Shown: one piece after another, positions 1-14,761 of the stretch | How positions within the stretch are numbered: the stretch's first letter is position 1 | Layout of the letters: each line of letters begins with the position of its first letter | DNA from: a virus | Lineage: Duplodnaviria > Heunggongvirae > Uroviricota > Caudoviricetes | Virus record (IMG/VR): IMGVR_UViG_2695420589_000006 | Strand: one strand, 5' to 3' | DNA length: 14,761 nucleotides | Made by a program: the position numbers and the translations under genes | The notes under the pieces: model-generated | What the model was told of the DNA's origin: nothing | The model's database searches: none | Seen by the model: the letters and a program-made list of their open reading frames with translations, nothing else

Positions 1-82
1 TACGCCGGACCACCGTTCCGCCGACCAGACTCTGTAGATCTTCCGCCATCCCGGTGACCATACCGTACAGGTTAGAAACCAT
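1..82 (-). CDS. L: Tail tip protein L, partial: reading frame opens with ATG at 82..80 and runs off the window start; only the part matching the middle of lambda gpL is present
   Basis: Minus-strand translation from 82 gives MVSNLYGMVTGMAEDLQSLVGGTVVRR, matching the internal gpL segment I recall (…TVSNLYGMVTGMAEDMQSLVGG…). An in-frame TGA lies 5 codons upstream at 97..95. The N-terminal ~80 codons of L are not found anywhere upstream. Confidence 0.55.
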   Translation of the reverse strand, partial: MVSNLYGMVTGMAEDLQSLVGGTVVRR

Positions 83-408
83 CTCACCACCTGTTCAAAC
101 TCTGCGCTGAACTCAACACGCAGCATACTGACCCGCGACGACCATTTTGCGCAGGTCACCTTTATCTGCCGCCACTCATAAGGCGGCGTCCACAGAAAGG
201 CTTTCCAGCCCCCGTGCTCTTCCAGAAACGACTCCAGTACCATGGCCTCCTCACGGGGGACAGAAAGCGTCACGCTGTACGTTTTCAGGTTGGCATTCAG
301 CCCGGCAGGCGCTCGCTGGGAATAGCCATCACCAAAGCGCACCTTTCTTACAGAAGGGGCCGAAGCCACATCCATACCGGGTTTCACTTTCCAGCGGAAG
401 GTTTTCAT
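1..408 (-). CDS. M: Minor tail protein M; the M-homologous part is about 82..408, but there is no in-frame stop at the expected end and the frame stays open to the window edge
   Basis: ATG at 408..406 overlaps the H stop in an ATGA. Translation is MKTFRWKVKPGMDVASAPSVRKVRFGDGYSQRAPAGLNANLKTYSVTLSVPREEAMVLESFLEEHGGWKAFLWTPPYEWRQIKVTCAKWSSRVSMLRVEFSAEFEQVV, then continues as RWFLTCTVWSPGWRKIYRVWSAERWSGV with no stop. Not in the ORF track because it has no stop inside the window. Confidence 0.8.
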   Translation of the reverse strand, partial: MKTFRWKVKPGMDVASAPSVRKVRFGDGYSQRAPAGLNANLKTYSVTLSVPREEAMVLESFLEEHGGWKAFLWTPPYEWRQIKVTCAKWSSRVSMLRVEFSAEFEQVVRWFLTCTVWSPGWRKIYRVWSAERWSGV

Positions 409-2966
409 CGTCCACCTCCGGAGAACAGGCCACCATCACGCATCTGTGTCTGAATTTCATCACGGGCACCCTTGCGGGCCATGTCATACACGGCCTTCAT
501 CATCTGTGGACCTGGCAGACCATTCGTACCGTCGTTCTGAATCACCACGTGATTGTTCTGATTAAAATTAATGCCTTCAGCCCGCCGCATCTGCGCCGGA
601 CTTCCGGCACCGCCCACATAACCACCTTCCGCATAGCCGCGCATCAGCCGGTAGAGATTCCCCACGCCAATCCGGCTGGTTGCCTCCTTCGTGAAGACAA
701 ATTCACCACGGTGAACAATCCCCGCTGGCTCATATTTGCCGCCGGTTCCCGTAAATCCCCCGGTTGCAAAATGGAATTTCGCCGCAGCGGCCTGAATGGC
801 TGTACCACCTGACGCGGATGCGCCGCCACCAACAGCCCCGCCAATGGCGCTGCCGATACTCCCGACAATCCCCACCATTGCCTGCTTAAGCAGAATTTCT
901 GTCATCATGGACAGCACGGAGCGGGTGAAGCTGCGCCAGTTCTGTTCACTGCCGGTCAGCATCGCCGCCATATTCTGTGCAATACCATCAAAGGTCTGCG
1001 TGGCTGCACTTTTAACCTGTGACATACTGTCCGTGGCGCTCTCTTCCCACTCACTCCAGCCGGACTTCAGGCCTGCCATCCAGCTCCCGCGAAGCTGGTC
1101 TTCAGCCGCCCAGGTCTTTTTCTGCTCTGACATGACGTTATTCAGCGCCAGAGGATTATCGCCATACTGTTCCTTCAGGCGCTGTTCCGTGGCTTCCCGC
1201 GCTGCCTGCCGGTCAGTCAGCCCCCGGTTTTTCGCATCAATGGCTGCCCGTTTTGCCCGTTGCTGCTGTGCGAATTTATCCGCCTGCTGCGCCAGCGCAT
1301 TCAGGTGCTCCTGATACGTAACCTTGTCACCAAGTGCAGCCAGCTGGCGTTTGTACTCCAGCGTCTCGTCTTTATGCGCCAGCAGGGATTTCTCCTGTGC
1401 GGACAGCTGGCGACGTTGTGCCGCCTCCTCCAGTACCGCGAACTGACTTTCTGCCTTCCACAAATCCCGGCGCTGCTGGCTGATTTTCTCATTCGCTCCG
1501 GCATGCTTCTCCAGCGTCCGGAGTTCTGCCTGAAGCGTCAGCAGGGCCGCATGAGCACTGTCTTCCTGACGATCGCCCGCATACACCTTCACGCCGGACT
1601 GTTTCGGCTTTTTCAGCGTCGCTTCATAATCCTTTTTCGCCGCCGCCATCAGCGTGTTGTAATCTGCCTGCAGGATTTTTCCGTCTTTCAGTGCCTTGTT
1701 CAGTTCTTCCTGACGGGCGGTATATTTCTCCAGCGGCGTCTGCAGCCGTTCGTAAGCCTTCTGCGCCTCTTCGGTATATTTCAGCCGTGACGCTTCGGTA
1801 TCGCTCTGCTGCTGCGCATTTTTGTCCTGTTGACGCTGTTGATCTACCCTCTTTTGGGCTGCATCCCGCTCCAGGCGTTTTTTTTCACGATCATCCCAGT
1901 AACGCGCCCGTGCTTCATCGTTAACGAAATAATCATCCTTGCGCAGATTCCAGATGTCGTCTGCTTTCTTAAACGCAGCCTCTGCCTTAATCAGCATCTC
2001 CTGCGCGGTATCAGGACGACCAATATCCAGCACCGCATCCCACATGGATTTGAATGCACGTGCAGTCCTGTCTGCCCAGGTCTCCAGCGTGCCCATGTTC
2101 TCTTTCAGGCGGCGGGTCTGGTCATCAAACCCTTTCGTTGCGGCCTCGTTCGCCGCCTGCAATGCCCCGGCTTCATCGCCGGAACGCTGCAACTGAGCAA
2201 CATACGCAATCTGCTCCGCCGTCACGTTATGGAACTGGCGTGCCATCGCCGTCAGCCCCGACGTCGGGTCTGTGGTCAGCTTCCCGAAGGCTTCAGCGAC
2301 CTTGTCCACCTCCACGCCGGATGCAGAGGAGAAACGCGCCACACTCTGGCTGATGGACGCAATCTGAGCCTCACCGCTTACCCCCGCCTTAACCAGTGCG
2401 CTGAGTGACTCGCTGGTCTGGTTAAACGTCAGCCCTGCCGCCTGCCCGGCTCTGGACAGGACCAGCATACGATCTGCCGTCAGTCCCGCCTGATTACCGG
2501 AAAGGACCAGCGTTTTGTTGAAATCGGACAGGGTTGAGTTGCCCTGATACCAGGCATACGCCAGCGCACCGGTCGCCACCGCCAGCGAGGTGGCCCCCAC
2601 CATCGGCAGGGTGATCGCGCCGGCAAGCCCCCTGAACATGGGGATCATCCCGCCGAAGGAGTCCTTAACCTGACCACCCTGTTGCAGCAGGATCAGCCAG
2701 GGATTCTGCCCCCCTGCAAGCTGCGTGGCCACGTCGGTGAACTGTGCAGGCAGCATACGCATGGCGGCTTTATACTGCCCGACGGAAATCCCCGCTTTCT
2801 GTGCAGCCAGCGCCTGTCGGCTCAGCGACTGTTCAACGACTGCCGCTGTTTTTTTCGCATCACTTTCCGTACCGGAAAAATGACGCCTGACTCTGGCCAT
2901 CTGCTCGTCAAATCTGGCCGCATCCAGACTCAAATCAACGACCAGATCGCCTACCGGTTCAGCCAT
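405..2966 (-). CDS. H: Tail tape measure protein H (853 aa)
   Basis: ORF track 405..2966, 853 aa, begins MAEPVGDLVVDLSLDAARFDEQ; same length and N-terminus as lambda gpH. Long coiled-coil-like middle and Gly-rich C-terminus. 8-bp overlap with T upstream. Confidence 0.95.
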   Translation of the reverse strand: MAEPVGDLVVDLSLDAARFDEQMARVRRHFSGTESDAKKTAAVVEQSLSRQALAAQKAGISVGQYKAAMRMLPAQFTDVATQLAGGQNPWLILLQQGGQVKDSFGGMIPMFRGLAGAITLPMVGATSLAVATGALAYAWYQGNSTLSDFNKTLVLSGNQAGLTADRMLVLSRAGQAAGLTFNQTSESLSALVKAGVSGEAQIASISQSVARFSSASGVEVDKVAEAFGKLTTDPTSGLTAMARQFHNVTAEQIAYVAQLQRSGDEAGALQAANEAATKGFDDQTRRLKENMGTLETWADRTARAFKSMWDAVLDIGRPDTAQEMLIKAEAAFKKADDIWNLRKDDYFVNDEARARYWDDREKKRLERDAAQKRVDQQRQQDKNAQQQSDTEASRLKYTEEAQKAYERLQTPLEKYTARQEELNKALKDGKILQADYNTLMAAAKKDYEATLKKPKQSGVKVYAGDRQEDSAHAALLTLQAELRTLEKHAGANEKISQQRRDLWKAESQFAVLEEAAQRRQLSAQEKSLLAHKDETLEYKRQLAALGDKVTYQEHLNALAQQADKFAQQQRAKRAAIDAKNRGLTDRQAAREATEQRLKEQYGDNPLALNNVMSEQKKTWAAEDQLRGSWMAGLKSGWSEWEESATDSMSQVKSAATQTFDGIAQNMAAMLTGSEQNWRSFTRSVLSMMTEILLKQAMVGIVGSIGSAIGGAVGGGASASGGTAIQAAAAKFHFATGGFTGTGGKYEPAGIVHRGEFVFTKEATSRIGVGNLYRLMRGYAEGGYVGGAGSPAQMRRAEGINFNQNNHVVIQNDGTNGLPGPQMMKAVYDMARKGARDEIQTQMRDGGLFSGGGR

Positions 2967-3797
2967 ACCGGACTCCTCCTGCGATCCCTTCTGATACTGT
3001 CATCAGCATTACGTCATCCTCCGTCATGTCCGCCACATCCGGGGAAGCGGGGATAACTTCATTCCCGTCCGGGCCAAAGCGGACACCTCCGGCAAGCCCT
3101 GCCGCTTTCTGCATCAGCACATCATCTTCAGGCTCTTCGTCAGCCTCGCGCCGGTTCAGCAGACTGAAATCCAGCGGATGCATCTCCGGATCGCTGAAAA
3201 ACAGGCTGAGCACGGTGTACGTCAGCCCGGAAAAGTGCATATCCAGCAGAACATCATGAAAATAATGGGTACTGTAAAAGCGGTGCCAGTCGGCATACTC
3301 CGTGGATGACATCCCGGCAAGCATGGCGCGCCAGTCGGGTCGCCCCATCTCACGCGCCAGTTTCAGGGCAAAACTCAGCTCACCGTCGAACACTTTCCCG
3401 CAGAAACAGGCTCTGCAGGCCCGGCGTCCTCTGCCTGTTCAGGAGCATCATTCACCACAAACTCATACATACCGGACAGCCGGTACACCACGTTTTCAGC
3501 ATGAGAAATTGCCTCTGTGGGCCAGGTGGTAAGCACTTCCTGCTCAATCTGTTTAACGGCTTCATTCATGGACGGCATCTGCGTCTTCTTCGGATGGTTA
3601 TGCCACAGGGACATCGCAACCACAAAAGCGCCGGTTCTGATGGCGTCTTCCACAGTAAACTTCCGGTTGCTGTCTGACTCCGCCTGTTCTGCCTGCCGTT
3701 TCATCAGGTCGAGATGCTCAATACGCTGCAGGGCTGACAGTTCAGAAAGCGTGACGGTCACACCGTTATGTTCAAATGATTCGGTTTTCAGGAACAT
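2959..3797 (-). CDS. T: Tail assembly chaperone fusion G-T, made by a programmed -1 frameshift at 3393..3399; the T-frame portion ends at 2959
   Basis: T-frame ORF 2959..3393 (MFDGELSFALKLAREMGRPDW…) has no independent SD/start context. The slippery heptamer G GGA AAG sits in the G frame just before the G stop. This is the canonical lambda G/GT arrangement. Confidence 0.85.
3375..3797 (-). CDS. G: Tail assembly chaperone G (140 aa)
   Basis: ORF track 3375..3797, MFLKTESFEHNGVTVTLSELSALQRIEHLDLMKRQAEQ… ending AGKCSTVS. GGAGAG Shine-Dalgarno upstream of the ATG at 3797. Confidence 0.93.
   Translation of the reverse strand: MFLKTESFEHNGVTVTLSELSALQRIEHLDLMKRQAEQAESDSNRKFTVEDAIRTGAFVVAMSLWHNHPKKTQMPSMNEAVKQIEQEVLTTWPTEAISHAENVVYRLSGMYEFVVNDAPEQAEDAGPAEPVSAGKCSTVS
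3393..3399 (-). promoter_or_regulatory. Programmed -1 ribosomal frameshift slippery heptamer GGGAAAG (G-T)
   Basis: Minus-strand sequence at 3399..3393 is G GGA AAG in the G zero frame. The -1 frame reads GGG AAA GTG TTC GAC GGT… which gives KVFDGELSF, the start of the T-frame product. Confidence 0.85.
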
Positions 3798-3812
3798 CGC
3801 TGACTCTCCGGA

Positions 3813-4636
3813 TTAACTGGCGGTGACGTTGATTTCTGCAACCGCAGCAAACTCACCATTACCAGATACGACCGGAATGTTGACCTTGCCTGCAGCAACA
3901 CCTTTCACGGTGATGGTCATACCACTGACCGACACGGTGGCTTTTGTTTTATCCGCAGACACCGCACGGAAGCTCTTGTCGGTTGCGCCATCCGGCTGGA
4001 ATGCCACGGTCAGCGTGGTGCTCTGCCCTTTCACTACGGAAGCACTGGCGGGTGTCACCGTCATGCCGGTCGTCGCCGTCACCGTGCTGCGATCTTCTGC
4101 CATCGACGGACGTCCCACATTGGTGACCTTCACCGTGCGGGTAATCACCTCCTTCGCCGTCACCGCCTTACCGATACTGCTGACCCAGCCACGGAACACA
4201 TCGACCGTGCCGTTCGGGAAGCGGATTTTATAGGCACGGGTATCACCTTCATTAAACCACGCCAGCNNNNNNNNNNNNNNNNNNNNNNNNNNNNNNNNNN
4301 NNNNNNNNNNNNNNNNNNNNNNNNNNNNNNNNNNNNNNNNNNNNNNNNNNNNNNNNNNNNNNNNNNNNNNNNNNNNNNNNNNNNNNNNNNNNNNNNNNNN
4401 NNNNNNNNNNNNNNNNNNNNNNNNNNNNNNNNNNNNNNNNNNNNNNNNNNNNNNNNNNNNNNNNNNNNNNNNNNNNNNNNNNNNNNNNNNNNNNNNNNNN
4501 NNNNNNNNNNNNNNNNNNNNNNNNNNNNNNNNNNNNNNNNNNNNNNNNNNNNCGCATAAGGGTCACCGCTCCCCTTATAAACCCACAGGGTGGTCCCGGC
4601 ACCTTTCACCGGCATTGTAGGATTTGGTACAGGCAT
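3813..4636 (-). CDS. V: Major tail protein V, interrupted by the N-run 4267..4552
   Basis: ATG at 4636 with GAGGA SD, N-terminus [28 protein letters not shown]. After the gap the sequence reads …[40 protein letters not shown]… through to …AEINVTAS (ORF 3813..4199). The two halves are in different frames only because of the N-run length. Confidence 0.9.
4267..4552. other. N-run (286 nt) inside V
   Basis: Run of n characters in the sequence. Confidence 1.
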
Positions 4637-4643
4637 AGCGTCC

Positions 4644-5039
4644 TCACATTTCATAGATAATGACATAAGTCAGATCGGCTGAACTCCACAGGCCCGCATC
4701 ATCGTCGCGCCGGTAGTCATAGCCGCTGGCCACCATACTGGTGATCAAATCTGACAGTGCCGGGATATCGCTCATCACCGGATAAATCCGGGACTCCATC
4801 CACGAATCCAGCTCTGAATCCGGCACCTGAGCAGGCAGGAAAACTTCAATATGCAGCTCCGCCTGCCAGGTATCGCTGTCCAGCTCTTCGCCCGTGTATT
4901 CAGCGCCGGTGAGATAAACGGCAATTGCCGGAAAATCTTCCTCATCAAAAACAGCGGGGCGACCATCAAAAAGCGTCGCCCCGGTGTCATGCTTCTCCAG
5001 TGCATCCAGTACGGCTGCACGGAGTTCAGTATGTTTCAT
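4644..5039 (-). CDS. U: Tail terminator protein U (131 aa)
   Basis: ORF track 4644..5039, [56 protein letters not shown]…; 4-bp ATGA overlap with Z. Confidence 0.93.
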
Positions 5040-5614
5040 CGCTTTATTACCATTCTCAGTTGATGCTGCAGCGCATAGCCCAGCTCTTTCGGAAGACGTT
5101 CACGCCGTATCCGTTCAATATTCTGTTTAAACGCCGTGGTCAGCGGCACCGCCATCGGGATTTTCACCACATCAATGGGGTAACGGTTTTTCCCGGCCAC
5201 ACGCTGCATAACATGCCACCGGCCGTTTTTCAGTTGCTGAATAAACGCGCCGGGAATACGACGGTTACCCACCACAAGCACGCTGCCGCCACCTTTCAGG
5301 GATGAACGCTGCCCCTTTTTATGACGCCTGCGGCGGGACAGGACAACCCGCGCATTACCCAGCTTGATTACGGGCAAATCCCCCCGGTTAACTTTGATTC
5401 TGGCCTGCGGATTTTTGACCGTGGCCCTTTTCAGCCTGGCCCTTTCCTTTACCAGTTTCCGGCGTACCTTTGTCTCACGGGCAACCTGTGACGCAGACTG
5501 CGATATCGCGGATGAAGCAACGCGGTTAATGGCCATTGCGGCGGCACCGGGCACCGCCGTTTTGCTGATACGGCTGAGGTTTTCAACGGCCTGCTCAAGA
5601 CCTTTTATGGCCAT
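5036..5614 (-). CDS. Z: Tail completion protein Z (192 aa)
   Basis: ORF track 5036..5614, MAIKGLEQAVENLSRISKTAVPGAAAMAINRVASSAISQSASQVARETKVRRKLVKERARLKRATVKNPQARIKVNRGDLPVIKLGNARV…; lambda gpZ length and position. Confidence 0.93.
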   Translation of the reverse strand: MAIKGLEQAVENLSRISKTAVPGAAAMAINRVASSAISQSASQVARETKVRRKLVKERARLKRATVKNPQARIKVNRGDLPVIKLGNARVVLSRRRRHKKGQRSSLKGGGSVLVVGNRRIPGAFIQQLKNGRWHVMQRVAGKNRYPIDVVKIPMAVPLTTAFKQNIERIRRERLPKELGYALQHQLRMVIKR

Positions 5615-5625
5615 ACATCCCCCTT

Positions 5626-5979
5626 TCAGCGGCGACGGTTAACGGCAGGCGGTACGCCCCGTCCAAGCCAGAGATGACAACTTCCGCCATCATCCGGCGA
5701 AACCCGATCTACCCAGAAATTTTCCTCACCGATGGTCAGCGTGTCTCCACGCCGCAGCTGCCGCACCTCATCAGTCCGGACAAACAGGGACGGGCTGGAG
5801 CCTTCAACGCGCACGCCCTGTCCGGCATAGCTGATATTTTCAGGGTCATCAAAAACACCACGTATCACCGCACCTGACTGCTCACCGGATGTCATGGTGG
5901 CTGACGTTCCCATGTACCCGCGTATCGTTTCATCGGCGCGGGCAATGGCAGCATCGAACAGGTTATCGAAATCAGCCAC
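5626..5979 (-). CDS. FII: Head-tail connector / head completion protein FII (117 aa)
   Basis: ORF track 5626..5979, MADFDNLFDAAIARADETIRGYMGTSATMTSGEQSGAVIRGVFDDPENISYAGQGVRVEGSSPSLFVRTDEVRQLRRGDTLTIGEENFWVDRVSPDDGGSCHLWLGRGVPPAVNRRR. Confidence 0.93.
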   Translation of the reverse strand: MADFDNLFDAAIARADETIRGYMGTSATMTSGEQSGAVIRGVFDDPENISYAGQGVRVEGSSPSLFVRTDEVRQLRRGDTLTIGEENFWVDRVSPDDGGSCHLWLGRGVPPAVNRRR

Positions 5980-5990
5980 AGCGCCTCCCG

Positions 5991-6389
5991 TTATTGCATT
6001 CTGGCCAGGCCGCGCTCTGTCATTTCGGCTGCCACACCGGCAGAGACACGAAACGCCGTTCCCGGCAGCACAAATGCCACAGGTTTATCCCGCGTGGCGT
6101 GAAGTGCATCAGTATGCAGCGTCACCAGTGCCACGACCGTGACCAGTTCAGCCGTATCCTGAATCACGGTATCCGGCTGCGCTGATACCACCTCATTTTC
6201 ATGCCCGGTCAGCACATTTTCCCGGCTGAGAGGGGTGTCCTGACCGGCAGTTTCATCCGTGTCATCAAGCTCTTCTTCCAGCTCTGCCACACGAAGCGCC
6301 AGTTCTTCTTTCGTTCCCGTCAAACTGACATCGCGGTTCAATTGCTCACCCAGCTCCTGAAGACGGGCAATCAGTTCATCTTTCGTCAT
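5991..6389 (-). CDS. FI: DNA packaging accessory protein FI (132 aa)
   Basis: Internal ATG at 6389 (MTKDELIARLQELGEQLNRDVSLTGTKEELALRVAELEEELDDTDE…) preceded by GGAGG SD. The ORF-track start at 6428 is an upstream in-frame extension. Length matches lambda gpFI. Confidence 0.9.
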   Translation of the reverse strand: MTKDELIARLQELGEQLNRDVSLTGTKEELALRVAELEEELDDTDETAGQDTPLSRENVLTGHENEVVSAQPDTVIQDTAELVTVVALVTLHTDALHATRDKPVAFVLPGTAFRVSAGVAAEMTERGLARMQ

Positions 6390-6410
6390 GAACTCCTCCA
6401 CAGAGAGAAA

Positions 6411-6428
6411 ATGGCCCCGAAGGGCCAT
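6411..6428 (-). terminator. Stable stem-loop between the E stop and the FI start (7-bp stem AUGGCCC/GGGCCAU with a UUCG tetraloop on the mRNA)
   Basis: Plus strand 6411..6428 is atggccccgaagggccat; on the minus-strand mRNA this lies 2 nt after the E stop and is followed by a U/C-rich stretch and the FI SD GGAGG. Confidence 0.35.
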
Positions 6429-6430
6429 GA

Positions 6431-7456
6431 TTACGCCAGTTGAACGGACACGAACTCATCAGGATCAGCCAGCAGCATCAGCGGTGCTGACTGAATCATG
6501 GTGAACTCACGCGCCGGATCGCCGGTGGTCACCCAGTTTTTCGGGTAACGGGCAGAGGCGTTAATGCCTTCGCGCTGTGCGTCCGCATCCTGAATGCAGC
6601 CATAGGTGCGCAGACCGCGAGCCTGAGTGTTCCCCAGCACCATCGTGTTGTCCGGCAGGAAGTTCTTTTTGACGCCGTTTTCCACGTACTGTCCGGAATA
6701 CACGACGATGGCCACATCGCCATACATTCCCTTATAGGACACCGCTTTGCCCAGGTCTTTTACCGCTGTCTCCAGCTCGGAATGAGAGCCGCGACGGGTA
6801 TCCAGCTTCTCCTTGACGGCTTTGAAGGAACGGAACAGCGCCCAGCCTTTCGGGTCAAACACGATGATATTCACCACACCGCTGGCGTTCAGCGCGTAGG
6901 CTTCGATATCGTCGGTCGGGTCATACGTGGACTTGTCACGCTTGCTCCACTCCGTGACGCCGGACTGTGTGATGTTGTTCGCCGCACTGCGGCCCATATC
7001 CACCTCAACCGGATCGAAGGCTTCACCGGTCATGGTGTATTTGCCCTTGAGCACGGCAGAAACTGCCTGCATCTCTTCGACCTGAGCAATGGCCAGCTCT
7101 TCGTCACGCATGTTCTGCATGATGATGCGACGGCGGCGGTAAGCCGGGTCCGCCAGATTCTGCGGATCTTCATCCGGCAGGCGACGCAGGGTCATCTGCG
7201 GATTCACCTCATGCTTGGGTTTGACATATCCCGGCGTAAATTCAGAGGTGGAGCCGCCACGGGAACGGATAACCTCACCGGAAACAATCGGCGAAACGTA
7301 CAGCGCCATGTTTACCAGTCCCGGAATTTGTGAGAGATAGACTTTCTCCGTAGTGAAGGGATAGCTCTCACGGAAAAAGAGACGCAGAAACAGCGGATCA
7401 AACTTAAATTTCTGCTCATTTGCCGCCAGCAGCTGGGCGGTTGTGTACATCGACAT
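6431..7456 (-). CDS. E: Major capsid protein E (341 aa)
   Basis: ATG at 7456 (MSMYTTAQLLAANEQKFKFDPLFLRLFFRESYPFTTEKVYLSQIPGLVNMALYVSPIVSGE…) ending …DPDEFVSVQLA. The ORF-track start at 7483 is 9 codons upstream in frame; the lambda-type start is the internal M. Confidence 0.95.
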   Translation of the reverse strand: MSMYTTAQLLAANEQKFKFDPLFLRLFFRESYPFTTEKVYLSQIPGLVNMALYVSPIVSGEVIRSRGGSTSEFTPGYVKPKHEVNPQMTLRRLPDEDPQNLADPAYRRRRIIMQNMRDEELAIAQVEEMQAVSAVLKGKYTMTGEAFDPVEVDMGRSAANNITQSGVTEWSKRDKSTYDPTDDIEAYALNASGVVNIIVFDPKGWALFRSFKAVKEKLDTRRGSHSELETAVKDLGKAVSYKGMYGDVAIVVYSGQYVENGVKKNFLPDNTMVLGNTQARGLRTYGCIQDADAQREGINASARYPKNWVTTGDPAREFTMIQSAPLMLLADPDEFVSVQLA

Positions 7457-7476
7457 AAAAAAATCCCGTAAAAAAA

Positions 7477-7490
7477 GCCGCACAGGCGGC
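7477..7490 (-). terminator. Terminator-like hairpin plus U-tract between the D stop and the E start
   Basis: The minus-strand mRNA reads GCCGCCUGUGCGGC (5-bp GC stem, 4-nt loop) immediately followed by UUUUUUUACGGGAUUUUUUU and the E ATG. Confidence 0.4.
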
Positions 7491-7511
7491 CTTTAGTGAT
7501 GAAGGGTAAAG

Positions 7512-7844
7512 TTAAACGATGCTGATTGCCGTTCCGGCAAACACGGTCCGTTTTTTCGTCTCGTCGCTGGCAGCCTCCGGCCAGAGCACATCCTCATAAC
7601 GGAACGTGCCGGACTTGTAGAACGTCAGTGTGGTGCTGGTCTGGTCAGCAGCAACCGCAAGAATGCCAACGGCAGCACCGTCGGTGGTGCCATCCCACGC
7701 AACCAGCTTACGGGTGGAGGTGTCCAGCATCAGCGGGGTCATTGCAGGCGCTTTCGCACTCAATCCGCCGGGCGCGGTTGCGGTATGAGCCGGGTCACTA
7801 TTGCCCAGCGGCTGGTAATGGGTAAAGGTTTCTTTGCTCGTCAT
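7512..7844 (-). CDS. D: Capsid decoration protein D (110 aa)
   Basis: ATG at 7844 ([43 protein letters not shown]…FAGTAISIV). AAGGG SD spacing favours 7844 over the ATG at 7850. Confidence 0.93.
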
Positions 7845-7853
7845 AAACATCCC

Positions 7854-8459
7854 TTACACTGGTGTGTTCAGCAAATCGTTAACGGCATCAGATGCCGGGT
7901 TACCTGCAGCCAGCGGTGCCGGTGCCCCCTGCATCAGACGATCCAGCGCAGTGTCACTGCGCGTCTGTGCACTCTGTGGTGCTGCGGCCAGAATACGGCG
8001 GGCCGTTTCCACGGTCATACCGGGGGTTTCGGCCAGCACGCGTGCCTGTTCTTCGCGTCCGTGAGCCTCCTCACAGTTGAGGATCCCCATAATGCGACTG
8101 TTTTCTGCCGCAACCGCTGCGGTGATCTGCGCGTTCACGTCCGGCTGCGCCGCGCTGGCGTTCTCGCCCTCCGTCGCTTGCACCACGCCAGTAACGTCAG
8201 CCTGCGAAGCAGTGGCTGAAACAGTTGTTGATTGAGTCTCTTTGGTCATTCGCCCTCCTGAGAGACGGGATTTACGTGCATCCAGTGCATCACGCATGAC
8301 GGTGATCGCATCGGTACTGTTAACAAGTTCATCAGCCAGTCCGGCATCAATGGCCTCCTGACCGCTGTACACTGCAGCCTCGGTATCCAGCACAGCCTGC
8401 ACGGACAGGCCGGTATATGCCGACACCTTCTGTGCAAACATCCGGCGGGTTGCATCCAT
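7854..8459 (-). CDS. Nu3: Capsid scaffolding protein Nu3, nested in-frame in the 3' third of C (201 aa)
   Basis: In-frame ATG at 8459..8457 gives MDATRRMFAQKVSAYTGLSVQAVLDTEAAVYSGQEAIDAGLADELVNS… with the same stop as C; canonical C/Nu3 nested arrangement. Confidence 0.8.
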   Translation of the reverse strand: MDATRRMFAQKVSAYTGLSVQAVLDTEAAVYSGQEAIDAGLADELVNSTDAITVMRDALDARKSRLSGGRMTKETQSTTVSATASQADVTGVVQATEGENASAAQPDVNAQITAAVAAENSRIMGILNCEEAHGREEQARVLAETPGMTVETARRILAAAPQSAQTRSDTALDRLMQGAPAPLAAGNPASDAVNDLLNTPV

Positions 8460-9153
8460 CCGGGACTGCAATGTTTCCCGGACATCATCCGGTAGATGGC
8501 TGTAGGGGTTGCCATCCACCTTATGGCTGCCGCTGTAAATCAGCGTGATTTCCACGCCCTGTTTCTCCAGTGCAGCGCCGTAATTACTGTGAGCCATCAT
8601 GACGCCGATGGAGCCTGTCCGGGCGGTCTGCGTGACCAGACGCCGGGAGGCGGCACTGGCAAGCAGCTGACCTGCGCTGCAGTTCATGTCATTGGCCAGC
8701 GCCCATACCGGCTTTATGTCACGCACACGGGCGATGATGTCAGCGCAGTCAAATGCTCCCGCCACCATTCCGCCCGGTGTGTCCATATCGAGCAGAATGC
8801 CGTCCACCATCGGGTCGCTGGCAGCCTGTTGCAGACGGGCGATAATGCCGTTGTAACCGGTCATCCCCGAGTACGGCTGCAGCGCCCGCGTCCGGCTGAC
8901 CAGCGTGCCGGACACCGGCAGCACGGCGATGCCGTTCATTACCTGATAACTGCGGGCCTGTCGTGGTCCGTCATCATCACCGGATAACGCCAGCGCCGCG
9001 GGTGCCTCTCCGGCAGTCAGGCTGTCGCCGGATACTGCATCCGTCAGGCAGCTGATCCCAAGCTGGCCTGCAAGCGCACAAAAGAAAACCCGCGCATAGG
9101 CGGGTTCAAGCATCAGCGGCTCATTAAAAGCCATGCTGGCAATATGCGGGAGA

Positions 9154-9173
<20 letters not shown>
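7854..9173 (-). CDS. C: Head maturation protease / minor capsid protein C (439 aa), GTG start
   Basis: GTG at 9173..9171 begins (V)TAELRNLPHIASMAFNEPLMLEPAYARVFFCALAGQLG… (ClpP/SppA-like protease fold). 20-bp overlap with the end of B, as in lambda. The ORF-track start at 9308 is an upstream in-frame extension. Confidence 0.9.
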
Positions 9174-12925
<3,752 letters not shown>

Positions 12926-12951
<26 letters not shown>

Positions 12952-13471
12952 TCAGCAACCCCGGTATCAGTTCATCCAGCGCGGCTGCTTTGTTCATGGC
13001 TTTGATGATATCCCGTTTCAGGAAATCAACATGTCGGTTTTCCAGTTCCGGAAAACGCCGCTGCACCGACAGGGGGATCCCGTCGAGAATACTGGCAATT
13101 TCACCTGCGATCCGCGACAGCACGAAAGTACAGAATGCGGTTTCCACCACTTCAGCGGAGTCTCTGGCATTTTTCAGCTCCTGTGCGTCGGCCTGCGCAC
13201 GCGTAAGTCGATGGCGTTCGTACTCAATAGTCCCTGGCTGGAGATCTGTCTCGCTGGCCTGCCGCAGTTCTTCAACTTCCCGGCGCAGCTTTTCGTTCTC
13301 AATTTCAGCATCCCTTTCGGCATACCATCTTATAACGGCGGCAGAGTCATAAAGCACCTCATTACCCTTGCCACCGCCTCGCAGAACGGGCATTCCCTGT
13401 TCCTGCCAGTTCTGAATGGTACGGATACTCGCACCGAAAATGTCAGCCAGCTGCTTTTTGTTGACTTCCAT
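12926..13471 (-). CDS. Nu1: Terminase small subunit Nu1 (181 aa)
   Basis: ORF track 12926..13471, MEVNKKQLADIFGASIRTIQNWQEQGMPVLRGGGKGNEVLYDSAAVIRWYAERDAEIENEKLRREVEEL… with a winged-HTH N-terminus; it sits directly downstream of cosB. Confidence 0.95.
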
Positions 13472-13495
13472 TGTTCATTCCACGGACAAAAACAG

Positions 13496-13690
13496 AGAAA
13501 GGAAACGACAGAGGCCAAAAAGCCCGTTTTCAGCACCTGTCGTTTCCTTTCTTTTCAGGGGGTGTTTTAAATAAAAACATTAGGTTACGGCGAAGAAGAA
13601 CGGAAACGCCTTAAACCGGAAAATTGTCATAAATAGCGAAAACCCGCGCGCCTTCCGCCCCGTAACCTGTCGGATCGCCGGAAAGGACCC
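13496..13690 (-). other. cos: cos packaging site: cosB (R1 about 13496..13510, R2 about 13538..13552, R3 about 13597..13612), putative cosN 12-mer 13649..13660, cosQ-like segment about 13661..13690
   Basis: Minus strand reads …ACAGGTTACG GGGCGGAAGGCG CGCGGGTTTTCGCTATTTATGACAATTTTCCGGTTTAAGGCGTTTCCGTTCTTCTTCG…GAAAGGAAACGACAGG…CTGTCGTTTCCTTTCTCTG… and then the Nu1 ATG. The R-site motifs CGTTTCC(T/G)TTCT occur three times in the lambda arrangement. Confidence 0.8.
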
Positions 13691-13697
13691 GCAAAAT

Positions 13698-13710
13698 GAT
13701 AATAATTATC
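13698..13710. promoter_or_regulatory. 13-bp perfect palindrome GATAAT-A-ATTATC followed by a direct repeat of CATCTAC, in the AT-rich region between cos and the DUF3950 gene
   Basis: Read directly: gataataattatc at 13698..13710; CATCTAC at 13710..13716 and 13729..13735. It lies about 150 bp upstream of the DUF3950 ATG. Candidate operator or promoter element; no function demonstrated. Confidence 0.3.
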
Positions 13711-13859
13711 ATCTACATGTCACAACGTGCATCTACGCCATCAAACCACGTCAAATAATCAATTATGACGCAGGTATCGTATTAATTGATCTGCATCAAC
13801 TTAACGTAAAAACAACTTCAGACAATACAAATCAGCGACACTGAATACAGGGCAACCTC

Positions 13860-14093
13860 ATGTCAACGAAGAACAGAACCCGCAGAACAACAACCCGCAA
13901 CATCCGCTTTCCTAACCAAATGATTGAACAAATTAACATCGCTCTTGTTCAAAAAGGGTCCGGGAATTTCTCAGCCTGGGTCATTGAAGCCTGCCGCCGG
14001 AGACTGTGCTCAGAAAAAAGAGTTTCGCCTGAAGCAAACAAAGAAAAGAGTGACATTACTGAATTGCTCAGAAAACAGGTTAGACCAGATTGA
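13860..14093 (+). CDS. Small basic protein, DUF3950 / YlcI-YnfO-like, possibly ribbon-helix-helix (77 aa)
   Basis: ORF track 13860..14093, MSTKNRTRRTTTRNIRFPNQMIEQINIALVQKGSGNFSAWVIEACRRRL…; AGGG about 8 nt upstream of the ATG. Resembles the small prophage-encoded YlcI/YnfO proteins I recall next to packaging genes in E. coli cryptic prophages. It is on the strand opposite to the late genes. Confidence 0.7.
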   Translation: MSTKNRTRRTTTRNIRFPNQMIEQINIALVQKGSGNFSAWVIEACRRRLCSEKRVSPEANKEKSDITELLRKQVRPD

Positions 14094-14150
14094 AGCAATT
14101 TAGATAATCGTGCAGACTACGCCCCCTCATATCACATGGAAGGTACTACA

Positions 14151-14561
14151 ATGGCTCAGGTTGCCATTTTTAAACAAATATTCGATAAAGTGCGAAATAA
14201 TTTAAACTATCACTAGTTTTATTCTGAACTAAAACGTCACAATGTCTCACATTACATTTACTATTTAGCCACAGAGAATATTCATCTTGTTCTTGAAAAC
14301 GATAATACGGTTTTAATAAAAGGACAGGGTAAGGTTGTAAATGTAAGATTTTCAAAAAATAAATGCCTTATAGAAGCCACCTTAAAAGGATTCAAATCAG
14401 GAGAGTTATCATTTTACGAATACAGGAAAAATCTTGCTACAGCAGGGGTTTTCAGATGGATTACAAATATCCACGAAAACAAAAGGTATTACTATACCTT
14501 TGATAATTCATTACTCTTTACTGAGAACATACAGAACACTACACAAATATTTCCGCACTAA
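14151..14561 (+). pseudogene. DUF1398 / YbcV-like gene with a single in-frame amber (TAG) codon at 14214..14216 (codon 22 of 136)
   Basis: ATG at 14151 with GGAAGG upstream. Translation is [138 protein letters not shown], with TAA at 14559..14561. The same frame is homologous on both sides of the TAG. Absent from the ORF track because of the internal stop. Confidence 0.65.
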
Positions 14562-14606
14562 ATCATAACGTCCGGTTTCTTCCGTGCCAGAACCGGACTC
14601 GCTGGC

Positions 14607-14761
14607 ATGATGAAATATGTGTACCCGGTAACCCCGGTGTGCATCGTTTTTGATTATTCCCGCACACTCGCGCAGAAGGAGTTCCCCGTCGGGCTACGGT
14701 CTCTGTTAATACGGGAATACGGCGACGATTGGATTTGCCCCTATATTTCCAGACATCTGTT
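14607..14761 (+). CDS. Hypothetical protein, 5' partial ORF running off the window end
   Basis: ATGATG at 14607 then MMKYVYPVTPVCIVFDYSRTLAQKEFPVGLRSLLIREYGDDWICPYISRHL… with no stop before the window end. No convincing SD. Same strand as the accessory genes. Confidence 0.3.
   Translation, partial: MMKYVYPVTPVCIVFDYSRTLAQKEFPVGLRSLLIREYGDDWICPYISRHL

What the first reader, a model, noticed from the sequence alone, without database searches (positions are those of the whole stretch)
1..410. M-L junction is abnormal: M has no stop codon and the 5' third of L is missing
In canonical lambda, M (109 aa) ends …EFEQVVN-stop and its TGA overlaps the L ATG; L then encodes about 232 aa beginning MQDIRQ…. 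Here the M frame reads …EFEQVV and continues RWFLTCTVWSPGWRKIYRVWSAERWSGV to the window edge with no stop. In another frame an ATG at 82..80 opens directly onto MVSNLYGMVTGMAEDLQSLVGG, which matches about residue 80 onward of gpL as I recall it. This implies a deletion of roughly 240 bp at the M/L boundary. It would give M a frameshifted C-terminal extension and leave an N-terminally truncated L, expressed (if at all) from a newly created ATG. gpL is essential for tail-tip assembly, so this would normally make the phage tail-defective, as in a decaying prophage or an engineered tail-minus construct.
Basis: partly seen in the sequence, partly recalled or inferred. Interest (0 to 1): 0.6.

Follow-up and report, generated by a model that had tools for sequence, protein, structure and literature searches.

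The report
Missing 240 bp at M–L junction
In this draft scaffold, a lambda-like prophage of the Shigella sonnei type lacks 240 bases at the boundary of two tail-tip genes; because the join lies 83 bases from the end of a patchy assembly, it is either an assembly fault or a trivial private deletion in an already dead prophage.

Summary
Compared with lambda and every relative examined, the window lacks exactly 240 bp. The lost stretch is the last two bases of M codon 109, the M stop, the L start and L codons 1-78 plus two bases of codon 79. The M frame stays open to the window edge, and L resumes at Met80.

One detail is wrong. The ATG at 82..80 is not newly created. It is the native Met80 codon of this L allele.

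The window is not a clean genome. It is a draft scaffold with four N runs of mis-estimated length and a 66-nt island between two of them. One end sits 32 nt inside an IS2 copy. A 4.96-Mb sister genome (S. sonnei-type prophage) matches all 13,897 non-N bases with one mismatch and has intact M and L.

The junction is blunt. It is absent from every DNA collection searched, and no protein found carries the fusion. It lies 83 nt from the scaffold end, 11-13 nt past a point where sister draft contigs stop.

My estimate is an assembly or scaffolding artefact (about 0.55) against a real, strain-private deletion in an already decayed prophage (about 0.4). The decay signs are IS2, an altered cosN and a private nonsense mutation. 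Only reads or PCR can decide. Either way the finding is ordinary.

The parts
84..408 (-). Gene M (tail-tip protein, PF05939), codons 1-108 plus the first base of codon 109. The rest of codon 109 and the TGA stop are missing.
   Evidence: Translation. Residues 1-108 are identical to the 109-aa M of L016 and to 'phage tail protein [Shigella sonnei]'.
83..84 (-). Blunt junction (...GGTGGTGA|GATGG...) where 240 bp present in all relatives are absent. There is no microhomology at the breakpoints.
   Evidence: The junction is absent from genome contigs, viral contigs, metagenome contigs, complete E. coli genomes and phage records.
1..83 (-). Terminal 83-nt piece of L (nt 237-319), identical to L016 17531-17613. 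In the M frame it reads as the out-of-frame tail RWFLTC...WSGV.
   Evidence: The simulated full fusion would be 145 aa, stopping 27 nt past the window edge.
2..82 (-). L remnant, codons 80-106, starting at the native Met80 ATG (82..80).
405..2966 (-). Gene H (tape measure, 853 aa), intact. Its stop overlaps the M start.
   Evidence: The exact protein is indexed in 482 blocks of the collection; in the six places shown, intact 109-aa M and 232-aa L follow it in four (L005, L006, L007, L009), while L008 has an 81-aa M and L010 a split L.
4267..4552 (.). N run of 286 inside V. The true sequence in L016 is 203 nt.
9791..10079 (.). N run of 289 inside portal gene B. The true sequence is 254 nt.
11463..11673 (.). 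N run of 211 inside terminase gene A. The true sequence is 198 nt.
11740..11817 (.). N run of 78 inside A. The true sequence is 55 nt. Only a 66-nt island (11674-11739) separates it from the previous gap.
14730..14761 (-). Outer 32 nt of an IS2 copy. The scaffold ends inside a repeat.
   Evidence: Relatives without the IS match only from base 33 of the reverse complement. L016 and its sisters carry the whole IS2 there. It is annotated 'IS3-like element IS2 family transposase'.

Best explanation
The 240-bp loss is most likely a product of how this draft scaffold was built, not a feature of the organism's DNA. The window is a short-read scaffold of a Shigella sonnei-type lambdoid prophage. Its main contig runs from an IS2 copy to the 3' end of M, where the sequence is shared with other lambdoid prophage copies in the same genome and assembly graphs fork. 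A tiny 83-nt downstream piece of L was then attached without the intervening 240 bp and without N padding. One possible cause is a mis-estimated (zero or negative) gap, or trimming of the next contig at a scaffold join.

Shown: the scaffold nature, the wrong gap sizes, the tiny islands, the position at a recurrent contig end, and the uniqueness of the junction. Inferred: the actual joining step.
For: (1) The window has four N runs of 78, 211, 289 and 286 nt. A sister genome that differs by 1 base in 13,897 has 55, 198, 254 and 203 nt at those places, so the N runs are estimated scaffold gaps. One inter-gap contig is only 66 nt.
(2) One scaffold end is 32 nt into IS2, so the window is a whole scaffold bounded by repeats. 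The junction is 83 nt from the other end.
(3) Fourteen S. sonnei draft contigs carry a partial M ending at F104 (P0007). The longest, 14,478 nt, equals exactly the distance from the IS2 edge to M codon 104 in L016. This is the same contig as the window's body, and it ends 11-13 nt before the window's left breakpoint.
(4) E. coli drafts end at the same place (clusters of 97 and 156 partial-M members). Contigs L023-L028 stop at M nt 312/313, just before a G/A polymorphic base. That is a fork between co-resident prophage copies.
(5) S. sonnei genomes carry a second M-L allele on 1.2-2.3 kb contigs. A sister scaffold with N runs (L021) is anomalous at exactly this junction.
(6) Flanks are 100 % identical to sisters L005, L009, L010 and L016. 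All of these keep the missing stretch: the full 240 bp in L005, L009 and L016, and 239 bp in L010, whose L is frameshifted.
(7) The junction is blunt, with no microhomology.
(8) The junction is found nowhere else. There were 0 hits in genome contigs, viral contigs and metagenome contigs, no hit in 5,426 complete E. coli genomes, and only half-hits in 50,697 phage records.
(9) The predicted 145-aa fusion and its 136-aa window form are absent from about 15 billion proteins. No homologue covers more than 75 % of the fusion or carries any 5-mer of its tail.
Against: Every other contig join in this scaffold is marked by an N run of at least 78, and this one has none. Many scaffolders insert at least one N between unmerged contigs.

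The other four gaps are all over-estimated by 13 to 83 nt, so a 240-nt under-estimate would be out of line.

Both flanks are collinear, in the same orientation and from the same prophage allele, which is also what a real deletion looks like.

I could not identify the assembler, obtain reads, or find the second in-genome copy needed to show that the 240 bp are a repeat in this strain. An E. coli proxy for the second allele (L022) did not give identity tracts that match the breakpoints.

The prophage lineage is already decaying, so a neutral private deletion is plausible.
Confidence: 0.55

Rival explanations
1. This is a real, strain-private 240-bp deletion in a cryptic S. sonnei-type lambdoid prophage. 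It removes the M stop, the L start and L residues 1-79. M would become a 145-aa protein with a 37-aa out-of-frame tail. At best, L would be made as a 153-aa fragment from Met80, whose ATG now lies 1 nt after the natural Shine-Dalgarno-like GGTGGTGA. By established lambda genetics (my own knowledge, not tested here) the tail tip could not assemble. The loss would be neutral because the prophage is already inactivated.
For: The join is clean, collinear and free of N, unlike the scaffold's four marked gaps. The lineage shows decay: IS2 lies next to the cos-proximal genes in all sisters, the cosN cohesive-end sequence is changed at 5 of 12 positions, and this window has a private W22* in a DUF1398 gene. 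Sister genomes show frameshifted Z, M, L and K genes.
Against: The position is suspicious for a random event. It lies 83 nt from the scaffold end and 11-13 nt from a recurrent contig terminus of the same prophage; by chance that is about 0.2 % of the window. None of more than 1,000 contigs with the identical M, and no protein in the databases, shows the fusion. A genome differing by 1 base in 13.9 kb is intact.
Confidence: 0.4
2. This is a natural lambdoid variant in which M normally reads on and L normally starts at this ATG, so there is no defect.
For: The ATG is a native codon (Met80) in this L allele. A 153-aa L is annotated in some S. sonnei records (P0016).
Against: No phage or genome among 50,697 phage records and 5,426 E. 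coli genomes has the junction. All M homologues that reach ...AEF[E/K/R]QVV end one residue later. In the one 153-aa L context I could inspect, L010, the call arises from a frameshift in a full-length L gene; the other contigs carrying it could not be looked up.
Confidence: 0.02
3. This is an engineered tail-minus lambda construct.
For: None beyond the tidy multiple-of-three size.
Against: The flanks are a wild S. sonnei-type prophage with an IS2 insertion and a non-lambda cosN, 94-96 % identical to lambda and 99.99 % identical to natural isolates. There are no vector or scar sequences at the junction.
Confidence: 0.01

Closest known systems
Bacteriophage lambda tail-tip genes M (109 aa, J02459 13100-13429) and L (232 aa, 13429-14127)
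   Same: The gene order is H-M-L. M residues 1-108 and L residues 80-106 are recognisably the same proteins (about 95 % DNA identity). The precomputed Pfam families in sister loci are PF05939 and PF05100.
   Different: The window lacks the TGATG stop/start overlap and L codons 1-79. It has Met instead of Thr at L residue 80.
The lambdoid prophage of Shigella sonnei-type genomes (for example GCA_006370445.1 VFAD01000001.1 = L016; CP049183.1 = L017)
   Same: There is 1 mismatch over 13,897 bases. The IS2 insertion point and the variant cosN are the same.
   Different: Those genomes have the 240 bp, giving an intact 109-aa M and 232-aa L. They also have TGG instead of TAG at DUF1398 codon 22.
Join or indel errors in short-read scaffolds at near-identical prophage repeats
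   Same: The scaffold has N gaps of wrong size, tiny islands, and ends inside repeats. The anomaly lies next to a recurrent contig terminus.
   Different: The join carries no N, and I could not show the joining step or see reads.

Membership tests
Lambda gpM / Phage_min_tail (PF05939) | A protein of about 109 aa matching the family over its length | tested here: met
   Residues 1-108 are identical to the S. sonnei M protein. Homologues carry PF05939.
Lambda gpM / Phage_min_tail (PF05939) | The ORF ends one residue after ...QVV, with a stop overlapping or abutting the L start | tested here: not met
   There is no stop in the window; the frame runs on for 28 codons to the edge. All 76 homologues that reach this motif stop after one more residue.
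Lambda gpL / Phage_tail_L (PF05100) | A full-length protein of about 232 aa starting MQDI..., including the N-terminal 79 residues | tested here: not met
   Only residues 80-106 are present. Residues 1-79 and the start codon lie in the missing 240 bp.
Lambda gpL / Phage_tail_L (PF05100) | A C-terminal cysteine-rich part (residues about 107-232) | not testable with these tools
   This part lies beyond window position 1. It is present in the sister loci.
Defective (cryptic) lambdoid prophage | Independent inactivating lesions besides the one in question | tested here: met
   An IS2 copy abuts the cos-proximal region. cosN is changed at 5 of 12 bases compared with E. coli relatives. There is a private W22* in the DUF1398 gene. 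The functional effect of the cosN change was not tested.
Assembly or scaffolding artefact | The sequence comes from a scaffolded draft with unreliable joins | tested here: met
   There are four N runs whose lengths differ from the truth by +13 to +83 nt, a 66-nt island, and an end 32 nt into IS2.
Assembly or scaffolding artefact | The anomaly coincides with a contig boundary or repeat fork | tested here: inconclusive
   The left breakpoint is 11-13 nt past the terminus of sister S. sonnei contigs and of many E. coli contigs. The right breakpoint was not matched to any known boundary.
Assembly or scaffolding artefact | Reads contradict the junction | not testable with these tools
   No reads are available and the source assembly was not identified. 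The junction is absent from all searchable collections.

The most novel reading that the evidence does not exclude
The deletion is real, and the 153-aa C-terminal part of gpL (from Met80, placed right behind the native L ribosome-binding sequence) is expressed and retained for some host-beneficial role, alongside an extended M.
Probability: 0.02. Interest if true: 0.25.

Novelty: not a real feature. Interest (0 to 1): 0.05.

Why it matters
It matters very little biologically. If the deletion is real, it is one more neutral lesion in a prophage already crippled by IS2 and other changes, which is a well-known pattern of prophage decay in Shigella and E. coli. The practical value is a caution: an annotator would call a fused M and a pseudogene L from what is probably a faulty scaffold join. 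Near-identical co-resident lambdoid prophages make the M-L boundary a habitual breakpoint in short-read assemblies.

Tried and rejected
- **Microhomology.** A 6-nt direct repeat, CTGATG, flanks the region. Recombination across it would delete 237 bp and keep AACTGATG, which is not what the window shows, so I rejected it.
- **Recurrence of the junction.** Exact 31-mer and 22-mer searches found nothing in genome, viral or metagenome contigs. A 60-nt probe found nothing in E. coli genomes or phage records.
- **Recurrence of the fusion protein.** Exact look-ups and a homology search found none.
- **Finding the source assembly.** I tried exact proteins H and E. Only the longest contigs are read, so the source was not reached. 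The private SNP gives a stop codon, so there was no usable exact protein.
- **E. coli allele-B locus (L022) as a proxy for the second copy.** Its identity tracts do not line up with the breakpoints.
- **Inferring k-mer size from the 66-nt island.** The one polymorphic site is off-centre, so this was uninformative.
- **N runs as deliberate masks.** Rejected, because their lengths differ from the true sequence in a near-identical genome.

Full report
**What is in the sequence.** The minus strand of the window is a lambda-type late operon: Nu1, A, W, B, C, D, E, FI, FII, Z, U, V, G, T, H, M and the start of an L remnant. In the M frame, window 408..1 reads M residues 1-108 (…EFEQVV), then RWFLTCTVWSPGWRKIYRVWSAERWSGV, with no stop before the edge. 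From the ATG at 82..80 the sequence reads MVSNLYGMVTGMAEDLQSLVGGTVVRR. Lambda itself has M at 13100-13429 and L at 13429-14127 with the TGATG overlap.

**Size and ends of the gap.** Every relative in 50,697 phage records and 5,426 complete E. coli genomes that matches the first 600 bases does so in two pieces spanning 840 bases. Against near-identical sisters, the retained sequence is …GGTGGTGA|GATGGTTTC… and the missing stretch is L016 17291-17530, exactly 240 bp (ACTGATGCAGG…CCCACGCT).
- The loss removes the last two bases of M codon 109, the M stop, the L ATG, and L codons 1-78 plus two bases of codon 79.
- The breakpoints cannot be shifted, so there is no microhomology.
- A nearby CTGATG direct repeat would give a different product: 237 bp deleted with the M stop kept.

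The ATG is not newly created. Intact L genes of E. coli SE11 and of all sister genomes read CTG ATG GTT TCT. Met80 is a natural allele where lambda has Thr80.

**Where the window comes from.** The exact M protein is named 'phage tail protein [Shigella sonnei]' and sits on more than 1,000 contigs. Locus L016 (GCA_006370445.1, a 4.96-Mb contig) matches all 13,897 non-N bases of the window with one mismatch. The match includes the last 32 bases of the window, which are the outer end of an IS2 copy. Of the sister loci recovered through the exact H and E proteins, L005-L007, L009, L012, L013, L016, L017 and L019 have a 109-aa M followed by a 232-aa L. L008, L010 and L020 have a truncated or split M or L.

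**The window is a draft scaffold.** It contains four N runs. Their lengths are 78, 211, 289 and 286, whereas L016 has 55, 198, 254 and 203 bases at those places. They are therefore estimated scaffold gaps, not masks. One piece between two gaps is only 66 nt. One scaffold end is 32 nt into IS2, which is the usual signature of a short-read contig running into a repeat. The M-L junction lies 83 nt from the other end, so the terminal piece is the same size class as the 66-nt island.

**The junction region is a habitual contig break.**
- Fourteen S. sonnei draft contigs carry a partial M that ends at F104 (P0007). The longest is 14,478 nt, which is exactly the distance in L016 from the IS2 edge to M codon 104. 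It is the same contig as the body of the window, and it stops 11-13 nt before the window's left breakpoint.
- E. coli drafts do the same. Clusters of 97 and 156 partial-M sequences end at F104. Six such contigs stop at M nt 312 or 313, immediately before a G/A (E105K) polymorphic base. That is what a fork between co-resident, near-identical prophage copies produces.
- The window's left breakpoint (M nt 325) also sits immediately before a polymorphic base, nt 326 (N109S/I variants).
- S. sonnei drafts also carry a second natural M-L allele on 1.2-2.3 kb contigs. This allele occurs in 1,794 of 5,426 E. coli genomes.
- A sister S. sonnei scaffold that also has wrong-sized N runs (L021) shows a 150-nt patch of that allele exactly across this junction.

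**The junction is unique to this window.**
- Exact junction words are absent from genome, viral and metagenome contig collections.
- A 60-nt probe finds nothing in complete E. coli genomes and only half-matches in phage records.
- The 145-aa fusion predicted by applying the deletion to L016, and its 136-aa window-truncated form, are absent from about 15 billion proteins.
- A homology search with the fusion finds no protein that covers more than 75 % of it or carries any 5-residue word of the out-of-frame tail.

**Weighing the two readings.** For an artefact:
- the gap-ridden scaffold;
- the terminal 83-nt piece;
- the coincidence with a recurrent contig terminus of the very same prophage, which a random deletion would hit about 0.2 % of the time;
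- the blunt join;
- the absence of the junction from every other assembly, although a genome 1 SNP away is intact.

For a real deletion:
- the join carries no N, while the other four joins do;
- the other gap estimates err upward, not downward by 240;
- the flanks are collinear and of one allele;
- the prophage is already decaying, with IS2 next to the cos-proximal genes, a cosN 12-mer changed from GGGCGGCGACCT to GGGCGGAAGGCG in the whole lineage, and a private W22* in a DUF1398 gene of this window.

I put the artefact at about 0.55 and a real private deletion at about 0.4. The joining step itself (a mis-estimated gap, or trimming of the next contig) is inferred, not shown.

**Consequences if real.** These are inferred from established lambda genetics, which is my own knowledge and was not tested here. 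M would carry a 37-residue nonsense tail. L could be made only as a 153-aa fragment from Met80, whose ATG now sits 1 nt behind the GGTGGTGA that normally precedes the L start. The tail tip would not assemble. In a prophage already hit by IS2 this would be neutral.

**Comparison with what is known, and verdict.** The genes are ordinary lambda M and L. The prophage is the common S. sonnei-type lambdoid element. The anomaly is either a scaffold error or routine prophage decay. There is no sign of engineering and no natural variant with this architecture. Interest is low. Read mapping or a PCR across the junction would settle the matter.

Noticed in passing
window 13649-13660 (minus strand): The cosN cohesive-end 12-mer reads GGGCGGAAGGCG instead of the lambda and E. 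coli-prophage GGGCGGCGACCT (5 of 12 bases differ). All S. sonnei-lineage sister loci share the change; E. coli relatives have the canonical form. It may mean a packaging-defective prophage or an altered terminase specificity.
   Followed up: partly
window 14215 (gene 14151-14561, plus strand): The only mismatch to the sister genome L016 turns TGG into TAG, giving W22* in a DUF1398 gene between IS2 and cos. It could be a real private pseudogene or a base error.
   Followed up: yes
window 14730-14761: The last 32 bases are the outer end of an IS2 copy. In sister genomes this copy sits between the lysis/KilA-N genes and the DUF1398 gene. The scaffold therefore ends in a repeat.
   Followed up: yes
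window 4267-4552, 9791-10079, 11463-11673, 11740-11817: Four N runs interrupt V, B and A. Their lengths exceed the true sequence by 83, 35, 13 and 23 nt, which makes V and B look frameshifted in a mechanical ORF list.
   Followed up: yes
L021 2905-3075 (S. sonnei scaffold CWVO01000116.1): A sister scaffold carries a roughly 150-nt patch of a different natural M-L junction allele: M ends ...ADFEQVVA, with a 10-nt spacer before L. This gives a chimeric M (P0034). The allele is present in 1,794 of 5,426 E. coli genomes. I did not resolve whether this is real gene conversion or an assembly chimera.
   Followed up: partly
L023-L028 (E. coli draft contigs): Independent draft contigs end at M nt 312/313, just before the E105K polymorphic base. 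This marks a systematic assembly breakpoint at the 3' end of M in genomes with several lambdoid prophages.
   Followed up: partly
L008, L010, L013, L020 (sister genomes): The same prophage shows split Z, M, L, K, B or H genes in some assemblies with megabase contigs. These could be further decay or long-read indel errors.
   Followed up: no

What the first reader, a model, noticed from the sequence alone, without database searches (positions are those of the whole stretch)
13641..13670. cosN cohesive-end 12-mer differs from the lambda sequence at six contiguous positions while the flanks are conserved
The minus strand reads ACAGGTTACG-GGGCGGAAGGCG-CGCGGGTTTTCGC. The lambda cohesive end I recall is GGGCGGCGACCT in exactly this context. 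The flanking cosQ-like sequence and the cosB R3/R2/R1 sites are nearly identical to lambda, but positions 7-12 of the 12-mer read AAGGCG instead of CGACCT. This also removes part of the local dyad symmetry of cosN. If real, gpA must nick a different cosN, or this cos is non-functional, which would fit a defective prophage together with the M-L lesion. Near-lambda Nu1/A proteins paired with a changed cosN are unusual.
Basis: partly seen in the sequence, partly recalled or inferred. Interest (0 to 1): 0.5.

Follow-up and report, generated by a model that had tools for sequence, protein, structure and literature searches.

The report
Natural alternative lambda cohesive-end allele
The changed cohesive-end sequence is real, but it is a naturally circulating, almost certainly working version of the lambda DNA-cutting site, altered only in the half that the phage enzyme is already known not to read, so it is ordinary rather than a sign of decay.

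Summary
The window's minus strand carries a complete lambda-type cos. The 12-mer is GGGCGGAAGGCG (13660..13649); lambda has GGGCGGCGACCT. Five of the six right-half positions differ (7, 8, 9, 10, 12); C11 is kept. The left half, both CG dinucleotides beside the nick sites, cosQ, R3, R2, R1 and the spacing to R3 are unchanged.

This is not a private lesion. The same 12-mer occurs in about 155 of 5,426 complete E. coli genomes, roughly 2% of lambda-type cos sites. It also occurs in 51 IMG/VR contigs with at least 12 unrelated upstream contexts. It is the only cos-like site of phage PhiR46_1, an isolated temperate phage whose TerL differs from lambda's at 3 of 641 residues.

No terminase residue tracks the allele. 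Identical Nu1 proteins and one identical full-length gpA occur with both alleles.

Published work already shows that bp 7-12 of cosN vary naturally and that right-half changes do not measurably affect cos cleavage.

Verdict: a functional cosN allele of a known kind. It is more divergent than the published examples I could read, and I found no paper that mentions it. The prophage may still be defective, because of a separate 240-bp M-L deletion. Low interest.

The parts
13649..13660 (-). cosN cohesive-end 12-mer GGGCGGAAGGCG. Inferred nick N1 lies on the minus strand between 13661 and 13660. Inferred nick N2 lies on the plus strand between 13649 and 13648.
   Evidence: Aligned base for base with the physical left end of lambda J02459. 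Nick positions are inferred by homology and were not measured.
13649..13654 (-). Variable right half, bp 7-12: AAGGCG where lambda has CGACCT. Five of six positions differ; C11 is kept.
   Evidence: The five changed positions are identical in all 58 variant-class loci compared (those loci were collected by searching for this hexamer).
13655..13662 (-). Conserved left half GGGCGG (bp 1-6) plus the CG dinucleotide (-2,-1) 5' of nick N1.
   Evidence: Invariant in every aligned phage. This is the part reported to be under selection (PMC4669245; Vahanian 2017 as paraphrased in PMC9303873).
13647..13648 (-). Conserved CG dinucleotide (bp 13-14) flanking nick N2.
13684..13690 (-). cosQ heptamer GGGTCCT at -30..-24, the packaging-termination element.
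   Evidence: same offset as in lambda. Assigning this heptamer as cosQ rests on my own knowledge; PMC4669245 says only that the 7-bp cosQ is highly conserved.
13596..13611 (-). cosB R3 (bp +50..+65), the Nu1 binding site that positions gpA for the N2 nick.
   Evidence: Identical to lambda in sequence and offset. R3 coordinates are from PMC9026076.
13537..13552 (-). cosB R2 (inverted R element).
   Evidence: Identical to lambda, same offset.
13496..13511 (-). cosB R1.
   Evidence: Identical to lambda.
12926..13471 (-). Nu1 (small terminase subunit), 181 aa.
   Evidence: It differs from lambda Nu1 at 3 residues. The identical protein occurs in 7 contigs with lambda-type cosN and 5 with the variant.
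10990..12951 (-). A (large terminase subunit, gpA), GTG start as in lambda. Residues about 379-497 are hidden by N-masked runs at 11463-11673 and 11740-11817.
   Evidence: The visible 378 + 156 residues are 100% identical to gpA of four contigs with lambda-type cosN.

Best explanation
This is a working lambda-type cos site that carries a naturally circulating alternative allele of the cohesive end. Nu1 binds R3/R2/R1 of cosB, which are unchanged here and keep the same spacing to R3. That binding anchors gpA so that it nicks the bottom strand 12/13 regardless of the local sequence. A second gpA nuclease domain recognises the conserved left half-site (CG^GGGCGG) and nicks the top strand. The product is a 12-nt 5' overhang GGGCGGAAGGCG with the same G+C content and nearly the same predicted annealing energy as lambda's. 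No change in terminase is needed, because bp 7-12 are the part of cosN that lambda-type terminase does not read. Shown here: the sequence, its distribution, its presence as the only cos-like site of an isolated phage, and the absence of any co-varying terminase residue. Inferred: the nick positions, and that this particular copy is cut.
For: (1) The same 12-mer sits in the same cosQ-cosN-cosB frame in PhiR46_1 (PV340565) and YDC107_1 (CP025712).
(2) PhiR46_1 has only this one cos-like site, a complete Nu1-to-J lambda virion module, and telL/telR plus ParAB. [quoted passage not shown]
(3) PhiR46_1 gpA differs from lambda gpA at 3 of 641 residues (N9D, S21A, T466I), and each of these is also seen with lambda-type cosN.
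(4) Among 58 complete gpA sequences (25 variant, 33 lambda-type) and 94 Nu1 sequences, no residue co-segregates with the allele. One identical full-length gpA and the three commonest Nu1 sequences occur with both alleles.
(5) The window's visible gpA is 100% identical to gpA of four contigs with lambda-type cosN.
(6) Distribution: 166 places in 155 of 5,426 complete E. coli genomes, against 8,142 places for the lambda allele. There are 51 IMG/VR contigs, 18 upstream-sequence clusters covering at least 12 unrelated contexts, and three cosB types.
(7) Everything reported as conserved or selected is intact: bp 1-6, both flanking CG dinucleotides, cosQ, and R3 with its spacing.
(8) Literature (PMC4669245). 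bp 7-12 vary naturally: N15 and phiD326 differ at 9 and 12, Gifsy-1 at 8, 9 and 11. Right-half mutations have no measurable effect on cos cleavage. G2C is harmful, whereas the symmetric C11G is silent. Lambda TerL uses cosN-N15 as well as its own. PMC12315714 gives mEp213/LLS as GGGCGGCGCGCT.
(9) G+C is 10/12 in both alleles, and nearest-neighbour dG37 is -17.8 versus -18.2 kcal/mol.
Against: No physical mapping of virion DNA ends exists for any phage with this allele. No phage record starts at the variant 12-mer. Published tolerance data cover one to three right-half changes, not five at once. This particular prophage carries a 240-bp M-L deletion. Its near-identical relatives have a lineage-specific L404R in the gpA nuclease domain, and that region is N-masked in the window. 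This copy may therefore never be cut in practice. PhiR46_1's viability is taken from record metadata and a strain table, because the primary paper (Brenes & Laub 2025) is not held.
Confidence: 0.85

Rival explanations
1. The cos is dead: the hexamer change is a lesion in a decaying prophage and terminase cannot cut it.
For: The window's prophage has a 240-bp deletion across the M-L junction relative to all best-matching phages and genomes. Four other variant-bearing contigs (L138 type) belong to a prophage that lacks TerL through the N-terminal part of E.
Against: The identical hexamer is the only cos-like site of the isolated phage PhiR46_1. It sits on 16 extrachromosomal elements of about 46 kb and in at least 12 unrelated upstream backgrounds. 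All 25 variant-class gpA sequences recovered at full length are intact 641-aa ORFs. A lesion would not be found unchanged in so many mosaic backgrounds.
Confidence: 0.04
2. Terminase has co-evolved: gpA (or Nu1) of these phages carries specificity changes that match the new right half-site.
For: In principle cosN has two half-sites, each read by a gpA nuclease domain. From my own recollection (not checked in a paper here), suppressors that broaden gpA specificity have been isolated in lambda genetics.
Against: No residue in 641-aa gpA or 181-aa Nu1 co-segregates with the allele. Identical proteins are found with both alleles.
Confidence: 0.02
3. The allele is functional and is also maintained by selection as a cohesive-end incompatibility type. 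An AAGGCG end mismatches a lambda-type end at 5 of 12 positions. Chimeric chromosomes that start at one phage's cos and end at a co-resident phage's cos would therefore fail to cyclise. This would isolate the phage genetically in polylysogens.
For: IMG/VR holds two discrete allele islands and no multi-step intermediates: CGACCT at least 119 (count truncated), AAGGCG 33-51, and only one to two copies each of one-step neighbours. The dimorphism recurs in three cosB contexts. Plasmid-borne sites are strongly enriched, 16/166 against 20/8,142, odds ratio 43. E. coli genomes carry up to 8 lambda-type cos sites. A 2-bp end mismatch already lowers viable yield about fourfold (PMC4669245).
Against: There is no direct evidence of selection. 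Founder effect plus recombination in the invariant flanks explains the same pattern. The counts are of related, non-independent sequences. The allele is rare (about 2%).
Confidence: 0.08
4. Sequencing or assembly error, or an artefact of the window.
For: The window contains four N-masked runs, so it has been processed.
Against: Three independent contigs at 99.95-99.97% identity and more than 200 other public sequences carry the same 12-mer.
Confidence: 0.01

Closest known systems
Bacteriophage lambda cos (J02459: cosQ-cosN-cosB, cut by gpNu1/gpA)
   Same: Same architecture and offsets: cosQ at -30..-24, 12-bp cosN, bp 1-6 and both flanking CG identical, R3/R2/R1 identical. Nu1 differs at 3 of 181 residues. 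gpA of the lineage differs at 4 of 641.
   Different: bp 7, 8, 9, 10 and 12 of the cohesive end differ. Symmetric pairs drop from 5 to 4. There is one A-to-C change in the cosN-R3 spacer (+35) and a few changes in the R3-R2 and R2-R1 spacers.
Published natural right-half cosN variants: N15 and phiD326 (bp 9, 12), Gifsy-1 (bp 8, 9, 11), mEp213/LLS (GGGCGGCGCGCT)
   Same: Changes are confined to bp 7-12. The left half, flanking CG and cosQ are conserved. For N15, lambda TerL has been shown to use the variant as efficiently as its own site (PMC4669245; PMC12315714).
   Different: Those variants differ from lambda at 2-3 positions and mostly sit with diverged terminases (N15 TerL is 64.9% identical to lambda's). 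This allele differs at 5 positions and sits with TerL that is 99% or more identical to lambda's. I found the exact 12-mer, or its reverse complement, in no paper in a phage context. Vahanian et al. 2017 could not be read.
cos of Escherichia phage PhiR46_1 (PV340565) and YDC107_1 (CP025712, Ravinvirus)
   Same: Identical 12-mer, cosQ, R3, R2, R1 and Nu1-A arrangement.
   Different: These are N15-like linear phage-plasmids (telL/telR, ParAB, large primase). The window is a chromosomal lambdoid prophage with a lambda-like late region upstream of cos. There are two differences in the 10 bp left of cosN (-10 and -5), and Nu1 differs at 13 residues.

Membership tests
Lambda-type cos site (cosQ-cosN-cosB) of lambda-like phages | 12-bp cosN whose left half (bp 1-4, in practice 1-6, GGGCGG) is conserved | tested here: met
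   GGGCGG is identical to lambda and to all aligned phages.
Lambda-type cos site (cosQ-cosN-cosB) of lambda-like phages | Conserved 5'-CG-3' dinucleotides flanking both nick positions | tested here: met
   positions -2,-1 and +13,+14 are CG. This criterion comes from PMC4669245.
Lambda-type cos site (cosQ-cosN-cosB) of lambda-like phages | 7-bp cosQ upstream of cosN at the lambda distance | tested here: met
   GGGTCCT at -30..-24, as in lambda.
Lambda-type cos site (cosQ-cosN-cosB) of lambda-like phages | cosB with R3 at bp 50-65 (critical cosN-to-R3 spacing), plus R2 and R1 | tested here: met
   R3, R2 and R1 are identical to lambda, with no indel between cosN and R3.
Lambda-type cos site (cosQ-cosN-cosB) of lambda-like phages | IHF site I1 between R3 and R2 | not tested
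   The R3-R2 spacer has 5 substitutions relative to lambda, most of them shared with viable phages. No IHF consensus scan was run.
Lambda-type cos site (cosQ-cosN-cosB) of lambda-like phages | Adjacent Nu1 and A terminase genes immediately downstream | tested here: met
   Part of A is N-masked in the window.
Lambda-type cos site (cosQ-cosN-cosB) of lambda-like phages | Staggered nicks 12 bp apart that yield 5' cohesive ends in virion DNA | not testable with these tools
   This needs end-mapping of virion DNA. No phage record begins at the variant 12-mer.
Lambda-type cos site (cosQ-cosN-cosB) of lambda-like phages | Twofold rotational symmetry of part of cosN | tested here: met
   4 symmetric pairs against 5 in lambda; the nick-proximal pairs -2:14, -1:13 and 2:11 are kept.
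Natural right-half (bp 7-12) cosN variants tolerated by lambda-type TerL | Differences from lambda confined to bp 7-12 | tested here: met
Natural right-half (bp 7-12) cosN variants tolerated by lambda-type TerL | Carried by a phage that produces infectious particles | tested here: met
   PhiR46_1 has the variant as its only cos-like site and is listed as an isolated temperate phage. This is indirect, because the primary isolation paper is not held.
Natural right-half (bp 7-12) cosN variants tolerated by lambda-type TerL | Cleavage efficiency by lambda TerL equal to that at cosN-lambda | not testable with these tools
   Only inferred, from identical TerL occurring with both alleles.

The most novel reading that the evidence does not exclude
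cosN of lambda-like coliphages is a two-state polymorphism (CGACCT versus AAGGCG) with no multi-step intermediates. It recurs across several cosB/TerS modules and is about 40-fold enriched on N15-like phage-plasmids. The alternative overhang would be maintained by selection as a cohesive-end incompatibility type. It would stop chromosomes that begin at one resident phage's cos and end at another's from cyclising, and so would act as a barrier to cross-packaging in polylysogens.
Probability: 0.1. Interest if true: 0.4.

Novelty: new member of a known kind. Interest (0 to 1): 0.15.

Why it matters
It matters little for biology at large. It shows that a changed cohesive end should not be read as a sign of a dead prophage, and that tools which recognise cos by the lambda 12-mer will miss about 2% of lambda-type cos sites in E. 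coli. For packaging specialists, it is a natural experiment. A TerL essentially identical to lambda's is paired with a right half-site changed at 5 of 6 positions. That extends, in silico, the published conclusion that bottom-strand nicking is set by Nu1-R3 anchoring and not by local sequence. The two-allele pattern and the phage-plasmid enrichment are a small lead on how cohesive ends evolve and move between phages.

Tried and rejected
- gpA/Nu1 co-variation with the allele: none found.
- Source of the window: the best complete E. coli genome is only 99.0% identical over 1.86 kb. Escherichia sp. E1V33, the single hit in the species-representative genomes, is 97.6% identical and is not the source. 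The closest sequences are the IMG/VR contigs L149, L172 and L183.
- Literature search for the 12-mer and its reverse complement: only unrelated plant and Streptomyces papers.
- Papers that could not be read: Vahanian et al. 2017 (pmid 28646648) is not held, and a search for Brenes & Laub 2025 returned only papers citing it.
- Intermediate alleles: six exhaustive pattern scans of IMG/VR found only one to two copies each of one-step neighbours.
- Three of the four distinct single-base variants of the lambda allele move towards the variant's base. That is not significant (P about 0.11 by my own hand calculation, not a tool result), so I dropped the idea that they are conversion patches.
- A phage record that starts at the variant end, which would be evidence of mapped termini: none.
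- Catalytic context of gpA residue 404: not resolved. My 'D401' recollection surfaced only in a T4 gp17 paper. The only fact retrieved for lambda was that the nuclease domain spans residues 373-623.
- Not used, because they do not bear on the question: the metagenome scan, structure prediction and Rfam.

Full report
**Observation.** On the minus strand the window reads ...GGGTCCTTTCCGGCGATCCGACAGGTTACG|GGGCGGAAGGCG|CGCGGGTTTTCGCTATTTATGACAATTTTCCGGTTTAAGGCGTTTCCGTTCTTC.... The 12-mer lies at 13660..13649 and occurs once, with none expected by chance. The replaced block is the six-base right half. Only positions 7, 8, 9, 10 and 12 differ; C11 is shared. At the local 4.2% divergence from lambda, such a cluster is very unlikely by chance (about 4e-4 after scanning the region).

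**What is unchanged.** The rest of cos is lambda's.
- cosQ GGGTCCT sits at -30..-24.
- R3 (+50..+65), R2 and R1 are identical to lambda.
- There is no indel between cosN and R3.
- Nu1 (12926-13471) and A (10990-12951) follow directly downstream.
- Dyad symmetry falls only from five to four symmetric pairs, and the nick-proximal pairs are retained.

**The allele is not private to this window.**
- Lambda, DE3, 2H10, Chlobot, several PhiR phages and the Stx1a phages all have CGACCT.
- A 41-nt probe centred on the variant hits 166 places in 155 of 5,426 complete E. coli genomes, 16 of them on replicons of about 46 kb. The lambda probe hits 8,142 places in 4,288 genomes. The variant is therefore about 2% of lambda-type cos sites.
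- It is in 51 IMG/VR contigs and in one of the species-representative genomes, Escherichia sp. E1V33.
- Three IMG/VR contigs are 99.95-99.97% identical to the window and carry the same 12-mer, which rules out an assembly error.
- Across 60 variant loci, the sequence further upstream falls into 18 clusters covering at least 12 unrelated contexts.
- The allele occurs with three different cosB types.

**A viable phage uses it.**
- Two phage records carry the allele: PhiR46_1 and YDC107_1.
- PhiR46_1 is bounded by telL and telR, encodes ParA/ParB and a large primase, and has a full lambda virion module from Nu1 to J and Stf.
- Its only cos-like site is the variant.
[quoted passage not shown] Its GenBank host is ECOR13.
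- Its gpA differs from lambda's at 3 of 641 residues, and each of those is also found with lambda-type cosN.

**No terminase adaptation.**
- Two N-masked runs hide gpA residues about 379-497 in the window.
- The visible 378 + 156 residues are 100% identical to gpA of four contigs that have lambda-type cosN.
- Among 58 complete gpA sequences (25 variant, 33 lambda-type), no residue co-segregates with the allele, and one identical full-length gpA occurs with both alleles.
- The three commonest Nu1 sequences also occur with both. The window's exact Nu1 is found with lambda-type cosN seven times and with the variant five times.

**Mechanism.** The published model explains the tolerance.
- Feiss et al. 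2015 (PMC4669245) report that bp 7-12 differences are common among lambda-like phages. N15 and phiD326 differ at 9 and 12; Gifsy-1 differs at 8, 9 and 11.
- They report that right-half mutations have no measurable effect on cos cleavage, and that G2C lowers yield tenfold whereas the symmetric C11G is silent.
- They report that the two CG dinucleotides flanking the nicks and cosQ are conserved, and that lambda TerL uses cosN-N15 as well as its own site.
- The asymmetry depends on cosB: Nu1 bound at R3 positions gpA for the bottom-strand nick.
- Vahanian et al. 2017, as paraphrased in PMC9303873, found the first four bases and the two bases on either side of the cohesive end to be the conserved part.
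- PMC12315714 gives GGGCGGCGCGCT for mEp213 and LLS.

The window's site keeps every element reported as selected and changes only the unselected hexamer. The overhang keeps 10/12 G+C and nearly the same predicted annealing energy, -17.8 against -18.2 kcal/mol. I therefore conclude, at about 0.85 confidence, that this is a functional cosN allele cut at the homologous positions by unmodified lambda-type terminase. The nick positions, and cleavage of this particular copy, are inferred.

**What is mildly unusual.** An exhaustive set of pattern scans of IMG/VR under the conserved flanks found these alleles:

| Right half (bp 7-12) | Copies |
|---|---|
| CGACCT (lambda) | at least 119 (scan truncated) |
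| AAGGCG (this allele) | 33 (51 with a looser left flank) |
| TGACCT | 2 |
| AGACCT | 1 |
| CAACCT | 1 |
| CGACCG | 1 |
| CAGGCG | 1 |

- There are thus two allele islands five changes apart, with no multi-step intermediates.
- Both flanks of the window's hexamer occur elsewhere with the lambda allele. The left flank matches 2H10 and Chlobot. The right flank matches the Stx1a phages, apart from positions +15 and +35.
- The hexamer therefore moves as a unit, by recombination in the invariant 30-bp and 22-bp flanks, or through the mismatched-end route described by Feiss et al. 2015.
- The allele is enriched on plasmid-borne (N15-like) elements, with an odds ratio of 43. The counts are not independent.
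- These patterns allow, but do not demonstrate, selection for a cohesive-end incompatibility type. I rate that at about 0.1.

**Is the prophage defective?** It may be, but not because of cos. Window bases 1-83 and 84 onward flank a 240-bp deletion relative to every best-matching phage and genome. The deletion removes the end of M and about the first 79 codons of L. The near-identical contigs also carry gpA L404R, which is unique among the 58 sequences and lies in the nuclease domain, residues 373-623 per PMC10810279. That region is masked in the window, so the change cannot be asserted for it.

**Novelty and score.** The kind of feature, natural right-half cosN variation tolerated by lambda-type terminase, is established. 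This allele is more divergent than the published examples I could read. It is paired with TerL that is 99% or more identical to lambda's. Neither the 12-mer nor its reverse complement appears in a phage context in any searchable paper. Vahanian 2017 could not be checked. I file it as a new member of a known kind, with interest 0.15.

Noticed in passing
window 1-420 (junction at 83/84): There is a 240-bp deletion relative to all best-matching phages and E. coli genomes. A 330-nt query maps as two pieces spanning 570 bp. The deletion removes the end of tail gene M and about the first 79 codons of L. No record with the same deletion appeared among the best matches listed. The prophage is probably tail-defective, independently of cos.
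   Followed up: partly
window 4267-4552, 9791-10079, 11463-11673, 11740-11817: Four runs of N (286, 289, 211 and 78 bases). The last two lie inside gene A and hide gpA residues about 379-497. The 211-base run is not a multiple of three, so the naive translation changes frame between the two runs.
   Followed up: yes
L149, L183 (IMG/VR contigs 99.95-99.97% identical to the window); corresponds to the masked part of window gene A: gpA of this prophage lineage carries L404R. The change is unique among 58 complete gpA sequences and lies in the nuclease domain. It is not linked to the cosN allele in general, and its effect is unknown.
   Followed up: partly
PV340565.1 (L188, L191, L198); E. coli plasmids such as NZ_CP101200.1: PhiR46_1 is an N15-like linear phage-plasmid (telL/telR, ParAB, 1,331-aa primase) that carries a virion module about 95-99% identical to the window's lambda-type one. 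The variant cosN is about 40-fold enriched on replicons of about 46 kb: 16 of 166 places, against 20 of 8,142 for the lambda allele.
   Followed up: partly
L190 (CAGGCG), L001 and L194 (AGACCT), L192 and L193 (TGACCT), L195 (CAACCT), L077 (CGACCG): These are rare one-step neighbours of the two main cosN alleles. AGACCT and CAGGCG look like reciprocal exchanges between positions 7 and 8, but they could equally be independent point mutations at position 7.
   Followed up: partly
window 13626 (position +35 of cos, minus strand): An A-to-C change in the otherwise near-invariant spacer between cosN and R3 (ATGACAATTTT where lambda has ATGAAAATTTT). It is seen in 8 of 58 variant-class loci and 1 of 124 lambda-class loci.
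   Followed up: no
L138, L142, L170, L177: Here the variant cosN sits next to a completely different cosB and a different TerS-like gene (MKLHLMNKKNMAKSCRV...). In L138, TerL through the N-terminal part of the capsid gene E is missing and replaced by other ORFs, which indicates a deleted prophage. The same cosB type also occurs with lambda-type cosN (3 contigs).
   Followed up: partly
PV340536.1 versus J02459.1, position about +138 of cos: The resequenced laboratory lambda, the window and the other natural phages all have one G fewer in the R2-R1 spacer than the 1982 reference. This puts the Nu1 ATG at +190 instead of +191.
   Followed up: no

Follow-up and report, generated by a model that had tools for sequence, protein, structure and literature searches.

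A partly decayed Qin-type copy of the cos-proximal ynfO–ydfO module with putative Fur and FNR sites

The window analysed here is the whole stretch of 14,761 nucleotides of IMG/VR record IMGVR_UViG_2695420589_000006, and we concentrated on its right end, which begins at the end of the packaging site. The AT-rich shift that the initial annotation had described past cosQ is confirmed: GC content drops from 0.537 at 12000–13471 in the late operon (~54%) to 0.392 at 13693–14729 (~39%), and is 0.313 inside the DUF1398 frame. The following features were found (those without an orientation are given no strand):

13684..13690, no strand: cosQ core AGGACCC (sequence; alignment to lambda-type HK629, Qin and DLP12)
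13692..13716, no strand: Fur box cluster, overlapping matches to GATAATGATAATCATTATC (consensus match)
13696..13723, minus strand: predicted sigma-70 promoter towards cos and Nu1 (promoter-like score)
13758..13790, no strand: imperfect inverted repeat ATCAATTATGACG / CGTATTAATTGAT, a candidate operator (nearly invariant in 37 distinct IMG/VR variants)
13786..13799, no strand: FNR box TTGATCTGCATCAA, a perfect TTGAT-N4-ATCAA (sequence match)
13821..13826, plus strand: candidate -10 hexamer GACAAT of the ynfO-like gene (invariant in 37 distinct variants)
13860..14093, plus strand: intact 77-aa YnfO/YlcI-family (DUF3950) gene (ORF; Pfam DUF3950 match)
14151..14561, plus strand: YdfO/YbcV-like (DUF1398) frame, inactivated by an amber codon (translation, alignment, Pfam)
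14570..14598, plus strand: hairpin GTCCGGTT...AACCGGAC directly 3' of the DUF1398 stop (fold)
14607..14729, plus strand: remnant of a 53-aa 'hypothetical' ORF of close relatives (alignment)
14730..14761, no strand: first 32 nt of the IS2 terminal repeat, 32/32 nt identical to the K-12 IS2A end

The initial annotation took this region for an accessory block read opposite to the late operon, in the place that genes such as bor take in lambdoid phages. This placement is supported, as bor lies directly next in lambda and DLP12, whereas the close relatives of the window have a KilA-N gene there; furthermore, as would be expected of a moron, the block differs from the flanking phage genes both in composition (39% vs 54% GC) and in strand. 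The three plus-strand ORFs that had been described reduce to one intact gene (DUF3950), one pseudogene (DUF1398) and one non-gene. The initial annotation mentioned neither the FNR box, nor the amber codon that interrupts the second gene, nor the IS2 end.

A comparison with lambda, DLP12 and Qin, which had been proposed as a check, showed that the window and Qin are collinear across ynfO–ydfO. The genes have the order, orientation and spacing that they have in K-12 Qin (b1548, b4533, b1549; nohA-cos-ynfO-ydfO): in both, 389 nt separate the start of Nu1/NohA from that of ynfO, the ynfO gene is 234 nt long, and the next gene follows after 57 nt. The FNR 14-mer is the same, the Fur box is centred 233 nt from the start of the terminase small-subunit gene (the Nu1 ATG in the window) as at the Qin nohA site, and the ynfO cores share 98.7% nucleotide identity. 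There are also differences: the late operon of the window is a complete head and tail region of the lambda type, whereas that of Qin is a cryptic remnant; the cosN 12-mers differ; the ydfO-like gene of the window is only 80% identical to that of Qin and contains the amber codon; and IS2 lies downstream in the window. The right end of lambda and DLP12 (ylcI-ybcW-ybcV-borD) has the same order of cosQ, Fur box, FNR box and DUF3950 ORF, with both boxes and an unannotated 64-aa DUF3950 ORF present in lambda itself, and the DUF1398 gene of the window is the homologue of lambdap78 and ybcV. The initial annotation had suggested, with some doubt, an additional small lambda ORF between the corresponding genes, and indeed there is one: lambdap79/ybcW, of 68 aa and also found in DLP12, is encoded on the Nu1 strand within an insert of ~560 bp that the window lacks. 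Because of this insert the DUF3950 protein of lambda and DLP12 is shortened to 64 aa and ends in a different tail.

These identities mark the region as the conserved accessory ynfO–ydfO module that lambdoid prophages carry at their right, cos-proximal end, in what we call its 'Qin-type' form, with the layout cosQ, Fur box, FNR box, ynfO-like gene and ydfO-like gene. The module is already known: its genes and both regulator sites have long been described for the cryptic prophages of K-12, and similar sequence is present in 4,779 of 5,426 complete E. coli genomes. The copy in the window is partly decayed, with an amber codon in the DUF1398 frame and IS2 at the distal end.

The YbcV-like gene described by the initial annotation does start at a plus-strand ATG at 14151, 57 bp past the DUF3950 stop, and is of the DUF1398 family, but the frame is not open. 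Codon 22 is a TAG (14214–14216), where the closest relatives and Qin have TGG and DLP12 and HK629 have TTG; relative to TGG the change is G to A at 14215. The frame matches PF07166 with an E-value of 1e-42 over 119/119 positions and PDB entry 2HH8 (YdfO), a solved structure deposited as a hypothetical protein, with an E-value of 3e-67, and it is preceded by the Shine-Dalgarno sequence GGAAGG at 14138–14143. No in-frame start downstream of the amber codon is listed for the frame. The 60-mer bearing the amber codon had an exact copy in none of the 1,895 matching E. coli records, which makes it a private mutation. Barring a sequencing error, the DUF1398 gene is therefore dead in this copy, a pseudogene.

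The hairpin that follows the frame has a folding energy of -17.6 kcal/mol, which is not significant against shuffled sequences (z only -1.35), and is without a U-tract; its stem is retained in Qin through a two-sided change (GGTT/AACC to GGCT/AGCC). It may, tentatively, be a structure that ends or stabilises the transcript. Of the promoter and terminator that a moron would bring with it, the former is predicted and this hairpin is at most a weak candidate for the latter.

The partial ORF of the initial annotation (ATG 14607) does not stand up as a gene, as it is not conserved as coding sequence, has no match in Pfam, NCBIfam or PHROG, and is cut by IS2 at 14730. PGAP makes no call for it in E. 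coli 582, HK629 has a frame-breaking 1-bp indel within it, and the region is homologous to the non-coding spacer between ybcV and bor in lambda and DLP12. We conclude from these alignments that 14607..14729 is probably non-coding spacer. From 14730 on, the closest relatives carry unrelated sequence. The terminal inverted repeat of IS2 is present at this point and the remainder of the element falls outside the window; by this match, an IS2 insertion has cut off the module distally. The junction at 14729/14730 is absent from complete E. coli genomes, and the end of the window is probably a contig break.

The one intact gene encodes a 77-aa protein with a pI of 10.9 and 17 lysine and arginine residues. 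It matches Pfam DUF3950 (PF13132) with an E-value of 2e-20 (72.8 bits against a cutoff of 25) and NCBIfam NF041551 (YlcI/YnfO) with 35.2 bits against a cutoff of 30. Its position is that of YlcI/YnfO genes, beside cos and divergent from the small terminase gene with the spacing of K-12 ynfO, and the same is seen in the IMG/VR loci. Residues ~13–50 form a conserved core and the tail is variable. The initial annotation had suggested a ribbon-helix-helix (RHH) DNA binder and proposed structure prediction as a check. An AF2 monomer model supports this in part, with a beta-alpha-alpha core (strand 15–18, helices 19–32 and 37–52, core pLDDT about 80–86) that has the strand followed by two helices within ~45 residues of an RHH domain; however, no profile match to a solved RHH protein was significant. 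Indeed, PDB sequence searches with the DUF3950 protein and with two profiles gave no significant match, the best E-value being 0.42 for a weak match to CopG-family 9kkd in the correct register, and hhalign against Arc alone found the right register with a probability of only 2.6%. The protein resembles the Arc/Mnt/CopG repressors in its small size and basic N-terminal arm, and its N-I-R-F-P strand motif aligns with N-L-R-W-P of Arc; it is a candidate repressor. In general, the model suggests that the product is a predicted RHH DNA-binding protein. A contig scan with the DUF3950 alignment added no phylogenetic breadth, as most of its 41 loci were lambda-derived sequences in non-enteric assemblies and apparently represent control-DNA contamination.

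Upstream of this gene, AGGACCC at 13684..13690 is the reverse complement of lambda GGGTCCT, which we take to be cosQ. Here the packaging site ends, and the Fur box follows immediately. The perfect 13-bp palindrome (13698..13710) reported by the initial annotation is real but its length was understated: it is ATGATAAT-A-ATTATCAT, 8+1+8 = 17 bp, at 13696–13712, and it forms the core of the Fur box cluster. The consensus is matched at 16/19 positions at 13692–13710 (plus strand) and at 15/19 at 13698 and 13692 (both minus strand); the box is unique in the window, where the runner-up reaches only 13/19, and the single match with three or fewer mismatches compares with none in 200 shuffles. In alignment the box is identical to the nohB site of DLP12 and differs at three bases from the sequence of Qin (nohA site) and lambda. 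A published study ascribes the Fur site to nohA and nohB; there, the nohA site (22.3 bits) was gel-shifted by Fur and the nohB site, which has the spelling found in the window, was scored at 25.3 bits and not shifted (PMC2189734). An earlier study that cloned Fur-regulated genes (Vassinova and Kozyrev 2000) is cited for nohA in PMC3688515.

These data bear on the proposal of the initial annotation that the 77-aa protein autoregulates its gene through the palindrome and CATCTAC repeats. In favor of it, the protein probably binds DNA as an RHH protein, the palindrome does lie upstream of its gene, and the repeated palindromes upstream of satellite DUF3950 genes are compatible with autoregulation in the family. 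However, because a Fur box (16/19) is built around the palindrome, and Fur binds its Qin copy in gel shifts, an operator role for the small protein is unlikely. Moreover, it lies ~150 bp from the DUF3950 ATG and ~130 bp from the predicted start, and it overlaps a predicted promoter on the other strand. CATCTAC does occur twice, at 13710 and 13730, but 7-mer repeats of this sort are no more frequent here than chance would give (8 families in 721 bp), and Qin and lambda-type sequences lack the second copy, yet their YnfO cores are 95–99% identical in nucleotide sequence. The repeat was therefore rejected as an operator, and we consider autoregulation through these elements very unlikely.

The promoter on the other strand is the top promoter-like site of the region (10/12), with a -35 GTGACA (13723..13718), a 16-nt spacer and a -10 TATCAT (13701..13696), all completely covered by the Fur box. 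In K-12, a nohA::lacZ fusion to the homologous fragment had low activity that was independent of FNR (PMC1802558), so the promoter in the Nu1 direction may be negligible.

The FNR box is unique within the window, was equalled in 3 of 200 shuffles and is invariant in all seven aligned phage and prophage sequences; its left half is overlapped by the right arm of the ATCAATTATGACG / CGTATTAATTGAT repeat. The identical 14-mer in K-12, at nohA/ynfO and ylcI/nohB, was bound by FNR in ChIP-chip and EMSA (PMC1802558) and in ChIP-seq (PMC3688515), and it has the top score, 16.68, among the entries examined of the supplementary FNR-site table of the latter paper. On the plus strand, the candidate -10 hexamer would place the start of the ynfO-like transcript near 13833–13834, and hence the FNR box at -40.5/-41.5, a class II geometry.

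A different reading of these sites is that Fur and FNR serve only the Nu1-direction promoter, or that the sites are non-functional, with ynfO-ydfO expressed constitutively at a low level or as antisense noise. It would account for the attribution of the Fur site to nohA/nohB in the literature and for the overlap of the Fur box with the minus-strand promoter, and it would fit the K-12 data, in which no FNR-dependent expression change was seen at the nohA/nohB locus under iron-replete conditions (PMC1802558 and PMC3688515, the latter proposing that Fur masks FNR control there). However, the FNR box lies ~103 bp from the predicted minus-strand start near 13689 but at -41.5 from the plus-strand start implied by the -10 hexamer, the ylcI/nohB FNR peak is listed nearer to ylcI by Myers et al. 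(PMC3688515), and the distance from the FNR box to the ATG is constant in the loci read, as expected of a ynfO promoter. We thus find this reading unlikely, while granting it some weight.

The spacing was read in a set of 80 box-selected IMG/VR loci, in all 75 readable members of which the ORF starts 60 nt past the FNR box; in 79 of the 80 the motif GGAAAGGACCC adjoins the palindrome. In a separate set of 120 IMG/VR loci, chosen solely by the cosQ motif and the context of the ynfO start, 117 had a Fur match of at least 16/19 adjoining cosQ and 119 an FNR-type box. Because the whole intergenic region is highly conserved (~80% invariant in the IMG/VR set), conservation of the boxes alone does not prove selection on them.

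Taken as a whole, we favor the explanation, with a probability of roughly 0.75, that the region is a Qin-type module under two host global regulators, with a dead DUF1398 gene, a distal end truncated by IS2, and a YnfO protein that is an RHH DNA binder. Sequence identities, box matches, the fold prediction and the two lesions come from the present analysis, and the binding of Fur and FNR to the K-12 copies from the literature; which promoter each regulator controls, and that YnfO binds DNA, we infer. The control region would be read by Fur and FNR rather than by a phage repressor. Iron-loaded Fur would bind the palindrome that abuts cosQ and cover the sigma-70-like promoter that leads through cos into the terminase genes, FNR would bind its perfect box ~41 bp upstream of the predicted ynfO-like start as a class II activator, and YnfO would act as a small RHH DNA binder. 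Under such control the module would be silent in aerobic, iron-replete culture and responsive to anaerobic or iron-poor conditions, as in the gut or host. With ~130 bp between the Fur box and the predicted ynfO start downstream of it, simple occlusion is not plausible, and this scheme leaves Fur control of ynfO unexplained. The arrangement is similar to that of the 'Category 4' Fur-repressed, FNR-bound promoters such as feoABC (Myers et al. 2013), in which a strong Fur box and a consensus FNR box likewise share an intergenic region and Fur is proposed to mask control by FNR. In contrast to these, 88 bp separate the centres of the two sites in the window, which appear to act on divergent promoters, and the regulated genes are phage genes unconnected with iron or respiration.

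The order of the genes, a small RHH gene followed after 57 bp by a 136-aa gene, together with the variable C-terminal tail of the small protein, could also suggest a defence pair, of the type II toxin-antitoxin kind or another, in which the RHH protein would be the antitoxin and its gene would precede that of the toxin. However, the lambda/DLP12 insert, with its opposite-strand gene, splits the pair and replaces the tail of the first protein while the DUF1398 protein is kept, and satellites have DUF3950 without DUF1398. On these grounds a toxin-antitoxin pair was rejected. Neither protein had a significant match in PADLOC, and the solved DUF1398 structure was deposited as a hypothetical protein; a defence pair of any kind is highly improbable.

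PICI-type satellites carry putative DUF3950 regulators of their own as well as DUF3950-TerS fusions. In PICI/cf-PICI-like elements, DUF3950 shares the core K-N-I-R-F-P...N-F-S-A-W-V-x-E-A-C with the window protein, and occurs either standalone, divergent from the primase operon, or fused to the N-terminal HTH of TerS near int. Element-specific repeated palindromes lie upstream of these genes, which, unlike that of the window, have no Fur or FNR box.

The fusion of satellite DUF3950 domains to the N-terminal DNA-binding domains of TerS hints at a link to packaging, and the Fur box abuts cosQ in 79/80 loci, so Fur might be supposed to act in packaging itself, modulating terminase at cos from its position beside cosQ. 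This is scarcely credible: Fur is not known to be required for lambda packaging, and the adjacency may just reflect a compact intergenic region. It is somewhat less remote, but still quite doubtful, that the locus is a bidirectional host-sensing switch, in which a Fur-repressed promoter reading through cos to terminase and an FNR-activated YnfO promoter would couple gut iron and oxygen to the expression of packaging genes, to the accessibility of cos or to the interplay with PICI-type satellites.

The importance of this locus is mostly low, as its genes and sites are known and most E. coli genomes have the module. What the regulon literature lists as the 'nohA/nohB' Fur and FNR sites belongs to a module that functional lambdoid phages, including lambda, retain. 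On the strength of the structural model, DUF3950 can reasonably be relabelled as a probable RHH DNA-binding domain, one that is also used by phage satellites. Furthermore, lambdap79 was recently reported to be the activator of the Vulcan defence system, and lambda escapers drop it by recombination with Qin (bioRxiv 10.64898/2026.09.04.749371), which gives them the same arrangement as the window. Since the Qin-type layout without lambdap79 escapes this recently described system, the presence or absence of the insert would be biologically meaningful. Among satellites with fusions of DUF3950 to the TerS N-terminus, GTTTAACAC is a repeated motif.

The plus-strand genes past cosQ belong to a module that is already known and very common in prophages; of 5,426 complete E. 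coli genomes, 4,779 contain sequence like it, at two sites per genome in the median, as do 177 phage records. In the window the module lies beyond a late operon of lambda type, encoded on the minus strand, with the following features.

10990..12951, minus strand: large terminase gene A
12926..13471, minus strand: Nu1
13684-13690: AGGACCC, which we take to be the cosQ core, cos coming after Nu1
13723..13696, minus strand: predicted promoter, -35 GTGACA (13723..13718), 16-nt spacer, -10 TATCAT ending at 13696, score 10/12
13786-13799: predicted FNR box TTGATCTGCATCAA, perfect consensus, unique in the window
13860..14093, plus strand: intact 77-aa ORF, pI 10.9, Pfam DUF3950 (E 2e-20), passes the NCBIfam YlcI/YnfO model
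14151 to 14561, plus strand: DUF1398 frame, Pfam E 1e-42, YdfO NMR structure 2HH8 E 3e-67
14730-14761, last 32 nt of the window: IS2 terminal repeat, identical to K-12 IS2A

The abrupt turn to AT-rich sequence described in the initial annotation is real, since GC content falls from 0.537 to 0.392 past cosQ; it is 0.313 within the second (DUF1398) gene. Judged by sequence, the genes are laid out as in the K-12 Qin prophage, where nohA is followed after 389 nt by ynfO (234 nt) and, 57 nt further on, by ydfO (411 nt), with the same spacings as here; the 57-bp gap from the DUF3950 stop to the YbcV-like start (14151) was correctly noted. In contrast, DLP12 and the lambda-type phages carry an insert of ~560 bp encoding ybcW/lambdap79 (68 aa, same strand as Nu1), so the suggestion that lambda has an extra small ORF between the corresponding genes was also right. 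The window is without this insert, which in the DLP12/lambda type exchanges the C-terminus of the DUF3950 ORF to give the 64-aa YlcI. The lambda record leaves the DUF3950 ORF unannotated, although it can be read from 48303 on the complement strand. Reportedly, lambdap79 activates the Vulcan defence system, and lambda-vir escapers lose it via recombination with Qin (2026 preprint, bioRxiv 10.64898/2026.09.04.749371); such recombination yields an insert-free layout like that of the window. A contig scan also turned up 95%-identical, lambda-derived DUF3950 loci (L015-L049) in Streptomyces, Pseudomonas, Cohnella, Flavobacterium and other assemblies, often on contigs of ~3.5 kb. These are apparently control-DNA contamination, which also loads protein databases with error-rich YlcI variants.

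A perfect 13-bp palindrome (13698..13710) and CATCTAC direct repeats had been read as a possible operator through which the 77-aa protein autoregulates. The palindrome is real but larger, ATGATAAT-A-ATTATCAT, 17 bp at 13696-13712, and it forms the core of a 16/19 match to the Fur consensus GATAATGATAATCATTATC over 13692-13710, accompanied by two overlapping 15/19 matches. The runner-up Fur-like site anywhere in the window reaches 13/19, and a match with at most three mismatches arose in 0 of 200 shuffles. The palindrome is thus a predicted Fur box, which matches Fur sites already mapped at nohA/nohB in K-12. From its centre (13704) to the Nu1 ATG at 13471 the distance is 233 nt. Among the strong Fur clusters tabulated by Chen et al. 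2007 (PMC2189734), that of nohA, confirmed by gel shift, is at position -233 with 22.3 bits, and that of nohB has the third-highest value, 25.3 bits. In the alignment, the window and DLP12 (nohB/nohD) share exactly the same sequence across the box stretch, whereas the Qin and lambda version departs from it at three bases, one being the non-constrained palindrome centre; the lambda match is 16/19 at 48447-48465. Autoregulation through the palindrome is unlikely given this Fur match, and we treat the CATCTAC repeats (13710 and 13730) as chance, the second copy being missing from Qin and lambda. The Fur box covers the best-scoring promoter-like site of the region, the predicted minus-strand promoter, which would aim through cos at Nu1, and a Nu1-ward promoter in this position fits the assignment of the Fur site to nohA/nohB in the literature. 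Table 4 of Chen et al. 2007 places the nohB cluster at -133 (PMC2189734). Because DLP12 aligns collinearly and free of indels with both the window and Qin between the nohD start and the Fur box, the nohB offset should be about -233, like that of nohA, and -133 is probably a typo.

The FNR box was overlooked in the initial annotation. A perfect FNR consensus arises in 3 of 200 shuffles, and the box is unchanged in all seven aligned sequences. In K-12, FNR bound the identical 14-mer by ChIP-chip and EMSA (PMC1802558); in Myers et al. 2013 it did so by ChIP-seq too, and at 16.68 this 14-mer scores highest among the predicted FNR sites excerpted from their supplementary table (PMC3688515). The lacZ fusion, which judging by its primers was in the nohA direction only, was weak and FNR-independent (PMC1802558). 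The box is centred at 13792.5, ~103 bp from the predicted minus-strand start, and a -10-like GACAAT lies at 13821-13826. We infer that FNR would sit at -40.5 or -41.5 of a plus-strand start near 13833-13834, ~26 nt before the ynfO ATG, which is the geometry of class II activation. The simplest model would have two divergent promoters in the cos-ynfO intergenic region, one repressed by Fur and directed toward cos and Nu1, the other dependent on FNR and directed toward ynfO. Myers et al. 2013 grouped nohA with operons whose control by FNR is, in their proposal, masked by Fur repression (PMC3688515); the divergent-promoter model offers no explanation for such masking at ynfO by Fur bound ~130 bp upstream.

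In IMG/VR, 120 loci were picked solely by their cosQ motif and the context of the ynfO start; their intergenic regions fall into 41 different sequences. Next to cosQ, 117 of the loci match the Fur consensus at 16/19 or better, and 119 have an FNR-type box. That Fur at cosQ acts in packaging strikes us as very improbable. In a second set, 80 loci picked by both boxes, cosQ adjoins in 79, the DUF3950 ORF (mostly 77 or 64 aa) starting exactly 60 nt past the FNR box in all 75 readable loci. The two boxes are conserved, but not distinctively, as the intergenic region as a whole is ~80% invariant.

The proposal that the 77-aa protein is a ribbon-helix-helix (RHH) candidate holds up. DUF3950 is a small family (182 cluster representatives among 1.84 billion) with conservation limited to residues 1-50 and freely variable tails, and its divergent members have in common the motif K-N-I-R-F-P-x-x-L-I-E-x-I ... 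N-F-S-A-W-V-x-E-A-C, which hhalign places in register with the Arc strand Q-F-N-L-R-W-P, not significantly. A first AF2 model contained confident helices at 19-32 and 34-54, and a fold search with it gave no useful matches. A second model, built from a more diverse alignment, has strands at 9-12 and 15-18 and then helices at 19-32 and 37-52, and a PDB sequence profile search returned the CopG-family protein 9kkd in the correct register at E 0.42. The predicted RHH fold is supported, not proven.

The context of DUF3950 in phage satellites fits a regulator. PICI and cf-PICI-like satellites carry a standalone DUF3950 gene (60-65 aa) divergent from the primase operon, and upstream of it are element-specific repeated palindromes (satellite loci L050 3545-3592, L055 1787-1870 and L054 3848-3979) that look like repressor operators; in one example TGGTACGTACCA occurs twice, 33 bp apart, with TATAAT in between. 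Fur or FNR boxes were found in none of the satellite DUF3950 loci. Furthermore, PICI-like satellites recurrently encode a fusion protein of ~120-129 aa that pairs DUF3950 with the N-terminal HTH, a DNA-binding domain, of a small terminase of the Terminase_2 type (L050 3770-4005 and 6880-7170; proteins P0225, P0203, P0264-P0267 and P0270). The fusion gene adjoins int, and ahead of it are repeated GTTTAACAC motifs that resemble the GTTAACA repeats found alongside HNH and TerS genes of the neighbouring prophage. The fusion protein may be a packaging-redirection factor. The ynfO and ydfO genes are unlikely to form a toxin-antitoxin or defence pair, because their coupling is interrupted in lambda and DLP12, satellites carry DUF3950 without DUF1398, and PADLOC finds nothing.

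The window's copy of the module is decaying, through an amber codon and an IS2 insertion. While the first of the three plus-strand ORFs originally described is intact, TAG at 14214-14216 breaks the YbcV-like DUF1398 frame at codon 22, which in the alignment is TGG (Trp) in Qin and in the nearest relatives compared (phages ev099 and PhiR49_1, E. coli strain 582), and TTG in DLP12 and the lambda-like HK629. An exact copy of the 60-mer centred on the amber codon occurs in 0 of 1,895 matching E. coli records, the best being one base off; the amber would therefore be private to the window copy or a sequencing error. The partial ORF from 14607 is not convincing as a gene. It matches no family in Pfam, NCBIfam or PHROGs, and PGAP leaves it uncalled in E. 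coli strain 582. In lambda and DLP12 the aligned sequence is the non-coding spacer between ybcV and bor, and a 1-bp indel breaks the frame in HK629. The module is cut off by IS2, because the last 32 nt are the IS2A terminal repeat, close relatives part from the window exactly at 14730, and this junction is absent from complete E. coli genomes, among which the insertion is private to the window's genome. The window end is probably a contig break, with IS2 the likely cause.

A hairpin at 14570-14598, 3' of the DUF1398 stop, keeps its stem in Qin by a two-sided change (GGTT/AACC to GGCT/AGCC); it is no more stable than shuffled sequence and is without a U-tract. PHROG 413 calls DUF1398 a 'head protein', a label copied for the YbcV homologue in the RefSeq records of ev099, HK629, HK630 and DE3, and lambda's own record has the older 'putative envelope protein'; this analysis found no support for either label. 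Within the late operon, four N runs totalling 864 bases (4267-4552, 9791-10079, 11463-11673 and 11740-11817) obscure some of the sequence, also in the large terminase gene. The 12-nt cohesive end at 13649-13660 is CGCCTTCCGCCC in the window and E. coli strain 582, compared with AGGTCGCCGCCC (window plus strand) in lambda-type HK629, Qin, DLP12 and PhiR49_1; the cosB and cosQ flanks of the variant end are otherwise lambda-like.

Follow-up and report, generated by a model that had tools for sequence, protein, structure and literature searches.

An in-frame amber codon private to one copy of the DUF1398 accessory gene of lambda-like prophages, probably a recent null allele

Gene Content of the Window

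The window analyzed here, meaning the whole 14,761-nucleotide stretch of IMG/VR record IMGVR_UViG_2695420589_000006, corresponds to a lambda-like late region running in reverse; the minus strand carries H, T, G, V, U, Z, FII, FI, E, D, C, B, W, A, and Nu1, after which comes cos. Past cos lies a plus-strand cluster composed of a YlcI/YnfO (DUF3950) gene, a DUF1398 gene, and a 53-aa ORF (Table 1). The DUF1398 gene has its typical lambdoid context: it lies beside the YlcI/YnfO gene, with cos/Nu1 on one side and the lysis cassette on the other, and runs antisense to the late genes. With a G+C content of 29–37%, compared with 52–57% for the structural genes, it is AT-rich, as acquired accessory genes typically are.

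Two further features of the region were recorded. The cosN cohesive end (13650–13661) reads GGGCGGAAGGCG on the minus strand and is unlike that of lambda, GGGCGGCGACCT, in its final six bases. Of the loci fetched, 8 have the window's version, 78 have the lambda sequence, and 3 have a further form of the flanking bases. In the record of phage PhiR49_1 (L006), the tape-measure gene H is annotated as two pieces (845–3405) and terminase A (11307–13274) extends, over 655 aa, into W. H is a single 853-aa ORF in the window, where A stops just short of W; because both are arranged as in lambda, these frame differences belong to the PhiR49_1 record and not to the window.

Table 1. Features of the DUF1398 locus, its neighbors, and the runs of N within the window.
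Feature	Position	Strand	Description and evidence
N run in V	4267-4552		Exceeds homologous sequence of contig L054 by 83 nt
N run in B	9791-10079		Exceeds homologous sequence of contig L054 by 35 nt
N run in A	11463-11673		Exceeds homologous sequence of contig L054 by 13 nt
Second N run in A	11740-11817		Exceeds homologous sequence of contig L054 by 23 nt
Nu1, terminase small subunit	12926..13471	-	Cos-proximal start of the late operon; ORF translation, annotation of relatives, tblastn 98.9%
YlcI/YnfO family (DUF3950) gene	13860..14093	+	77 aa, intact, upstream and co-oriented; Pfam PF13132 E = 2e-20, NCBIfam NF041551, 100% identical to the PhiR49_1 protein
Alternative in-frame upstream ATG	14136..14138	+	No preceding Shine-Dalgarno sequence; annotated as the start in Chlobot and Kati, and the start of 141-aa forms
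Shine-Dalgarno-like GGAAGG	14138..14143	+	7 nt before the ATG at 14151; read from sequence
DUF1398 (YdfO/YbcV-like) accessory gene	14151..14561	+	136 codons and a terminal TAA; broken at codon 22
In-frame amber codon TAG	14214..14216	+	A at 14215 in place of the G of TGG (Trp22); alignment and k-mer searches
Small ORF (53 aa in relatives)	14610..14761	+	Downstream and co-oriented, truncated by the window end; tblastn to the PhiR49_1 53-aa ORF, translation

An Interrupted Member of the DUF1398 Family

A sequence-only reading of this DNA had described a 136-codon frame with a good Shine-Dalgarno sequence and ATG, a TAA end, and one TAG as its sole interruption. Translation confirmed this description, with the frame ending in QIFPH before the TAA at 14559–14561. 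The amber is codon 22 when counted from the ATG at 14151, or codon 27 if the ATG at 14136 is used, and 115 of the 136 residues are lost through the premature stop. A scan of the DUF1398 frame found no in-frame ATG, GTG, or TTG 3′ of the TAG, in agreement with the earlier claim that no downstream start rescues the C-terminal part. The start-like codons past the TAG are ATT, ATA, and ATC alone, each without a Shine-Dalgarno sequence, and the ORF list of the window includes no ORF of at least 20 aa that starts in this frame beyond the TAG.

Once the stop was treated as a sense codon, the frame matched the entire Pfam profile PF07166 (positions 1–119 of 119, E = 1.1e-42, 145.2 bits vs. a cut-off of 22), PHROG 413 (E = 2.7e-87), and the E. 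coli K-12 YdfO NMR structure, PDB 2HH8 (E = 2.9e-67), and was 99.3% identical to the intact protein of PhiR49_1. Because the Pfam match extends end to end and the identity to an intact protein is this high, the frame is a real homolog that carries a single internal stop, rather than a frame open by chance. The frame corresponds to the YdfO fold of two alpha2-beta3 repeats, and the window copy lacks the uninterrupted ORF of ~136 aa that characterizes the family. It has the properties of a nonsense pseudogene, being homologous to intact genes over its full length, having lost most of the domain, and offering no restart. A first AF2 model of the DUF1398 protein, computed from a shallow alignment, reached a pLDDT of 49 and was unusable. 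The window copy is a disrupted member of a known family, related to the other DUF1398 genes by descent but not encoding the protein, and the mutation that disrupts it is of the commonest type.

The lambda homolog, lambdap78, was non-essential for plaque formation in a genome-wide CRISPRi screen (PMC10695390). Literature on DUF1398, ybcV, ydfO, and lambdap78 contained incidental mentions and no function. For the DUF1398 protein, PADLOC returned a chance-level match only and NCBIfam returned no match.

Comparison With Named Relatives and the Ancestral Codon

YdfO, the DUF1398 protein of the E. coli K-12 Qin prophage whose structure was matched above, is encoded by an intact ORF, whereas the window copy ends after residue 21. 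Lambda carries lambdap78 (NP_597781) in the same slot, between cos and the lysis genes and on the strand opposite the late operon, with 84.6% nucleotide identity to the window gene. Unlike the window gene, lambdap78 is intact and has Leu (TTG) at the codon in question, and the CDS annotated for it (534 nt) has a more upstream start. It is labeled “putative envelope protein” or “head protein” in databases, and we treated these labels as annotation transfer without support.

Much closer to the window are phages PhiR49_1 (XSB42959.1), ev099 (VUF54254.1), Chlobot, and Kati, together with IMG/VR contigs IMGVR_UViG_2693429733_000004 (L105) and IMGVR_UViG_2667527914_000011 (L054), all of them 99.0–99.6% identical to it over a 500-nt region and with the same neighbors, a YlcI-like gene upstream and the 53-aa ORF downstream. 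They differ from the window in having TGG at codon 22 and a full 136-aa protein. A comparison with close prophages had been proposed alongside the sequence-only reading; in it the two contigs, near-identical to the window, both have an intact gene and TGG, the latter imposed by the retrieval of IMG/VR loci with a TGG-containing 25-mer. Two substitutions (at 7543 and 14215) and one 19-nt indel over ~11 kb separate the window from L105, its closest relative, and seven substitutions over ~13 kb separate it from L054. The indel is an absence in L105 of 19 nt within the C/Nu3 gene, opposite window positions 8880–8898, which would shift the frame there and reflects a prophage defect or an assembly error.

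Across 120 cluster representatives of the family, the codon-22 column holds Leu in 92, Trp in 22, Arg in 4, Asp in 1, and Thr in 1, and never a gap or an end; the K-12 YdfO residue is Trp, and an alignment of the four nearest phages gives TGG (Trp) in each. The window copy falls in the NNLNYHW sublineage. Given this sublineage and the TGG of its nearest phages, the amber is best explained by one G-to-A transition at 14215, which turned the Trp22 codon into a stop. Leu (TTG), which the sequence-only reading gave as the residue of homologs at the TAG site, is correct for lambda and for most of the family, and incorrect for the sublineage of the window, where the nearest phages have TGG, and for YdfO. 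The mutational step proposed on that basis, TTG to TAG, was therefore rejected for this lineage; the nearest relatives point to TGG to TAG. Homologs that naturally end at codon 22, with a separate gene downstream, were not found among the 120 representatives, all of which have a residue there. Natural early termination followed by a separate downstream gene was accordingly rejected: there is no downstream start, the relatives are intact, and the column is occupied in every representative. Deamination at a Dcm hotspot was also considered and was unsupported, the opposite-strand context being ACCAGT and not CCWGG.

Uniqueness and Age of the Amber Allele

Of 5,426 complete E. coli genomes, none contained an exact copy of a 60-mer centered on the TAG. 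In this genome set the 60-mer matched 1,064 records at 95–99% identity, and the TGG version of the same 60-mer was exact in 1,047 records. Likewise, the TAG-containing 25-mer was absent from the three other collections searched (GTDB representative genomes, IMG/VR, and JGI metagenome contigs), and the TGG 25-mer was present in at least 120 IMG/VR contigs. As the IMG/VR loci were retrieved by a TGG-containing 25-mer, TGG is present in them by construction; independent support for TGG comes from the phage alignment, the E. coli 60-mer searches, and the TAG 25-mer searches in three collections.

We aligned the window to all fetched loci and searched for bases private to it, using relatives of at least 90% identity and requiring at least 10 per position. 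Position 14215 was the only private base among the 9,850 positions so covered. An intact 136-aa frame was present in 118 of 118 full-length ungapped relatives. One other disrupted DUF1398 copy was seen among 119 full-length relatives, that of contig IMGVR_UViG_2617271072_000003 (L012), with a 1-nt insertion in the A run opposite 14235. The 118 intact relatives and the near-identical contigs argue that the DUF1398 gene is under selection and normally maintained, and that no more than a few mutational steps have passed since the lesion arose.

Real Mutation or Consensus Error

The observations above are probably best accounted for by a real and very recent G-to-A null allele in a dispensable accessory gene of a lambda-like prophage. 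The G-to-A change at 14215 would have converted Trp22 (TGG) of the DUF1398 gene into an amber TAG, at which RF1 in an ordinary host would halt translation after 21 residues. The predicted product is one helix with the rest of the domain missing, and the allele would be a null, a pseudogene at its very first step. In E. coli, RF1 terminates efficiently at a TAG with T as the next base, and amber suppressors are rare in natural isolates, so that a null allele is the expected outcome. Since the gene is dispensable, the phage or lysogen would be expected to tolerate the loss. About 390 nt of untranslated mRNA ahead of the downstream 53-aa ORF may also lower its expression by Rho-dependent polarity.

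The most serious rival is a base-calling or consensus error in the draft scaffold, such that the A at 14215 is wrong and the true gene has TGG and is intact. We consider this somewhat unlikely, and it is kept as a serious rival because of the draft quality of the window, with its four N runs and its private 240-nt deletion. The gaps leave the quality of the consensus uncertain, the TAG allele appears in no other sequence searched, and a lone private base that creates a stop is what one consensus error would look like. However, no private base besides 14215 was found among the well-covered positions, which argues that the consensus is otherwise accurate, and the nearest gap is 2.4 kb from 14215. 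Moreover, close relatives are separated by one to seven real substitutions over 11–13 kb, so that about one true private mutation is to be expected in the window, and consensus errors are usually rarer than this.

The N runs (Table 1) are overlong and break the frames of the essential genes V, B, and A, and therefore look like scaffold-gap estimates and not like length-preserving masks; N runs were present in none of the 127 fetched loci. The 240-nt deletion lies at window position ~81–83, in the M/L tail genes on the minus strand, where the M stop codon and L codons 1–80 are lost and the L start in the window is the internal Met81. This deletion is without parallel: the 24-mer across its junction is absent from IMG/VR, and in 3,460 E. 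coli genomes the two halves of the junction are always 240 nt apart. In one of these species' strains, E. coli SE11, the sequence CTGATG lies close to each breakpoint. The deletion reflects either a tail-defective prophage or a misassembly, and a misassembly of this kind would add to the doubts about the scaffold.

Taken together, the larger part of our weight rests on a real mutation, a considerable minority on an error, and the small remainder on suppression or a laboratory origin.

Suppression, Recoding, and Laboratory Origin

The sequence-only reading had offered two outcomes, a recent nonsense pseudogene or a gene expressed only in an amber-suppressing host. The first is favored by the private allele, the intact relatives, and the lack of a restart; the second found no support, the window having no tRNA gene and the allele being present nowhere else. 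Under the second outcome the amber is real and is read through, by a supE- or supF-like suppressor tRNA or by leaky termination, yielding a reduced amount of protein in which residue 22 would be Gln, Tyr, or some other amino acid. Because position 22 tolerates Trp, Leu, and Arg across the family, such a substituted protein could function, and suppressor-carrying laboratory E. coli strains exist. Against this, the TAG is conserved in no homolog, and both its efficient termination context and the rarity of suppressors in nature, noted above, favor termination; we regard read-through as very unlikely. A phage-borne suppressor tRNA was rejected for the window, since no tRNA gene lies within its 14.8 kb.

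Programmed recoding is likewise without any indication because no homolog conserves the stop: the TAG allele had no match in four collections, and all 120 representatives have an amino acid at the position. None of the 14 other window genes checked uses TAG as terminator, which is within expectation and uninformative on recoding.

The classical laboratory phage ambers of the TGG-to-TAG type represent the same event as in the window, one G-to-A change that makes a UAG. Classical amber alleles are conditionally expressed in supE or supF hosts. They were selected in essential genes after mutagenesis, whereas the window gene is dispensable, its amber is the sole base private to the window, and there is no sign of a suppressor.

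A deliberate change or chemical mutagenesis of a laboratory phage is, in our estimate, the least probable origin of the amber: TGG to TAG is a typical product of hydroxylamine, EMS, or nitrosoguanidine, and the G-to-A change creates an ACTAGT (SpeI) site at 14212–14217, but a non-essential gene is no target of conditional-lethal screens and the other private transitions expected from mutagenesis are absent from the window. A random substitution yields some 6-bp palindrome ~9% of the time, which makes the SpeI site weak evidence and probably a coincidence.

Implications for the DUF1398 Family

Positions 14151–14561 should be annotated as a pseudogene, or base 14215 flagged for verification, and the draft quality of the source assembly means that other single-base anomalies in the window need the same caution. 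The overall significance is small: the finding is one private nonsense allele, or one wrong base, in a prophage accessory gene that is dispensable and has no known function.

It is very improbable that the amber is both real and more than junk, either because a suppressor-carrying lysogen makes the DUF1398 protein conditionally or at a low level, or because loss of the gene was selected in the host lineage; if loss was selected, this would provide a first phenotype handle on a family of no known function. If the allele is real, the strain would be a natural DUF1398 knockout beside near-isogenic intact relatives, and the two could form a comparison pair for this orphan family.
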